NCBI GenBank assembly: GCA_050298595.1
Contig: JBNKUM010000094.1
Location: 1 to 64,000 of the forward strand
From: Gammaproteobacteria bacterium
Lineage (GTDB): Bacteria > Pseudomonadota > Gammaproteobacteria > GCA-001735895
Length of the DNA: 64,000 bases
Direction of reading: 5' to 3'
Part shown: piece by piece, positions 1 through 64,000 of the stretch
How positions within the stretch are numbered: position 1 is the stretch's first letter
Layout: every line of letters starts with the position of its first letter
Notes under the pieces: generated by a model
Seen by the model: only the letters and a program-made list of their open reading frames with translations
What the model was told of the DNA's origin: nothing
The model's database searches: none
Position numbers and translations under genes: made by a program

Positions 1-140
1 GGACGTATTGAACCGCGAGCGGTTAAACGAAGGCCGAAACCCTTTCCTCTGCTCACTATGCCACGTATTCAGGCTAAAGAAATTGTGCGAAAATATGGAC
101 ATCCTAAAAAGCAACGATAATGCTTAAGTCAGTGCCATTC
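1..140 (+). mobile_element. 3' end of an IS4-family element: transposase C-terminus (1-120) plus right terminal repeat
   Basis: Frame 1 reads GRIEPRAVKRRPKPFPLLTMPRIQAKEIVRKYGHPKKQR*, typical of an IS4-family transposase tail. It is followed by CTTAAGTCAGTGCCATT, an IS4-like end. The element runs off the window edge. Confidence 0.75.
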
Positions 141-820
141 GGGACAGACCACGGTTTATTGGCATTTAAATTAAAAATAAAGGTAACTACTCAGCGTAAT
201 ACCGTCAGTCGATAAACCTTACTCACAAAGATCAGGCAGTTGGCCATCAAAAAGTAATCTCAGTGCCTGCGAAGCAGATAAATTTTGCTTACGACAAGAG
301 GAAAGATAACCTCTCACACGACAGAATATTTTTGCGCCCTCAGCGCTACGAAAACATCCTGATATTTTTTGCTGTAATAATAGGGGACAGACCACAATTA
401 ATTGACCTCTCTGATCTATTGATCAAGAATAATAATAGGGGACAGACCACAATTAATTGACCTCTCTGATCTATTGATCAAGAATGGGGGTTATTTTAAT
501 ACACAGTAGGATGTGAAAATGCCGCGTAGATCACGCTTATGGAATAATAGGGGACAGACCACGGTTTATTGACATTTAGAAATAATAGGGGACAGACCAC
601 GGTTTATTGACATTTAAGATTCGAATGGAATAATCCGAGTGAGATATCAACAAAAGTCAGGATGACCAAAAATGCCCAGAAGAGCCCGCCTATCCGTTCC
701 AGGAATTCCCTGGCAAAAATAATCGGGGACAGACCACGGTTTATGGAATAATAGGGGGCAGACCGCGGTTTATTGATAGGAGGAATAATAGGGGACAGAC
801 CACGGTTTATTGACATTTAA
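141..820 (+). repeat. Array of 8 direct repeats, consensus AATAATAGGGGACAGACCAC(GGTTTATTGACATTTA), upstream of the RAYT gene
   Basis: Copies start at 141 (5'-truncated), 376, 431, 543, 581, 718, 747 (variant) and 784. There is an exact 55-bp tandem duplication (376-430/431-485) and a 135-bp duplication (581-715 vs 784-918) with 3 mismatches. Confidence 0.95.
183..375 (-). mobile_element. 3' remnant of an IS66-family (ISBst12-like) element
   Basis: Minus strand 374-219 reads QQKISGCFRSAEGAKIFCRVRGYLSSCRKQNLSASQALRLLFDGQLPDLCE*. Terminal sequence GTAACTACTCAGC at 183-195. Confidence 0.75.
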
Positions 821-837
821 GAATCGAATGGAATAAT
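810..837 (+). promoter_or_regulatory. Sigma70-like promoter of the RAYT gene, with its -35 embedded in the repeat
   Basis: TTGACA (810-815), 16-bp spacer, TG-n-AATAAT (832-837). Duplicate at 607-634; variant TTGACC-17-AAGAAT at 402-430 and 457-485. Confidence 0.6.
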
Positions 838-874
838 CCGGGTGAGATATCAACAAAAGTCAGGATGACCAAAG

Positions 875-1570
875 ATGCCCAGAAGAGCCCGCCTATCCGT
901 TCCAGGAATTCCCTGGCATATTATTCAAAGGGGAAACAACCGTTCTGCCTGTTTCTATTCCGATGAGGATTATCAGTTTTATCTAGAACGTCTCAAGGAG
1001 CTAGCGGAAAAATTTAGTTGTGATATTCATGCTTATGTTCTGATGACTAACCATGTACATTTGTTGCTGACTCCGGGCAAGAGAGATAGTGCGGCACTAT
1101 TGATGAAGAATTTGGGGCAGCGCTATGTTCAGTATGTTAATCATACTTACCGCAGAAGCGGCACTCTTTGGGAGGGACGATTTCGCTCCTGTTTAACTCA
1201 GTCAGAGGACTATGTCCTGGCCTGTTATCGTTATATCGAACTGAATCCGGTTCGTGCAGACATGGTGGCTCATCCGAGGGACTATCCCTGGTCAAGTTAT
1301 AAGTGTAATGCAGAGGGGAAGGCAAATAATTTAATCATACCACATGAACAATATATGCTTCTGGATCAGCTCGATAAACCCAGAAGAACCGCTTACCGGG
1401 CATTGTTCAGATCGCATTTTGATGAGGATCTGTATAAGCAGATCCGGCAATCAACCAATGGAAATTTTGTTTTGGGTAGTAGTCGTTTTCAGAAAGAAAT
1501 CGAAGAGGCGCTTGGTCGGAGAGTTACACCGGGAAAGTCGGGGAGACCTATTAAGAAGGATTTGATCTGA
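875..1570 (+). CDS. REP-associated tyrosine transposase (RAYT/TnpA-REP; IS200/IS605-superfamily Y1 HUH nuclease)
   Basis: MPRRAR...HIIQRGNNR start, HUH motif MTNHVHLL, LWEGRF, catalytic YIELNPVRA, YPWSSY. Adjacent repeat array. Confidence 0.9.
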   Translation: MPRRARLSVPGIPWHIIQRGNNRSACFYSDEDYQFYLERLKELAEKFSCDIHAYVLMTNHVHLLLTPGKRDSAALLMKNLGQRYVQYVNHTYRRSGTLWEGRFRSCLTQSEDYVLACYRYIELNPVRADMVAHPRDYPWSSYKCNAEGKANNLIIPHEQYMLLDQLDKPRRTAYRALFRSHFDEDLYKQIRQSTNGNFVLGSSRFQKEIEEALGRRVTPGKSGRPIKKDLI

Positions 1571-1574
1571 GTGA

Positions 1575-2414
1575 TTATACGTTGTTTTCTTTCCGTTTAA
1601 TAAAAATATGGGTGGGATCGTTTTTGTTTATTTGGAGGTAACTTTTACCATTTGCCGATTGTTTACATCAACCAAAAGCAATGGCATAGCAACCTGAGAA
1701 ATCATACGCTTCCTGTATGCTCAAAGTCTCTATTAAGGTTGCTTTCATTGTATGAATCGGAATGCTGATGTCATCTTTACCAGCAGTATTTAACCAGTCC
1801 ATATTTTGGTCGGCAAAGCTGATCATTCCCCAGAATATATGAGGTTTGCGGTCATCAGGAACTGCGTCTTCAAATTTGACAAAAAGGTTTTTAGCGCTCC
1901 ATTTATGCTTAGAGGAGGTTTGTATTCAGGTATTGGATTTAGAAAAACCAGGTGATCGAATCAAATAATTGAGTAAGGTTTTTAGGTCTCGATTGGCAAT
2001 AGTATGTTTAATTGGCTCTTTAATGTGCTGATGATGTAAATGATCCTGGTTATTGGTGGAAACAGTCTGTATTGCAGTGTTGTTGTTATGTTTTTGGGTT
2101 TGTTTAAGCGCTAATTCAAAGTTGATTCTTATTTCATTGTTAGCCTTGAGTATCTTTGAAATATCTTCAATGTCCTGTTGTTCATCTACGGTAAGAGTGG
2201 ATGATCCTGGAGAGCAGCCTTCATTGTGAGGTCTGGCTCCGAAGCAGGCTTCCTTACCGTCTGTGGATTTTTTACGATAATATGCTTTTGCACCACAGGA
2301 TGGGCAGAAAAGATGATTACGCTGGTGAGATAACTGATGTGTCTGTAATTGGCTAAACTCTCAAACGGTAAGGTTTTTTTTGTGGTTTTTAAATCGATAA
2401 ACTATCTGATCCAT
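1575..2414 (-). pseudogene. 279-codon hypothetical gene with an N-terminal CxxC...C...H...C Zn-finger-like motif, interrupted by three in-frame TGA codons
   Basis: Manual translation from ATG 2414 to TAA 1575 (840 bp, single frame): MDQIVYRFKNHKKNLTV*EFSQ...LFCPSCGAKAYYRKKSTDGKEACFGARPHNEGC...SNT*IQ...FWGMIS...IAFG*CKQ...ENNV. TGA at 2361-2363, 1926-1928 and 1668-1670. Absent from the ORF track. Confidence 0.75.
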
Positions 2415-2488
2415 GAATATTTAACAGATGTAAATTTGTTTTTAATGTTTGTTAATTTTATTGTTTTTTTCAGGGAGACTGGTAGTTG

Positions 2489-3097
2489 TTATTCCTCTTT
2501 TTTGTCATTATTGTAAGCTGATAAGAGAAAACGATTACTGGACTTATTTTCTTTTTCTTCTTCAGGTGCCGAATCATTAATGTCTTTTCTTTGTGCATCA
2601 ATATTTTTCCTGATTTTGACTATCTCATCTAAAATATTTTGCATGTTCTGGTTTAATTCTGGATTATTAATGTTGTTTTCGATACCAGATTGTAAATGTG
2701 CTTGTGCATCTCCAAATTCGTCTTGCGCTAGATGTATCAAGCCTTTTCTAAATAAATTAATGGGGTGATCATCCTCTAGTTTATCCAATGCTAACCATGC
2801 CTGTTCAGCTTCTTTGATGCGTGAGGATGTGGCATAGAGTAATCCTAGCTGGAAGTGGGCTAGATATAAATCTGGGTCTAAATGAGTAGCCAGGCTCATA
2901 TCTTCAATTGCTCTTTCATACATGCCTAAATCAGCATGCTGAGCCCCTAGAAGAAAATGAAATCTTGCGTTGTCAGGGGATAGTTTGATGGCTTGCTTTA
3001 GATATGAAACAGCTTTATCGTTTTCTTTATTTTGACTAGCCTGTAGGGCGAAGTGGAATAATTCATCAGCATCCAGTTGAGTATTAGATTTGTTCAT
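2489..3097 (-). CDS. TPR-repeat protein (202 aa), divergent from the hook-basal-body operon
   Basis: TPR signatures (AIKLSPDNARFHFLLG, AHFQLGLLY). Resembles the 27575-28150 product. Confidence 0.85.
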   Translation of the reverse strand: MNKSNTQLDADELFHFALQASQNKENDKAVSYLKQAIKLSPDNARFHFLLGAQHADLGMYERAIEDMSLATHLDPDLYLAHFQLGLLYATSSRIKEAEQAWLALDKLEDDHPINLFRKGLIHLAQDEFGDAQAHLQSGIENNINNPELNQNMQNILDEIVKIRKNIDAQRKDINDSAPEEEKENKSSNRFLLSAYNNDKKEE

Positions 3098-3279
3098 CGT
3101 GTCCTAATTTGAAAATTCAAAGCTTTAATTTTATCATAAGTAGAAATGGAAAGTATGAAATACAAATCGTAAATATAAATGGAATTAAAAATCTTGAATA
3201 TTGAAATATTTGTTACTAATACTGAATTTGCAATTTGATTTCAGTGAGTTTAGTGGGAATATATTAGGGAGCTTACTTT

Positions 3280-4322
3280 GTAAGCGCCCCAAAATCAGCA
3301 TCTCTTTTTCCTGATAGATTTCCAGAACAATTATCCTGTCTTTAATCACGTAGGAGAATTCCACAAGTACACGGACGCCTTGCCACTGTACCGCTTAGAA
3401 AAAATCCTCAAGCGTTATGGCGGCTCTATCAGCCGAACCACCATGGCCAACTGGATGATCCGACTGGGTGATGTGTTCAAACCGCTGATCAACCTGCTGC
3501 GGGAACAGCAATTATCTGGGGATTATCTGCAGGCGGATGAAACCAGAATGCAAGTGCTCAAGGAGGATGGTAAGTTCGCCACTTTGGATAAATGGATGTG
3601 GTTGATCCGCGGCGGTCCACTACAACAACCAGTGGTGTTGTTTGACTATGATGCCTCACGAAGTGAACAGGTGCCTGTGCGCCTACTTGATGGTTTTACT
3701 GGCGTCCTGCAGACAGACGGCTATGCCGGCTACAACAAGGTCTGTCGTGTTAATGCCATAACCCGTATTGGTTGCTGGGACCATGCCCATCGCAAGTTCG
3801 TGGAGGCGAGCAAGGCGGAAGTCGCCATTGATAAGATCCGAAAGCTGTATGTCATCGAAGGCAGGGTTAAGGGTTTGAGTGTGGCCGAGAAACAAGCGCA
3901 GCGTCAGCAACTGAGCCTGCCTTTACTCAATGAACTCAAAGCATGGCTGAAGCACAATATCAGCAATGTGCCGAAAGACAGCCTGACCCATAAGGACATC
4001 AACTACACACAATGAATCATTGGGAGATCCTAATCGGCTACGGTAAAGACAGCAAACTAAACATTAGCAATGCGCTGGCCGAAAATGCCATCAGATCCTT
4101 TGCGGTGGGCCGCAAGAACTGGCTCTTTAGTGATGCTCATAAAGGGGTCAAAGACAATGCGATCTGCTATAGTCTAATCGAGACGGCCCAGGCCAATGGC
4201 CTGGATTCTTACCAATACATTCGCCATGTACTGGAGAAATCGCTTATGCTGAAACAGTTGAGGATATCGAGGTCTGGCTGTACTGGAATGTTAGCCTATA
4301 AGGCTGATTCTCTAGTGTTTAC
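3280..4322 (+). mobile_element. Internally deleted IS66-family element with frameshifted tnpC fragments (3380-4015, 4012-~4290)
   Basis: LPLYR, LQADET, LQTDGYAGY, GCWDHA, SNALAENAIRSFAVGRKNWLF motifs. Ends GTAAGCGCCCCAAAATCAGC (3280) and revcomp GTAAACACTAGAGAATCAGC (4322). tnpA and tnpB are missing. Confidence 0.85.
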
Positions 4323-4433
4323 GGTATACTTTAGCTTGCTTCGACAATTGTGAATTTTTTAAGTCATTGAAATTAAGTGATATTTTTAAAATCAGGTATT
4401 CATTTGTGGGTGAAAATAGATCTGTTATGGATA

Positions 4434-4471
4434 TATTTGGTTACATGTTATGGTTCTATTTGGTTACATGT
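4434..4471 (+). promoter_or_regulatory. Perfect 15-bp direct repeat TATTTGGTTACATGT x2, candidate regulator site upstream of fliQ
   Basis: Copies at 4434-4448 and 4457-4471 (23-bp period), about 190 bp upstream of the operon start. Confidence 0.5.
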
Positions 4472-4660
4472 GAAATATTTATTATCTTAGACATTCTCCA
4501 GTTTCTAGTTCTAATGTTAAGTTGTTAATATTTAAGGAATATCTTGAAAATTATATAGTTCAGGGAAATTTTTTAATGAGTGAGGATGAAAGAAGGTTGT
4601 TGTGCGGTTCTGGATTTCTGTGTAGATTATAAAAAATAATTTTAGTGTTGTATTTAATAA

Positions 4661-4936
4661 ATGGGTGATATTTCAACGGATTTGGCGCTGGCATTATCAA
4701 ATGAAATGCTCTGGACTGCTGTAATTATTGGCGCGCCTGTTTTAGGGTTGAGTATGCTTATTGGACTACTAGTTAGTATTTTTCAGGTGGTTACTCAGAT
4801 TCAGGAAATGTCATTAACCTTTGTCCCAAAGATTTTAACAGTGGCTATAACACTTGGCGTTTTTGGAGGTTGGATGTTATTGACCTTAATGGAGTTTGCA
4901 CGTTCTGTGATTATCAATATTCCGTCATTTTTTTAA
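4661..4936 (+). CDS. fliQ: Export gate protein FliQ
   Basis: GLLVSIFQVVTQIQEMSLTFVPK motif; 91 aa. Confidence 0.95.
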   Translation: MGDISTDLALALSNEMLWTAVIIGAPVLGLSMLIGLLVSIFQVVTQIQEMSLTFVPKILTVAITLGVFGGWMLLTLMEFARSVIINIPSFF

Positions 4937-4966
4937 GTGCTTTTTATTAAGTAAGGATGTCTGTAA

Positions 4967-5731
4967 GTGACGGTTGATATCTCTATAGCATGGGTTGCTG
5001 CAATTTTATTATTGTCAATCCGATTTGGTGTGGTGATATATCTAGCACCAATGATTGCTGTGGCTAAAATACCAAATCAGGTTATGGTGCCATGGGTTAT
5101 CTCGATATCAGTTGGACTGTTACTAATCTCGAATGTGCAGCCCTTAGATATTAATAATATGGCTGAACTTTTTAGAGCTGCACTGTCGGAATTAGTATTG
5201 GGAAGTTTATTAGCTTTTGGCTTGCTGGCAGCCTTTGCGGCCTTTTTATTGGGTGGAAGAATAATAGATTTTCAAATGGGATTTGGTGTTGCCACCTTGA
5301 TTGATCCGGCAACTCGGACTCAAGCACCGGTTATTGGTAGTATCTTTAATCTTATTGCAATAATGGTTTTTTATACTATAGACGGGCATCATTATTTATT
5401 GCGCGGGTTGGCGTTTTCGGTTGAGAAGGTACCTCCAGGTACATGGATCGGTGATTTTGAAATATCGGTGGTTATTGCGCATTTTGGAGCAATGTTTACA
5501 TTTGCAATCGCAGTTGCTGCGCCAGTTATTTTTAGTATTTTATTGTTAGATATAGGTCTAGCCGTGATGGCAAGGACTATGCCACAAATGAATGTATTTA
5601 TTGTTAGCCTACCACTCAAGATATTCACGGGCTTAAGTGTTACCGCTTTGATGATACATTCACTAGTGCCATTAATGGAGAAAATATTTGAGGTGATTTT
5701 TGTATTTTGGCAAAAAATATTGGGACCTTAA
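4967..5731 (+). CDS. fliR: Export gate protein FliR
   Basis: GRIIDFQMGFG, ARTMPQMNVFIVSLPLK; hydrophobic, 254 aa. Confidence 0.95.
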   Translation: MTVDISIAWVAAILLLSIRFGVVIYLAPMIAVAKIPNQVMVPWVISISVGLLLISNVQPLDINNMAELFRAALSELVLGSLLAFGLLAAFAAFLLGGRIIDFQMGFGVATLIDPATRTQAPVIGSIFNLIAIMVFYTIDGHHYLLRGLAFSVEKVPPGTWIGDFEISVVIAHFGAMFTFAIAVAAPVIFSILLLDIGLAVMARTMPQMNVFIVSLPLKIFTGLSVTALMIHSLVPLMEKIFEVIFVFWQKILGP

Positions 5732-5833
5732 TCGCTTTTTAGATTAAGGAATGGGATTTGGATTTTTGGAGTGGAGTTTTGGGTTCAGTATCTCAAGCTA
5801 ATGAGGTGTTGTTGATCCCAATGTTGAAAAATC

Positions 5834-6907
5834 GTGGCAGAACAGGAACAGGATAGAACGGAACAGGCGACCCCTTTTAAGCTAAAGGAGGCCAAGAAGC
5901 GCGGGCAGGTGCCGAAAAGCCTGGAAGTGAATTCCTGGTTTGTGATGGCGTCTTTGCTAATGGCTTTATATATTTGGGGTGAAAGCATGATTCGCCAATT
6001 GGGCCGTATGAACCGCTCCATTTTTTCATATTCTGGTAAGCTCAGTTACTCTCCGGATGCGCTACTCAGCTGGCTCGGTGATGTCTTCTTCTCAGCGGCA
6101 TCAGTAATCACTCCTATTATCCTTTTAATAATGATAATCGCCGTTTTGATGAACTTTTTTCAAACCGGTCCAGTATTCAGTTTTTTTCCACTCAAACCAG
6201 ACTTTAACAAGATAAATCCGGTCACTGGTTTTAAACGCATATTCTCCATCAGAACAGTTTATGAAACGATTAAAAGTTTGATTAAGCTCGCGCTGTTTGG
6301 TTCTATTGTATATTTCTTTATCGTTGGCCTGCTACCTACATTACTGGGTTTTATGAATGTTGACCCTGATGCCTACCCCTATTTGTTTTTGCGCAAGGTT
6401 GAGAGCTTGCTCCTGCAATTAATTGGACTTCTTTTTATTATTGCGGCGATCGATATGGTTTATTCCAGAAGGGATTTTTCTGAAAAAATGAAAATGAGCC
6501 AGCGCGAAGTTAAAGAAGAACATAAACGTCGTGAGGGTGATCCTGAAGTTCGTGCCAAGATAAAAGAATTACAACGCGAGGCTTCTAAACGTGCGCAGTC
6601 GCTAAGCAGGGTTCCAGAAGCTGATGTGCTTATTACAAATCCAACACATAGGGCTGTAGCAGTTAAATATGACCGTAAGGTAATGGATGCGCCGCAGGTG
6701 ATTGCCAAAGGAGCGGGTGATTTGGCATTGAAAATGCGGCAGGTGGCAAAAGATAAAAATGTGCCTATTATTGAGCATAAATCTTTGGCTCGTGCTTTAT
6801 TTAAGGAGGTGGCGATTGATCAGGAAATTCCGGCTACTTTTTATGTGCAACTGGCCAAGATACTGGTTCGAATAAGTGGTGGTAGTCGTTTTGCTAAATC
6901 GTATTAA
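5834..6907 (+). CDS. flhB: Export switch protein FlhB
   Basis: RTEQATPFKLKEAKKRGQVPKS, EGDPEVRAK, autocleavage motif NPTH. Confidence 0.95.
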   Translation: MAEQEQDRTEQATPFKLKEAKKRGQVPKSLEVNSWFVMASLLMALYIWGESMIRQLGRMNRSIFSYSGKLSYSPDALLSWLGDVFFSAASVITPIILLIMIIAVLMNFFQTGPVFSFFPLKPDFNKINPVTGFKRIFSIRTVYETIKSLIKLALFGSIVYFFIVGLLPTLLGFMNVDPDAYPYLFLRKVESLLLQLIGLLFIIAAIDMVYSRRDFSEKMKMSQREVKEEHKRREGDPEVRAKIKELQREASKRAQSLSRVPEADVLITNPTHRAVAVKYDRKVMDAPQVIAKGAGDLALKMRQVAKDKNVPIIEHKSLARALFKEVAIDQEIPATFYVQLAKILVRISGGSRFAKSY

Positions 6908-6909
6908 GG

Positions 6910-8964
6910 TTGATTGAGCCGATGTTTAGCCGCTTGCGTCAATTAATTGGGGACCAGTCAGATCTTGTTTTGGTGTTTTCACTGGTGGGGATACTGCTGG
7001 TGTTGTTTACACCTATTCCTCCTGGGTTGCTAGACTTTCTTTTGATTATTAACTTCAGCTTTGCTTTGCTTATTTTACTGCTCACCTTCTACGTAAAAAA
7101 GCCATTACAGTTCTCCACGTTCCCTTCGCTGTTACTAATAGCGACATTATTTCGCCTGTCGTTGAATATTGCTGCAACCCGGCTGATTTTGTCTAACGGG
7201 CATGCTGGAGCGGTGATCGATGCGGTTGGTAATCACGTAGTCGCAGGTAATTACATAATTGGTTTTATCGTCTTTCTGGTTTTGATTGTTGTGCAATATG
7301 TTGTAGTAACCAATGGTGCGCAACGAGTAGCTGAAGTTGCTGCGCGTTTTACTCTGGATAGTATGCCAGGTAAGCAGATGAGTATCGATGCGGATATGAA
7401 TATCGGATTGATCGATGAAAAAGAGGCTCGTGAGCGGCGATTAAATATTGAAAAAGAAGCTAGCTTTTATGGTTCTATGGATGGGGCTAGTAAATTTGTA
7501 AAGGGTGACGCTATTGCGGGCATCATAATTATCATCATCGATATTATTGCCGGGTTAAGTATTGGTATAGCTCAACGAGGTTTGGATTGGGGAGAGGCGT
7601 TACATACTTACACTTTGTTGACGGTAGGTGATGGTATTGTTACGCAGATACCGGCGCTGATAATTTCTACGGCTACCGGCATTATTGTCACTCGTGCCGC
7701 TTCGGATGAGCAGCTTAGTAAAGAAATCTCAAAGCAGATTTTATTATTCCCAAAAATTTTAGTACTGGTGTCGATTGCGTTACTGGTTGCTATGTTTATT
7801 CCGGGTATTCCTACGTTGCCTGTCGCAATGCTTTTAATTATTGTCAGCCTGTTGGCTTTTGTCGCGTTACACAAGAAAAAGCAGGAGTCTTTCGATGAAG
7901 TTGAAGAAGCAGAAAATGCTGAGGGCGAAGACCTTTATGGCATGTTGTCTGTTGAACCTGTTGAGGTTCAAGTAGGGGCCAATCTGATATCCTTGATGGG
8001 AGATAATGAGAGTCAGGTAATGGATAGAATAGCTGCCTTCCGTAAGCAGATTGCTTTGGATTTTGGATTTGTTTTTCCTAAGGTTCGTGTTAAGGATAAT
8101 AAAAAGTTGTCACCTAATAGTTATAAAATTAATGTATTTAATGCTCAGGTTGCTGAGGGAGAGGTTCTTGCAGATAGAACACTGGCGATTAATCCAGGAA
8201 GCACTAAAAGTAAAATTGAAGGGATAGAAACTAAAGACCCTACCTACGGGTTGCCAGCTGTTTGGATCGTCAAAGATCAGGAAAAAACGGCTAAAGAATC
8301 AGGTTATACCTTAGTTGATCCGGAAACAGTTTTTATCACTCATTTGAAAGAAATCATTCGTCAACAGTCAGCAAATTTGTTAACGCGTAATGAGCTTGAA
8401 CTGTTGCTCGAGCGTATTAAACAAAAACATCCAACTCTGATAGAGGAGTTGATACCGTCTGTGCTCCGTTTAGGCGAGATCCAAAAGGTTTTGCAAAACC
8501 TGCTACGTGAGCAGGTCTCAATTAGAAACCTGGAAAGTATTCTAGAGGTGTTACTGGATTATGGGGCTGACGTTAAGGACCCTGAGCTTTTAACTGAGTT
8601 TGTCAGGCAGAGATTAGGTAATGTTATTTGCCAGGCTTTGACCAACGCTCAGGGTGATTTGTATGTGTTAACACTTGATCCAGTTGCAGAGAAGAAAATG
8701 ATGTCTGGCATTCGGAATATCAACGATAAAACGGTTATGGTGCTTGAGCCATCTTTATCGGAGCAGATGATGAGTACTGCGGCTAAACAAGTTGAAAATA
8801 TGATGAGCAATAATTTATTACCTGTGATTATCTGTGCTCCAGAAATACGACGTCATCTGCGTAATTTTACTGAAAGAGCTATGCCTCATCTTTCGATAAT
8901 ATCTTTAGCCGAGGTACCCAATACTGTTTCTTTAAAATCTTTTGGAATGGTGGCTGCTGCATGA
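6910..8964 (+). CDS. flhA: Export protein FlhA (FHIPEP family)
   Basis: RVAEVAARFTLDSMPGKQMSIDAD, FYGSMDGASKFVKGDAIAG; 684 aa. Confidence 0.95.
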   Translation: MIEPMFSRLRQLIGDQSDLVLVFSLVGILLVLFTPIPPGLLDFLLIINFSFALLILLLTFYVKKPLQFSTFPSLLLIATLFRLSLNIAATRLILSNGHAGAVIDAVGNHVVAGNYIIGFIVFLVLIVVQYVVVTNGAQRVAEVAARFTLDSMPGKQMSIDADMNIGLIDEKEARERRLNIEKEASFYGSMDGASKFVKGDAIAGIIIIIIDIIAGLSIGIAQRGLDWGEALHTYTLLTVGDGIVTQIPALIISTATGIIVTRAASDEQLSKEISKQILLFPKILVLVSIALLVAMFIPGIPTLPVAMLLIIVSLLAFVALHKKKQESFDEVEEAENAEGEDLYGMLSVEPVEVQVGANLISLMGDNESQVMDRIAAFRKQIALDFGFVFPKVRVKDNKKLSPNSYKINVFNAQVAEGEVLADRTLAINPGSTKSKIEGIETKDPTYGLPAVWIVKDQEKTAKESGYTLVDPETVFITHLKEIIRQQSANLLTRNELELLLERIKQKHPTLIEELIPSVLRLGEIQKVLQNLLREQVSIRNLESILEVLLDYGADVKDPELLTEFVRQRLGNVICQALTNAQGDLYVLTLDPVAEKKMMSGIRNINDKTVMVLEPSLSEQMMSTAAKQVENMMSNNLLPVIICAPEIRRHLRNFTERAMPHLSIISLAEVPNTVSLKSFGMVAAA

Positions 8965-10166
8965 ATATTTCTGAAGTCAGTCAGCAATTATCGAGTTTGT
9001 TGAGTAAGGCAGGAAGTCTGTTTCTAGCTGCTAATGATGACTTTACTAATCAGCTAACCATTGGGCAGATATTAAAAGGAAAAATGCTACGAAGCTATGA
9101 CGGGGGAAGATATGCTGTCGATTTTAATGGGCAAGAGAAAATTGTTGATAGCAGTGTACCTCTTAAAACGGGTGAGTTGATATATGGACGAGTTGTTAGA
9201 CTGGGCGATAAGGTTGAGCTTAAAAGACTGGCAGTTCCAGGTGAATATTCTCAGTTGAGTGAAACTCAGTCTCGGCCCCAAATTTTATCAAGCAAGTGGG
9301 AGTCTATGTTGCTAGAGGCTATGCAGGACTTTCATGTGGAATTTTCTGCACAGGAAAAAACGACAATTATTTCAATGCTAAAGCGTGTGGAGCAACCGCA
9401 AAGTTTATTAATGAGTGCAATAGCTCTAGTAAAACAAAACCTTCCTGTCTCAGAGCAATTATTACAGTTGCTGAGTGAGTTGAAAAAAGAACGCTTTTCA
9501 TTATTACCTGTTGACCAGGTTGCTCCAAGGCTTGAGTACGCAGAGGTGGCTGGTGAGGAATTTAATTCAGTAGTCCTAACAGGTTTGATTAATGAATTCA
9601 TGCGTTTGGTTGATGAGCAAAAACATATTACCCAGGAATTTTTTGAGAAAAATTCTATGCAAAACCAAAGCGGGGAAACTTCGGTTTCTTCGCAAGAGCA
9701 AGAGCGCTTTAATCAAAATCAAAACTTTGCAATGAAATGGCAGTTGCTAAATTCTCAAATTGATGGGGCGGTTCAACACAGGGTAGTGACCCTGCCTTTA
9801 TGGTTAGCTGATCGATTAGTTGAGGTTAATATTGCTATCTACGAACAGAATAAAAGGCATCAGCATGCAGAGGATATTAAGTTCAGGAAAATTATATTTT
9901 CTTTACAGCTTGAAAATTTGGGACAAGTGGATATAGAAATGATACTGCAAAATAAAAGTGCACGTTTACACATCACTTCGGAATCACGTGACTCGACGGA
10001 ATATCTGTTGGAGTATGCAACTGATCTAAATCGGGATTTAAAACATCACGAATGGTCGCTTGACGAAGTCGCCTATTCTACGAAAACATCTGATGAGCAA
10101 GGTAATGTGTTGAATTCAATAATTCAACACTATGTGGCTCAAGATAGCTTAAGCCAGTTGATGTGA
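8961..10166 (+). CDS. FliK-like protein with a C-terminal hook-length-control (T3S4-like) domain
   Basis: C-terminal FSLQLENLGQVDIEMILQNKSARLHITSES...LNRDLKHHEW pattern; directly upstream of a small FlhB-C homologue. Confidence 0.6.
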   Translation: MNISEVSQQLSSLLSKAGSLFLAANDDFTNQLTIGQILKGKMLRSYDGGRYAVDFNGQEKIVDSSVPLKTGELIYGRVVRLGDKVELKRLAVPGEYSQLSETQSRPQILSSKWESMLLEAMQDFHVEFSAQEKTTIISMLKRVEQPQSLLMSAIALVKQNLPVSEQLLQLLSELKKERFSLLPVDQVAPRLEYAEVAGEEFNSVVLTGLINEFMRLVDEQKHITQEFFEKNSMQNQSGETSVSSQEQERFNQNQNFAMKWQLLNSQIDGAVQHRVVTLPLWLADRLVEVNIAIYEQNKRHQHAEDIKFRKIIFSLQLENLGQVDIEMILQNKSARLHITSESRDSTEYLLEYATDLNRDLKHHEWSLDEVAYSTKTSDEQGNVLNSIIQHYVAQDSLSQLM

Positions 10167-10170
10167 TGCT

Positions 10171-10455
10171 ATGACTGAGACTGAGCCATTTCAAAAAGTT
10201 GTGGGTCTGCAGTATGAACCGGGTGATGGTCTTCCAAAGGTGATAGTTAAAGGCAGCGGAAAGATAGCGGAAAAAATACTGCAAAAAAAAACATTACGCG
10301 GATCGCCTAAGGTATTTAAAAATAAGGAATTAGTAGACAAGCTCTTTCGGCTTCCAGTTGATGCGGAAATTAGCAGGGATACTTTCCAGTTGGTTGCAAT
10401 TTTATTGGCACATGTTTTTTCAATTGAAGAAAAGTTGAAACAGAAAAATGAGTGA
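10171..10455 (+). CDS. Stand-alone FlhB C-terminal-domain homologue (FlhX/YlqH-like)
   Basis: VVGLQYEPGDGLPKVIVKGSGKIAEKIL...LVDKLFRLPVDAEI...LVAILLA aligns by eye with the post-NPTH part of FlhB. Confidence 0.85.
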   Translation: MTETEPFQKVVGLQYEPGDGLPKVIVKGSGKIAEKILQKKTLRGSPKVFKNKELVDKLFRLPVDAEISRDTFQLVAILLAHVFSIEEKLKQKNE

Positions 10456-11197
10456 TGGTTTAAATATTTCAGAGATTTCATTACAGAATGATCTTAAGCG
10501 GATGCAAGCTATTAGCCATAACCTGGCGAATGTCAATACACCGGGTTATAAACAGCAAATTTTAAGGGCTCAGGGGTTTGATGAAGTGCTCGATATTTCT
10601 CTTAAAGAGCAGTCTGGCTCAACCGGTATGGTGTCAATATCGGTACAGAAACCTGTACTTAATTCGGTTGTTGATACGCATACAGCGGCGCTTAAATACA
10701 CAGGGGATCCGTTGGATCTGGCATTAAGCGATAATATTTATTACAGCGTGATGACTGCGCAAGGTGAGGCTTATAGTCGACAGGGAGATTTGCATATCGA
10801 TGCACGCGGTAGGCTAGTGAATGTATCTGGATTACCTGTCATGGGTATGGGTGGGGAAATACGATTAACAACGGATAAACCGTTGATCAATCAGCAGGGA
10901 CAGATTTATGTTAACGAGCAGCTCGTTGGGCAACTAAGGCTGGTCAAAATACCTGTTGATTCAGTTGTTTCCAGTCTGGGAGGTTCCTTGTATAAGGGGT
11001 CAAAAAGTATTGATGTATCAGATCAGGAAGGTTTAGTCCATCAAGGGTTTATCGAAGCCTCAAATGTCAATATGACAGATGAAATGGTGAAGATGATCGA
11101 GCTAACCAGGCACTTTGAATCATCTCAACGAGTAGTTCGGGGTTATGATCAAATGCTTGATAGCGCAATTAATATTATTGGTGATATGCAGAACTAA
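10448..11197 (+). CDS. flgF: Proximal rod protein FlgF
   Basis: ISHNLANVNTPGYK N-terminus, TGDPLDLAL, QGFIEASNVN..EMVKMI C-terminus; precedes flgG. Confidence 0.85.
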   Translation: MSDGLNISEISLQNDLKRMQAISHNLANVNTPGYKQQILRAQGFDEVLDISLKEQSGSTGMVSISVQKPVLNSVVDTHTAALKYTGDPLDLALSDNIYYSVMTAQGEAYSRQGDLHIDARGRLVNVSGLPVMGMGGEIRLTTDKPLINQQGQIYVNEQLVGQLRLVKIPVDSVVSSLGGSLYKGSKSIDVSDQEGLVHQGFIEASNVNMTDEMVKMIELTRHFESSQRVVRGYDQMLDSAINIIGDMQN

Positions 11198-11207
11198 GGG
11201 GAAAGAT

Positions 11208-11987
11208 ATGACGGATTCGCTATACATCGCTGCAACAGGTATGCATATACAGCAGCAGCAAATAAATGTTATTTCAAATAACCTGGCAAATGTAAATACG
11301 CCAGGATATAAAAAAAGTGGTATTTCTTTTACTGATTTAATGTACCGAGAAGTAAACAATCAGGCGCAGGTTTCAAATAATGGTATTGGCTCTTTTGAAA
11401 TGGGTTCGGGAGCTTCTATTACGGGTTCTAGCAAAGTGTTCACATTGGGTGAAACAAAAACTACTGATCGCCCACTTGATGTGGCGATTAATGGTGATGG
11501 TTTTTTTGAGGTCAACTTACTGGATGGAAGAAAGGCTTATACTCGGAATGGTTCTTTAAGTATTTCATCAGAGGGGCTTTTGGTTGCTAATAATGGTTAT
11601 GAGTTGTCCCCTTCGATCCAGATACCTGAAGATGCTTCAGATATTGTGATAACTAAAGATGGTAGTGTCAAAGCAGTAGTGCCAGGTGAGAATGATCTGG
11701 TAGATGTTGGCCAGATAGAATTGGTTAGTTTTGTTAGCACGGAACACCTTAAGCCTATTGGTAATAACCTGTACTTACCGACAGAGGAGTCTGGTGACTC
11801 ATTGATAGGTCGTCCTGGAGAGGATGATCTAGGCACTCTGGCTCAGGGTTTTCTTGAGGGTTCAAATGTAAATTTAATTAATGAATTAACTAATCTGATT
11901 TTAGCGCAAAGAGCTTATGAAATTAATTCGAAAGTAATTCAGGCTTCAGATGAATTATTGACTCTAAGCAATAACATGCGCAGATAG
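11208..11987 (+). CDS. flgG: Distal rod protein FlgG
   Basis: SLYIAATGM..QQ..INVISNNLANVNTPGYK, QGFLEGSNVN...AQRAYEINSKVI. Start moved to ATG 11208 after an AGGGG RBS. Confidence 0.92.
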   Translation: MTDSLYIAATGMHIQQQQINVISNNLANVNTPGYKKSGISFTDLMYREVNNQAQVSNNGIGSFEMGSGASITGSSKVFTLGETKTTDRPLDVAINGDGFFEVNLLDGRKAYTRNGSLSISSEGLLVANNGYELSPSIQIPEDASDIVITKDGSVKAVVPGENDLVDVGQIELVSFVSTEHLKPIGNNLYLPTEESGDSLIGRPGEDDLGTLAQGFLEGSNVNLINELTNLILAQRAYEINSKVIQASDELLTLSNNMRR

Positions 11988-12010
11988 GACTTGCTGGGAT
12001 TTATATTAAG

Positions 12011-12982
12011 ATGCAAATAAATTTATTTTTCATTTTATTATTTTTTTTTCTGATGCTTACGAGCCCAGGGTTAAGAGCAAGTAAGGCATTGATAGGTATT
12101 GATATAAATAAAAGCGTAATTGTCAGTAATCCTTTTGTGGTTTTGAAAGATGTTGCGGATATAAAAACTTCTGATTTGGGGGCTCGACTGCAGTTGGAAA
12201 ATATAGCTTTGGTAAAATCCCCCAGAGTTGGGTACTCAAAAGAAATATCACGGGTGCAGATACAGTCTCGAATAAGAGAGAGTTTGAATATCGATCCTAA
12301 ACTTCTGGTTTGGAAGGGGGCAGATAGTGTGCGAGTAGATCTTGCTAGTCAAAAGCTAGCATATCCACGGTTGCTGGAAAAAGCAAAAAGCTTTATCCAT
12401 GCTCAGCTAAACAGTATTGGTCGTGAAGTCAAAGCGAAGACAGTTCGAATAAAACAGGATATCAGTTTACCTTTTGGGAAGATTACATTAGTCCCTAGAA
12501 TGAATTCTGAGTTTATAAGCAAAAGAATGTGTGTTTGGGTGGATGTTTTCACAGATAACAATTTTTATCGTAGCGTCCCGGTCTGGTTTCATATGGATGT
12601 GTTGGAGGATGTGTATGTGGCTAAATTCAGGTATAGAGAACGAGATATTATAAGACCTGAAAATTTTGAACTTGTCAGGACAGATGTTACGAAAATCTCC
12701 GGTCAACATGTCAAATCAGAAAGCTTTAAGAAATCTGTATTATTGCTTAAAAACCTATCACAGGGAGATGTTTTGTTGTCAAAAAATATTAAAAATGTAC
12801 CTGCTGTGATTGAAGGGAAAATTCTGGATCTTGAAGTGTCTGAAGGTAGTGTTCGTTTAAAGTTAAAAGCGATTGCAGAAAAAGATGCTGAAATTGGAGA
12901 GATTTTAAAAGTCAAGGTGCTAAATGGAAAAGAGTTTGTGAAAGCCAGAGTTGTAGGTAAGCATTTTGCAAGGGTTATATAA
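12011..12982 (+). CDS. flgA: P-ring assembly chaperone FlgA (long form, 323 aa)
   Basis: Signal peptide, C-terminal AEKDAEIGEILKVKVL..KEFVKARVVG; position between flgG and flgH. Confidence 0.8.
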   Translation: MQINLFFILLFFFLMLTSPGLRASKALIGIDINKSVIVSNPFVVLKDVADIKTSDLGARLQLENIALVKSPRVGYSKEISRVQIQSRIRESLNIDPKLLVWKGADSVRVDLASQKLAYPRLLEKAKSFIHAQLNSIGREVKAKTVRIKQDISLPFGKITLVPRMNSEFISKRMCVWVDVFTDNNFYRSVPVWFHMDVLEDVYVAKFRYRERDIIRPENFELVRTDVTKISGQHVKSESFKKSVLLLKNLSQGDVLLSKNIKNVPAVIEGKILDLEVSEGSVRLKLKAIAEKDAEIGEILKVKVLNGKEFVKARVVGKHFARVI

Positions 12983-12995
12983 ATTGAGAAATACA

Positions 12996-13565
12996 ATGGG
13001 AAAGTTCGTGATAATTCTTGCATTCATGATTTTTTATAGTTGTGAGTCATATGCGACCAGTATGTATAGCGAATCAAATTATGTTTCATTAGTGAGTGAT
13101 AAGGTTGCGCGTAATGTTGGTGATGGTGTAACCGTTCTTATTTATGAATCAGCTTCAGCTTCGGCATCAAATAATACGGAAACTAATCGTAAGACAGATG
13201 TAAAGGTTGGCGTGGTAGATGCGAATCAATATCCAGATAACAGGAGTATAGGAATTGACTCGAATTTTAATGGCGGTGGAGATCTGAATCGAACTGGGAA
13301 TTTACTAGCCAAAATTACTGCTCGCATCATAGAGATAGACGGTAACGGTGAGATGTTGATTGAAGGGAAGCAATTTATTGAGCTCAATGATGATAAACAA
13401 ACGATTACTCTATCAGGTCGGATAAGAAAAGAGGATATTGGTCCCAATAATACGGTTGTCTCTACGAGATTGTCCGATGCGAAAATTAAATATCTCACAG
13501 AAGGAACCTTAGCTGATCGTCAGAAGCCAGGGTGGATTACACGTTTCTTTGACTGGGTATTTTAA
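12996..13565 (+). CDS. flgH: L-ring protein FlgH
   Basis: SDKVARNVGDGVTVLIYE, GEMLIEGKQ, LSGRIRKEDI..NTVVSTRLSDAKIKY, GWITRFF. Confidence 0.9.
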   Translation: MGKFVIILAFMIFYSCESYATSMYSESNYVSLVSDKVARNVGDGVTVLIYESASASASNNTETNRKTDVKVGVVDANQYPDNRSIGIDSNFNGGGDLNRTGNLLAKITARIIEIDGNGEMLIEGKQFIELNDDKQTITLSGRIRKEDIGPNNTVVSTRLSDAKIKYLTEGTLADRQKPGWITRFFDWVF

Positions 13566-13581
13566 TGTGGGGTTGCTCTCT

Positions 13582-14712
13582 GTGAAAAAACACATCTCTT
13601 TAGCTCTAGTTTTACTTGTTTTTGCAAGTTGGGGGGGGGGTAGCCAGGCTAGTGTGAATGGTGGGGTGCGAATTAAAGATATTAGCCGTGTTGCTGGTGT
13701 CAGAGATAACTCTTTGATTGGATATGGTATCGTCACCGGTCTATCAGGAACAGGTGATTCCACGCGTAGTAAAGCTACTGTCCAGTCAGTTAATAATCTA
13801 CTAGAGCGTTTTGGGGTGCATGTTTCTGATAAGCAGATTCATAGTCAAAATGTCGCAGCTGTGATCGTTGCGGCAACATTGCCAGCTTACTCTAGAATGG
13901 GGGATAAGGTTGATGTGAATGTTACTTCGATAGGAGATTCAAGGAGTCTACTTGGGGGTACATTGTTATTAACTAATTTAACTGGCCCTGATGGTAAAAC
14001 TTACGCTCTTGCACAGGGGCCTGTTTCAATTGGTGGATTTAAGTACGATTACAATGGGAATGTAGTTCAAAAAAACCATCCTACTGCGGGCACTATACCG
14101 GCTGGTGCGACAATCGAAAAATCACTGCAGACTCATGTTGTAAACAGTAATGGGGAATTGGAGATATTGCTTAATGAACCAGATAATACTACTGCAGATA
14201 GGATTGCCAGGGCAATAAATAAACAAGTAAGGAAAAGCATTTCAAAAGCTGTTGATGCTGGGCGAGTATTGGTAAATTTAAATCAACAACAGGCTGTAAA
14301 CGTTGTTAGTTTCTTAACTCAAATTGAGAACTTGAAAGTGACTCCAGACTACCGTTCAAAGGTAGTGGTTAATGAAAGAACAGGTACTGTAGTGTCGGGA
14401 GGGAATGTGAGTATATCTTCTGTTAGTGTTACCCATGGTGAATTAAAACTCATCGTAGAGACAGATTTTACTGTATCTCAACCGGAACTGGTCAGGGATA
14501 CTGGATCTGATGTACGTACACAAGTAGTAGCAAACTCTACTATGGATGTTTCTGAAGGTGGATCGACTAATTTGACTTTTTCTGAAAATACAACTGTATC
14601 TGATCTAGTCGCCGCATTGAATAAAGTTAAAGTGAGTAGTCGCGATATTATTTCTATATTGTTATCTATTAAGCGTGCTGGTGCATTACACGCAGAATTA
14701 ATCATTCAGTAA
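13582..14712 (+). CDS. flgI: P-ring protein FlgI
   Basis: VRIKDI..VAGVRDNSLIGYGIVTGLSGTGD, KVVVNERTGTVV, IKRAGALHAELII. Likely GTG start at 13582. Confidence 0.95.
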   Translation: MKKHISLALVLLVFASWGGGSQASVNGGVRIKDISRVAGVRDNSLIGYGIVTGLSGTGDSTRSKATVQSVNNLLERFGVHVSDKQIHSQNVAAVIVAATLPAYSRMGDKVDVNVTSIGDSRSLLGGTLLLTNLTGPDGKTYALAQGPVSIGGFKYDYNGNVVQKNHPTAGTIPAGATIEKSLQTHVVNSNGELEILLNEPDNTTADRIARAINKQVRKSISKAVDAGRVLVNLNQQQAVNVVSFLTQIENLKVTPDYRSKVVVNERTGTVVSGGNVSISSVSVTHGELKLIVETDFTVSQPELVRDTGSDVRTQVVANSTMDVSEGGSTNLTFSENTTVSDLVAALNKVKVSSRDIISILLSIKRAGALHAELIIQ

Positions 14713-14721
14713 GGGGGTATT

Positions 14722-14994
14722 ATGGAGATATCAGCAAGCATGCCGATAGCCTATTTCAATGAAAAGGTTTCGGAGAACTCTGGGAGTGTGGATAAAACAC
14801 TAAATAAAATGTATTTCGAAATTATGCTTAAAGAAGCTTTTTCAACACCGACGGCCGATGATAAGCTGAGCCCTTCATTCAAGGTTTTTAATGATGTATA
14901 TATGCAAAGTTTTATAAATAATTTTTCTCAAGAGCATGAATTAGGTTTTGGGCAGATGAAGTTAGCTGAATTAGAGAATGGTAAGGAGATGTAA
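14722..14994 (+). CDS. Short FlgJ-like rod-capping protein with no muramidase domain
   Basis: Follows flgI; YFEIMLKEA...FNDVYMQSF...ELGFGQM resembles the FlgJ rod-binding domain; 90 aa. Confidence 0.55.
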   Translation: MEISASMPIAYFNEKVSENSGSVDKTLNKMYFEIMLKEAFSTPTADDKLSPSFKVFNDVYMQSFINNFSQEHELGFGQMKLAELENGKEM

Positions 14995-15371
14995 TGGCAA
15001 TAGAAATAAGTGGTCCTGTTAATAACCTGGTGGCTTTAGCATTAAATGCAGCAACAATGCGTCACGATGCTATTTCAAATAATATTGCGAATATAAATAC
15101 ACCAGGCTACAAACCTTTGCGTGTCAGTTTTGAGGAACAATTGAAACTGTCATTAACACCTTCCTTGATGCGTGATGATGTGGTAGTAAAAAAAACATTA
15201 GCATCTTTGCGGCCCGAAATATTTGAGGTGGAGTCAGTGAATCAGATTAATCAACTAGATCTTGAGATGGTTGAAATGGCTAAAAATACACTTCGATACG
15301 AAACTCTTTTGAAGGGGCTTAGTAGCTATGGCGCAATAACCAAAATGGCTATTAAAGAGGGTAAGGTCTAA
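14994..15371 (+). CDS. flgB: Rod protein FlgB
   Basis: RHDAISNNIANINTPGYKP..VSFEEQL, LDLEMVEMAKNTLRYE. Confidence 0.92.
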   Translation: MAIEISGPVNNLVALALNAATMRHDAISNNIANINTPGYKPLRVSFEEQLKLSLTPSLMRDDVVVKKTLASLRPEIFEVESVNQINQLDLEMVEMAKNTLRYETLLKGLSSYGAITKMAIKEGKV

Positions 15372-15805
15372 TGGATTATTTATCAACATTTGATATTAGC
15401 GCATCGGGGATGGCAATCGAAAAAACTCGTATGGATTTGATCTCCCTGAACCTTGCCAATGCAAAGACTACACGCACAAGTCAAGGCGGTATCTATCGAC
15501 CCATGGAGTTAATAACAAGGCCAAGTCACAGTCAGTTTAGTATGCTGTTGGATAATCAATACTCAATTAGCTATCCCAGAGGTGTTGAGATTGATGAAGT
15601 CGTTGAAAAAGATGTTCCAGAAAAACTTTCTTATGAGCCAGGCCATCCAGATGCTGATAAGAGGGGGTTCGTGCATTATCCGGGTGTGGATTCAACCACT
15701 GAAATGATTAATTTAATAAAAGCCACGCGAGCTTATGAGGCTAATGTTCGTGCATTAAATGCAGCAAAATTGATGGCTAATAAAGCTTTACTGATAGGCA
15801 ACTAA
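15371..15805 (+). CDS. flgC: Rod protein FlgC
   Basis: FDISASGM..EKTRMDLISLNLANA.TTR, YEPGHPDADKRGFV.YP, RAYEANV. Confidence 0.95.
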   Translation: MDYLSTFDISASGMAIEKTRMDLISLNLANAKTTRTSQGGIYRPMELITRPSHSQFSMLLDNQYSISYPRGVEIDEVVEKDVPEKLSYEPGHPDADKRGFVHYPGVDSTTEMINLIKATRAYEANVRALNAAKLMANKALLIGN

Positions 15806-15806
15806 T

Positions 15807-16115
15807 ATGAATATAGAATCTTTAACTTCTATTGGTGCTATAGACACTTTGTCGGATAGCAGTGTTTTAGAGGTAAAACCCGATGTTAATAAGGGAGTTA
15901 GTTTTTCGGAAGTTATTTCTGAATACTATACACAAGTAAATGATCAAATTAATCAGGCTGATTTTAATTTAAGAGAATTTGCTGTGGGGAACTCGACGAA
16001 TATTCATGACTTACTCATTTCTATAGAAAAAGCGAAGACATCATTTGAATTGGGTTTACAGGTTCGCAATCGTTTGATGGAAGGCTATCAAGAATTGATG
16101 CGGATGCAGGTGTAA
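15807..16115 (+). CDS. fliE: Hook-basal-body protein FliE
   Basis: IHDLLISIEKAKTSFELGLQVRNRLMEGYQELMRMQV. Confidence 0.95.
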   Translation: MNIESLTSIGAIDTLSDSSVLEVKPDVNKGVSFSEVISEYYTQVNDQINQADFNLREFAVGNSTNIHDLLISIEKAKTSFELGLQVRNRLMEGYQELMRMQV

Positions 16116-16147
16116 GATTTTTTAATAATATTTGATAAGAAGAAACT

Positions 16148-17578
16148 ATGTGGTCTGAATTAGACAAAAATACCAGACGTAGCCTGGTTATAGGAATTTC
16201 TGTATTAGTTGCTCTAACAGCAGTGCTTGTTCTCTGGGTGTATTCTGGAGGCCAAAAAACTTTGTTTAATAATCTGGAAAACAATGAAGCAGCCAGGGTT
16301 ATTGCAGTATTAGAAGAAATGAAAGTGCCTTATACGTTGGCTGATAATGGATCTTCAATTTTAGTTAGTGAAGAAAAAGTTGATGAGTTAAGAGTAAAAC
16401 TTGAGGGCCGGGGGATTACTGCTGATACAAGCACTGGTTTTGAGTTGTTTGATAATGCAGATATTGGCATGACTGAGTATAACCAGAAAATAAATTTTCT
16501 TCGTGCAATGCAGGGTGAATTGGCACGTTCAGTGATGGCAATAGAAGGTGTTAAGTTTGCCAGAGTGCATTTAGTGCTTCCTGAAACTAGTTTGTTCAAA
16601 CAGAAAAAAAATGCTCCCACGGCTTCAGTGACTGTTATTCCTGAAAAGGATTACAAGCTGCAGAATGATCAGGTTGCAAGTATTCAAAGATTAGTTGCTG
16701 CAGCGACTCCGGGTATTGAACAAGATAATGTAACTATTATTGATAATTATGGACATACTTTATCTCGTACTGATAGTGAATCTAGTGCTGAGAATATTAC
16801 CAGTATGCTTTTAAAGAAAAGGCATGAAGTGGAGAGTTATTTGCAAAGTAAAGTAGATCGAATTTTAGCTAAGGCTTTTGGAGATGAAAAGTCAGTAGCA
16901 ATGATATCTGTCGATTTGAATTTGGATAAAGTACATCGAAAAGAAGAAGTTGTATTACCTAATGGAACGAAAGATGTAGGTTTATTACGGAAAAGAGAGA
17001 TGTTACCTCAGACTTCGGTTAAAAATAAAAATAAAAATAAAAATGTCAATGGTTCTTCATCAGTAGAAGTGGAATATCAGATAAGTAAGCGTATAGAGGA
17101 AATTATTTCAATGCCAGGCGCCATAAGCAAGATTCAGCTTGGTGTTCTAGTTCCTGAAAACACAGATGATAATCAAGTTAGTCATTTAAAAGATGTTATT
17201 GGGATGTCGATAGGCCTGGATGTTAAAAGAGGGGATAGTATTTCCATTTATCCTATGGCTATGGAACACTTAAATGAAATATCTATCAATAATGTTCCGA
17301 CTTCTATGACAAGTACTGAGGCGAAAGATGAGCAGGTCAATAATCTAGCAGGGCTAGATGCTAAAAATATAAATGAGAGAGAGAGTTATACTTTAAGTAT
17401 CGAATCTGAATCTTATTTGATCGCTGGTTTAGCTGGTTTGCTAATCTTGAGTTTAATTTTATTAATTCTCTCTATAAGAAGTAAAAATAAAATCAAAATA
17501 AAGCCTTTATCTTCAAAAGAAAGGGAAGCTCTGTTAGCTCAATTTAAGCAATGGCTCAATAGTGAGACAGCCTTGTAA
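16148..17578 (+). CDS. fliF: MS-ring protein FliF
   Basis: N-terminal TM, GFELFD, RAMQGELARSV, ARVHLVLPE.SLF, C-terminal TM; 476 aa. Confidence 0.92.
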   Translation: MWSELDKNTRRSLVIGISVLVALTAVLVLWVYSGGQKTLFNNLENNEAARVIAVLEEMKVPYTLADNGSSILVSEEKVDELRVKLEGRGITADTSTGFELFDNADIGMTEYNQKINFLRAMQGELARSVMAIEGVKFARVHLVLPETSLFKQKKNAPTASVTVIPEKDYKLQNDQVASIQRLVAAATPGIEQDNVTIIDNYGHTLSRTDSESSAENITSMLLKKRHEVESYLQSKVDRILAKAFGDEKSVAMISVDLNLDKVHRKEEVVLPNGTKDVGLLRKREMLPQTSVKNKNKNKNVNGSSSVEVEYQISKRIEEIISMPGAISKIQLGVLVPENTDDNQVSHLKDVIGMSIGLDVKRGDSISIYPMAMEHLNEISINNVPTSMTSTEAKDEQVNNLAGLDAKNINERESYTLSIESESYLIAGLAGLLILSLILLILSIRSKNKIKIKPLSSKEREALLAQFKQWLNSETAL

Positions 17579-18108
17579 TGTCTCATATTAATCTATATAA
17601 AAAAGCAGCTATCACAGCCTATTTCCTTAGTGAAACAGATCGGCATTGGTTGTTTAATAACTTGAACAAAGAAGAAAACTTGAAATTGTCAAAGTACTTA
17701 AATGAGCTAAATAATATAGGCATCCCACAAGATGAAGAAATGAAAAAACTTTTATTCTCACGAATAAATATTGACCCTAATGATCAGTTGCACAATCTAA
17801 TCCAGGAGATTATTCAGCTTGATGCTTCAATTTTATCCAGGTTTATTGATCGTGAAGCACTCTGGATAGGATTTTTTCTAGTTCGTCGTTACCCATTGAT
17901 ATTTGATAATCATTTTATTGGGACCCTGGCTAATAATACAAAGGATAAATTGTTACAGATGATGGGGGGGCATGGTTTAAGGACAACAGAAAAGGCAGAT
18001 AAGGCTATATTGAAAAGTATCAGCGAAAAGATGCTGGTGCTTTTACGAGGTAATGAAAAGTCAGCAGGTGGCTTTTCTGAAGTGATAGATGCGCAGCTTT
18101 GTGAATAA
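17578..18108 (+). CDS. Hypothetical protein at the fliG position, probably a highly reduced FliG-like protein
   Basis: Lies between fliF and fliH with a TAATG overlap. N-terminal KKAAI resembles FliG KAAILL, but it is only 176 aa with no EHPQ or MFxF motif. Confidence 0.45.
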   Translation: MSHINLYKKAAITAYFLSETDRHWLFNNLNKEENLKLSKYLNELNNIGIPQDEEMKKLLFSRINIDPNDQLHNLIQEIIQLDASILSRFIDREALWIGFFLVRRYPLIFDNHFIGTLANNTKDKLLQMMGGHGLRTTEKADKAILKSISEKMLVLLRGNEKSAGGFSEVIDAQLCE

Positions 18109-18129
18109 TTCTAAGGAGAGTATTGGTTA

Positions 18130-18909
18130 ATGGAAGATAAATATATTATTAGATCTCCAAATTTTACAGAATCACGAGTTTTACTAAGATCTGGAAATGA
18201 TGTTTATGATGGTCCTAAATCATCTCCATCTAATGACTATGAGAAAATAGAAAGAAGTGATGAGGAGGTAGTAGATCATGAAGACATTCAAAAGAAATAT
18301 ATTGAATTAGACGTCAAAGTAAAACTTCTTGCTAAAGATAGAGATAAACTGGAAAAGCAATTTGAACGTTTGAAGACAGATCAAGAGCTTCTTGATAGGG
18401 AAAAAAGCAGTTTTCGTGACGAAGTAGAAAAAGAAGTCAGGGCTCTTGTGGAGAAAAGGGTTGAGGAAGAATATAGAGAGAAAACTGAGCAGCTCCTCAC
18501 GCTTATAGATTCTCTTGCTGTTTGTAAATCTCAAGAGATAATCGATTTTGAAGAAGATCTGATAGCACTTGTGTATCAGGCTGTATGTAAAATTATAGGT
18601 CAATCAGTTATAGACAGGGATATGATTGTATCAACGGTGCGTGAGGTTATTTCTCATGCGCAAGACCGAATGCAAATGACGCTATTGGTTTCACCTCGAG
18701 ACTATTCTCTTATAGTAGAGGCTAAAGAGGAGTTAAGTAGAGGTCTCAATAATAGACTCGAGGTTATTTCCGATGATCAGGTTCGCTACGGTGGATGTGT
18801 TCTTAAAACAGACGCAGGGACGATCGACGCACGATTGGAGCAGCAACTGCGTAGACTACTCGATGTATTGCTGGAGGAACGAAATCGTTCCCATGGAAGC
18901 GAAAAGTAG
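18130..18909 (+). CDS. fliH: ATPase regulator FliH/SctL
   Basis: Coiled coil, LLVSPRDY, DDQVRYGGCVLKTDAGTIDARLEQQL. Confidence 0.88.
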   Translation: MEDKYIIRSPNFTESRVLLRSGNDVYDGPKSSPSNDYEKIERSDEEVVDHEDIQKKYIELDVKVKLLAKDRDKLEKQFERLKTDQELLDREKSSFRDEVEKEVRALVEKRVEEEYREKTEQLLTLIDSLAVCKSQEIIDFEEDLIALVYQAVCKIIGQSVIDRDMIVSTVREVISHAQDRMQMTLLVSPRDYSLIVEAKEELSRGLNNRLEVISDDQVRYGGCVLKTDAGTIDARLEQQLRRLLDVLLEERNRSHGSEK

Positions 18910-18911
18910 CA

Positions 18912-20225
18912 ATGCGTCTTCAGTCGTATCAAAAAGCTTTACGTAGTTCGGACTTGATGAAAAAGTCCGGGAAGGTGACACAAGTATATGGCCTAACGGT
19001 TGAGTCAAATGGTCCAGATGCTTTTTTAGGAGAATTATGTGAAATAAACAGTCAGCACTCTAAAAGGATAAGTGCTGAAGTGGTGGCACTAAAAAATGGC
19101 AAAGTTTATCTGATGCCCTATTCAGAATTAATGGGAATTTATCTGGGCAGTGATGTAAGTACTACAGGAAAACCTGTCACTGTTTCGGTTGGAAAAGGGC
19201 TTTTGGGTCGAGTTGTTAATGCCTTTGGGAAGCCGATAGATAATAAAGGTCCACTCTCTGATGTAAATGAAGAATATCCTTTGTATTCTACACCGCAAAA
19301 TCCTCTACATAGGGCTCGAATTAATCAAATAATGGAAACGGGAGTAAAAAGTATTGATGCGCTACTCACTCTGGGGAAAGGTCAGCGAGTGGGTATTTTT
19401 GCAGGTAGTGGAGTAGGGAAGAGTACTCTACTCGGCATGATCGCAAGGCATATGAACGCTGATATTAATGTCATAGCACTAGTTGGTGAGCGGGGTAGGG
19501 AAGTAAAGGAATTTATCGAAAAAAGCCTCGGTCAGGAAGGGTTAGAAAAAACAGTGGTGGTAGTAGCTACTTCAGATGAAACTGCAATATCTCGTACTCA
19601 TGCTGCGTTATCAGCAACTGCAATGGCTGAGTATTTCAGGGATCAGGGGAAAGATGTCATGTTAATGATGGATTCTGTGACCCGTTATGCCATGGCTCTT
19701 CGAGAAATTGGTCTGGCTGTCGGGGAACCCCCTACGTCACGGGGATTTACACCGTCAGTATTTTCTGCGCTTCCTAGATTACTGGAGCGTTGTGGTGCCA
19801 ATGAGTCAGGGGGCTCTATCACAGCATTATATACGGTTCTAGTTGAAGGGGATGATATCAATGATCCGATTGCTGATGCGCTTCGGGCGATTTTAGATGG
19901 GCATTTTGTATTGAATAGAGATATTGCTAATCAAGGGCAGTACCCGGCAATTGATATTCTGCAAAGTAATAGTCGGTTAATGAATGATTTGATTGATAAA
20001 GAAACCTTGAAGTTGGTTACGGAATTTGTGAGTTATGTAAACCTGTATGAAAAATCCAGGGATATGATAGATCTAGGAGCTTATAAGCCAGGAACTAATT
20101 CTGCTTTAGATACTGTTATTAAATTAATGCCTGAAATAAGGAAGTTTTTACTTCAAGGGATTGAAGATAGTATTACGAGGAGTGATGCTCTTCATCAAAT
20201 AAAGGAAGTGATTGGTGTGCAGTAA
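18912..20225 (+). CDS. fliI: Export ATPase FliI/SctN
   Basis: GQRVGIFAGSGVGKSTLLGM (Walker A), LMMDSVTRYAMALREIG, ITALYTVLVEGDD. Confidence 0.95.
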   Translation: MRLQSYQKALRSSDLMKKSGKVTQVYGLTVESNGPDAFLGELCEINSQHSKRISAEVVALKNGKVYLMPYSELMGIYLGSDVSTTGKPVTVSVGKGLLGRVVNAFGKPIDNKGPLSDVNEEYPLYSTPQNPLHRARINQIMETGVKSIDALLTLGKGQRVGIFAGSGVGKSTLLGMIARHMNADINVIALVGERGREVKEFIEKSLGQEGLEKTVVVVATSDETAISRTHAALSATAMAEYFRDQGKDVMLMMDSVTRYAMALREIGLAVGEPPTSRGFTPSVFSALPRLLERCGANESGGSITALYTVLVEGDDINDPIADALRAILDGHFVLNRDIANQGQYPAIDILQSNSRLMNDLIDKETLKLVTEFVSYVNLYEKSRDMIDLGAYKPGTNSALDTVIKLMPEIRKFLLQGIEDSITRSDALHQIKEVIGVQ

Positions 20226-20694
20226 TATAACTAAAATTAAGAAAAAACTACAGGCAGTTTCACCAATTCTTCAAGTTAATCAATTGTTTCTTGATGATTT
20301 AGTTGTGTCGATGAAGGAGAAACTATCTGAGCTGGATAAAAGTATTGCTGATAGAGATGAAGTGGTATTAAAAAGAATTCAATTTATCAGTGATATACAC
20401 TCTAAAGCTGAAAGAGCAGATAAGGTTGATTTAGAAAGTCTGCAAAATGCTCGTTATTATCTTGAAAAAATAGATGAGCAAATAGACCAGGCTGCAATCG
20501 ATTTAGCCAAAAAAGAAACTGATTTGGATGGGTTAAAAGATCAGGTGAAATCACAACAGCTTAGTATTAAGAATATTGAAAAATTTATAGATAAAAACAA
20601 GGGCTCTCTAACTCTCGAAGAAGAAAAGATATCGATGAATAATTTAGATGAGCTGTTTTTGCAGAAATTACATCTGGGAGTAAAGTATGAGTAG
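20212..20694 (+). CDS. FliJ/SctO-like coiled-coil stalk protein
   Basis: Follows fliI; ~160-aa coiled coil ending EEEKISMNNLDE. Confidence 0.65.
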   Translation: MVCSNITKIKKKLQAVSPILQVNQLFLDDLVVSMKEKLSELDKSIADRDEVVLKRIQFISDIHSKAERADKVDLESLQNARYYLEKIDEQIDQAAIDLAKKETDLDGLKDQVKSQQLSIKNIEKFIDKNKGSLTLEEEKISMNNLDELFLQKLHLGVKYE

Positions 20695-21334
20695 CGTTGA
20701 CATCTTGATACCTGCAAGTACCCAGGGCAAGTCAAATTCAACATCCAGTAGTTTTAATCAAAAGCAGGCCTGGTTAGAAGAGCTTGAAAAAGCCCAAAAA
20801 ATACTACATAGCGATAATTCTGTATTAGAAAGCAATATTCGACAGAGTGTCAAAAAAAATAACTCGAATGAAGTCATTGTTTCTGAGTTATGTGAAACCG
20901 AAGAAATCGATTTTCAAAATTTTGAAATAGATAACAGGGTGAAAGATAGTCATGCAGATATAAAATCGGCGATCAAAATAATACATAACCCTGTAGAGAT
21001 AAAATCAAGTATTGGATCAATAAGTGTATTCGAAGGATGTGCTCATGGTTTCTATTTTAATGATGCTATAAAAAATACTACCTATCAAGCCGACGAAAAA
21101 ACTATGAAGTTAGAAAATATGAGGACGCAGTTTCAAACTAATTATGAATTGCAAAATATCAATCTAATTGTCGGTGAGAAGGGCATAAAGATAATGCTGA
21201 GAGATTACCGTATTAGTGACAAAGATCTTACAAAAATAATTTTTAAAATTAAAGAAACCTTAACGGATATAGGTCTAGAGATAGATAAAATTGTAGTGAA
21301 TGGAAGTGATTTTAATTGGCAATATGTCGCGTAA
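20687..21334 (+). CDS. Hypothetical protein at the canonical fliK position, possibly a second short ruler protein
   Basis: Between the fliJ-like gene and flgD. Low-complexity N-terminus and C-terminal INLIVGEKGIKIMLRD...LTDIGLEIDKIVVNG (T3S4-like by eye). Confidence 0.45.
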   Translation: MSSVDILIPASTQGKSNSTSSSFNQKQAWLEELEKAQKILHSDNSVLESNIRQSVKKNNSNEVIVSELCETEEIDFQNFEIDNRVKDSHADIKSAIKIIHNPVEIKSSIGSISVFEGCAHGFYFNDAIKNTTYQADEKTMKLENMRTQFQTNYELQNINLIVGEKGIKIMLRDYRISDKDLTKIIFKIKETLTDIGLEIDKIVVNGSDFNWQYVA

Positions 21335-21355
21335 AACTTTTAAAGGAGTTTAGTA

Positions 21356-21778
21356 ATGATAGATAGTATTGGTGCCGCTGGGTCACAGGCTGTGAGTCAG
21401 TCGGATACGGTAACAAATCAAGCGAGTTTGGGGCAAGAAGAGTTTTTAAATATCTTACTTACACAGTTGTCGTTTCAAGATCCTTTGAAACCTATGGATA
21501 ATCAGGAGTTTATTGCTCAAATGGCGCAATTTACAAATCTTGAGCAAACACGGCAGCTCAGCGAAAATTCTGATGTTTTATTAACCGTACAATCAGCAAC
21601 ACAAGCTATCGGGCTAATAGGTAAAACTGTAACAGTATCTTCTGGAAATACTACTCAAGTTGGTACTGTAACAACAATTGCTTTTAATCAAGGTGTTCCA
21701 GAGTTAAGTGTCCAGTTATCTGGTGGTGGGGCGTTAACTAATATTAGGTTGGCTAATGTGTTGTCAGTAAGGAATTAA
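21356..21778 (+). CDS. flgD: Hook-capping protein FlgD (short form)
   Basis: LGQEEFLNILLTQLSFQDPLKPMDNQEFIAQMAQFTNLEQ, LIGKTV. Confidence 0.93.
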   Translation: MIDSIGAAGSQAVSQSDTVTNQASLGQEEFLNILLTQLSFQDPLKPMDNQEFIAQMAQFTNLEQTRQLSENSDVLLTVQSATQAIGLIGKTVTVSSGNTTQVGTVTTIAFNQGVPELSVQLSGGGALTNIRLANVLSVRN

Positions 21779-21791
21779 AGGGAAAAGACTT

Positions 21792-23009
21792 ATGATTGGT
21801 TCAATATATAATGGCATGTCGGGTTTACTTGCTTTTTCTCAAGGCTTAAATACGATCAGTTCAAATGTATCCAATATGAACACTCCGGGGTACAAAAGCT
21901 CAGAGCTTCAGTTTCTGGATGTGTTTTATAAATCTCAGTATTCTTCGTTAGAAAACGGGGATGTTGAATTTTATCAAACAGGTGGAGGTGTAGGTACTGG
22001 CTCTACAACTACAAGTTTTAATGATGGTGAAGTTAGAAATACTGGGAATGATCTTGATGTGGCAATTCAAGGAAATGGCTTTCTTGTTTTAAATAAGAAT
22101 ACAGAAACCTTTTATTCCCGCGCTGGCCAATTCGAATTTAACGATGAGGGGTTTCTGGTGTCTAGATTAAACGGAGCTAGAGTGCAGACTATTGATGAAG
22201 TAGGGCGCCTTTTTGATATCAATCAAAATGATTTTTTATTAATGCCTCAGGAGTCAACCTCTACAGTTTCATTTACGGGTATTTTATCAACCGGCACTCT
22301 GAATTCTGATGGAGATCCGATACATCAGGTGCAGGGTGTTACAGTAATAGATTCTCTGGGGGATAAAAGAATTTTAGATATTGACTTTGAGTTGACTGAT
22401 ATTACCAATATCGAATGGTCAGTTCGAATAATTGAGAACTCCGTTACTATTGCAACCGGTACTGTAGGATATCAACCATCAGGACAACCTAACCCTGATG
22501 CCAATAGCTTCAACTTTATTTTAAGTGCAAAAGATGGGACTGAGTCTGAAATTAAGATATTTATGGGTGACGATGGCTCAGCAGATTCATCTACTTCGAG
22601 TTCTTTTGGAAGCTCCTCATCTTTAGCCAGCCTGAATATAGATGGTTTTTCTTCAGGTAGCATCGTAAGTTCTTCTTTCGATGAATTTGGTATTTTGAAT
22701 TCTGAGTATTCAAACGGCGAAACTCAGAAGAATGGTCAGTTAGCCTTAGCTTCGTTTCTACAATTACAAGATTTAGAGCAACAAGGAGGAGGCATGTTCT
22801 CTAGTAATGGGTTGAATCCGACACTTGGACATGCTGATGATGGTGTGATGGGTAAATTCATCCCCCGTTCTGTTGAACTTTCTAATGTTGAATTAACACA
22901 ACAATTTGGGGACTTGATTATTGTTCAGAGGGGATATCAGGCTTCTTCCCAAATACTCACAGTTTCCAATGAAATGCTACAACAGTTAATAGAAATGAGA
23001 GGGAGATAA
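21792..23009 (+). CDS. flgE: Hook protein FlgE
   Basis: GMSGL..ISSNVSNMNTPGYK, TGNDLDVAIQGNGF, YSRAGQFEF, YSNGET, ELSNVELTQQFGDLIIVQRGYQAS; 405 aa. Confidence 0.92.
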   Translation: MIGSIYNGMSGLLAFSQGLNTISSNVSNMNTPGYKSSELQFLDVFYKSQYSSLENGDVEFYQTGGGVGTGSTTTSFNDGEVRNTGNDLDVAIQGNGFLVLNKNTETFYSRAGQFEFNDEGFLVSRLNGARVQTIDEVGRLFDINQNDFLLMPQESTSTVSFTGILSTGTLNSDGDPIHQVQGVTVIDSLGDKRILDIDFELTDITNIEWSVRIIENSVTIATGTVGYQPSGQPNPDANSFNFILSAKDGTESEIKIFMGDDGSADSSTSSSFGSSSSLASLNIDGFSSGSIVSSSFDEFGILNSEYSNGETQKNGQLALASFLQLQDLEQQGGGMFSSNGLNPTLGHADDGVMGKFIPRSVELSNVELTQQFGDLIIVQRGYQASSQILTVSNEMLQQLIEMRGR

Positions 23010-23806
23010 TGGAGGAAATGCCTTTCAGACTCTATGGAGAGTCCTATATGGGCTCATTAAGAGGCAATATTTCTGAAATAGTAAAACAATGGGTAAAGGA
23101 ATGGGTATCTATTAACGGTGAATCAACTCTGGCTGGTGTCAATGTTAGTACGGATCTAAATTCAATAATAAATGATAAAGAGATGAATATTAGGACGCTA
23201 AGATATGAAAAATCAGAGGTTTATATTTTTTCTAGTTTAATAGTGTTAAATGAATTGCTTGCTTATATTACAGACATTGGCTTGTATGAAAGTTCAATAT
23301 CTCAATCGAAAATTTCTGAGTCTATTGTTCATGAGTGTTTGAAAGATTTGTGTTTGAAATTCATCAATGATGACAAGGTGAATAGTAGAGAGCACCAAAT
23401 ATTTAAGTCTGAATTTAATGAAGAAATTACAAAGAATCCAGGGCATATTCTAATAAAAATTAGCCTGAGAAAGGGTGATATAAATTTTATATTGCCGGCT
23501 TTGATAGTAGAGAAAGCTTGCCCGTTACCAGAAGAAAGGAATAGACAAAAAGACAAACTCCAGCCAATAAGAAATTGTAAGATTGAGGGTACGGTAGCGC
23601 TTAATCTTACAGTAGGTAGTGCTGTTCTTGATTATGGGACAGTTTCTAATTTATCCGCTGGCGATGTTATCAGGCTAGACTCAGAGATCGATAAACCTTT
23701 ATCGGTTAAAACAAAAGATAATCTATATGTTTGCAGTGCATACTTAGGTAAAAGGAACTCTAAAAAGGCCGCAAAAGTTGTATTAAATAAATCAGGTGAA
23801 TTATGA
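23009..23806 (+). CDS. FliM/SctQ-like C-ring protein with a C-terminal SpoA domain
   Basis: C-terminal LNLTVGSAVL..VSNLSAGDVIRLDSEIDKPL..AYLGKR. Divergent N-terminus without LSQxEIDALL. Confidence 0.7.
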   Translation: MEEMPFRLYGESYMGSLRGNISEIVKQWVKEWVSINGESTLAGVNVSTDLNSIINDKEMNIRTLRYEKSEVYIFSSLIVLNELLAYITDIGLYESSISQSKISESIVHECLKDLCLKFINDDKVNSREHQIFKSEFNEEITKNPGHILIKISLRKGDINFILPALIVEKACPLPEERNRQKDKLQPIRNCKIEGTVALNLTVGSAVLDYGTVSNLSAGDVIRLDSEIDKPLSVKTKDNLYVCSAYLGKRNSKKAAKVVLNKSGEL

Positions 23807-24099
23807 CTATAAGTGACATTGAATATCAGGATCTTAGTGAATCAATTAAAACTACTGATTCTCTTGGAACAAGATACGAATTAATTAAAGATGTTAAAGT
23901 TAATTTATCTGTATCTGTTGGTGATTGCGAAATAAGTGTTTCAGAATTATTCGACCTAAAGGATGGTAGCGTTATTAGTTTAAACAGGGATGTCTTTGCG
24001 CCAGTAGATGTTATGCACAATGGTAAAGTTATTGCACGTGGTGATCTGGTTGCTGTTGGAGATAATTTTGGTGTAAGAATTACAGAAATTGATCAGTAA
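23803..24099 (+). CDS. fliN: C-ring protein FliN
   Basis: IKDVKVNLSVSVG..ISVSELFDLKDGSVISL..PVDVMHNGKVIARGDLVAVGDNFGVRITEI. Confidence 0.92.
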   Translation: MTISDIEYQDLSESIKTTDSLGTRYELIKDVKVNLSVSVGDCEISVSELFDLKDGSVISLNRDVFAPVDVMHNGKVIARGDLVAVGDNFGVRITEIDQ

Positions 24100-24527
24100 T
24101 GATAGTAAGGGTATTTTTTTTAATTTCCTGTCTTTGTCTATTTCCTTGTTGTGTACAGGCTCAAGAGACTCCAGCAGTATCGGAAAATTCTGAGCTCGAG
24201 TTGGCTGCTACATCTCACCGGAAATCTGTTATCCCCTATAAGAAGGATTTCTCCGTACCGGATAGGTCAATATTTATCATATTGTCATTGGTAATACTTT
24301 TAATTACTGCAAGTGTGGTTTTGTATTATTTAAAGAAGAATAAGCTTATCTCAATCAAGGGAGCTTCTGGTAATGATGATATATTAATAGTTGAGACAAA
24401 AAGGTTGAGTACAAAGTCAATTGCCTATCTTTTAAAAGTTAAAGACAGCGATATCCTATTAGTGCAGTCTGATACCTCCATTAATATGATTTGTTTAGGC
24501 GAAGATCAATCAAGTGACAATGTTTAA
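24099..24527 (+). CDS. FliO-like membrane protein
   Basis: Between fliN and fliP; signal peptide plus TM, then ILIVETKRLSTKSIAYLLKV pattern. Confidence 0.65.
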   Translation: MIVRVFFLISCLCLFPCCVQAQETPAVSENSELELAATSHRKSVIPYKKDFSVPDRSIFIILSLVILLITASVVLYYLKKNKLISIKGASGNDDILIVETKRLSTKSIAYLLKVKDSDILLVQSDTSINMICLGEDQSSDNV

Positions 24528-24530
24528 TTT

Positions 24531-25298
24531 GTGATGATTCGTATTCCTGTTTTTAAATTACTATCTATTTTCCTTGTATTGTTCTTACCCGATGTGGCTG
24601 TGAGTTCTGATATGAGTTTCCCTGGTGTTGAAATTAATTTCACAGACTCTGGTGTTGATCAAGAACCAAATAAAGTTGCAAATGCTTTAAAGATTATATT
24701 GGGGCTAACCGTTTTAAGTATTGCCCCTGCTTTTTTGATCGTAATGACGTCTTTCAGTAGAATTATCATAGTTCTCGCAATGCTACGTCATGCATTAGGT
24801 ATGCAGCAGACTCCTCCGAATACTGTATTAATAAGCCTCGCTTTATTTTTGACTTTTTTTAATATGTTGCCAGTTATGGAAAAAGTTAATGCTAATTCAT
24901 TTCAACCATTTATGGAAAATAAAATTGATACTGAAACGGCATTCAGGCTCGGGATGAAGCCATTGCGAGAATTCATGATCCGTCAAACTAGAGAAAAAGA
25001 CCTTGCTTTGATGGTGGAGTTATCTCAATCGGAAATGCCTGAAAGTGTAGAAGATATAAAAAATTTACAAATAATCCCAGCTTTTATGATTAGTGAATTA
25101 AAAACCGCTTTTCAAATAGGTTTTGTAATCTTCCTGCCTTTTCTAATTGTTGATCTACTTACTGCAAGTATTTTAATGTCAATGGGCATGTTGATGGTTC
25201 CCCCAATGATGATCTCGTTACCAATAAAAATCTTGATGTTTGCACTGATAGATGGCTGGAATATTGTAATAAATGCATTAATGTCGAGCTTTAAGTAG
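24531..25298 (+). CDS. fliP: Export gate protein FliP
   Basis: MTSFSRIIIVLAMLRHALGMQQTPPN, PAFMISELKTAFQIGFVIFLPF, PIKILMFALIDGW. Confidence 0.96.
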   Translation: MMIRIPVFKLLSIFLVLFLPDVAVSSDMSFPGVEINFTDSGVDQEPNKVANALKIILGLTVLSIAPAFLIVMTSFSRIIIVLAMLRHALGMQQTPPNTVLISLALFLTFFNMLPVMEKVNANSFQPFMENKIDTETAFRLGMKPLREFMIRQTREKDLALMVELSQSEMPESVEDIKNLQIIPAFMISELKTAFQIGFVIFLPFLIVDLLTASILMSMGMLMVPPMMISLPIKILMFALIDGWNIVINALMSSFK

Positions 25299-25308
25299 GG
25301 ATGCCAGA

Positions 25309-26034
25309 TTGCAGGAAAGTAATACAAAGCTCAATGAGGAGGTTAATATTCGGAAATTGTGGTGCATCTATATTTCGAATAAATCCAGGGAAGTTAAAGA
25401 GGAGTTAATAAATTACTACTTGGAATCTACAAAAATAATTGCGGCCTCTATTTATTCAATGAGATTTAATAATCAAATTGATTTTTCTGACTATTACCAC
25501 TACGGAATACTTGGACTGATTGACGCAATTGATCGATATGACATTTCTCGAGAGATTCAATTTATGTCATTTGCTAAGTTTAGGATTAAAGGATCAATTC
25601 TAAATGGAATTTCCAAGATGAGTGATGTTCTTGAAAAAGTAAATACTGAACACAAAACATCCAGGTACGAGGAGAGGCTTTTATTGCTTCGATCGCAGAA
25701 AGATATTGGTGATATAGATCCTTTCGACGAAATGGTCGATTTGTCTATAAGTCTTGCTTTGGGTTCGTTTTTAGACAATGATTGCAAGAATTCTGATGAA
25801 TTTTGCTATTATTGTGAAGAAGATTTGGAGTTAAAAGAAACTTTGGATCATTTTGTTAAATGCCTAAATGAAGATGAACGAATTATAATAAGTTATCACT
25901 ACTTTCATGAAGTTGCATTTAAAACCATATCCGAAATTATAGGGATTTCCAGGTCTAGAGTTGCTCAGCTCCACAAACAAGGATTAACGAAATTACGAGA
26001 ACTTCTTGAGCAGTCAGTTGATCTTGATGCTTAA
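25309..26034 (+). CDS. FliA/WhiG-like (sigma-28 family) sigma factor
   Basis: YGILGLIDAIDRYD...FMSFAKFRIKGSILN (region 2), LNEDERIIISYHY..FKTISEIIGISRSRVAQLH (region 4). Region 3 appears short or divergent. Confidence 0.8.
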   Translation: MQESNTKLNEEVNIRKLWCIYISNKSREVKEELINYYLESTKIIAASIYSMRFNNQIDFSDYYHYGILGLIDAIDRYDISREIQFMSFAKFRIKGSILNGISKMSDVLEKVNTEHKTSRYEERLLLLRSQKDIGDIDPFDEMVDLSISLALGSFLDNDCKNSDEFCYYCEEDLELKETLDHFVKCLNEDERIIISYHYFHEVAFKTISEIIGISRSRVAQLHKQGLTKLRELLEQSVDLDA

Positions 26035-26037
26035 TAA

Positions 26038-26421
26038 TTATCTATTTTTCCTGCTTAGATCTATTATCATCTCATTCATTTGGAGCAGTGTCTGCGGGTC
26101 ATTTTGAATAGCACCATCAATGTCGTGAATTAATTCATCTAAGTAAATGCTGTTGTTTTTTAAAAAAGAACCAAACTCCCATTCTAGAGTTGATTCAAGG
26201 AAAACTCTTCTCGCTTTGTTTATGAAGTTAGAATCAGACTGATCAAGGGTCCCGATTTTTTTCACAATAATATTTTTTAAGTCAGACTTTTTTTTAGTTA
26301 AGGGTGTGCGGGGGGAGGCGGACTTATTTAAGTAGTCGGTTTTACTTTTCTTTACTATAGATTTTGATACTTCAGATTTTGCAAGATGAAGTAGTCTGTT
26401 TATTTTTTTTATACGATCCAC
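26038..26421 (-). CDS. Hypothetical protein (127 aa), last gene of the convergent TPR operon
   Basis: Open frame co-oriented with and closely following two TPR genes; helical C-terminus ARRVFLESTLEWEFG. Confidence 0.7.
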   Translation of the reverse strand: MDRIKKINRLLHLAKSEVSKSIVKKSKTDYLNKSASPRTPLTKKKSDLKNIIVKKIGTLDQSDSNFINKARRVFLESTLEWEFGSFLKNNSIYLDELIHDIDGAIQNDPQTLLQMNEMIIDLSRKNR

Positions 26422-26441
26422 TATAGGTGCTATAAAGTTAT

Positions 26442-27572
26442 TTAGTATTTTAGATGAATGTTATTTTTGCTTAATATGTCTATTAGTGATTCTTCAGAGT
26501 TTATTTTGTAAGATAAGATACCATGTACGATTTGCTTCGCTCTGTCAGGATTTGTTTTTTGAAGTAATAGACTTTGAGCAAATCGTGCTGAAAATGACAT
26601 ATTGTCAAGTTTTAAAGCTCGTTTCAATCCTTCTTTCGCAGCCTCAGTATCGCCAGACAATATATCTAGTAGGGCTATAGCTCCATGGGTTTCGCCAAAA
26701 TTTCGGTCAATCATCATGGCTTTTTCAAGTGTTAATCGTGCGCCAGCTAAATCATCATTGATCATTTGCGCCCAAGCCAGGGCATGCCAAGTTCCAAGGT
26801 GCTTCGGTATGTGTGCAGTTGCGTTTTTAAGATTTGATATTGCAGAGGTAATATCATGATTTATCAGGTTTGCTAATCCCAATCCAGACCATGCTCTTCC
26901 ATTCTCTGGTTGAGTGTTCAGGGCTGATGTAAAAAACTCTGAGGCTGTCACATGGTCATGATCATTTAAACATAAATTACCTAATGTTGTTGCGGCTTCT
27001 ATATTTTCAGGGTTTACGGAAATGGCTGCATCTGCCAACTCTTTAGCCTCTTTGAACTGCCTTCGATCAAGCTTAAGTAGAGCTAATGTGCCTAATGCGC
27101 TAGGGTTATCAGGGTTATCCTGTAAAAATTCATAAAGGTATTTTTCGGCGTTATTCAGGTCCCCTAAATAATAGTGGCATCTTCCTGCCCAGTATTTTAA
27201 ATTTGGGAAATTTTCATCTAAGTCGATTAAAGAACTGAAAATATTTATAGCCGCTTCATATTCCCGATTAAACAGGAGTGCGTATGCAAGATTGAATTGA
27301 ATGGCAGGGTTAGTTGTGCCTATTTTCCTTAATTTAATGATGGCTTCGTTATATTTATTCTCTGTTAAAAGGATATTTGAATAAATAAAAAGGAGTTCAT
27401 CATTGGTTGGAAATAAATTAAGTCCATTGTTGAGTATGGTGCGCGCTTCTTCTAAGTTGTTGAGTTGTAGGTTTAATTGTGCAAGTTGACAGATAAGATT
27501 TATATTTTCGGGGTCTTGGGCCAGATAGTTGTTGAATCTATCGATTTGTTTTTCAATATCACTGGGTTCCAT
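26442..27572 (-). CDS. Multi-TPR protein (376 aa)
   Basis: Repeated TPR signatures (AQDPENINL, NPDNPSALGTLA, QPENGRAWSGLG, HLGTWHALAWAQ). Confidence 0.88.
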   Translation of the reverse strand: MEPSDIEKQIDRFNNYLAQDPENINLICQLAQLNLQLNNLEEARTILNNGLNLFPTNDELLFIYSNILLTENKYNEAIIKLRKIGTTNPAIQFNLAYALLFNREYEAAINIFSSLIDLDENFPNLKYWAGRCHYYLGDLNNAEKYLYEFLQDNPDNPSALGTLALLKLDRRQFKEAKELADAAISVNPENIEAATTLGNLCLNDHDHVTASEFFTSALNTQPENGRAWSGLGLANLINHDITSAISNLKNATAHIPKHLGTWHALAWAQMINDDLAGARLTLEKAMMIDRNFGETHGAIALLDILSGDTEAAKEGLKRALKLDNMSFSARFAQSLLLQKTNPDRAKQIVHGILSYKINSEESLIDILSKNNIHLKY

Positions 27573-27574
27573 GT

Positions 27575-28150
27575 TTAATTAAGAGTCCTCTTGTCATCCT
27601 TTTTATACTTTTTTAAGTTGTTATCTTTTTTATTTTCCATATTTTGGATCGAAGAGAGGTTGTTTTCTATTTTAAGCAGAAGATCCCGGCTTTTTTCAAA
27701 ATATAAATTATCAGATGGAGCTGTTTTTATGAGAATCTCCAGGTGCTTTTTTGCTTTATCTGATTTATTGTTATTTGATAATGCCAATGCTGAATAAAAC
27801 AAAGCAGGGGGGTGGTTTGGTTCTTTTAAGAGCAAGTCATCCCAAATCTTAATTGCTGCGTCCGCATCACCTTTGTCTAAATGAACCATGCCATATTGAA
27901 ATATTTCGGTCACCTCATCAGGATTTCTATCGATAAATTTTTTAAATGATTTCTCTGCGTATTCAAACAAACCTAATTCGGCATAAATCTTACCCCCGAG
28001 TTTAAAAGCTTCATCAGGGGGAGGGGTTCGTTTCGTGATCAATTTGTAGTAGATAAGAGCTTGTCCGAAATCATCTCTGCTCAGGTACCATCTTGTAATG
28101 GCTAGCAATTCATTATTATCAAGTAGTTCGAGGTTGTTCATTATGTCCAT
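27575..28150 (-). CDS. TPR protein (191 aa), apparent paralogue of 2489-3097
   Basis: GKIYAELGLFEYA vs GAQHADLGMYERA; IFQYGMVH vs HFQLGLLY. Confidence 0.85.
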   Translation of the reverse strand: MDIMNNLELLDNNELLAITRWYLSRDDFGQALIYYKLITKRTPPPDEAFKLGGKIYAELGLFEYAEKSFKKFIDRNPDEVTEIFQYGMVHLDKGDADAAIKIWDDLLLKEPNHPPALFYSALALSNNNKSDKAKKHLEILIKTAPSDNLYFEKSRDLLLKIENNLSSIQNMENKKDNNLKKYKKDDKRTLN

Positions 28151-28347
28151 AAATTTCCCTTAATAATTTCATGGTCAAATCTTAAAAATTTCAATTGTTG
28201 ATCTCTAAAGATTACTCATCCAAACAATGTTACTTTTTTGGTATAAAAACTTTATGTATGATATACCAATGCTTTAATTATTAATTATTACAAATAGGTT
28301 GACTTATAACAAATGGTTTTGAGTGTAAACTGTCATTTTTTACACAT

Positions 28348-28540
28348 AGGGAAACTCAGATTATTTCCATAAATCACTATATCATTAGTGAAGTAGCCAC
28401 CAGACCAAAAAAGTATGAAACAACAAGGTCTAGAAGTCAGCGGATTTGAGGTTTACCAAAAAAAGACCATATAGGAAATTTTTCTGGAAGAAATGGAACA
28501 AATTATTCGATGGAAAGAATTGTGTGAAGAAATCAAACCC
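28348..28540 (+). mobile_element. 5' remnant of an IS5-family element
   Basis: From 28415: MKQQGLEVSGFEVYQKKTI*EIFLEEMEQIIRWKELCEEIKP (IS5 transposase N-terminal pattern KKTR.E.FL.EM...PW). Truncated by the IS3 end. Confidence 0.65.
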
Positions 28541-28770
28541 TGTACAGGTCAAGTCCAACCGGACACTTTTTTAGAGAATTCTTATAGCTAATTGGTGACT
28601 TGTCACCATTCGCACTATACAGCCTCTCAAGGTTGTAATACCTCATGTAAGCCGCTACATCTTTTTCCATATGCTCTCGGATTGGTTGAGCAATTTTAAA
28701 TATCCAGACATGCTTGAGACTTCCAAAAAAAACGCTCAAATACAGCGTTGTCCCAACAGGTACATACATC
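28541..28770 (-). mobile_element. 3' remnant of an IS3-family element
   Basis: FFGSLKH.W...DVAAYMRYYNLERLYSANGDKSP (rve_3-like tail); terminal TGTACAGGTCAAGTCCAACCGGACAC at 28541. Confidence 0.7.
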
Positions 28771-31103
28771 GTAAGCGTCCAGCCAACCTCTCCTATAACA
28801 GATCAGTAGTCCAGGACTCTTTTTGAGGAATCGATATTATGAGTCAACGCATCCGTAGAAGCGAAGCTGAGTGGAAGGAATTGTTCGAACGCAACAGCAA
28901 AGTGGTCTGAGTGTTGCTGCTTTCTGCCAACAACAGTGCATTTCCAGCAAGACGTTTTATCGCAAACGACATCAGTTAACATCACAAGCACAGGCAGTTA
29001 CTTCTTTTATTCGCCTTCAAACCGAACCTCAGCATGTCCCAGCGACGCCCACAGACCTGATACTGCATCATCGATCCTGTCGTCTGGAGCTTGCTCATGT
29101 TGATCCCTTATGGGTCGCCCAAATGATGAATGCCCTGTCATGAAGATGTTCGTCGAACCCAGCGCAATCTACCTGCACCGTGAAGCGGTGGACTTTCGTA
29201 AATCCATCAATGGGCTGGTGTTGATTGTCAAACAGGAGATGTCCCTCTATCCCTTTCTGACGCCCTGTTTATGTTTTGCAATAAATCACGTGATAAGTTG
29301 AAAATACTGTACTGGGATCAGACGGGATTCTGTCTGTGGTATAAACGCCTGGAACAGGATTGCTTAAAATGGCCAAGGCGTTATGCGGGCCCGGTAATGT
29401 TGCTGGATGAAGCCCGGTTGCAGCGCTTGTTATCGGGCTATGACCTGATGGGGCATCAGCCCTTGTATTTTGCTCAGGCAGGGTAGCTTTATACTCTGAT
29501 TTACCGCTGCTATTCTGGTAAAATAGCAGCATGAAAATTGCTCTGGAACCTTTGCTGGATGATGTTAATCAGCTCAAAGAACTGTTGCTTTTAGAGCGTC
29601 AGTTAAGAACTGATCAATACCACGAGATCAAACGTCTCAAACAGAGTTACCAACAACTTCTGGAACAGTTCCGCCTGGCGCAACAATGCCAGTTTGGCAA
29701 AAGCAGTGAAGTCAGTGGTGATTATTAGGGCTGTTCAATGAAGCGGAAACGATTAGCGCTGAGCAAGCAGAAGCACCTCAACAGGAATTCCCAGCCTACA
29801 CACATAATAAACCCAAACGTAAACCCCTGCCCAAAGATCTGCCGCGTGAACAGGTAGTCCACGATCTGGATGAACCAGATAAAGTCTGTTACTGCTGCGG
29901 AGGTGCGCTACACCGCATGGGTGAAGAGACCAGCAAACAACTGAAGATCGTCCCGGCACAGATCAAGGTGATCGAACATATCCGCCCCAGGTATAGCTGT
30001 CGGTATTGTGAGCAACACGGTACTGAGATGAAGATCAAGATCGCTCCCGTGCCGCCCAGCCCGATACCCAAAAGCATCGCTACTCCATCACTATTAAGCC
30101 AGATTATCACCAGCAAATACTAGTATGCGTTACCATTGTACCGTCAGGAACAGATGTTCCGGCAATATGGCATCGACCTTAATCGTAAAACTATGGCCAA
30201 CTGGATGATCCGCTGTAGTGAACTGCTTGAACTGATTTACCAACGGCTCAAGGCGACGCTATTACAACAGGCAGTGATCAATGCAGATGAAACACCTTTG
30301 AATGTCTTTCAAGAAGAGCGGGATAAGTGCTACATGTGGGTTTATTGTAGTAGTACCGATTCGCCGAAACCGGACAAAGCTGACTGGCATCCCCCGAACC
30401 TGGTTCTATACGAGTACCAGAACAGCCGTCGAGGGCAGTGCCCAAAAGACTTCCTTGAGGGCTTTAGCGGTTACCTTCAGGTGGATGGCTATCAAGGCTA
30501 TGAACAAACCGACGCTACCCTGGTAGGCTGCTTCGCACATGCGCGACGCAAGTGCGTCGAAGTGGAAAAAGCCCAGCCCAAAGGCAAGTCAGGCAGGGCC
30601 AACTGGGCCATTTCCCACCTGAAGAATCTGTATAGGATCGAATCCGAGATCAAGGCATTGCCACTACCTGGCAGACATGCGATACGACAGCAACAGGCCA
30701 GACCAGTGATGCTTGAATTCAAGGGCTGGTTGGAAAAGTCCGCTTTGCAAGTGCCGCCCAAAAGTGCCATCGGCAAAGTCATTGCCTACAGCCTGAACAA
30801 GTGGTCAAAGCTTGAGCGCTATCTGGTAGATAGCAGGCTAAGTATCGACAACAACCGAGCCGAGAGGGCTGTCAAGCCGTTTGTGATCGGGCGCAAAGAC
30901 TGGTTGTTCTCCAACACAGCGAATGGAGCTAGAGTCATCCTGTACAGTCTGGTGAAAACCGCCAAAGCGAATGGTCTCATACCCTTTGATTACCTGAACA
31001 TCATGCTGGAACAAATCCCAAAGCAGCCACAGGATATCGATCAATTGTTACCATGGAACATAAAATCAGATCAATGAACAGGAGGGGTTGGCTGGACGTT
31101 TAC
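28771..31103 (+). mobile_element. Full-length but inactivated IS66-family element (tnpA 28839-29143, tnpB ~29140-29486, tnpC 29531-31077)
   Basis: 24-bp terminal IRs GTAAGCGTCCAGCCAACCTCTCCT / GTAAACGTCCAGCCAACCCCTCCT (22/24). tnpA SGLSVAAFC, tnpB DFRKSINGL and KILYWD..GF.LW.KRLE, tnpC ADET, LQVDGY, DNNRAERAVKPFVIGRK. All three genes carry frameshifts or stops. No target duplication seen. Confidence 0.92.
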
Positions 31104-31327
31104 GATTTTGGTATAAGATCCATAGCGAGCCAATTCTCTGGATATTTCGCTCCGAATGGTTATGCCAAATCCTGATGATGGCTCAGGGGGCCCTCACGAT
31201 AGTATTGTAGAGGTAGTAGAAAAATCAGGCTTTAAAATCATTTCCTAAAATGACTACTTAGGTATAGGAGGGCTTAGTCTGTTGCATTGCCAATAAAGTA
31301 TAAAAAATTCCTTTCGTTACGGTAGAA

Positions 31328-31620
31328 GGTCTTGTCAACATAATAAGGCGGTATCAGTCAAACTAAAGTCAGGAATCAAGTAAGCTGACAATATCACGGA
31401 TTTCGCTTTCCTTCAGAAATTATAGATCATGCAGTTTGGTTCTATCATCGATTTAATCTTAGCTTTCATGATGTAGAGGACCTTCTGGCGGAGCGAGTTA
31501 TGAAACTATTTGAAATTGGTGTAGAAATTCGGTCTTAAGTGCACGTGATCCATCAAGAACCAGTGTGGATTACTCGGTGATACCTGGACTATGAACGAGG
31601 CCTTTATTGGCATGGGTGAA
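31328..31620 (+). mobile_element. 5' remnant of an IS6-family element
   Basis: YHGFRFPSEIIDHAVWFYHRFNLSFHDVEDLLAER...YETI*NWC...LGDTW.M.E.FI; end GGTCTTGTCAAC at 31328. Confidence 0.75.
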
Positions 31621-31624
31621 AAAA

Positions 31625-31701
31625 TGGTGGCTACGCCCTGATTTGAACAGGGGACCCCATCATTATGAGTGATGTGCTCTAACCAGCTGAGCTACGTAGC
31701 C
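31625..31701 (-). tRNA. tRNA-Met (CAT, elongator type)
   Basis: GGCTACGTAGCTCAGCTGGTTAGAGCACATCACTCATAATGATGGGGTCCCCTGTTCAAATCAGGGCGTAGCCACCA; 77 nt, CCA encoded. Confidence 0.97.
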
Positions 31702-31723
31702 TTGTATTTTTTGAAGGGGCGGA

Positions 31724-31752
31724 ATTCTCGCTTTTCAGCCCCTTGATGTCAA
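31724..31752 (-). promoter_or_regulatory. Sigma70 promoter for tRNA-Met with a GC-rich discriminator
   Basis: Minus strand TTGACA-17 bp-GAGAAT-TCCGCCCC. Confidence 0.65.
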
Positions 31753-31824
31753 GCGAAGTGCGGTGTTTTTTCTGGCAGATTTTTTCTGCACGTGGCTTTC
31801 GTTGCATCAAGTGAGTAGCTGTTG

Positions 31825-32916
31825 CTACACATTAAACCGAAAATGAACAATATCGCCTTCTTTCATCACATAATCTTTACCTTCCAGACGCCATTTTCCT
31901 GCATCCTTACAGCCCTGTTCACCTTTGTATTGTATGAAGTCATCAAAGGCCATGACTTCGGCGCGTATGAAGCCTTTTTCGAAGTCTGTGTGTATCTTTC
32001 CGGCTGCTTTAGGGGCTGTGTCGCCGACGGAGATGGTCCATGCTCTAACTTCCTGTACACCGGCGGTGAAATAGGTTTGCAGATGTAGCAGGTGATAGCC
32101 AGCATGGATAACGCGGTCAAGGCCGGGTTCTTCCAGACCTAGCTCATCGAGAAACTCTTTGGCTTCGTCGGCATCCAGTTCAGCGATATCAGCTTCTATG
32201 GAGGCACACACGGGTACTACGTCGGCATTTTCTTTGGCGGCGTATTCGCGTAATGCGTCGAGGTGCGGATTATTTTCAAAACCGTCCTCGGATACATTGG
32301 CAATATACAGAGTGGGTTTTGCGGTAATCAGATGTAGCTCTTTCATCCAGGCTTTTTCGTTGTCTTCGATTTCCAGACTGCGTGCGGAATTGCCTTCGGA
32401 GATATGTGCCTGAACCTTTTGCAGAAAGGCGTATTTGGCTTTGGCTTCCTTATCATTGGATTTGGCAAGTTTTGCTGAGCGCTCTACCTGACGGTCGACT
32501 GATTCCATGTCGGCCAGTAGTAATTCGGTGTTAATGGTGTCAATGTCACTGATGGGGTCTATGGTGCCATTGACGTGTACGATGTCGGTGTTTTCGAAGC
32601 AGCGTACGACCTGTGCGATGGCGTCGGTTTCACGGATGTGCCCGAGAAACTTGTTGCCCAACCCTTCGCCTTTAGACGCTCCAGCAACCAGACCAGCGAT
32701 ATCGACAAATTCCATGGTGGTGGGGATGATTTTTTTTGGAAGAATGATGTCGGCAATCTGTTGCATGCGTTTATCGGGTACTTCTACTACGCCGACATTG
32801 GGGTCGATGGTGCAGAAGGGGTAGTTCTCTGCTGCGATGCCCGCTTTAGTGAGGGAATTGAACAGGGTGGATTTCCCGACATTGGGTAGACCGACGATGC
32901 CACATTTAAAGCCCAT
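31825..32916 (-). CDS. ychF: Redox-regulated ribosome-binding ATPase YchF
   Basis: [43 protein letters not shown]. Start adjusted to 32916. Confidence 0.97.
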
Positions 32917-32920
32917 GATG

Positions 32921-33511
32921 CTATTCCTGTTTAGTGTGTAACTGCTGCATGGCTTTTTCGAATTCGCCACTCAGCAAGGTTGGTATGATATTTATGGAGC
33001 GTTGGTTTGCATCCAGTATGTTTTCGAGATCAATCTTTGACGGATTTTTAAGTACGTAGTTAACCACCTGATTTCGATCTCCAGGATGGCCTATACCGAT
33101 ACGTAAGCGGTAAAATTCCTTACCGATATGATTGATAATATCGCGTAATCCATTGTGCCCGCCATGTCCGCCAGATTTCTTTAATCGGTTATCACCAGGT
33201 TGCAGGTCGAGTTCATCGTGCATCACCAGAATTTGTTCAGGCTCAATCTTGAAATATCTGGAAACTGCGGCAACCGACTGGCCACTTTTGTTCATGAAGG
33301 TGGAGGGTTTGAGTAGATGGATATCTTTAGAGTGCATAAGAAATTTACCAACTTCACCGTGGAAGCGGGTTTCGTTACGCATTGAAATACACTGATCTCT
33401 TGCGATCTCGTCAATCAACCAGAACCCTGCATTATGCCGTGTAGAATGATAATTGGCCCCGGGGTTGCCGAGGCCAACAATCAGGCGTATATCAGCTTTC
33501 TGGGCTGCCAT
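32921..33511 (-). CDS. pth: Peptidyl-tRNA hydrolase
   Basis: [29 protein letters not shown]. Confidence 0.97.
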
Positions 33512-33529
33512 AGCTCACCCTTGATGATG

Positions 33530-34171
33530 CTACTCTTCAGTAGCGCTGCCAGCTTCTGCTGCTGCATCTTCAGCGGCGTCAGCTTTGGTTTCACGAGTTT
33601 TGTGAACCGCTGCCACACCGGTGTCGTGGTCTTCACCGTGTGTCAGTGCAACAATCTCAATACCTTTTGGTAATTTGATGTCTGACAGGTGCATGCTTTC
33701 ACCCAGTTTGAGTTCTGTTACATCCAGTTCCAGATACTCAGGCAGGTCTTTAGGTAGACACATGATTTCTACTTCAGATTGAAGATGGTTGAGGAGTCCG
33801 CCTTCGGTCTTCACGCCATAACATTTGTCTTCGTTGATAAAGTGGATAGGAACAGATACGTGAATAGATTTTTTCTGGTCGATGCGTAGAAAATCAGCGT
33901 GCATGATCAGGTTTTTGAAAGGATGACGTTGTAGATCACGCAGGATGACATCTTCCTTTTTCTTACCCAGTTTCAGTGAAAGAATCTGAGTGTAGATGGC
34001 TTCATTGTCCAGTTGGTTGATGAATTCGTTGTGATCTAAAGTGATAGAAACAGGCTCTGCGTCTCCACCATAAATAATTGCGGGTATTAGTCCATTCTTA
34101 CGTAGGCGGCGGCTCGCACCTTTCCCCAGGTCAGAACGGGTTTCAGCATTCAGTTCGATTAAATCGGACAT
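33530..34171 (-). CDS. rplY: 50S ribosomal protein L25/Ctc
   Basis: GKGASRRLR..G.IPAIIYGG, QRHPFK..IMHADF. Confidence 0.96.
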   Translation of the reverse strand: MSDLIELNAETRSDLGKGASRRLRKNGLIPAIIYGGDAEPVSITLDHNEFINQLDNEAIYTQILSLKLGKKKEDVILRDLQRHPFKNLIMHADFLRIDQKKSIHVSVPIHFINEDKCYGVKTEGGLLNHLQSEVEIMCLPKDLPEYLELDVTELKLGESMHLSDIKLPKGIEIVALTHGEDHDTGVAAVHKTRETKADAAEDAAAEAGSATEE

Positions 34172-34247
34172 AGATGTAACTCCAGTTAAAAATAAAAAAC
34201 CACCTTACGGTGGGGTGCAACCTCTCCTTGCGACCAGGAAAGGGTCT
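34172..34247 (-). promoter_or_regulatory. Structured rplY 5' leader (L25 leader-like)
   Basis: Hairpins CCTTTCCTGGTCGCAAGGAGAGG and CCACCGTAAGGTGG between prs and rplY on the minus strand. Confidence 0.5.
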
Positions 34248-35219
34248 TTAGTCCATATATAATGAACTAACAGATTCTTCAAAATGGATGCGGCGTATGG
34301 TTTCTGCCAGCATCCAGGCGATAGATACGGTGCGTATCTTATCGCAGGCCTGAGCCTCTTCCGACAGAGGTATGGTGTCGGTAACAACCAGTTTGTTGAT
34401 GACTGAGCTGTTTAAATTTTCCAGCGCCTTTCCAGAAAGAACCGGATGCGTACAATAGGCAAATACACCCAGGGCCCCATGTTCTTTTAGTGCATTAGCC
34501 GCCTGGCATAAGGTGCCGGCAGTGTCTACCATGTCATCGACTATGATGCAGGTTTTGCCTTTTACATCGCCGATGATATGCATCACCTTGGCCTGATTAG
34601 GCTTGGGGCGACGTTTATCGATGATAGCCAGTTCGGTATCACCCAGTTGCTTGGCAACGGCACGTGCTCTGACTACACCGCCTACATCGGGAGATACCAC
34701 GATCATCTCGGGGTATTTCTGTTTCCAGATATCACCCATCAGAATGGGGGATGCGTAGACATTATCTACCGGGCGATCAAAAAAGCCCTGAATCTGATCA
34801 GCATGTAGATCGACAGTTAAAACGCGATCTATACCCACGCTGGTAAGCATATCGGCCACCACCTTGGCAGTGATAGGCACCCGAGCTGAGCGGACTCGAC
34901 GATCCTGCCGGGCATAACCAAAGTAAGGGATTACTGCAGTAATACGATAAGCCGAAGCGCGTTTCATGGCGTCGATCATTACCAGCAATTCCATTAAATT
35001 ATCGTTAGTGGGTTTGCAGGTAGGTTGAATGATAAAAACGTCTTTACCACGCACGTTTTCATGAATCTCTACGGAGATTTCGCCATCGCTGAAGCAGGTT
35101 ACGTTAGCCTGTCCTAGAGGGATGTCCAGATGGCGAGTGATTGCTTGTGCTAGATCAGGGTTGGCATTACCCGTGAACACCATTATGTCATGTGCGACGT
35201 TACCGACCATCTGATTCAA
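34248..35219 (-). CDS. prs: Ribose-phosphate pyrophosphokinase
   Basis: [38 protein letters not shown]. Confidence 0.97.
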
Positions 35220-35237
35220 CGCTGTGTAATGAGAAAA

Positions 35238-35312
35238 TGGCTGGGCCGGCAGGATTCGAACCTGCGCATGCTGGGATCAAAACCCAGTGCCTTACCGCTT
35301 GGCGACGGCCCA
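35238..35312 (-). tRNA. tRNA-Gln (TTG)
   Basis: TGGGCCGTCGCCAAGCGGTAAGGCACTGGGTTTTGATCCCAGCATGCGCAGGTTCGAATCCTGCCGGCCCAGCCA; conserved ispE-tRNAGln-prs position. Confidence 0.97.
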
Positions 35313-35330
35313 ATAAACTTTTACTACCTG

Positions 35331-36170
35331 CTAAAAGCAGATCTCAGTGACGGGATTTCTGTCTAGCCCCTGGGCGACATATCCGGTCCACTGCTCCGGG
35401 ATTTGCGATTTTACGCTATTTGCTTTTTCAGCACTATCAAATGCTGCAAATATACAGGCCCCTGTACCTGTCATTCTGGCTGGACTAAACTGATTCAACC
35501 AGTTCAATGCATGTTGTATCTCAGGATACAGTTTGCATGCGACAGGTTCGCATACGTTAGAACCCTGCCCTTCCAGAAAGGCGCGTATTTTGATGGGATG
35601 ACTATCTCGTGTCAAATGCTTAGATGAAAAAATTTGCCCTGTAGACACAAAAAATTGTGGATGAAGTACCAAATACCACTTTTTTGGTAAATTTATCACC
35701 TCAAGTTGCTCACCGACACCCTCAGCCCAGGCATTTTGCCCAAAAATAAAAACCGGTACATCAGCGCCTAATTCGAGACCGATTTTGCGTAAGGCTTCAT
35801 TTTTGAGGCCGAGTTGCCATAGCAGGTTGAGTGCCATCAGTGTACTGGCTGCATCAGAACTGCCACCGCCCAGACCTCCGCCCATGGGAATGGTTTTCTG
35901 CAAAGAGATATCGACCCCTTGTGTGACTGCATAGCGTTGCTGGAGTAAACGAGCTGCGCGGATGACCAGATCCTGCTCCGGGTCTACAGGGCTGTTACTA
36001 GAGCTGCGCTGGATGATGCTGTCTTCAGTTACCCGAAAAGTTATTTCATCATTCAGGTCGATGAATTGAAAAACAGTCTGTAGCAGGTGGTAGCCATCCT
36101 CGCGTTGCCCGGTGATATGTAGCATCAGGTTTAGCTTGGCTGGTGATTTTAATGTTAAGGTGGCTTGCAT
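35331..36170 (-). CDS. ispE: 4-diphosphocytidyl-2-C-methyl-D-erythritol kinase
   Basis: PAKLNLMLHITGQREDGYHLLQT, PMGGGLGGGSSDAA, MTGTGAC. Confidence 0.96.
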   Translation of the reverse strand: MQATLTLKSPAKLNLMLHITGQREDGYHLLQTVFQFIDLNDEITFRVTEDSIIQRSSSNSPVDPEQDLVIRAARLLQQRYAVTQGVDISLQKTIPMGGGLGGGSSDAASTLMALNLLWQLGLKNEALRKIGLELGADVPVFIFGQNAWAEGVGEQLEVINLPKKWYLVLHPQFFVSTGQIFSSKHLTRDSHPIKIRAFLEGQGSNVCEPVACKLYPEIQHALNWLNQFSPARMTGTGACIFAAFDSAEKANSVKSQIPEQWTGYVAQGLDRNPVTEICF

Positions 36171-36171
36171 G

Positions 36172-36825
36172 TCATTCTGGGAAATCAGAAAACAGGGGTG
36201 AGGTTTCGGTCGCCGATTCTGTTGTCCATTGATCGATAACTATCTTCAGTGCGAGATTTTCATGCTTCAGGTACAGTTTGTGAGGCAGTTCGAGTTGCAG
36301 GTCTGGTGCTAGCGTTGTGAGCTCGTAATCGAAGTAATTGATTTTCCATCCATCCTGGGTAAGAGTCGTCGCTCGGCCATCGGCGTCAATATCTGGCAGA
36401 TAAGGTGGGTTTTCATGGGGCACTCCTTTGATCCAGCTTTCCAGACCTTCTACGGGCAGTGTGAGCTGGGTGGTCTGGGCGAGCAATTGCTGGGCGTTAT
36501 GGCCGTAATAGGTTTCACCGTCTCTTGTGGTCATTTCAGCCTGTTCAGGCGTTTTTTCAAGACGTATCATGCCCTGTCCCAGTGCAGCCTCAAGATTCAA
36601 CAGGTGATGCTGGCTTTTTCGTGTCCAGCTCATGCCGAGGTTGTAGACCTTGTCATCAACAAATATTGCGACACGTCCACGAATAGCCCAGTTTACAAAC
36701 GGTTTAAGCTGTTGCTGTCGTTGCTCCCATAGTCGATAGCTTTCTTCGGTGACTGGCTTTTGGGGCAAGCTGGCGCAAGCAGAGATAACAGCCACCAGTA
36801 GTGACAGTAATATATTTCGCAACAT
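36172..36825 (-). CDS. lolB: Outer-membrane lipoprotein insertase LolB
   Basis: Lipobox ISAC, LPVEGLESWIKG, LTQDGWKINY; synteny with ispE. Confidence 0.9.
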   Translation of the reverse strand: MLRNILLSLLVAVISACASLPQKPVTEESYRLWEQRQQQLKPFVNWAIRGRVAIFVDDKVYNLGMSWTRKSQHHLLNLEAALGQGMIRLEKTPEQAEMTTRDGETYYGHNAQQLLAQTTQLTLPVEGLESWIKGVPHENPPYLPDIDADGRATTLTQDGWKINYFDYELTTLAPDLQLELPHKLYLKHENLALKIVIDQWTTESATETSPLFSDFPE

Positions 36826-36841
36826 GAGAAGTTTAGCCAGA

Positions 36842-38563
36842 TTATTGCTGAGTAAACTGTTTCATCACTTTTATTATGTACGGATTATCGGGTAACTTTT
36901 CTAGCACACGGGTCCAGACATCCATGGCTTCCTGATGCGCGCCTGTCACCCAAAGTACCTCTCCCAGATGGGCGGCAATTTCGCCATCTTCAAACTGTGC
37001 CAGAGCTTTACGCAACAATCTGATGGCTTCTGCATTGTTTCCGAGGCGGTAGTTTATCCATCCAAAGCTATCGATGACTGCCGGATCTTCGGGCTTGAGT
37101 TCAATCGCGCGTTTTAAATAGTCATAAGCTTCCTGCAGGCGATCGGTTCTGTCAGCCAGGGTGAATCCGAGAGCATTTAATGCATGCGCATTATCCGGTT
37201 CGGTTTTCAGGATGGTGAGCATATCGCTTTCAAGCAGCTCCAGATTGTCGACTTTTTCACCTGTCAGGCCACGTGCATATAACAGGTCTATATTGCCGGG
37301 GATAATGGTTAATGCTTTGTTATATTCCTTAATCGCATCATTAAAGCGATCTGCGCTTTTCAGGATTTCACCTTTTGCCAGATAGATTCGCACCAGAGAT
37401 GATTTTGATTGGCTGGCATCTGCCATTTTGTCCAGGGATCCCATTGCCGTTTCGATTTTGCCCTGCTGGGCTATTAATGTGGCTGAACGGATCTGGGCGT
37501 CAAAATTGTATTCTCCGCCAGAGACTTTAAGGTACCAGCTTACGGCTTTGTCAGGTTGGTTGCGGCTTTCAAAAATACGCCCAAGGTAATATCGAGCTTC
37601 GTTGGTTCTCTTGTTGAGTGAGAGCAAGCGGGTCAGATATTTTTCTGCCGCATCAAAGCGTTGAGCTTCCAGCGATAAAAGTCCCAGTGTGTATAGCAGG
37701 TCGGGATCATTTGGTGCTAGCAGGTGGAGCTTTTCAAATTCTATACGTGCAGTTTCATACTCTTTTACATCGACCAGCAGTCTGGCGTAGGCGAGCCTGA
37801 GCTGTTTGTTATCCGGTTTGCTCAGTACTGCCCGCTTCAGGCTGATTACGGCTTCTTCGCGCTGACCTAACTTGATCAGTATCTTGGCGCGTAAGGCGTG
37901 TGCATCTGGTATGTCCTTGATATGTAAAGCGCTATCTAGATACTCAAGTGCTTCTTCAGAATGATTGGCGTTGGCAGCCAGGTTGGCATGCAGAAAATTG
38001 GCGTAAGCATAGCCGCTGTAATTGTCAGCAATTCTTTTAGATACCTTTAGAACGGTTTCAGTATTATTTTCACGTGCTAATAGATTGAGCAGAGATGCAA
38101 ATAACTGATCATCGATGGTGGGGTGGCTTTCAATGACCTGTTTGATGTAGTGAAAAGCTTTTTCGTCGTCTCCCTGTCGGATATAAATGGCAGCGAGTAC
38201 CTGTTGGGCTTCATTGCGCTCAGGCTGTAACTCGATCCAGCGTTCAGCTGCGCGTTGGGCTGAGTCGATATCCTGACCATAGATCGCAATTCGTACTGCT
38301 CGTTCAGCTATTTTGGGGTCGTCCTGAGACAGAGCCAGAGCCAGATAATTACGGATTGCGGTTTCCGTTTCTCCGCTATTCACAGCTATTTCTGCAATCA
38401 TTAACTGGTAGACAGGATCTTTATCACTAGAAGTTGTGACTTCCAGAGGGACAATCCGGGCGGCCTGGTGTCCGACATAACCGGTTTCTGGCTTGTTCAG
38501 CGTGGCACACCCGGTTAAAACGAAGCTTAATAATAATGGGTAAGCTATTAATCTGTAGTACAT
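36842..38563 (-). CDS. TPR lipoprotein (PA4667/LbcA-like)
   Basis: Lipobox LTGC, many TPRs, NAHALNALGFTLADRT, EIAAHLGEVLW; conserved hemA-lolB position. Confidence 0.85.
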   Translation of the reverse strand: MYYRLIAYPLLLSFVLTGCATLNKPETGYVGHQAARIVPLEVTTSSDKDPVYQLMIAEIAVNSGETETAIRNYLALALSQDDPKIAERAVRIAIYGQDIDSAQRAAERWIELQPERNEAQQVLAAIYIRQGDDEKAFHYIKQVIESHPTIDDQLFASLLNLLARENNTETVLKVSKRIADNYSGYAYANFLHANLAANANHSEEALEYLDSALHIKDIPDAHALRAKILIKLGQREEAVISLKRAVLSKPDNKQLRLAYARLLVDVKEYETARIEFEKLHLLAPNDPDLLYTLGLLSLEAQRFDAAEKYLTRLLSLNKRTNEARYYLGRIFESRNQPDKAVSWYLKVSGGEYNFDAQIRSATLIAQQGKIETAMGSLDKMADASQSKSSLVRIYLAKGEILKSADRFNDAIKEYNKALTIIPGNIDLLYARGLTGEKVDNLELLESDMLTILKTEPDNAHALNALGFTLADRTDRLQEAYDYLKRAIELKPEDPAVIDSFGWINYRLGNNAEAIRLLRKALAQFEDGEIAAHLGEVLWVTGAHQEAMDVWTRVLEKLPDNPYIIKVMKQFTQQ

Positions 38564-38799
38564 GTAACGATAACCCTTTGGTTTATGGTCAATATCTGTG
38601 AAGTTTCAGTCGACCCGCTTGAAATTACGGGCTCGAGTTTAGCACTCAGCGTCAGGTGCGAGAAGAATATTCTTCTGATCGTACAATTCAGCGATTGTTC
38701 AATAAAAGACCTGATTACGCCCTTATTAGTGTAGCTTAAACTTGCTATTCGGGATTTTATCCCCGAAAATTGCGCGTTCGATCAATTCTGTTGTAACGC

Positions 38800-40050
38800 A
38801 TGCCTTTACTCGCCCTGGGAATCAACCATCAAACTGCACCGGTAGCAATCCGTGAAAACATTACTTTTGCTCCAGAACAGATGGATCAGGCTTTGCAGCA
38901 GGCTACAGCTTTAAAGGGTGTTAACGAAGCAGTCATTGTCTCTACCTGCAATCGTACCGAATTGTATTGCGAAGTGGCTGATCAGTATGAGGATTCAATT
39001 ACTTGCTGGTTATCTGAATTTCATCAGTTGGAGAATGGTGAGTTAAAGCCTTATCTCTACCACTACAGGGATCAGGATGCTGCACGGCATTTATTCAGGG
39101 TTGCCAGTGGGCTGGATTCGCTGGTTTTGGGTGAGCCACAGATTCTGGGGCAATTAAAAACAGCATTCGAAAAAGCGAAAAGCAATCAGTCGGTGAAAAC
39201 TGTGCTGGGAAGGTTGTTTCAGCATGGGTTTACCGTAGCCAAAAAAGTAAGAACCGATACTGCAATAGGTTCCAATCCAGTATCTGTTGCATTTGCCGCA
39301 GTATCGCTGTCGAAACAGATATTTGGTGATCTATCCAGCTTGAATGCACTGATGATTGGTGCGGGTGAAACTATAGAGCTTGCTGCGCGTCACCTGAAAG
39401 GGCAGGGGATTGGGTCAATTACAATTTCCAATCGTACTCTGGAAAGAGCGCAGAATCTGGCAGATGAACTGGGTGCTACAGCGATTACCATTGGCGAAAT
39501 ACCCGAGCAGCTGGTGAAATCAGATATCGTCATTTCTTCAACCGCCAGTCAGCTGCCTATTCTTGGTAAGGGGGCTACCGAGACCGCGTTGAAGGCTCGT
39601 AAGCATCGGCCTATATTTATGGTTGATCTGGCGGTGCCTCGAGATATTGAGTCGCAGGTTGGGGAGCTGGACGATGTCTTCCTGTACACTGTCGATGACC
39701 TGAAAGAAGTTATAGATGAGAATCGCCGCAGCCGCGAAGAGGCGGCAAATGAAGCGATGGATATCATCCAGGTAGAGGTACAGCATTTTAGTCACTGGAT
39801 TAAAACTCATCAGTCGGCTGATGAAATTCGCTTATTGCGTAATCAGTCTGATCGCATCAGGCAGGAATGCCTGAAAAAAGCGCAGCAGATGCTGGAACAC
39901 AAAGAAGATCCAGTCAAAGTACTGGAAACCCTGGCATCAAACCTGACCAATAAACTGATGCATGGTCCAACCGTGCAAATGCGTAAAGCATTAAAAGAAG
40001 ACAACGCAGAACTGATCCAGTTGCTGCATTCACTAGTTAAAGACAGCTAG
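38800..40050 (+). CDS. hemA: Glutamyl-tRNA reductase
   Basis: [37 protein letters not shown]. Confidence 0.97.
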
Positions 40051-40084
40051 CTGCTGTCATCATTCGATATTTTCGAGGCAATCG

Positions 40085-41173
40085 ATGAAACCATCCATTC
40101 TGGGTAAATTAGAGCTATTAAGCGCACGACATGAAGAAATTGCGGGTCTGCTCTCTGAGCCTGAAGTGATTAATGATCAAAACAGGTTTCGTAACCTGTC
40201 AATGGAATATTCCCAGTTGGAAGATGTGGTGAAGGCCTTTGATCAATATCAGGAAGTGCAGCAGGATCTTCAGGGCGCACAGGAAATGCTTAAGGAAGAC
40301 GATGCCGAAATGCGCGAAATGGCGCAGGAAGAAATCAACGATGCCGAAGATCGCATGCAGGCACTGGAGCTGGAATTACAGAAGCTGCTACTGCCCAAAG
40401 ACCCTAACGATAACAGCAACGTGTTTCTCGAAATCCGTGCGGGAACCGGTGGTGATGAAGCAGCTATCTTTGCTGGGGATTTATTTCGCATGTATAGTCG
40501 TTTTGCTGAAACCAAACGCTGGCAGATTGAAGTACTCAACAGTAACGAAGGTGAGCATGGTGGCTATAAAGAGGTTATTGCCAGGATTATCGGGCAAGGC
40601 GCTTACTCCTATCTGAAATTTGAATCGGGTGCGCATCGTGTGCAACGTGTACCGGAAACAGAATCGCAGGGGCGGGTGCATACCTCCGCAGCTACGGTTG
40701 CTGTTATTCCTGAAGCCGAAGATGTGGAAAAGATTGAAATTAACCCTGCTGATCTACGCGTGGATACCTTTCGCGCATCTGGCGCGGGTGGGCAGCACGT
40801 TAATAAAACCGATTCAGCCATACGCTTAACTCATATACCCACCGGCACAGTGGTTGAATGCCAGGATGAGCGCTCACAACACAAAAATAAGGCGCGTGCG
40901 ATGTCATTATTACAGGCCCGAATCTATGATGCTGAAAAACAGAAGCAGGAAAAAGAGCAGGCCGCAGAACGTAAGTCGCTGGTGGGCAGTGGAGATCGTT
41001 CAGAGCGAATTAGGACCTATAACTTTCCGCAGGGCCGTATGACCGATCACCGTATCAACCTGACTCTGTACAAGCTGGATGACATTATGAATGGCGGGCT
41101 AGGCCAGGTGGTCGATCCGCTCATGAATGAGTATCAGGCTGAGCAGTTAGCCAATCTGTCGGAAGATAACTAA
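40085..41173 (+). CDS. prfA: Peptide chain release factor 1
   Basis: VQRVPETE (PxT motif), [17 protein letters not shown]. Confidence 0.97.
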
Positions 41174-41186
41174 ATTTTTGTTTGCC

Positions 41187-42047
41187 ATGGGTAATAGTAT
41201 TCGGCAGCAATTGCAATGGGCTACTGGCGTACTTGAATCGATTACCTGTAGCGCCCGCCTGGACAGTGAAATTTTGCTGGCATTCTGTCTGCAGAAAGAG
41301 CGCAGCTATTTGATGACCTGGCCGGAGTTGGAATTGACTCAGCAGCAACTGGAGTGCTTTCAGGGTCTAATTCGCAAACGCCTGCAGCCACAGCCAATTG
41401 CCTACCTCACTGGTGAGAAAGAGTTTTATTCGTTAACCCTGAAAACCACTGCTGCAACGCTGGTGCCCAGACCCGAGACCGAGATGCTGGTGGATAAGGT
41501 GCTGGAATTGACTGGCAATATAGCAGAGCCCGAGATTCTGGAGCTGGGTACTGGCACGGGTGCCATAGCCTTGTCAATAAAACAACATTCACCAAAAAGT
41601 AAAATACTGGCAACCGATGTCAGCCAGGCTGCTCTGGATGTGGCGCAGGTAAATGCCGCACAGCACCATCTGGATGTAGAGTTCATCCTGTCTGACTGGT
41701 TTCAAGGGGTCAATCAGCAAAGGCGCTTCGATGTTATCGTATCCAACCCACCCTATATCGCCAATCACGACCCCTATTTAAGCCAGGGGGATCTGCCTGC
41801 AGAACCCCAGTTGGCACTGACCAGTGGTGACGATGGCTTGCAGGCTCTGACCCGGATAATCACATCAGCCGATTTATTTCTCAAACCCGGAGGCTGGCTG
41901 GTTCTTGAACATGGCTATGACCAGCAACAATCAGTAAATAATTTGTTTCAAAATCAAGGATATGCGCAAGTGGAAACATTGGTGGATTTTAATCAGCTGC
42001 CACGTATGAGCGTAGCGCAAAGGCCGGTAGTATTATTAACTAGTTGA
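41187..42047 (+). CDS. prmC: Release factor glutamine methyltransferase
   Basis: LVPRPETE, ELGTGTGAIA, VSNPPYI. Confidence 0.95.
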   Translation: MGNSIRQQLQWATGVLESITCSARLDSEILLAFCLQKERSYLMTWPELELTQQQLECFQGLIRKRLQPQPIAYLTGEKEFYSLTLKTTAATLVPRPETEMLVDKVLELTGNIAEPEILELGTGTGAIALSIKQHSPKSKILATDVSQAALDVAQVNAAQHHLDVEFILSDWFQGVNQQRRFDVIVSNPPYIANHDPYLSQGDLPAEPQLALTSGDDGLQALTRIITSADLFLKPGGWLVLEHGYDQQQSVNNLFQNQGYAQVETLVDFNQLPRMSVAQRPVVLLTS

Positions 42048-42078
42048 TATTTTAAAAATCACGGCGTAGGCTTAGCCT

Positions 42079-42483
42079 ATGAGTGATGAAAGTCTAATAA
42101 GAAAAAGAATTGTTTGTCTAGCCGATAACGGTACTCAGAATCAGGCAGAAGAAGCCTGTGCGGCACTGATTGGTATACGTGGTGTACAGCAGGCATACCC
42201 CCTCAGTAAGAACCGCATCTCTTTAATTTTCTCTCTGGAGTATCTATCCTTTGAATTGATTGAGTCACTTCTAAAGGAGCTGGGGTATACTCTCGATCAT
42301 AATATTTTCATAGTCATCCGACGCCATATCTACCAGTATCTGGAGGATAACGCGCGTGAAAAAATGGAGTTAAAACGGCAGGAAGAGCATCAGCAACAGC
42401 GTGAACAACAGGTGCTTATGTGCAACATAGATACCGATATGCCGCATGATGAGCCTGAAAAGTACTGGAATAAATATCGTTAG
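42079..42483 (+). CDS. Hypothetical protein, possibly HMA-like fold
   Basis: 134-aa ORF; L.GI.GV..A...ISL.FSL..LSFELIE..L.ELGY pattern. Confidence 0.6.
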   Translation: MSDESLIRKRIVCLADNGTQNQAEEACAALIGIRGVQQAYPLSKNRISLIFSLEYLSFELIESLLKELGYTLDHNIFIVIRRHIYQYLEDNAREKMELKRQEEHQQQREQQVLMCNIDTDMPHDEPEKYWNKYR

Positions 42484-42496
42484 GGCTAACAGGCTC

Positions 42497-42868
42497 CTAG
42501 ATATTCAGCTTATTTTCCTTGCGCGTATAGCCAGCTTGCTTCAAGCGTTCCAGATAGGTTTCCCACTTTTTATCGTAATTCGCGCCTAACTGATAAAGAT
42601 ATTCCCAGCTATAGATTCCGGTATCATGGTTATCATCAAACATCAGGTTGATCGCATAATGGCCAACGGGCTCAAGCTGGGCGATATTCACATCTTCCTT
42701 TCCTAGCTGAAGCACTTCCTGGCCTGGCCCATGCCCCTGTACCTCGGCTGAAGGAGAGTAAACGCGCAGATATTCGGCTGGCAGACTGAATTTTGCGCCA
42801 TCGTTGAATGCGATTTCCAGGGTTCGGGAAACCTTGTGGAAGTTGATTTCAGTGGGTTTGATAGTCAT
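42497..42868 (-). CDS. DUF971 / GBBH-like N-terminal domain protein
   Basis: LPAEYLRVYSPSAEVQGHG, PVGHYA..FDDNHDTGIYSWEYL. Confidence 0.88.
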   Translation of the reverse strand: MTIKPTEINFHKVSRTLEIAFNDGAKFSLPAEYLRVYSPSAEVQGHGPGQEVLQLGKEDVNIAQLEPVGHYAINLMFDDNHDTGIYSWEYLYQLGANYDKKWETYLERLKQAGYTRKENKLNI

Positions 42869-42893
42869 GTCGACATCCTAAGGTAGTGTGCTG

Positions 42894-44240
42894 TTAGAGA
42901 ATATACTGGCTGAGATCTTCGTCTTTCAACAGTTCGCCCAGATGTTCGTTGACATAGTCGGCGTCAATGCTGATGCTCTGACCGGTCATATCCGAAGCTT
43001 CGAAACTGACCTGCTCCAGTAGTCGCTCCATGACGGTATACAGACGGCGTGCCCCGATATTCTCCTGCCTTTCATTCACCTCGAAGGCGACTGAAGCCAA
43101 CCGTTGCAGGCCATCATCGGTAAACTCAAGATTGACTTCTTCGGTTGCCATCAGGGCTGAGTACTGTTCGGTTAATGAGGCATCAGGCTCGCGCAGGATA
43201 CGTACAAAATCTTCTACTGACAGGGCGGATAGTTCGACACGTATCGGCAGACGGCCCTGTAATTCAGGGATAAGATCACTGGGCTTGGAAAGATGAAATG
43301 CCCCCGATGCGATGAACAGGATATGATCGGTTTTGATCATGCCAGACTTGGTTGATACGGTGCAGCCTTCTACCAGAGGTAACAGGTCGCGCTGTACACC
43401 CTCGCGCGAGACATCTGAGCCACTGGTTTCCCCGCGTTTGGCGACCTTGTCGAGTTCGTCGATAAATACGATGCCATTTTGTTCGGCATTTTCCAGTGCG
43501 GCTATTTTTAGTTCATCATGATTAATCAACTTGGCAGCTTCTTCATCGGTGAGGAGTTTAAGCGCATCCTTAACCGGCACCTTGCGGGTTTTGGTTTTAC
43601 CTGATCCCATGTTCTGAAACAGACCCTGCAGCTGACTGGTCATTTCTTCCATGCCGGGAGGTGCCATGATTTCTACACCCACGCTAGGTGCCTGTATATC
43701 AACCTCTATCTCGCGCTCATCCAGTTTGCCTTCGCGCAGCATTTTGCGAAATTTCTGACGTGTATTGCTGGCAGAATCTTCGGCTTCGCTTTGAAAATCA
43801 CTGGGGCGAGGGAGTAGCACATCCAGAATTCTTTCCTCAGCGGCATCTTCGGCTCGATGTCTGACGCGTTCAAGTTCGGTTTCACGCATCATCTTGACCG
43901 AGACATCAACCAGGTCGCGTACGATAGACTCAACATCTCGACCCACATAACCAACTTCCGTGAATTTTGTCGCTTCTACCTTGATGAAGGGGGCGTTCGC
44001 CAGACGTGCAAGACGTCGTGCGATTTCAGTTTTACCCACACCGGTAGGGCCAATCATGAGGATATTCTTCGGTGTAATCTCATTACGTAATTCTTCGCTC
44101 ACCTGTAAACGGCGCCAGCGATTACGCAAAGCAATGGCAACGGCACGTTTGGCGTCGTCCTGTCCAATGATATGTTTATCCAGTTCCTGTGTGATTTCAC
44201 GCGGGGTCATGGGGGCAGTAGTAATCAATTGGTTTTCCAC
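42894..44240 (-). CDS. hslU: ATP-dependent protease ATPase subunit HslU
   Basis: [38 protein letters not shown]. Confidence 0.97.
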
Positions 44241-44242
44241 GT

Positions 44243-44782
44243 TTAAAAGTCTAGCTGTTCAATGGTGCGGTTATGGTTGGTATAGATGCAGATATCAGCG
44301 GCAATCTTGAGCCCGCGCTCGACAACGTCTTTGGCGGGTAAGTCGGTATTATCCAACATGGCCATAGCGGCGGCCTGAGCAAACGGGCCACCCGAACCTA
44401 TCGCCATCAGGTCATTTTCAGGTTCAATGACATCGCCATTACCCGATATGATGAGTGAGGCTTCAGCATCGGCGACGCATAACAGGGCTTCCAGTTTGCG
44501 TAGTACACGATCAGAACGCCAGTCTTTGGCCAGTTCTACTGCAGCGCGTACCAGTTGTCCGCTGTGTTTTTCCAGTTTGCCTTCGAATAATTCGAACAGG
44601 GTAAAGGCATCTGCGGTACCACCAGCGAATCCTGCGATGACCTTGTTTTTGTAAAGGCGGCGCACCTTACGTGCATTGCCTTTCATGACGGTGTTACCGA
44701 ATGTGACCTGCCCATCTCCACCGATGACGACCGAGTTGCCTCGACGTACCGAAAGAATGGTTGTTCCTCTAAATTGTTCCAA
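44243..44782 (-). CDS. hslV: Protease subunit HslV
   Basis: [27 protein letters not shown]. Confidence 0.97.
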
Positions 44783-44831
44783 GACTATACCTGCAAATAT
44801 TTAAGTGGCGATATGTTACATGAATTCAGCG

Positions 44832-44859
44832 ATATTGGGGCTTAAAGCAGGATTTCAAG
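44832..44859 (-). promoter_or_regulatory. Sigma-32 (heat-shock) promoter for hslVU
   Basis: Minus strand CTTGAA-13 bp-CCCCAATAT, close to the RpoH consensus CTTGAA-N13/14-CCCCATnT. Confidence 0.7.
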
Positions 44860-45769
44860 AACTGCCGCTTCTTTTTTTGGCGCGTGGATGCGCCCTGTCA
44901 TAGACCTGAGCAAGGTGTTGAAAGTCCAGATGCGTATAGATCTGGGTAGTGCTTATATCGGCATGCCCCAGTAATTCCTGTACTGCGCGTAAATCTGCGC
45001 TGGATTCTAACAGGTGAGTGGCGAATGAATGGCGCAACATATGTGGTGATAAATGCATGCCCAGAGATTGTTTTATGGTGAGCTGGTTAAGGCGTTGCTG
45101 TATGGAGCGGTGCGACAGACGCTGCCCACGACTACTGATAAATAATGCGGGTTCATCGGCTTGCTGTTTTAGCAACAGAGCGCGATTCTTGAGCCATTTT
45201 TGCAGTGCATGTACGGCTTTTTTTCCTATCGGTAAATAGCGAGTTTTATTGCCTTTACCCGTGACAATCATCTGGCGTTGCGTAAGGTCGATATCCTGTA
45301 GATTGAGCGAGGCTAGTTCAGCCAGGCGCAAACCTGAAGAGTAAATCAGTTCAAATATGGCCAGGTCGCGAGTGGTGAGCGTACTGTCCTCAGGGACGGC
45401 TTTAAGCAACTGGTCGAGTTGTTCACTATCGCAGGTTTTAGGCAGTTTTTTCTGAGTTTTCGGGGCTTTCACATCCAGTGCAGGATTGTTGCTGACCAGC
45501 TTTTGACGAATCAGGTATTTATAAAAACTCCGAATCGAAGATAGTTCGCGCTGTATGGTATTGCCTTTTTTGCCACTACGAAAGCGCCAGGCAGCAAAAC
45601 TGGAAACTAGTGGGTAATCCACATCCTGCCATTGATGGATATGTTTTGACTCAATGAAGTCCTGAAACAGGTTGAGGTCGCGTTGGTAGTTCAGACAGGT
45701 ATGAGGCGAATAGTATTTCTCGCTTTTGAGCATTTGCAGGAAATTCTGTAAATGCGTGGTAAAAGTCAT
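44855..45769 (-). CDS. xerC: Tyrosine recombinase XerC
   Basis: YSSGLRLAEL, GKGNK.R, PHMLRHSFATHLLESS.DLRAVQELLGH...TTQIYTHLDFQHL; dapF-yigA-xerC synteny. Confidence 0.95.
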   Translation of the reverse strand: MTFTTHLQNFLQMLKSEKYYSPHTCLNYQRDLNLFQDFIESKHIHQWQDVDYPLVSSFAAWRFRSGKKGNTIQRELSSIRSFYKYLIRQKLVSNNPALDVKAPKTQKKLPKTCDSEQLDQLLKAVPEDSTLTTRDLAIFELIYSSGLRLAELASLNLQDIDLTQRQMIVTGKGNKTRYLPIGKKAVHALQKWLKNRALLLKQQADEPALFISSRGQRLSHRSIQQRLNQLTIKQSLGMHLSPHMLRHSFATHLLESSADLRAVQELLGHADISTTQIYTHLDFQHLAQVYDRAHPRAKKRSGSS

Positions 45770-45781
45770 ATCAGTAGCGTT

Positions 45782-46483
45782 CTAATTGAGAAGGTGCTTC
45801 AATTTACTACTCACCAGGTCGCCCAACTGGGTCAGGAAAATAGTACCCATGTCACTGCTAAAGCGATCTTGCGTCTTACTGCCAAGCGCGAGCAGGCCGA
45901 TTTCATCGGTATGGTAGAGAGGAATAAGCACGCTGGAGGTGAGCTGAATGTCCTCTCCAAATATCAGGGTGCGCAGCTCCTGATCGAGCGGAGTGAATTC
46001 AGGTTTACGCGCTTTCATCCATTGCTGGATTTGTGCAGCCTGTTTATGTTCAGGATCAAGTACATGGTTTTCCAGGCCTTTTAGCTGGCCCCTCAGGGTG
46101 TCTGAGAAAAAGAAACTCACATAGTCGGTATAGAAGAAGGTCTGTATCTGGTCGCGAATCATAGCGATGATGTCATGCAGATTATGGCCGCTCATCAGTT
46201 CCAGCGACAGACGGTGGAAGCGATGACTCAGTTCTTCGTTTTCACGCGCTATATGTACCAGTTCAGCGAGTTTATTCCTTAAACCTTTATTTTCATCACG
46301 TAATACCTTGAGCTGACGTTCGACTAGTGATATTGCTGCGCCACTCTGGTGAGTAAAGGTCAGCGCGCTCAGTACTTCGGGATGTCGTTCAAGTAATCCG
46401 GGATTGTTTTTCAGATAATCGATAACTGCGCCTTCCTGAATGGGGTCAGAAGTTAGGGATTCTGCTGAGGTGGGTTTGGTCAT
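45782..46483 (-). CDS. DUF484 (YigA-like) protein
   Basis: AISLVERQL..LR, GLLALGS...RF..DMGT.FL; synteny. Confidence 0.88.
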   Translation of the reverse strand: MTKPTSAESLTSDPIQEGAVIDYLKNNPGLLERHPEVLSALTFTHQSGAAISLVERQLKVLRDENKGLRNKLAELVHIARENEELSHRFHRLSLELMSGHNLHDIIAMIRDQIQTFFYTDYVSFFFSDTLRGQLKGLENHVLDPEHKQAAQIQQWMKARKPEFTPLDQELRTLIFGEDIQLTSSVLIPLYHTDEIGLLALGSKTQDRFSSDMGTIFLTQLGDLVSSKLKHLLN

Positions 46484-47310
46484 ACCGTAATTTCTCCTTG
46501 ATATACCATGGCGGTGCTGCCGGTCATCATAACGGGCTTGCCCTCACCTTGCCAGTCGAGTATTAAGTCGCCGCCGCGTAGAGTGGCAGTTGCATGGGTA
46601 TCGAGTAACCCCAGCATATGTCCTGCCGCCATCGCCGCGCAGGCACCGCTGCCACAGGCCATAGTCTCGCCTGAGCCACGCTCATACACGCGTAGTTTGA
46701 AATGATTGCGGTCAATGATCTGCATAAAACCAACATTCACGCGCTCAGGAAAGTCTGCATGCGATTCCACGGCAGGTCCAATCGTTTCCACGGCGGCAGT
46801 ATCCACATCATCGACCAGCATCACTGCATGCGGATTGCCAATGGACAGGGCGCTCATATGAAGGATCAGTTCATCCAGTTTAACCTGGTAATAGGCTGAA
46901 CGCTTGTCCCTGTTTAAAGGTATTTTTTGGGGTTCAAAATTCGGTATGCCCATATTTACCTGCACCCTTTCATTATCTATAACCTCAAGTACTAACAGGC
47001 CATTATTGGTTTCAACTGGAATAGTGCTTGCATCGGTAAGGCCTTTTTCGCGTACGAAGCGGGCAAAACAGCGCGCGCCGTTGCCACATTGTGCAACCTC
47101 ATCACCATCTGCGTTGAAAATACGATATTTGAACATGGCTGTGTCAGATTCCGGCCGTTCAACCAGTAACAGTTGGTCAAAGCCAATACCAAAGTGGCGG
47201 TTAGCCCAGCCTGCGATCATTTCAGCCGTGAGTGAGACAGACTGATTGATGCCATCAATCACCATGAAATCGTTACCAAGGCCGTGCATTTTGCTGAACT
47301 GGATAGTCAT
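46480..47310 (-). CDS. dapF: Diaminopimelate epimerase
   Basis: KMHGLGNDF, QCGNGARC, GNPHAV, ERGSGETMACGSGAC. Confidence 0.97.
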   Translation of the reverse strand: MTIQFSKMHGLGNDFMVIDGINQSVSLTAEMIAGWANRHFGIGFDQLLLVERPESDTAMFKYRIFNADGDEVAQCGNGARCFARFVREKGLTDASTIPVETNNGLLVLEVIDNERVQVNMGIPNFEPQKIPLNRDKRSAYYQVKLDELILHMSALSIGNPHAVMLVDDVDTAAVETIGPAVESHADFPERVNVGFMQIIDRNHFKLRVYERGSGETMACGSGACAAMAAGHMLGLLDTHATATLRGGDLILDWQGEGKPVMMTGSTAMVYQGEITV

Positions 47311-47312
47311 CG

Positions 47313-48563
47313 TTATTCAGGCAGTAATGCTTCGCCACGAATCAGATCGGCGAAAGTTTCACGCGCACGTACCAGATGATGGCTGCTGCCATCCACCATC
47401 ACTTCGGCGGCTCGCATGCGCGAGTTATAATTAGAGCTCATACTAAAGCCGTAGGCTCCTGATGAACGAACTGCCAGCAGATCGCCTTGCTGAATTGATA
47501 GCTCGCGATTCTTGCCCAGAAAGTCACCAGTTTCGCAGATTGGACCAACCACGTCATAGATGGCAGCCTGCGCACTGGATTGCTGCTTCACAGGGATAAT
47601 GTTTTGCCAGGCGCTATACAGGGAGGGGCGAATCAGGTCATTCATAGCGGCATCAACCACGGCAAAGTTCTTTTGCTCGTTATTTTTCACTACTTTTACC
47701 CGGGTTAGCAGGATACCGGCGTTAGCAGCTATTGCGCGACCGGGTTCAATGATGATCTCACCATCAAAACTACTTAATCGCGTACTCAGCGCACTTGCCC
47801 AGTCTGCGGGTAAGGGAGGGGTCTCGTCTTTATAACGCACACCCAGGCCACCACCCAGATCCAGATGTTTGATCTGGATGCCTTGAGCAGCGAGTCTTTT
47901 AATCAAATCAAGTAGACGATCCAATGCATCGACAAAGGGTGAGAGCTCGGTTAGCTGTGAACCGATATGGCAATCGATGCCGACGACTTCGAGATGCGGC
48001 TGCTGTTGTGCGTGCAGGTAAATTCGTTCCGCATCATCAATATTGATGCCGAATTTATTCTCTTTCAGACCTGTAGAAATATAAGGATGCGTCTTTGCAT
48101 CAACATCGGGGTTGACGCGAAAAGAGATGTGTGCGGTTTTGCCGAGTCCTCCAGCAACCTGATTAAGGGTCTGTATCTCAGTTTCCGATTCAATATTGAA
48201 ACAGCGTATTCCAGCCTCCAGTGCGAGAACCATTTCCTGCGCTTGCTTGCCTACGCCTGAGAATATGATTTTTGCAGGATCTCCTCCGGCTTTAAGTACA
48301 CGCTGTAGTTCACCGCCAGAAACGATGTCAAATCCACTTCCAAGGCGTGCGAGCACATTCAATACCGCAAGATTGGAGTTGGCCTTCACGGCATAGCAAA
48401 CCAGGTGCGGATGATCCGCCAGAGCCTGCTCAAACGCGTGATAATGCCTTTCTATGGTCGCTCGTGAATACACGTATAACGGTGTTCCATAGTGACTGGC
48501 TAGTTCGCTAAGGCTGACCTGCTCACAGTTCAGCTCGCCATTTTGATATTCAAAGTAATCCAA
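47313..48563 (-). CDS. lysA: Diaminopimelate decarboxylase
   Basis: YAVKANSN, HIGSQL, LGGGLG, EPGR, GPICETGD. Confidence 0.97.
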   Translation of the reverse strand: MDYFEYQNGELNCEQVSLSELASHYGTPLYVYSRATIERHYHAFEQALADHPHLVCYAVKANSNLAVLNVLARLGSGFDIVSGGELQRVLKAGGDPAKIIFSGVGKQAQEMVLALEAGIRCFNIESETEIQTLNQVAGGLGKTAHISFRVNPDVDAKTHPYISTGLKENKFGINIDDAERIYLHAQQQPHLEVVGIDCHIGSQLTELSPFVDALDRLLDLIKRLAAQGIQIKHLDLGGGLGVRYKDETPPLPADWASALSTRLSSFDGEIIIEPGRAIAANAGILLTRVKVVKNNEQKNFAVVDAAMNDLIRPSLYSAWQNIIPVKQQSSAQAAIYDVVGPICETGDFLGKNRELSIQQGDLLAVRSSGAYGFSMSSNYNSRMRAAEVMVDGSSHHLVRARETFADLIRGEALLPE

Positions 48564-48567
48564 GGTG

Positions 48568-48711
48568 TTATTCCTGATAAGGCTTGTTTTGCTCGGGCAG
48601 GGTCAAAGCGCCCTTTTTGCCGCAACCAGACAATGACATCATCAGCGTTAATACGATGATGATCAATAGCGCTGCTAAGGGTCGGTTTGGCGGGTTCAAT
48701 TGAGAAAACAT
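48568..48711 (-). CDS. lptM: Small lipoprotein LptM/YifL (LppL) family
   Basis: LSGCGKKGALTLP lipobox motif directly upstream of lysA. Confidence 0.8.
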   Translation of the reverse strand: MFSQLNPPNRPLAALLIIIVLTLMMSLSGCGKKGALTLPEQNKPYQE

Positions 48712-48828
48712 CCAGAAAAATGAAATGAATATTATGTAAGTCACGTCGATCATACACAAGCTGAATATTCACGGGGCATTCAGCAGGCAGAAGTATACTT
48801 CACACACAATCAATGAAAAGAGGTGATT

Positions 48829-49290
48829 ATGAATCGTAGAACATTATTAAAAAGGTCTCTGGCAGTGAGTGCTGTCGGCATAGCGGCATCAGCAGGCCTG
48901 CTGGCTCCAGGTCAGGTACTGGCAGCTTATCCGAAAACCGCTTTCCAGGCCAAAGATAGCGCAGCCGCATTAAACGACGCGCTAGGTTCCAGCGATGCTA
49001 GTGAATCGGGTGATATCAAAATCAAAGCCCCCGATATCGCAGAAAATGGTGCGGTAGTTCCAGTAACCGTTTCTACTGGTTTATCTGGCGTAGAATCTAT
49101 CACTCTGCTGGCTGATGCCAATGCCACTCCGCTACTGGCTTCTTTTGATCTGAGTAATGCAGAAGCCTATGTTTCAACCCGAATCAAAATGGGTAAGACT
49201 GGTAATGTAATCGCGGTTGTTAAGTCTGCTGGCAAGCTTTATTCGGCTAAAAAAGAAGTCAAAGTGACCATAGGTGGCTGTGGTGGTTAA
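48829..49290 (+). CDS. soxY: Thiosulfate oxidation carrier SoxY
   Basis: Tat signal MNRRTLLK, APDIAENGAVVPV, C-terminal VKVTIGGCGG. Confidence 0.96.
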   Translation: MNRRTLLKRSLAVSAVGIAASAGLLAPGQVLAAYPKTAFQAKDSAAALNDALGSSDASESGDIKIKAPDIAENGAVVPVTVSTGLSGVESITLLADANATPLLASFDLSNAEAYVSTRIKMGKTGNVIAVVKSAGKLYSAKKEVKVTIGGCGG

Positions 49291-49340
49291 TGCGTGAGCA
49301 CATCACACTTCCACAATCAATAACTTAGAGAGAAAGCATA

Positions 49341-49652
49341 ATGGCAAAATCAATCAAATTAAGAGCAAAAGCGAGTAAAGGTATTGTTACGGTCAAGGCA
49401 CTGATGAACCATCCTATGGAAACCGGTCTGCGAAAAGACAAAAAGACTGGAAAATTGATCCCTGCGCATCATATTCAGGAAGTCATGGCCCAATCGGGCG
49501 ACAGCACGGTAATGACTGCAGTATGGGGCGGTGCAATTTCCAAAAACCCTTATCTGTCTTTCCAGTACAAGGGAGCCAAGGGGGACTCACTGACCCTGTC
49601 ATGGGTTGATAATAAGGGGGGATCTGATTCGGTGAGTACCAAAGTCAGTTAA
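49341..49652 (+). CDS. soxZ: Thiosulfate oxidation carrier SoxZ
   Basis: HPMETGLRKD..G.LIPAH.I, ISKNPYLSF, WVDNKG. Confidence 0.96.
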   Translation: MAKSIKLRAKASKGIVTVKALMNHPMETGLRKDKKTGKLIPAHHIQEVMAQSGDSTVMTAVWGGAISKNPYLSFQYKGAKGDSLTLSWVDNKGGSDSVSTKVS

Positions 49653-49675
49653 TTTCCAGCACTCAGGCAGCAGAT

Positions 49676-49705
49676 AAAAAAGCCTCATTTGAAAGAGGCT
49701 TTTTT
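49676..49705. terminator. Bidirectional intrinsic terminator between soxZ and the ion-channel gene
   Basis: AAAAAAGCCTC-ATTTGAAA-GAGGCTTTTTT. Confidence 0.8.
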
Positions 49706-49713
49706 GATAAATA

Positions 49714-50673
49714 TTATTTCTGGGCATGGGGGTCCAGTGATTTACCACAATGTGGGCAATGATCCATATGAACTATCCGGTTCTGGCGCATCATGGTATC
49801 TATCAGGTGGATGGCTTCATCTGCTTCCAGCCCAAGATCCTTTCGTAGTTTTTCCAGTTCCCAGCGTTCTTCATCATCTATATGCCCATCTCTGAGAAAG
49901 TGCTGAATAAACAGGTTGTATTTTTGGCGACGCTGGTTGAGGTTTTCGGCAAAGCCGGAGGCCAGTATAGCGGCTGGAAGCGCTACCATACCCACCCCGA
50001 TAAGCCCGACTATACCGGCAAAGAATTTGCCCATGTTGGTGACAGGAACTATATCCCCATAACCCAGCGTGGTTAAGGTGACGATGGCCCACCACATAGA
50101 TTTGGGTATGCTGCCAAAGGCCTCAGGCTGGATTTCATTCTCCAGAAAGTAAATACCGGTGGCAGACAGTACAAGCATCATGAATAGCACGACCACTGCA
50201 GCGAATAAAGTCACGGATTCTTTCTGCAATACATCCAGTAACGCAGTCAGAGCCCTTGAATAACGAGTCAGTTTAAACAGACGCATCATTCTCAGAATAC
50301 GCAGGAAGCGTAAATCTATAACGATATACAGGCTGAGGTAAAATGGCACAATTGATGCCAGGTCAATCAGCGCTATCGGGCTGAGCATATATCTTATGCG
50401 CCCTCTTATCGGTGAGCTGTCATGAGTTTCCTGCAGGTCGATACTACTCCATACTCGCAGCATATATTCAAGGGTAAAAACGATGACTGAAAATACTTCA
50501 AAGGCCCAGAAGGCTGAGTGGTATTGTTGATGAAACTCTGGTTCCGATTCCAGGATAATGGCGATGATGTTAAGCGATATTAATCCAATAAGAAGCAGGT
50601 TGACGGTCTTACCCAACTTTTCATATTTTGGGTTTTGCTCCAATATCTCAGCAACCGATTTTCTCTGGATCAT
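49714..50673 (-). CDS. Voltage-gated-type (6TM) potassium channel
   Basis: S4-like RFLRILRMMRLFKLTR, selectivity filter TLTTLGYGD, C-terminal CPHCG. Confidence 0.9.
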   Translation of the reverse strand: MIQRKSVAEILEQNPKYEKLGKTVNLLLIGLISLNIIAIILESEPEFHQQYHSAFWAFEVFSVIVFTLEYMLRVWSSIDLQETHDSSPIRGRIRYMLSPIALIDLASIVPFYLSLYIVIDLRFLRILRMMRLFKLTRYSRALTALLDVLQKESVTLFAAVVVLFMMLVLSATGIYFLENEIQPEAFGSIPKSMWWAIVTLTTLGYGDIVPVTNMGKFFAGIVGLIGVGMVALPAAILASGFAENLNQRRQKYNLFIQHFLRDGHIDDEERWELEKLRKDLGLEADEAIHLIDTMMRQNRIVHMDHCPHCGKSLDPHAQK

Positions 50674-50815
50674 TCGTAATACCTGTAAATTCTAAAAAAC
50701 CACCATGAGTTTAATTGAAAATAAAAAAAATGTTTGTTTAGCGGTCAGTTTGTATTCAGGGTGCAATATAAGGACGGAAAGGGTAAATTGCTCCTTTTGG
50801 TTATGGGCATAATCT

Positions 50816-51493
50816 ATGGGTGATTCACCTGTTATTATCAACAGCGGAACAGGCTCAGTGCAATACTGTGTCATCTGGTTACATGGACTGGGCGCGGATG
50901 GACATGATTTCGAGCCGATAGTACAGGAGCTCAATCTACCCGCTGATATAGCCATTCGCTTTATATTCCCGCATGCCCCCATGATGCCGGTTACTATCAA
51001 TAACGGTTATGTGATGCGAGCCTGGTATGACATTTTTGCGATGGATATAGGCAGCAGACAGGATGAGGTGGGCGTTCGTCAGTCACAGCTGTATGTCAAG
51101 CAAATGATCGATCAGCAGATTGCAGACGGAATTCCCAGTGAACGTATGGTATTAGCCGGATTTTCACAGGGAGGAGCGATTATTTTGCAAACTGGCCTGC
51201 GGCTGGATAAACCCCTGGCAGGGTTGATGGCCCTGTCTACCTATCTTCCTCTGGTGGATTCATTTGAAGCCGAGAAAACATTACACAATGCACATACCCC
51301 TATCTTTATGGCGCATGGTGATAGTGATCCAGTGGTGAAACCTGAGCTTGCCTATCGAGCGCGAAGTTATCTGGAACGTCAGGGCTATGCCGTGGAATGG
51401 CAGGAGTATGCAGGTATGCAGCATGGTGTTTGTGCACAGGAGATTGATCATATCCGACAATGGCTGTTGAAGGTTTTTAAGGTAGGCGGTTAA
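50816..51493 (+). CDS. Phospholipase/carboxylesterase (alpha/beta hydrolase)
   Basis: WLHGLGADG, MRAWYDI, GFSQGG, AHGDSD. Confidence 0.92.
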   Translation: MGDSPVIINSGTGSVQYCVIWLHGLGADGHDFEPIVQELNLPADIAIRFIFPHAPMMPVTINNGYVMRAWYDIFAMDIGSRQDEVGVRQSQLYVKQMIDQQIADGIPSERMVLAGFSQGGAIILQTGLRLDKPLAGLMALSTYLPLVDSFEAEKTLHNAHTPIFMAHGDSDPVVKPELAYRARSYLERQGYAVEWQEYAGMQHGVCAQEIDHIRQWLLKVFKVGG

Positions 51494-51503
51494 ACTGCCC
51501 GCT

Positions 51504-51941
51504 ATGAGCGATAAACAACCTCCCCGTTGTCATTCATTTGTTGCGGCCAGCCCGCTGTGGTCACGCGCGCCTGCGAAGGATGAAAATGGCAAGCACTGTG
51601 TCGATTTTATGATGCTGATTCCGGGGCTTAAGCATGCAGATTCCAGAACTGTTGAGAGTTATATGTTCAGGATTCAAAATTGTTTGTCCGAATTTGGATC
51701 ACTGGTGGTTTATCTGGATCTGAATATCAGGCTTAGCCTGCTATGGGTGAGTGCCAAAAGTGTTCCGGGAATTTCAAGGTATATGGTTGAAGCGATCATT
51801 CGAGAGATTCCGCATGCAAAAGTCATTGCAGGGGACTTTAATCCTGAGAACTTCGTTGACCGAAAACACCCACCGTTGTTAAGCATCGGGCGCAAGGTGA
51901 TGACTCACCTGCGCCTGGTTGCGAAATTACCCGTTGATTAG
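51504..51941 (+). CDS. Hypothetical protein
   Basis: 145-aa ORF co-oriented with the esterase; PLWSRAP..D...DFMMLIPGL motif. Confidence 0.7.
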
Positions 51942-53315
51942 CTGCCTGCACTGATCGATCTGGAAAAGTACCTGTTGTGGTGCAGTGCCACCGATGATAT
52001 TTCTGGCGTTTACAGACCCTTCCAGTGTTAAGACCTCGAATACATCGGCCTGTATTCGGCTGTCGAATTGCTGTAATTCCTGCAAGCTGCACTCAGATAA
52101 ATCCTTATTCTGACTAATCGCAAAAGCCACTGCATTACCTACTACTTCATGCGCATCGCGGAAAGGTAGATCCTTTTTCACTAAATAGTCAGCCAGATCG
52201 GTTGCGGTAGCAAAACCTTTAAGAGCGGATTCATACATAGAGGTTTTATTCACCTGAATATTGGGCACCATATCGGCAAAGGCTCGTAGACTGTTTTGCA
52301 GGGTATCCAGCGTGTCAAACAATGGTTCCTTGTCTTCCTGATTATCCTTGTTATAGGCCAGTGTCTGAGACTTCATCAGAGTCAGCAGGCTGACCAGATG
52401 ACCGTTGACGCGACCGGTTTTACCTCGTACCAGCTCGGGTACATCCGGGTTTTTCTTTTGCGGCATGATAGACGAGCCAGTGCAGTAACGGTCGGGCAAT
52501 ACAATAAAATCAAACTGGGCCGATGACCAGATCACCATTTCCTCTGCCATGCGTGACATATGCGTCATACAGATCGCAGCAGCGGCACAGAATTCAATGG
52601 CAAAGTCGCGATCACTCACGGCATCCAGCGAGTTACGTGATGGAGCATCAAAATTCAGTAAGCTGGCGCTGTACTCTCTATCCAGAGGGTAAGAGGTGCC
52701 TGCCAGTGCGGCAGAGCCTAAAGGCATAATATTCATACGTTTGGCACAATCTGCCAGTCGGCTATGATCACGCTCCAGCATCTCGAACCAGGCCAGCATG
52801 TGGTGTCCAAAGGTGATGGGTTGAGCAACCTGCAAATGGGTAAAACCAGGCATGATGGTATCGCTATGTTCACTGGCAAGATCCAGCAGACCATGTTGAA
52901 ACTGACGTATTAATTGCTGACAGATCAAAATCTCATCGCGCATAAACAGGCGGATATCGGTAGCTATCTGATCATTGCGCGAACGCCCTGTGTGTAGCTT
53001 TTTACCGCTGTCACCGATCAGATGGGTCAGGCGCGCTTCAATGTTCATATGTACATCTTCAAGTTTTACCGACCATTCGAAACGACCAGAGCGGATTTCC
53101 TGCTGAATGGTTTCCAGCCCCTGTTCGATTTGCTGTAATTCTTTGTCGCTGAGGATGCCGATTTTATTCAGCATTTTGGCATGTGCCAGTGATCCATGAA
53201 TATCGACCATCGCCAGGCGTTTATCGAAAGTGATAGAAGCGGTAAAAGCTTCTACAAATGTGTCGGTCTGTTCCTGAAATCGGCCACCCCACATGCGGGA
53301 ATCTTTACTTGTCAT
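51927..53315 (-). CDS. argH: Argininosuccinate lyase
   Basis: [27 protein letters not shown]. Confidence 0.97.
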
Positions 53316-53382
53316 TGAATTTTCCGGATTACTTCTGGTTGCTAAATAACGCTATAGTGTTCGTGCGTGTTAAAAATCGGCT

Positions 53383-54480
53383 ATGCTTGCATTGTCAATG
53401 ACAGGAAAGCAAGACTCAATGCAAAAAAAATCCACAAATTCTCTATCTGAAGGGCAAATAAGCTGTTATTTGCCGGATTACTGCAAGGGGGAGAATATTT
53501 TAAGGCTAATTCTGGTGCTGGAGTTGATCGCTATTGTGTTTGCTTTGAGTAGTTATAACGGCAGTGGGCAGCTATTTGTCGATATTGCACTAATTTCCAT
53601 GTTGATCCAGTGGATCGGTCTGGGAAGTGCAGGATTGTTATGCATGATCCGACGTATCAAAGTTGAATTTGGCAATACCCTGATTACCATTATGAGTTTG
53701 CTGGCAGTAGCCCTGATGACCCTGCTTATGTCGTTAATCGCCTATCGCTTAAATAGCTGGTTTCATTTCGGATTATTCAATAACTCCAGTGAATGGGTGG
53801 TGCTGTTAAGACACATTACCATTGCAGTGGTTTTACAGGGAATGGCATTGCGTTATTTTTTTATTCAGTATCACGGCCAGAAAATGTTGCAAACCGAGTC
53901 GCGAGCTCGTTTACAGGCGTTACAGGCTCGCATCCGTCCGCATTTTCTTTTTAATAGCTTAAATACTATCGCCAGTTTGAGTTACGATCAGCCTGAACGC
54001 GCCGAACGTGCCATAGAAGGCCTGGCGGAATTGTTTCGAGCCAGTTTATCGGCGGATTCCAGTATTACCCTGCAACAGGAAATTGACTTCACTAAAGAAT
54101 ATATTAATCTGGAAAGCCTGCGTCTGGATGATCGCCTGAGAGTATATTGGGACATAGATGCTGAGGTTGAGACAATCAAATTACCTGCATTAACCTTGCA
54201 GCCACTGGTAGAGAATGCCATTTATCATGGTATCGAGCCAATACCGGGTGGTGGTGAGGTCAGAATAGAGATAAGTCAGAATAAAGACCTGAAAATTCAG
54301 ATAAGCAACCCATTAAACCCAAAACAGCAGCAACAGCATGCAAAGGGGAATAAAATGGCATTGGATAATATCCGGGAAAGACTTGACCTGGCTTTTCTTG
54401 GGCAGGCAAAAATAGCACATCTTGTAGAAAATGATCTATATAAAGTATTGATCACTATTCCATTAAAAATAACCATTTGA
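53383..54480 (+). CDS. algZ: LytS-family sensor kinase AlgZ/FimS
   Basis: LQALQARIRPHFLFNSLNTIASL, LQPLVENAIYHG; argH-algZR-hemC synteny. Confidence 0.85.
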   Translation: MLALSMTGKQDSMQKKSTNSLSEGQISCYLPDYCKGENILRLILVLELIAIVFALSSYNGSGQLFVDIALISMLIQWIGLGSAGLLCMIRRIKVEFGNTLITIMSLLAVALMTLLMSLIAYRLNSWFHFGLFNNSSEWVVLLRHITIAVVLQGMALRYFFIQYHGQKMLQTESRARLQALQARIRPHFLFNSLNTIASLSYDQPERAERAIEGLAELFRASLSADSSITLQQEIDFTKEYINLESLRLDDRLRVYWDIDAEVETIKLPALTLQPLVENAIYHGIEPIPGGGEVRIEISQNKDLKIQISNPLNPKQQQQHAKGNKMALDNIRERLDLAFLGQAKIAHLVENDLYKVLITIPLKITI

Positions 54481-54502
54481 GATTCAATAAAATCTGGAAA
54501 TC

Positions 54503-55234
54503 ATGAAAATACTCATAGTGGATGATGAAAAGCCGGCAAGGGACCGATTGCGACGTCTGATTGATAATCTTAACGATTATTCAGTTGTAGGCGAGGCTCA
54601 AAACGGGCAGGAGGCTCTGCAACAATGCGAACGGCATCAACCCGATATTGTGTTAATGGATATCCGTATGCCGGGTATGGATGGTCTGGAAGCTGCTTCC
54701 AATCTATCACATCAACCCACGCCTCCGTCAATCATATTTACCACGGCTTTTGCTGATCATGCGCTGGAAGCATTTGAATCGCATGCGGTGGATTACCTGC
54801 TAAAGCCGGTTAAGCTGGAGCGGTTACATGACGCACTCGACTCCTGTAGTCAGTTAACCCGTGCTCAGCTACAGCATACTCTGGAAGAGGTTATGAATGA
54901 TGGCGTACGCCAGCATATCTGCGCGCGCGTACGAGGGAATCTGGTTCTGATCGCGTTAGAAGACATCTTTTATTTTCGTGCCGAACAGAAATATGTCACG
55001 GTAAGGCATATCGGAGGTGAAGTGTTGATAGAGGAACCGCTGAAAACACTGGAAGTGGAATTTGTCAAAGATTTTACTCGAGTGCACCGTAATTCTTTAG
55101 TGCGACTGGATAAGGTGGCGGGTATGAAAAACAGTTCAGATGGGCATCAGATCTACTTCCATGAGATAGAAGATAAGCTGGAAATTAGTCGTCGCCATTT
55201 ATCGGGAGTACGAAAGCTCCTGAAAAATCTATAA
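54503..55234 (+). CDS. algR: LytTR response regulator AlgR
   Basis: Receiver domain VDDE/DIRMPG/YLLKP; LytTR F.RVHRNSLV, ISRRH. Confidence 0.88.
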   Translation: MKILIVDDEKPARDRLRRLIDNLNDYSVVGEAQNGQEALQQCERHQPDIVLMDIRMPGMDGLEAASNLSHQPTPPSIIFTTAFADHALEAFESHAVDYLLKPVKLERLHDALDSCSQLTRAQLQHTLEEVMNDGVRQHICARVRGNLVLIALEDIFYFRAEQKYVTVRHIGGEVLIEEPLKTLEVEFVKDFTRVHRNSLVRLDKVAGMKNSSDGHQIYFHEIEDKLEISRRHLSGVRKLLKNL

Positions 55235-55268
55235 CACAACCTCAAGCAAACTGTTTAGGTGATCGTAG

Positions 55269-55297
55269 TTCACGAATCCGTGGTGCTGCCCTATAAT
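55269..55297 (+). promoter_or_regulatory. Sigma70 promoter of hemC
   Basis: TTCACG-17 bp-TATAAT, ending 8 nt before the ATG. Confidence 0.6.
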
Positions 55298-55305
55298 GCG
55301 CCACC

Positions 55306-56238
55306 ATGAATACAATTCTCAAAACATTAAGGATTGCCACTCGTAGTAGTCCACTCGCACTTTGGCAAGCTGAAGAAGTAAGCCGACGCCTGAAATCACT
55401 CTATCCTGATCTGGAAGTCCAGTTGGTCACCATGACCACCAAAGGAGACAGAATTCTGGATGCCCCGCTGGCAAAGGTTGGAGGCAAGGGGCTATTCGTC
55501 AAGGAGCTGGAGGCGGGTATGTTAGCTGGCGAAGCGGATATAGCGGTGCATTCGATGAAAGACGTTCCGGTGGAATTTCCTGAAGGTCTTGAACTATCGC
55601 TGATTATGCAGCGCGAAGATCCGCGCGATGCCTTTGTTTCTAACAACTATCAAAGTCTCTCAGAGTTACCGGATGGAGCCCTGGTGGGGACATCCAGCCT
55701 GCGTCGCCAGACTCAAATCCGCGAGAGATACCCCAGGCTTAAGATTGACTGGTTGCGAGGCAATGTGAATACACGCCTGAGAAAGCTGGATGATGGAGAG
55801 TATGATGCCATTATTCTGGCAGCAGCGGGCCTAAAGCGACTGGGTTTTGAAGAGCGTATTCGTAGTTGCCTGGAGCCGGAGGAGTCATTACCTGCTATTG
55901 GGCAGGGCGCGATAGGCATAGAAGCCAGGTCAGATGATGAAGCGGTTCGTCAGTTGATTGCTCCGCTGGCGGATGCGGATACCACCTTAAGAGTTCAGGC
56001 CGAACGCGCTATGAATGAAACACTCAATGGCGGATGTCAGGTGCCACTGGCTGGGTATGCCGTGCTAGAAGGCGACCAGCTCTATCTGCGCGGGCTAGTG
56101 GGTGAACCTGATGGCAGCGTAGTACTCCGTTCTGAGATACGTGGTGCGTCCAGTGATGCTGTGTCGCTAGGAGTTAAGCTGGCAGAAGACCTGATTCATC
56201 AGGGTGCAGGAGAGATTCTGGCCCGGTTGCATGAGTGA
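55306..56238 (+). CDS. hemC: Hydroxymethylbilane synthase
   Basis: [46 protein letters not shown]. Confidence 0.97.
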
Positions 56239-57013
56239 CACCCCTTCATCCAAAAAGCCGGTCTGCTTAAATACACGACCGGCGCATCAAAGTGATGCTT
56301 TAACTCAGGGGTTGCAGCAACTGGGTTTTAATGTGGTTGAATTTCCTACCATCCAGATAACATCAGCCTCAGACAGTCGCCTGCTGGAAGACCTGCCTGA
56401 ACGGATGACAGAGTACGATATAGCATTGTTCGTCAGTAGAAATGCCGTTGATTATGCCTTCAAATATTTATCCTTAGAGACCCTGCCCGCTAAACTTGAG
56501 ATGGGTGTGATAGGCAAGGGGAGCTGGCAGGCATTACGCGACAAGGGTGTTGAATCCCAGATCATTCCAGCTGATTCATTTGATAGCGAAGGCTTACTGG
56601 CAACGAAAAACCTGCAAAAAGTTGAATCTAAGAAGGTCATTATCTTTCGTGGTCAGGAGGGGCGTAATTTATTGGGAGATACACTAACAGAAAGGGGGGG
56701 CACGGTAACTTATTGCGAGGTTTACCATCGAGGCGTACCCAAATACCCTGATCAGGCATTCACTCAGTTAACTAATTCTCAATTTCCTGAGGTGGCGATT
56801 TTTACCAGTGCAGAAGGCTTGAAGAATTGTTATACCTTACTGGGTGAGCACGAGTGGCAAAGCTTAACTGAAATCGCATGGTTATTGATCAGCGAAAGAA
56901 TGCGTGAAACTGCCCACGAACTGGGACATAATGCAGCTATAATTATTGCCAAAAATGCTAGCGACGAGGGCATCCTGCAGGCATTGCAGGAGTGGCACAA
57001 CACAAGGCACTGA
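56231..57013 (+). CDS. hemD: Uroporphyrinogen-III synthase
   Basis: [30 protein letters not shown]. Confidence 0.92.
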
Positions 57014-57021
57014 TATTATTA

Positions 57022-58128
57022 ATGAAACAACTTGAAAACCAGCAAGCACAGGAATCAACTGCTACGGCAGGCAGTGAAGTCACTGAAGCTGAAACTCAGC
57101 AAATCAAAAAACGTAGCTATCTATTACCGTTATTTCTGTTCCTCATCTTAATTGCAGCAATAGCCACCGCAGGCTTTTTTGGCTGGAAGCAGTTTCTGCA
57201 ATATCAACATGATAGCCAGGCTGTCATTACTGAATTGCGAGCCCAGCTGATGGCTTTGCCTACTCGCGCTGAAATGGATAGCAGTCTTCAACCTCTGAAG
57301 CAGGCCAAAGGTCAAACCGATCAGGTTATTAATGAATTGACTCAGCGTCAGCAATCATTGCTAGATTCAACCGAAAAGCTCTACGAGCTATATGGCCGGG
57401 ATGAAAATGGCTGGAAGCTGGCAGAGGTAGAATATCTGATGTCGATTGCACAGCATAAACTGATATTGGAGCAGGACTTTGAGGGAGCAGCAAAAACTCT
57501 GGATGCCGCCAGCAATCGCATTGCTGAACTGGCTGACCCTGGATTGCTGCCGGTTCGAGTACTGATCAATGATGAGATTGCGGCACTGAAGACACGTGCT
57601 CGCCCGGATCTGGTAGGGATGACGCTACTGGCTGGTCGTTTAACACGACAGATCAATGTATTGACACCTGAGTATGTCATCAAATCAAAGGCCCCAAAAG
57701 TTAAACAACCTGTTGCTAAAACATCTACAGATAACCCTGATTTACCGCTGGATCAACGCGTGATGAATTTTCTGGGTTCTTTAGTAACCATTAAAAAGAA
57801 AGATTCAGCAGTTAGTGAAGAAAGCGAGATCACGCAAATTATCGATGTACGCCAGAAACTGGAAGACAATCTTAAATTAACACGCTGGACTATACTGGAG
57901 CGAGATGCCAGCCAGTTCGATAAATTAATGGCTGAGAATGTCCAGTTATTCAGTGATTATTACAATTTGGAGAATGCAGCCAATGCAGACTTCTATGACT
58001 CATTGCTACAATTACAGAAATCCAGCCTGAAAGCAGTATTTCCTGACATCAGTGGCTCGTTGAGATTATTAAAAGAGATTCAACAGAAACGTGCGACCAC
58101 CCCACAACAGGAGGCTGACAATGGTTAA
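57022..58128 (+). CDS. hemX: HemX family membrane protein
   Basis: Single TM, WKLAEVEYL..A, PDISGSL; hemCDXY synteny. Confidence 0.88.
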   Translation: MKQLENQQAQESTATAGSEVTEAETQQIKKRSYLLPLFLFLILIAAIATAGFFGWKQFLQYQHDSQAVITELRAQLMALPTRAEMDSSLQPLKQAKGQTDQVINELTQRQQSLLDSTEKLYELYGRDENGWKLAEVEYLMSIAQHKLILEQDFEGAAKTLDAASNRIAELADPGLLPVRVLINDEIAALKTRARPDLVGMTLLAGRLTRQINVLTPEYVIKSKAPKVKQPVAKTSTDNPDLPLDQRVMNFLGSLVTIKKKDSAVSEESEITQIIDVRQKLEDNLKLTRWTILERDASQFDKLMAENVQLFSDYYNLENAANADFYDSLLQLQKSSLKAVFPDISGSLRLLKEIQQKRATTPQQEADNG

Positions 58129-59320
58129 AATAATTATCAGTCTGTTAGTACTGGTTATCGGCGTACTGCTGGCGGTACTGCTGGTGGAAAAAGATCCGGG
58201 CTTTGTGCTGGTTCAATACGCTGATTTCTCGCTGGAAACCAGTCTTGCCTTCGGCATAGTGGCGCTGGTGGTATTGTCGGTATTGTTGCAGATCGTTTTA
58301 CGACTGTTGTTATCCATCTGGCGGATGCCACGAAGCATGAAAAAGCAGTCGCAGCATCGACGTGTTGAGAAGAGTCGGCGCTTATTAAATCAGGGGCTAA
58401 TGGATTTGGCGGAAGGACGTTTTGAGCAGGCAGAAAACAGTTTAATAAAGCTTATCGATTATGCGGAAAATCCTTTACTGAATTATCTGGCTGCAGCTCG
58501 AGCTGCTCAGCAATTAGGCAAGCATGATGCGCGGGATAATTACCTTAAAGCTGCCCATGAGGCTCGCCCCGAAGCGGAAGTCGCCATCGGAGTGACCCAG
58601 GCCGAATTACAGCTGGCATCCAGCCAGACCGAGCGTGCACTGGCAACCTTGGCCCATTTAAAAACTCTGGCACCAAAACATGACTATGTGACCAAGTTAC
58701 TGGCACGGGTTTATTTCCAACTTGAGGAATGGGAGCAATTGTTTGAATTGTTACCAGATTTGAGACGAAAAAAACTCTTCCGTGAAGAGCGCCTGAAAGA
58801 AATCGAGATGCGCACCTATGTCGGCGCTATGGAAGACTCAGCAATGCAGAGTACCTCTTTACTGGAAAAGATCTGGTCCAAAGTACCGAAGGACTATCAA
58901 ACCAATGCTGATCTGGTACTGCGATATATTGAGTTACGCGGTCAGGATAAGAAAGAAAGAAAAGCTATTGAACAAATGATTGTTAAGTCGGTAAACAAGC
59001 AGTGGGATGCTAGCCTGGTTGACTACTATGGACGCATGGTGATGGAAGATACCACTAGCCAGCTAAATACGGCAGAAAAATGGCTGACCGATTACGGCAG
59101 TAGCGATATCCTGTTGCTGGCATTAGGGCGTATCTGTATTCGGCTTAAGCTTTGGGGTAAGGCGCAGAATTATCTTGAAGCTAGTGTCGGGGTTAAACCC
59201 AGTGCTGAAAACTGCCTTGAGCTCGCTGACTTATTTAAACGCGATGAATTAGGTGAAATGGAAAAAGCCTGTCGTTATTATCAACAGGGCCTCTCGCTCT
59301 CTTTGAATAAGCCTGGTTAG
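58121..59320 (+). CDS. hemY: HemY family membrane TPR protein
   Basis: DPGFVLV, LAEGRFEQAE, AARAAQQLG, LGRICIRLKLWGKA. Confidence 0.9.
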   Translation: MVKIIISLLVLVIGVLLAVLLVEKDPGFVLVQYADFSLETSLAFGIVALVVLSVLLQIVLRLLLSIWRMPRSMKKQSQHRRVEKSRRLLNQGLMDLAEGRFEQAENSLIKLIDYAENPLLNYLAAARAAQQLGKHDARDNYLKAAHEARPEAEVAIGVTQAELQLASSQTERALATLAHLKTLAPKHDYVTKLLARVYFQLEEWEQLFELLPDLRRKKLFREERLKEIEMRTYVGAMEDSAMQSTSLLEKIWSKVPKDYQTNADLVLRYIELRGQDKKERKAIEQMIVKSVNKQWDASLVDYYGRMVMEDTTSQLNTAEKWLTDYGSSDILLLALGRICIRLKLWGKAQNYLEASVGVKPSAENCLELADLFKRDELGEMEKACRYYQQGLSLSLNKPG

Positions 59321-59467
59321 ACTGGGAATCTCTAAACTCGAATACCTGCATTTGAGAGAACATGATTTTGCAGATATCCGTGTTGATTGGAAAAACTGGA
59401 TATCGATCTGAATTAACCCTACTTGCAACATTGAGACAATAGAGTTCAGGCGCGTTATATTCCTGAA

Positions 59468-61075
59468 ATGCGAGAACCCTTAAAATCATCTATTCAGCAG
59501 CTTAACTTTGATAACCGATTTACCCGAGAGCTTCCTGGTGATCCAGAGCAGGAAAACTATCGACGCAGAGTAAAAAGTGCCTGCTATTCATTTGTTGAAC
59601 CAACCCCTGTAAAAAAACCATCTTTGCTAGCTTATTCGGAAGATATGTTATCTCAACTTAATCTAGACGCATCGTCGGTTGAGCATCAAGATTTTGTGCA
59701 AATCTTCGCGGGTAATCAATTACACAAACAAATGCAACCTTATGCGATGTGTTACGGAGGCCATCAGTTTGGTAACTGGGCAGGACAGCTGGGTGATGGT
59801 CGTGCCATCGTGCTGGGGGATGTTGTTAACCCGCATGGGCAAAGATGGAGTTTACAGTTAAAAGGGGCAGGGGCAACGCCTTATTCCCGTACCGCCGACG
59901 GCCTGGCAGTATTGCGTTCATCCTTGCGCGAGTTTTTATGTAGCGAAGCTATGTATCATCTGGGTGTACCCACGACACGAGCGTTAAGCCTGGTACTGAC
60001 TGGTGAGCAGGTGCTGCGAGATATGTTTTACGATGGTCATCCTGAATACGAGCCGGGGGCAATTGTTTGCAGAGCTGCGCCGAGTTTTATTCGCTTCGGA
60101 AACTTCCAGATACTTACTGCTCAAGGTGATATTGATACTTTAAAGAAACTGGCGGGTTATTGTATTCAAACTGATTTTCCTCATCTTGGTGGCCCTTCGG
60201 TGGAAACCTATATTAAGTGGTTTGAGGAAATCTGCACGCGCACTGCTGATATGATTGTGCACTGGCAGCGAGTGGGCTTTGTGCATGGCGTGATGAATAC
60301 CGATAATATGTCCATCCTGGGTCTGACCATCGATTATGGTCCTTATGGCTGGCTGGAAGATTACGATCCTGACTGGACGCCCAATACTACCGATGCTCAG
60401 GGTCGACGTTATCGCTTTGGTCAACAGGCCCAGATAGCTCACTGGAATCTTTTGCAACTCGCTGAAGCGATTTACCCATTAATTAATCAAACCGAACCAT
60501 TGGAAGCAGCACTGCAGCATTATGCTGACTATTATCGACAAAATAGTCTCAATATGTTTGCAGCTAAACTGGGCTTTAACAGCAGCAGTAAAGATATTCA
60601 ACAACTTCACAATGACCTGGAAAAATTACTACGCCAGGTAGAAACCGATATGACCCTGTTCTATCGGGCGCTTGCCAATCTTGATCCTGTATGTAAAACA
60701 CCCTTTAGTAACAATGATCTAGATGATTTATTCAAGCATAGCTGGTATCAGGAAAACCAGATTACTGATGGCTACCGTTTAAATTTAAACAGCTGGCTTG
60801 AGCAATATCGAGGCTTAGTCAGGCAGTCAGGGCTTCAGGATGATGAACGTAAACAGCTTATGAACAGCACAAACCCCAAATTTGTATTGCGCAATTATCT
60901 GGCTCAACAGGCAATAGATGGCCTTGAGCAGGGTGATGATTCGATACTCAGGGATTTAATGAAAGCCATGCAAGCTCCCTATGAGGAACAGCCTGAATAT
61001 GATCAATACTGTAAAAAGCGGCCTGAATGGGCCCGACAAAGGCCTGGATGCTCCATGCTATCCTGTAGTTCATAA
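59468..61075 (+). CDS. selO: Protein adenylyltransferase SelO/YdiU (Cys form)
   Basis: YGGHQFG.WAGQLGDGRA, LQLKGAG.TPYSR, HGVMNTDN, C-terminal GCSMLSCSS. Confidence 0.95.
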   Translation: MREPLKSSIQQLNFDNRFTRELPGDPEQENYRRRVKSACYSFVEPTPVKKPSLLAYSEDMLSQLNLDASSVEHQDFVQIFAGNQLHKQMQPYAMCYGGHQFGNWAGQLGDGRAIVLGDVVNPHGQRWSLQLKGAGATPYSRTADGLAVLRSSLREFLCSEAMYHLGVPTTRALSLVLTGEQVLRDMFYDGHPEYEPGAIVCRAAPSFIRFGNFQILTAQGDIDTLKKLAGYCIQTDFPHLGGPSVETYIKWFEEICTRTADMIVHWQRVGFVHGVMNTDNMSILGLTIDYGPYGWLEDYDPDWTPNTTDAQGRRYRFGQQAQIAHWNLLQLAEAIYPLINQTEPLEAALQHYADYYRQNSLNMFAAKLGFNSSSKDIQQLHNDLEKLLRQVETDMTLFYRALANLDPVCKTPFSNNDLDDLFKHSWYQENQITDGYRLNLNSWLEQYRGLVRQSGLQDDERKQLMNSTNPKFVLRNYLAQQAIDGLEQGDDSILRDLMKAMQAPYEEQPEYDQYCKKRPEWARQRPGCSMLSCSS

Positions 61076-61432
61076 GTGTTTACTGGATACTCATTTTAGT
61101 AATCCCATAAAGGTAGAGATTTCCTTTTCAATCGCTGAGTCGGGGTTGGCTGCTGCAATTTTGTATAGCCAGGCTAATGCAGCCTGATTTGCTGTATGGT
61201 CGGTGGTTTTAAGGAGCTCGATGGCCATCAGGTACTGGTCCTGCTGGAGTGGAGTTAAAGTTTCGATATGGGGGCGCATCACACGGGAGAATGAATATAA
61301 TGCTTCAGCATTGATATTTATCCACAGGTGAATTTCCTGCTTATCGGGCTCTTCAACAGTAAAATCAGTGATATCTAATTCAACGTCATGAGTTGTGAAT
61401 TCAGAACTAAATTCTGGTCAAGTGAATGGATA

Positions 61433-62104
61433 TTAAATCAGTCCGCGTTCAGAGAAGCAGACCACTTCATCGCCCACAACCAGATGATCCAAAACCCGAA
61501 TATCGACCAGTTGCAGTGCGTCAACCAGTCTTCGGGTGATCTGTAAATCTGATTCGCTGGGTTCAGCTATCCCGGATGGGTGATTATGCGTCAGTATCAC
61601 GGCTGCAGCATTATCGGACAGGGCCTGTTTTACCACCTCTCTGGGATAGACGCTGGCGCTACTGATACTTCCCCTGAATAGTTCCCGGAAAGTGATAACA
61701 CGGTGTTTGTTATCCAGCATCAGGCATCCAAATACTTCTTGCTGGTAATCGCGCATGATGGATTGCAGGTAGTTTTTCGTATCCTGTGGCGAAGTCAGAC
61801 TGGTTTCGCGCTTTAACTGCTCTCCAAGATGACGGCGTGCCATTTCCAGCACCGCTTGCAGCTGAGCGTACTTGGCGTTGCCCAAACCCTTGTGAGTGCA
61901 GAATTGATGTTGATTACAGGTTAATAGTGCACGTAAAGAGCCGGATTCTGATAGTAATTCACGCGCCAGATCGACAGCAGATTTTCCCGCAATACCCGTG
62001 CGTAGGAAGATTGCCAGTAGTTCGGCATCTGACAGGCTAGAAGGTCCTTTGAGGAGAAGTTTTTCGCGCGGCCTTTCTTCAGCTGGCCAGTCGGTAATTG
62101 GCAT
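61433..62104 (-). CDS. radC: RadC/YicR JAB-domain protein
   Basis: [41 protein letters not shown]. Confidence 0.95.
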
Positions 62105-62186
62105 AGTTCATTCCCTGACAGATTCGTTGCTCAGAAGACGTATTTTGTATGACGTCTTCACCATTGCTTGCTGTAAAATAGGCCAT

Positions 62187-63392
62187 ATGACTGAATTACT
62201 CAACAAAAAAATACTGCTGGGTGTTACCGGAGGGATTGCTGCCTACAAGGCTGCTGAACTCTGTCGCCTGTTGATAAAGCAAGGTGCGAGCGTGCGAGTG
62301 GTAATGACCCCGGCAGCACAGGAATTTATACGGCCTTTGACCTTTCAGGCTTTAACCGGTCATCAGGTGTATAGTGAATTATTCGAAGCGGGCGCCGATA
62401 ATGCGATGGATCATATCGAATTAGCGCGCTGGGCTGATTTATTGATAGTTGCACCAGCAACGGCTGATTTTATCGCCAGGCTGGCAGATGGTTATGCAGA
62501 TAATCTATTGCTTACCATTGCTCTGGCGACGGAGAGTAAGGTGGTGGTTGCTCCAGCGATGAATCAACAGATGTATCAGAATGCTGCTACTACTGAAAAT
62601 ATTCAAAAACTTGAGCGTCATAGAATTCTGCTGTGGGGCCCGGACGAAGGTGAGCAAGCCTGTGGTGAGGTAGGCCCCGGGCGTATGCTGGAACCAGCAG
62701 TATTGCTCAATAAATTGCAGAACTATTTTAAGCCAGGGCGTTTGCAGGGCAGACGTATCATGATAACTGCCGGGCCAACCCGTGAGGCAATAGACCCGGT
62801 ACGTTATATTTCCAACCGCAGCTCCGGCAAGATGGGTTATGCGCTGGCACAGGCTGCTATCGATCAGGGGGCGGATGTGACGCTTATTTCAGGGCCTGTA
62901 TGTATCACAGCACCAGCGCAGGCGAGAATGCTAGATTGTATCAGTGCCCAGCAAATGCTTGATCAGGTGATGGGGGCGATAGAACAGCAGGATATTTTTA
63001 TCGCGACGGCTGCAGTGGCTGACTACCGTATCGACCAGGTTGCAGAGCAAAAGATTAAAAAATCGGACGACACTCTAACTCTGAATCTGGTAAAAAACCC
63101 TGATATTTTATCTTTAGTCTCGGGGCTGGAAAAACGCCCTTTCAGTGTAGGTTTTGCTGCTGAGACACAGGATTTACAGCAGTATGCTGAGCAAAAAATG
63201 AAAAACAAGAATCTCAATATGATTGCAGCAAATCGGGTGGATGCAGCGGATAGTGGGTTTGAGGTAGATGAGAATGCGCTATCAGTATTCTGGCCGGGTG
63301 GTTCAAAGCAGTTACCCCGGCAGCCAAAAACGGATATCGCCGCTGCGCTTATTGATATAATCGCCGATTTATTTGAACAGACAACAGCCTAA
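62187..63392 (+). CDS. coaBC: Phosphopantothenoylcysteine decarboxylase/ligase
   Basis: [45 protein letters not shown]. Start adjusted to ATG 62187. Confidence 0.97.
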
Positions 63393-63394
63393 GT

Positions 63395-64000
<606 letters not shown>

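What the first reader, a model, noticed from the sequence alone, without database searches (positions are those of the whole stretch)
141..1570. RAYT preceded by a direct-repeat array of nested, truncated copies of RAYT promoter/5' ends
Seen: eight same-orientation repeats (AATAATAGGGGACAGACCAC...). Each unit runs a variable distance (55, 112, 38, 137, 29, 37 bp between successive starts from 376) and is cut off by the left edge of the next repeat. Unit 581-715 is a 3-mismatch copy of the RAYT promoter and first 14 codons (MPRRARLSVPGIPW, ATG 672). An IS66 fragment is also cut exactly at a repeat edge (375/376). The repeats lack the GTAG tetranucleotide and paired inverted layout of classical REP/REPIN elements. 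Inference: the repeat's left edge is an HUH cleavage/joining site, and repeated one-ended insertion or adjacent deletion builds an ordered record of events, a behaviour distinct from REPIN amplification and IS200 transposition.
Basis: partly seen in the sequence, partly recalled or inferred. Interest (0 to 1): 0.72.

Follow-up and report, generated by a model that had tools for sequence, protein, structure and literature searches.

The report
Nested repeat array beside a TIRYT transposase
A tyrosine-transposase-like gene of the little-studied TIRYT kind is preceded by a pile of same-direction, cut-short copies of its own left end and promoter; this is a clear example of a known kind of repeat cluster, and it hints at where this untested enzyme nicks DNA.

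Summary
Seven units start at 376, 431, 543, 581, 718, 747 and 784, and a half unit starts at 141. All lie on one strand. Each unit begins AATAATAGGGGACAGACC and is cut off by the next. Unit 581-715 copies the promoter and first 14 codons of the gene at 875-1570, with 3 mismatches.

The gene is a Y1/HUH protein of the TIRYT type (TnpA-Y1 subclass 2.1-like). The repeat is its left terminal repeat and carries the published GGGGWSAS motif. The claim that there is no inverted layout holds only for this locus. A 68%-identical ortholog in another genus has the motif inverted on both sides, and that genome holds many inverted pairs.

The array is not a simple ordered record, because it contains a 203-bp and an exact 55-bp block duplication.

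The left edge does look like a specific joining point. In this and a second genome, cut-short tandem copies start 7-10 nt before GGGG, and foreign IS DNA is cut at that edge twice. Models of nicking, extension and rejoining were already proposed for REP/BIME arrays.

Verdict: a new member of a known kind, of moderate interest. Earlier notes of this scan report similar left-end joints on other DNA.

The parts
1..139 (+). 3' end of an IS4-family insertion sequence. The contig starts inside it. The right inverted repeat ends at 139.
   Evidence: The 39-aa C-terminal reading frame is 61-62% identical to ORFs annotated as IS4 family transposase. The inverted repeat GAATGGCACTGACTTAAGC is found at 64 places in the genome. 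The same 140 nt start contigs C39 and C111.
141..180 (+). Right part of a terminal-repeat unit split by the IS4-family element. 141-151 (GGGACAGACCA) is the 11-bp target duplication.
   Evidence: The same 11 nt end the sequence before the left IS end at C20:5376-5386. A miniature copy of the same IS sits at the same spot in C22.
181..375 (-). 3'-terminal fragment of an IS66-family element, cut exactly at the left edge of the next unit.
   Evidence: tblastn of 222-374(-) hits C-termini annotated as IS66 family transposase. No full copy is present in the genome.
376..430 (+). Unit A1 (55 nt): the terminal repeat plus the upstream region of a different TIRYT paralog. It is an exact tandem copy of the first 55 nt of the next unit.
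   Evidence: (family D2, 100%).
431..542 (+). Unit A2 (112 nt): the terminal repeat, the upstream region and the first 7 codons (ATG 519, MPRRSRL) of a second TIRYT paralog, cut after CGCTTAT.
   Evidence: 85% identical to the upstream region and start of the gene fragment at C49:25123-25029.
543..580 (+). Unit of 38 nt, cut inside or just after the -35 box.
   Evidence: 36 nt identical to the master unit at 784.
581..717 (+). Unit of 137 nt: terminal repeat, promoter-like site 607-634, ATG 672 and 14 codons of the gene.
   Evidence: It has 3 mismatches to 784-918.
718..746 (+). Unit of 29 nt (AATAATCGGGG...).
747..783 (+). Unit of 37 nt (GGGGGCAGACCGCGG variant). Paralogous to unit 543 through the 203-bp block duplication.
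784..874 (+). Intact left terminal repeat (core GGGGACAG at 791-798) and promoter-like site 810-837 of the gene.
   Evidence: The core fits GGGGWSAS (PMC3733652).
875..1570 (+). TIRYT-type Y1/HUH gene, 231 aa, intact. HUH at residues 60-62, Y120 in a Y---NP motif, PWSSY at 138.
   Evidence: Pfam Y1_Tnp E=2.1e-13. NCBIfam REP_Tyr_transpos 78.3 bits against a cut-off of 80. PDB 4er8 TnpA-REP E=0.003. Motif positions.

Best explanation
The gene at 875-1570 is a TIRYT: a Y1/HUH tyrosine 'transposase' related to RAYT/TnpA-REP, close to TnpA-Y1 subclass 2.1. The repeat AATAATAGGGGACAGACC... is its left terminal repeat, a member of the published GGGGWSAS repeat family.

At this locus the right terminal repeat has been lost. 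The left one has been amplified locally into a head-to-tail cluster. The units share a fixed left boundary, about 7-10 nt before the GGGG core, and have variable right ends. The longer units therefore carry the promoter and the first codons of the gene.

Most likely mechanism (inferred, not shown):
1. The protein bound at the GGGG core nicks the top strand at that boundary. It stays linked to the 5' end and leaves a 3'-OH.
2. A host polymerase extends the 3'-OH for a variable distance, often only as far as the bound core.
3. The protein-linked old 5' end is then rejoined to the new 3' end. This gives a tandem duplication that runs from the boundary to a variable end.
4. If the 5' end is joined instead to a 3'-OH further upstream, the DNA next to the edge is deleted. 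This would explain the truncated IS66 fragment.

Later events copied whole blocks of units (55 bp and 203 bp). An IS4-family element that targets the repeat core then split the outermost unit.

Shown here: the anatomy, the family assignment, the boundary statistics and the inverted layout in relatives.
Inferred: that the protein does the cutting, which strand is cut, and the extension step.
For: Family:
- Pfam Y1_Tnp, near-threshold REP_Tyr_transpos, 4er8.
- HUH 60-62, Y120 in Y---NP, and the serine motif next to it.
- The core GGGGACAG fits GGGGWSAS / GGGG[AT][CG]A[CG] (PMC3733652 section 16, passages; PMC6006769 section 20, read whole).

Cognate repeat:
- The G066 ortholog (68% identity) has the motif upstream of the gene. 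It also has the motif inverted, overlapping the stop codon.
- G066 holds 36 exact copies of the 14-mer.
- In five genomes with 3-8 copies, I found only more distant homologs or a remnant.

Fixed left boundary:
- In G066, 15 of 41 copies have the 6-mer before GGGG repeated within 40 nt upstream. The 3' control gives 4 of 41 and the distal control 2 of 41.
- A scan without that lower bound finds 21 of 46 cores with an adjacent upstream tandem copy. Starts fall at -7 to -10 in 15 of the 21, and ends at 0 to +2 in 10 of the 21.
- In G000, 26 of 332 cores have such a copy, with starts at -7 to -11 in 14 of the 26.
- The boundary keeps its distance from GGGG even where the 7-10 nt differ between copies of one repeat family. 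It also holds for long units of 36-112 nt.

Foreign DNA joined at the edge:
- IS66 fragment at 375/376.
- IS4-like left-end fragment abutting GTAAAAGGGGACGGAGGG upstream of the C76 paralog.

Chemistry known for relatives:
- TnpA-REP cleaves near its REP and up to more than 400 nt away, and does strand transfer. Amplification by nick, extension, second cleavage and transfer was proposed in PMC3333891 (section 25, read whole).
- Any attacking 3'-OH oligonucleotide is joined to the cleaved 5' end in the CST assay (PMC8266576, passages).
Against: - There is no biochemical or in vivo evidence for any TIRYT. Only 3 papers in the library hold the word (2 listed).
- No conserved dinucleotide stands at the boundary or at the right ends, unlike C|T or C|A in TnpA-REP (my reading of the junctions listed).
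- The repeat is not a stable hairpin as single-stranded DNA (-1.8 kcal/mol, z -0.12). This removes the usual recognition structure.
- Several junctions carry 2-8 filler or mismatched letters (GG, CG, TAGGAGG).
- Some junctions show microhomology: AAT at 429/430, and TTAT before GGAATAAT twice. This also fits polymerase slippage.
- Part of the array arose by block duplication, which needs no site-specific enzyme.
- Copies of the repeat in G000 are related by descent, so their shared AATAAT edge is not many independent events.
- Unitigs cannot confirm the order of the units.
- The strict 7-mer scan gave equal raw counts, 13 on the 5' side and 13 on the 3' side. The asymmetry appears only after inspection: 12 of the 13 on the 5' side are repeat stutters. 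On the 3' side, 5 of the 13 are whole-unit repeats of this array type and most of the others look like chance.
Confidence: 0.55

Rival explanations
1. The units arose without catalysis by the transposase. The cause would be replication slippage, template switching and unequal recombination between short A/T-rich direct repeats. These could be favoured because a protein bound to the GGGG core, or the G-run itself, stalls the polymerase just upstream.
For: - Microhomology at some junctions: AAT at 429/430, and TTAT...GGAATAAT shared by 537-548 and 741-752.
- GGAATAAT also occurs at the -10 box inside the unit.
- Block duplications of 55 and 203 bp.
- Most stutters in G066 are 7-9 nt tandem duplications, the size class typical of slippage.
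- No conserved cleavage dinucleotide.
Against: - The left boundary keeps its distance from GGGG for units of 36-112 nt, where slippage has no reason to start there.
- Asymmetry between the 5' and 3' sides: 15 against 4 of 41.
- Junctions to unrelated IS DNA at the same edge, without visible homology.
- The 7-10 nt differ between loci, so no common repeat drives the events.
Confidence: 0.25
2. Excision and reinsertion. The protein cuts at the left boundary and at a loosely specified second site downstream. This releases a single-stranded piece (a circle), which is reinserted at the left boundary of the same or another copy. This is the diversification model of Ton-Hoang et al., Figure 7A.
For: - The same polarity and the same product ([edge..x][edge..full]) are expected.
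- TnpA-REP cuts at many sites up to more than 400 nt from a BIME (PMC3333891).
- Unit A (376-542) comes from the upstream region of a different paralog, whose relative lies on another contig (C49). This needs transfer between loci, or an older rearrangement.
Against: - No shared sequence at the right ends that could be a second cleavage site.
- The commonest right ends lie at the start of the core (0 to +2), where a bound protein would sit. This fits blocked extension better.
- No free or elsewhere-inserted copies of the short pieces were looked for.
Confidence: 0.15
3. The array is an assembly artefact of a short-read or metagenome assembly at a contig end.
For: - The array lies within 900 nt of the start of contig C94, which begins in a multi-copy IS.
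- The exact 55-bp repeat could be miscounted.
Against: - Every junction is covered by unitigs with 0 differences in three runs. In the third run only two of the five stretches are among the pieces listed.
- Units differ by point changes that make them resolvable.
- The same kind of array is seen on other contigs and in other genomes.
Confidence: 0.03

Closest known systems
TIRtron / TIRYT (Di Nocera, De Gregorio and Rocco 2013, PMC3733652). Quentin et al. 2018 (PMC6006769) write that TnpA-Y1 subclass 2.1 'probably corresponds' to it.
   Same: A Y1/HUH protein longer than classical RAYTs. It is flanked not by GTAG hairpins but by terminal repeats with the motif GGGGWSAS at a set distance from the gene. 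The repeats form moderately abundant families arranged as singles, dimers or clusters. One genome holds several divergent paralogs, each with its own repeat.
   Different: - Here only the left repeat is present.
- It is amplified head to tail, with nested, cut-short units that include the promoter and 14 codons.
- I did not see the fixed -7 to -10 boundary and the 5' stutters in the passages I read.
- No HTH domain was detected by Pfam in this 231-aa protein.
REPtron / BIME amplification by TnpA-REP of E. coli (Nunvar 2010, PMC2817692; Ton-Hoang 2012, PMC3333891; Corneloup 2021, PMC8266576)
   Same: - A HUH Y1 enzyme bound to a repeat next to its own gene.
- Tandem reiteration of repeats with flanking DNA.
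- Uptake of transposase gene fragments into the arrays.
- Proposed nick, extension and strand transfer.
- Joining of any 3'-OH to the cleaved 5' end in vitro.
   Different: - The repeat has a GGGG core and no GTAG head.
- It is no stable hairpin in this genome.
- Units are direct only, with no alternating REP/iREP.
- It is the 5' end and promoter of the gene that is copied, not the 3' terminus.
- No C|T or C|A signature at the junctions.
IS200/IS605 family (IS608, ISDra2)
   Same: A Y1 HUH core. Strand-specific single-strand chemistry. The cleavage site is set at a distance 5' of the recognised element and not by direct sequence reading (as summarised in PMC3333891 and PMC6006769, passages).
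   Different: - NCBIfam transpos_IS200 scores 22.5 bits against a cut-off of 55.
- No near-identical copies in the genome; the best paralog is 50% identical.
- No subterminal hairpins at both ends.
- No constant target tetranucleotide.
One-ended and rolling-circle elements (IS91, ISCR, Helitrons)
   Same: One constant end and a variable other end. Capture of adjacent DNA. PMC3333891 (section 25) draws this comparison for TnpA-REP.
   Different: As I recall (no call tested it), those encode larger rolling-circle HUH transposases and read through a terminator end. Here the variable end falls short instead of reading through, and the protein is a small Y1 enzyme.
Insertion sequences that target REP sequences (named as a class in PMC3333891, introduction; ISPpu9 in the abstract of PMC8450116, seen in a search listing)
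   Same: The IS4-family element and its miniature derivatives insert at one spot in the repeat core with an 11-bp duplication.
   Different: The target is a TIRYT repeat, not a GTAG REP. As I recall, the known REP-targeting elements belong to other IS families. I did not check this.

Membership tests
TIRYT / TIRtron (Di Nocera 2013) | Y1 tyrosine transposase homolog with HUH motif and catalytic tyrosine | tested here: met
   Pfam Y1_Tnp E=2.1e-13. H60-V61-H62 and Y120 in YIELNP. Aligned to 4er8.
TIRYT / TIRtron (Di Nocera 2013) | Gene flanked on both sides by terminal inverted repeats instead of GTAG hairpin REPs | tested here: not met
   The left repeat is present at 784-820. I found no inverted copy downstream with up to 2 mismatches, apart from one chance-like site near 2240. 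The 68%-identical ortholog in G066 does have both, so the right repeat was probably lost here.
TIRYT / TIRtron (Di Nocera 2013) | Terminal repeat carries the motif GGGGWSAS | tested here: met
   GGGGACAG at 791-798, and in 6 of the other 7 copies (754 reads GGGGGCAG).; motif from PMC3733652.
TnpA-Y1 subclass 2.1 (Quentin 2018) | C-terminal extension after the core, with a short serine motif next to the catalytic tyrosine and an HTH-type domain (Bac_DnaA_C, HTH_23 or HTH_28) | tested here: inconclusive
   There are about 90 residues after the core, and PWSSY at 138. Pfam reports no HTH family at E up to 0.01. Placement in their tree was not tested.
RAYT / REPtron in the strict sense (Nunvar 2010; NCBIfam NF047646) | Score above the curated equivalog cut-off | tested here: not met
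   78.3 bits against a cut-off of 80.
RAYT / REPtron in the strict sense (Nunvar 2010; NCBIfam NF047646) | Flanking palindromic REPs with a 5' GT[AG]G head | tested here: not met
   No GTAG head next to the motif. The unit folds no better than shuffles.
REPIN (Bertels and Rainey 2011) | Two repeats in inverted orientation forming one long hairpin, dispersed in the genome | tested here: not met
   In G000 all 10 exact copies of the 14-mer lie forward on their contigs, in direct arrays. The same 14-mer does form such pairs in G066, G052, G047, G045, G022 and G074.
IS200/IS605 insertion sequence | Curated family score, and several near-identical copies with hairpin ends | tested here: not met
   transpos_IS200 scores 22.5 bits against a cut-off of 55. 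tblastn hits lie on 21 contigs, but the best is 50% identical.

The most novel reading that the evidence does not exclude
The cut-short tandem copies are footprints of TIRYT action. On this reading the enzyme, never tested at the bench, nicks the top strand 7-10 nt 5' of its GGGG core, whatever the sequence there. It then reseals after a short, protein-blocked extension. If so, genome sequence alone maps its cleavage site. TIRYTs would act mainly as local nick-and-reseal amplifiers and makers of adjacent deletions, not as movers of whole elements. In this locus the process has multiplied the enzyme's own promoter.
Probability: 0.35. Interest if true: 0.6.

Novelty: new member of a known kind. 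Interest (0 to 1): 0.4.

Why it matters
TIRYT / subclass 2.1 genes are common: 14.9% of strains in Quentin et al. 2018. Yet I found no experiment on them (3 papers hold the word, 2 listed), and that survey found no REP-like structures beside them.

This locus and its relatives give a concrete, testable prediction for the cleavage position: 7-10 nt 5' of the GGGG core, on the strand that reads GGGG. They also give natural examples of the nick, extension and rejoining amplification that was proposed for E. coli BIMEs but, according to that 2012 paper, was then unproven in vivo.

The locus also shows a practical consequence. These repeats are hot spots for deletion, for duplication of promoters and for insertion of a dedicated IS4-family element. 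They therefore shape the local genome and break assemblies.

The locus is not a new kind of system.

Tried and rejected
- **Assembly artefact.** I laid Logan contigs of 4 runs on 1-1700. Unitigs of X1 and X2 cover all junctions, and X3 lists two of the five stretches. X5 holds only parts. All of these are contigs, so order, copy number and strand cannot be read. One joint, 455 to 783, appears in X2 at much higher depth with a 24-nt side. I could not interpret it; it is probably another organism or locus.
- **Hairpin.** Both strands of the unit, folded as single-stranded DNA, are no better than shuffles.
- **Inverted copy downstream of the gene.** None found.
- **Is the IS66 fragment at 181-375 the missing half of the IS66 remnant at 3380-4353?** There is no similarity between their C-terminal parts, and the two lie on opposite strands. 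Rejected.
- **Footprints of the IS4-family element or its miniature copies as the source of the stutters.** Its duplication covers +1 to +11 of the core, whereas the stutters start at -7 to -10. Rejected.
- **Iteron-like binding sites.** The stuttered letters differ from locus to locus. Rejected.
- **A conserved dinucleotide at the boundary or at the right ends.** None seen among the junctions.
- **Generic 7-mer scan around every GGGG.** This was swamped by chance hits and by an unrelated 47-nt tandem family (152 against 121). The stricter scan gave 13 against 13 raw counts and had to be read by eye. It also dropped this array's own units, because AATAATA failed my low-complexity filter.
- **Earlier notes by sequence.** Nothing found.
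- **Alternative right-strand reading.** I considered 5'-truncated retro-element-like copies on the minus strand. I rejected this because the units carry the promoter and start of a plus-strand gene, and no reverse transcriptase is near.
Full report
**1. The observation.**
The window is the first 64 kb of contig C94 of a 5.49-Mb assembly of 119 contigs. The sequence and the repeat finder show eight same-strand copies of a unit around GGGGACAGACC. The 11-mer, with up to one mismatch, occurs 8 times in the window, all on the + strand. The shuffles expect 0.40, and 0 of 100 shuffles reach 8.

Each unit matches the full copy at 784 (or, for the first two units, a second master sequence) from its first base. 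Each then stops where the next AATAAT begins.

Unit 581-715 differs from 784-918 at three positions. It contains a promoter-like site (TTGACA, 16 nt, AATAAT with TG; 11 of 12), an ATG at 672 and 14 codons of the gene at 875-1570.

Units 376 and 431 belong to the upstream region of a different paralog. Unit 431 runs on through ATG 519 and seven codons (MPRRSRL). It is 85% identical to the upstream region and start of a gene fragment on contig C49.

**2. What lies to the left.**
Bases 1-139 are the end of an IS. Its last 39 codons are 61-62% identical to ORFs annotated as IS4 family transposase. The copy at 141 is the right part of a unit that this IS split.

The 11 nt at 141-151 (GGGACAGACCA) equal the 11 nt before the left end of the same IS at the end of contig C20. 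C20 itself ends in an array of about eight further cut-short units in the same orientation. C20 and C94 are therefore probably neighbours across one IS copy, and the whole array would be about twice as long. This is inferred from the matching target duplication only.

Bases 181-375 are the terminal part of an IS66-family element on the minus strand. It is cut exactly at 375/376.

**3. Is the array real?**
Logan unitigs from three runs of one study cover 132-404, 456-570, 549-610, 602-715 (or 620-715) and 686-811 with no difference. For the third run, only 132-404 and 686-811 of these are among the listed pieces. Every junction therefore exists in the reads behind those contigs. Unitigs cannot show the order or number of units, and the array lies at a contig end.

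**4. What the gene is.**
- The 231-aa product matches Pfam Y1_Tnp (E 2.1e-13).
- It matches NCBIfam REP_Tyr_transpos at 78.3 bits, just under the cut-off of 80. It matches transpos_IS200 at only 22.5 bits against 55.
- It matches the E. coli TnpA-REP structure 4er8 weakly (E 0.003).
- It has HUH at 60-62, Y120 in a Y---NP motif and PWSSY at 138.
- The genome holds related genes or fragments on 21 contigs, the best 50% identical. These are divergent paralogs, not copies of one IS.

Most intact paralogs are flanked on both sides, in inverted orientation, by their own A/T-rich stretch followed by GGGG[AT]C[AG]G (C76, C111, C30, C110, C94:214065). This is the arrangement published as TIRtron/TIRYT, whose terminal repeats share GGGGWSAS (PMC3733652, section 16, passages read). 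Quentin et al. 2018 write that subclass 2.1 probably corresponds to TIRYT. They give GGGG[AT][CG]A[CG] and state that no REP-like structures were found beside these genes (PMC6006769, section 20, read whole). GGGGACAG fits both patterns.

**5. The inverted layout exists in relatives.**
The 14-mer AGGGGACAGACCAC occurs in 23 of 61 genomes of the family that I searched, G000 included.

In G000 all 10 exact copies lie forward on their contigs, in direct arrays. In G066 there are 36 copies (14 forward, 22 reverse). Many are plus/minus pairs 35-100 nt apart that form long perfect hairpins. Such pairs are also seen in G052, G047, G045, G022 and G074.

G066 holds a 68%-identical ortholog of the gene. 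It has the motif upstream, and the inverted motif overlaps its stop codon. In G000 the homology ends just there and no right repeat follows.

Five other genomes with 3-8 copies gave only more distant homologs (39-57% identical) or a 3' remnant next to a repeat.

**6. Cut-short copies are a general feature with a fixed left boundary.**
The same pattern, [edge..x][edge..full], occurs in several places:
- at other loci of this repeat (C20, C22, C34);
- in other repeat families of the superfamily in G000 (12 sites in the strict scan, for example GAGTTAAA three times before GAGTTAAAGGGGTCGGAGG at C30);
- beside the genes in 6 of the 12 relatives' loci L002-L013, and in 0 of the 7 loci L014-L020, which belong to a more distant, conserved clade;
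- on both sides of the G066 ortholog.

In G066, 15 of 41 repeat copies have the 6-mer before GGGG repeated within 40 nt upstream. The matched 3' control gives 4 of 41, and a control further upstream gives 2 of 41.

A scan that does not force a lower bound finds an adjacent upstream tandem copy at 21 of 46 cores. The repeated stretch starts at -7 to -10 from the first G in 15 of the 21, and closer than -7 in only 2. It ends at 0 to +2 in 10 of the 21. In G000 the figures are 26 of 332 cores, most of which are chance occurrences of the pattern, with starts at -7 to -11 in 14 of the 26.

The boundary keeps its distance where the 7-10 nt differ between copies of one family (CGAAACC, CAGAAACC, GAACAAAATC and ACACATTTC, all before GGGGTCAGATCAC). 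It also holds for long units of 36-112 nt. A second common right end is just after GGGGTCA or GGGGAC.

The raw counts of the strict scan were equal, 13 and 13. The asymmetry in that scan rests on my inspection of the hits.

**7. Foreign DNA at the edge.**
Besides the IS66 fragment, the left 250-300 nt of the IS4-family element upstream of the C76 paralog stop exactly at GTAAAAGGGGACGGAGGG. That makes two cases. Both fit a deletion that ends at the outer edge of the repeat.

**8. The array is not a simple ordered record.**
Bases 375-429 and 430-484 are identical. Bases 528-715 and 731-918 are 93% identical over 189 nt, so units 543+581 and 747+784 are copies of one two-unit block. C20 holds a 40-nt two-unit block twice. 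There are thus fewer independent events than units.

**9. Mechanism.**
The published work on the sister family already contains the needed chemistry and the idea.
- Nunvar et al. 2010 proposed that the conserved 5' head sets the cleavage position, that the free hydroxyl can prime replication, and that ligation in trans rearranges DNA. They list a supplementary file on the incorporation of the rayt 3' terminus into a BIME (PMC2817692, passages). I did not open that file.
- Ton-Hoang et al. 2012 showed cleavage near a BIME and up to more than 400 nt away, and showed strand transfer. They proposed amplification by nick, extension, second cleavage and transfer. They also noted sequestered gene fragments, including tnpA-REP (PMC3333891, section 25 read whole).
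- Corneloup et al. 2021 join any attacking 3'-OH oligonucleotide to the cleaved 5' end (PMC8266576, passages).
- Di Nocera et al. 2013 state that large REP clusters hold units reiterated in tandem with flanking DNA of variable length.
- Bertels and Rainey 2011 describe tandem REPIN clusters next to RAYT genes (PMC3116915).

My reading applies this to the TIRYT: a nick 7-10 nt 5' of the core, extension that is often blocked at the bound core, and rejoining. Rejoining to an upstream end instead gives deletions.

This is inference. Against it stand the lack of any conserved junction dinucleotide, filler letters at several junctions, some microhomology and the absence of a hairpin. A slippage process favoured by a roadblock at the core is the main rival. 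Excision and reinsertion is a second, enzyme-dependent variant.

**10. Verdict.**
It is wrong in setting the system apart from REP/RAYT-type systems and in reading the array as a strict event log.

The locus is a member of the known TIRtron/TIRYT kind, with a one-sided, nested cluster. The regular -7 to -10 boundary is an observation I did not see in the passages and sections I read of PMC3733652, PMC6006769, PMC3333891, PMC2817692, PMC3116915 and PMC8266576. Nor was it pointed to by the searches. Supplementary figures of those papers were not opened and may bear on this.

Earlier notes of this scan report left ends of TIRYT genes joined to other DNA at one point, and same-direction stumps, in other genomes. 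They agree with this reading but are not independent evidence.

That the organism is a marine sulfur-oxidising gammaproteobacterium comes from such notes, not from my own test.

Noticed in passing
window 1-139; G000 C20:5387-5525, C22:28726-28880, C21:35712-35905 and about 60 further ends; L013, L040: An IS4-family element and many miniature copies of about 150 nt (inverted repeat GAATGGCACTTACTTAAG; 64 matches with up to 2 mismatches). By eye, nearly all of them sit inside GGG(G)NCNGA-type repeat cores. They make an 11-bp target duplication and are also present in other genera. This is a dedicated inserter into TIRYT repeats.
   Followed up: partly
G000 C20:5230-5386 and window 141-151: Contig C20 ends in an array of about eight more cut-short units, followed by the left end of the IS. 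Its 11-nt flank equals window 141-151. C20 and C94 are therefore probably adjacent, and the full array would be about twice as long.
   Followed up: partly
G000 C22:28881-29037, C52:14809-14520, C104:16960-16758 and about 12 further loci (e.g. C94:199551-199629): In three places the same repeat plus its -35 box is followed not by a gene but by a non-coding module of about 200 nt. The 80-nt core of that module is itself dispersed over a dozen loci. The module contains another GGTCAGGTCTT-type repeat.
   Followed up: no
G000, many contigs (e.g. C40:31065-31155 region, C49, C51:44544-44634, C56:53919-54009): A 47-nt unit (GCCTATAGGGACATAGGTAAGGGGCGTGAGCAGGACGCGGAAGC...) stands in 2-3 tandem copies at many loci. 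It is a separate, unexplained repeat family.
   Followed up: no
window 3380-4353 and 4661-10166: A 5'-truncated, frameshifted IS66-family transposase remnant lies directly before flagellar export genes (Bac_export_3, Bac_export_1, FlhB-type, FHIPEP, FliK-like). The transposase locus thus sits in an IS-ridden gap in front of a flagellar operon.
   Followed up: partly
G000 C34:5438-5570: Here there is a copy of the unit with the full promoter but no gene. Similarity to the upstream region of the gene stops about 5 nt before the ATG position, and unrelated DNA follows.
   Followed up: no
G000 C114:13170-13340 (minus strand): A long run of a 12-nt tandem repeat (GTTCCGGGGTTA type), picked up by the GGGG scan. 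Its nature was not examined.
   Followed up: no
L014-L020 and G000 C85:88141-88821: A more distant clade of the gene (about 40% identical) is conserved with the same upstream neighbour across genera. It has a single hairpin (TTAAGGGGTCAGCACCCTTAA) upstream and no stutters. It looks like a fixed, perhaps domesticated copy.
   Followed up: no
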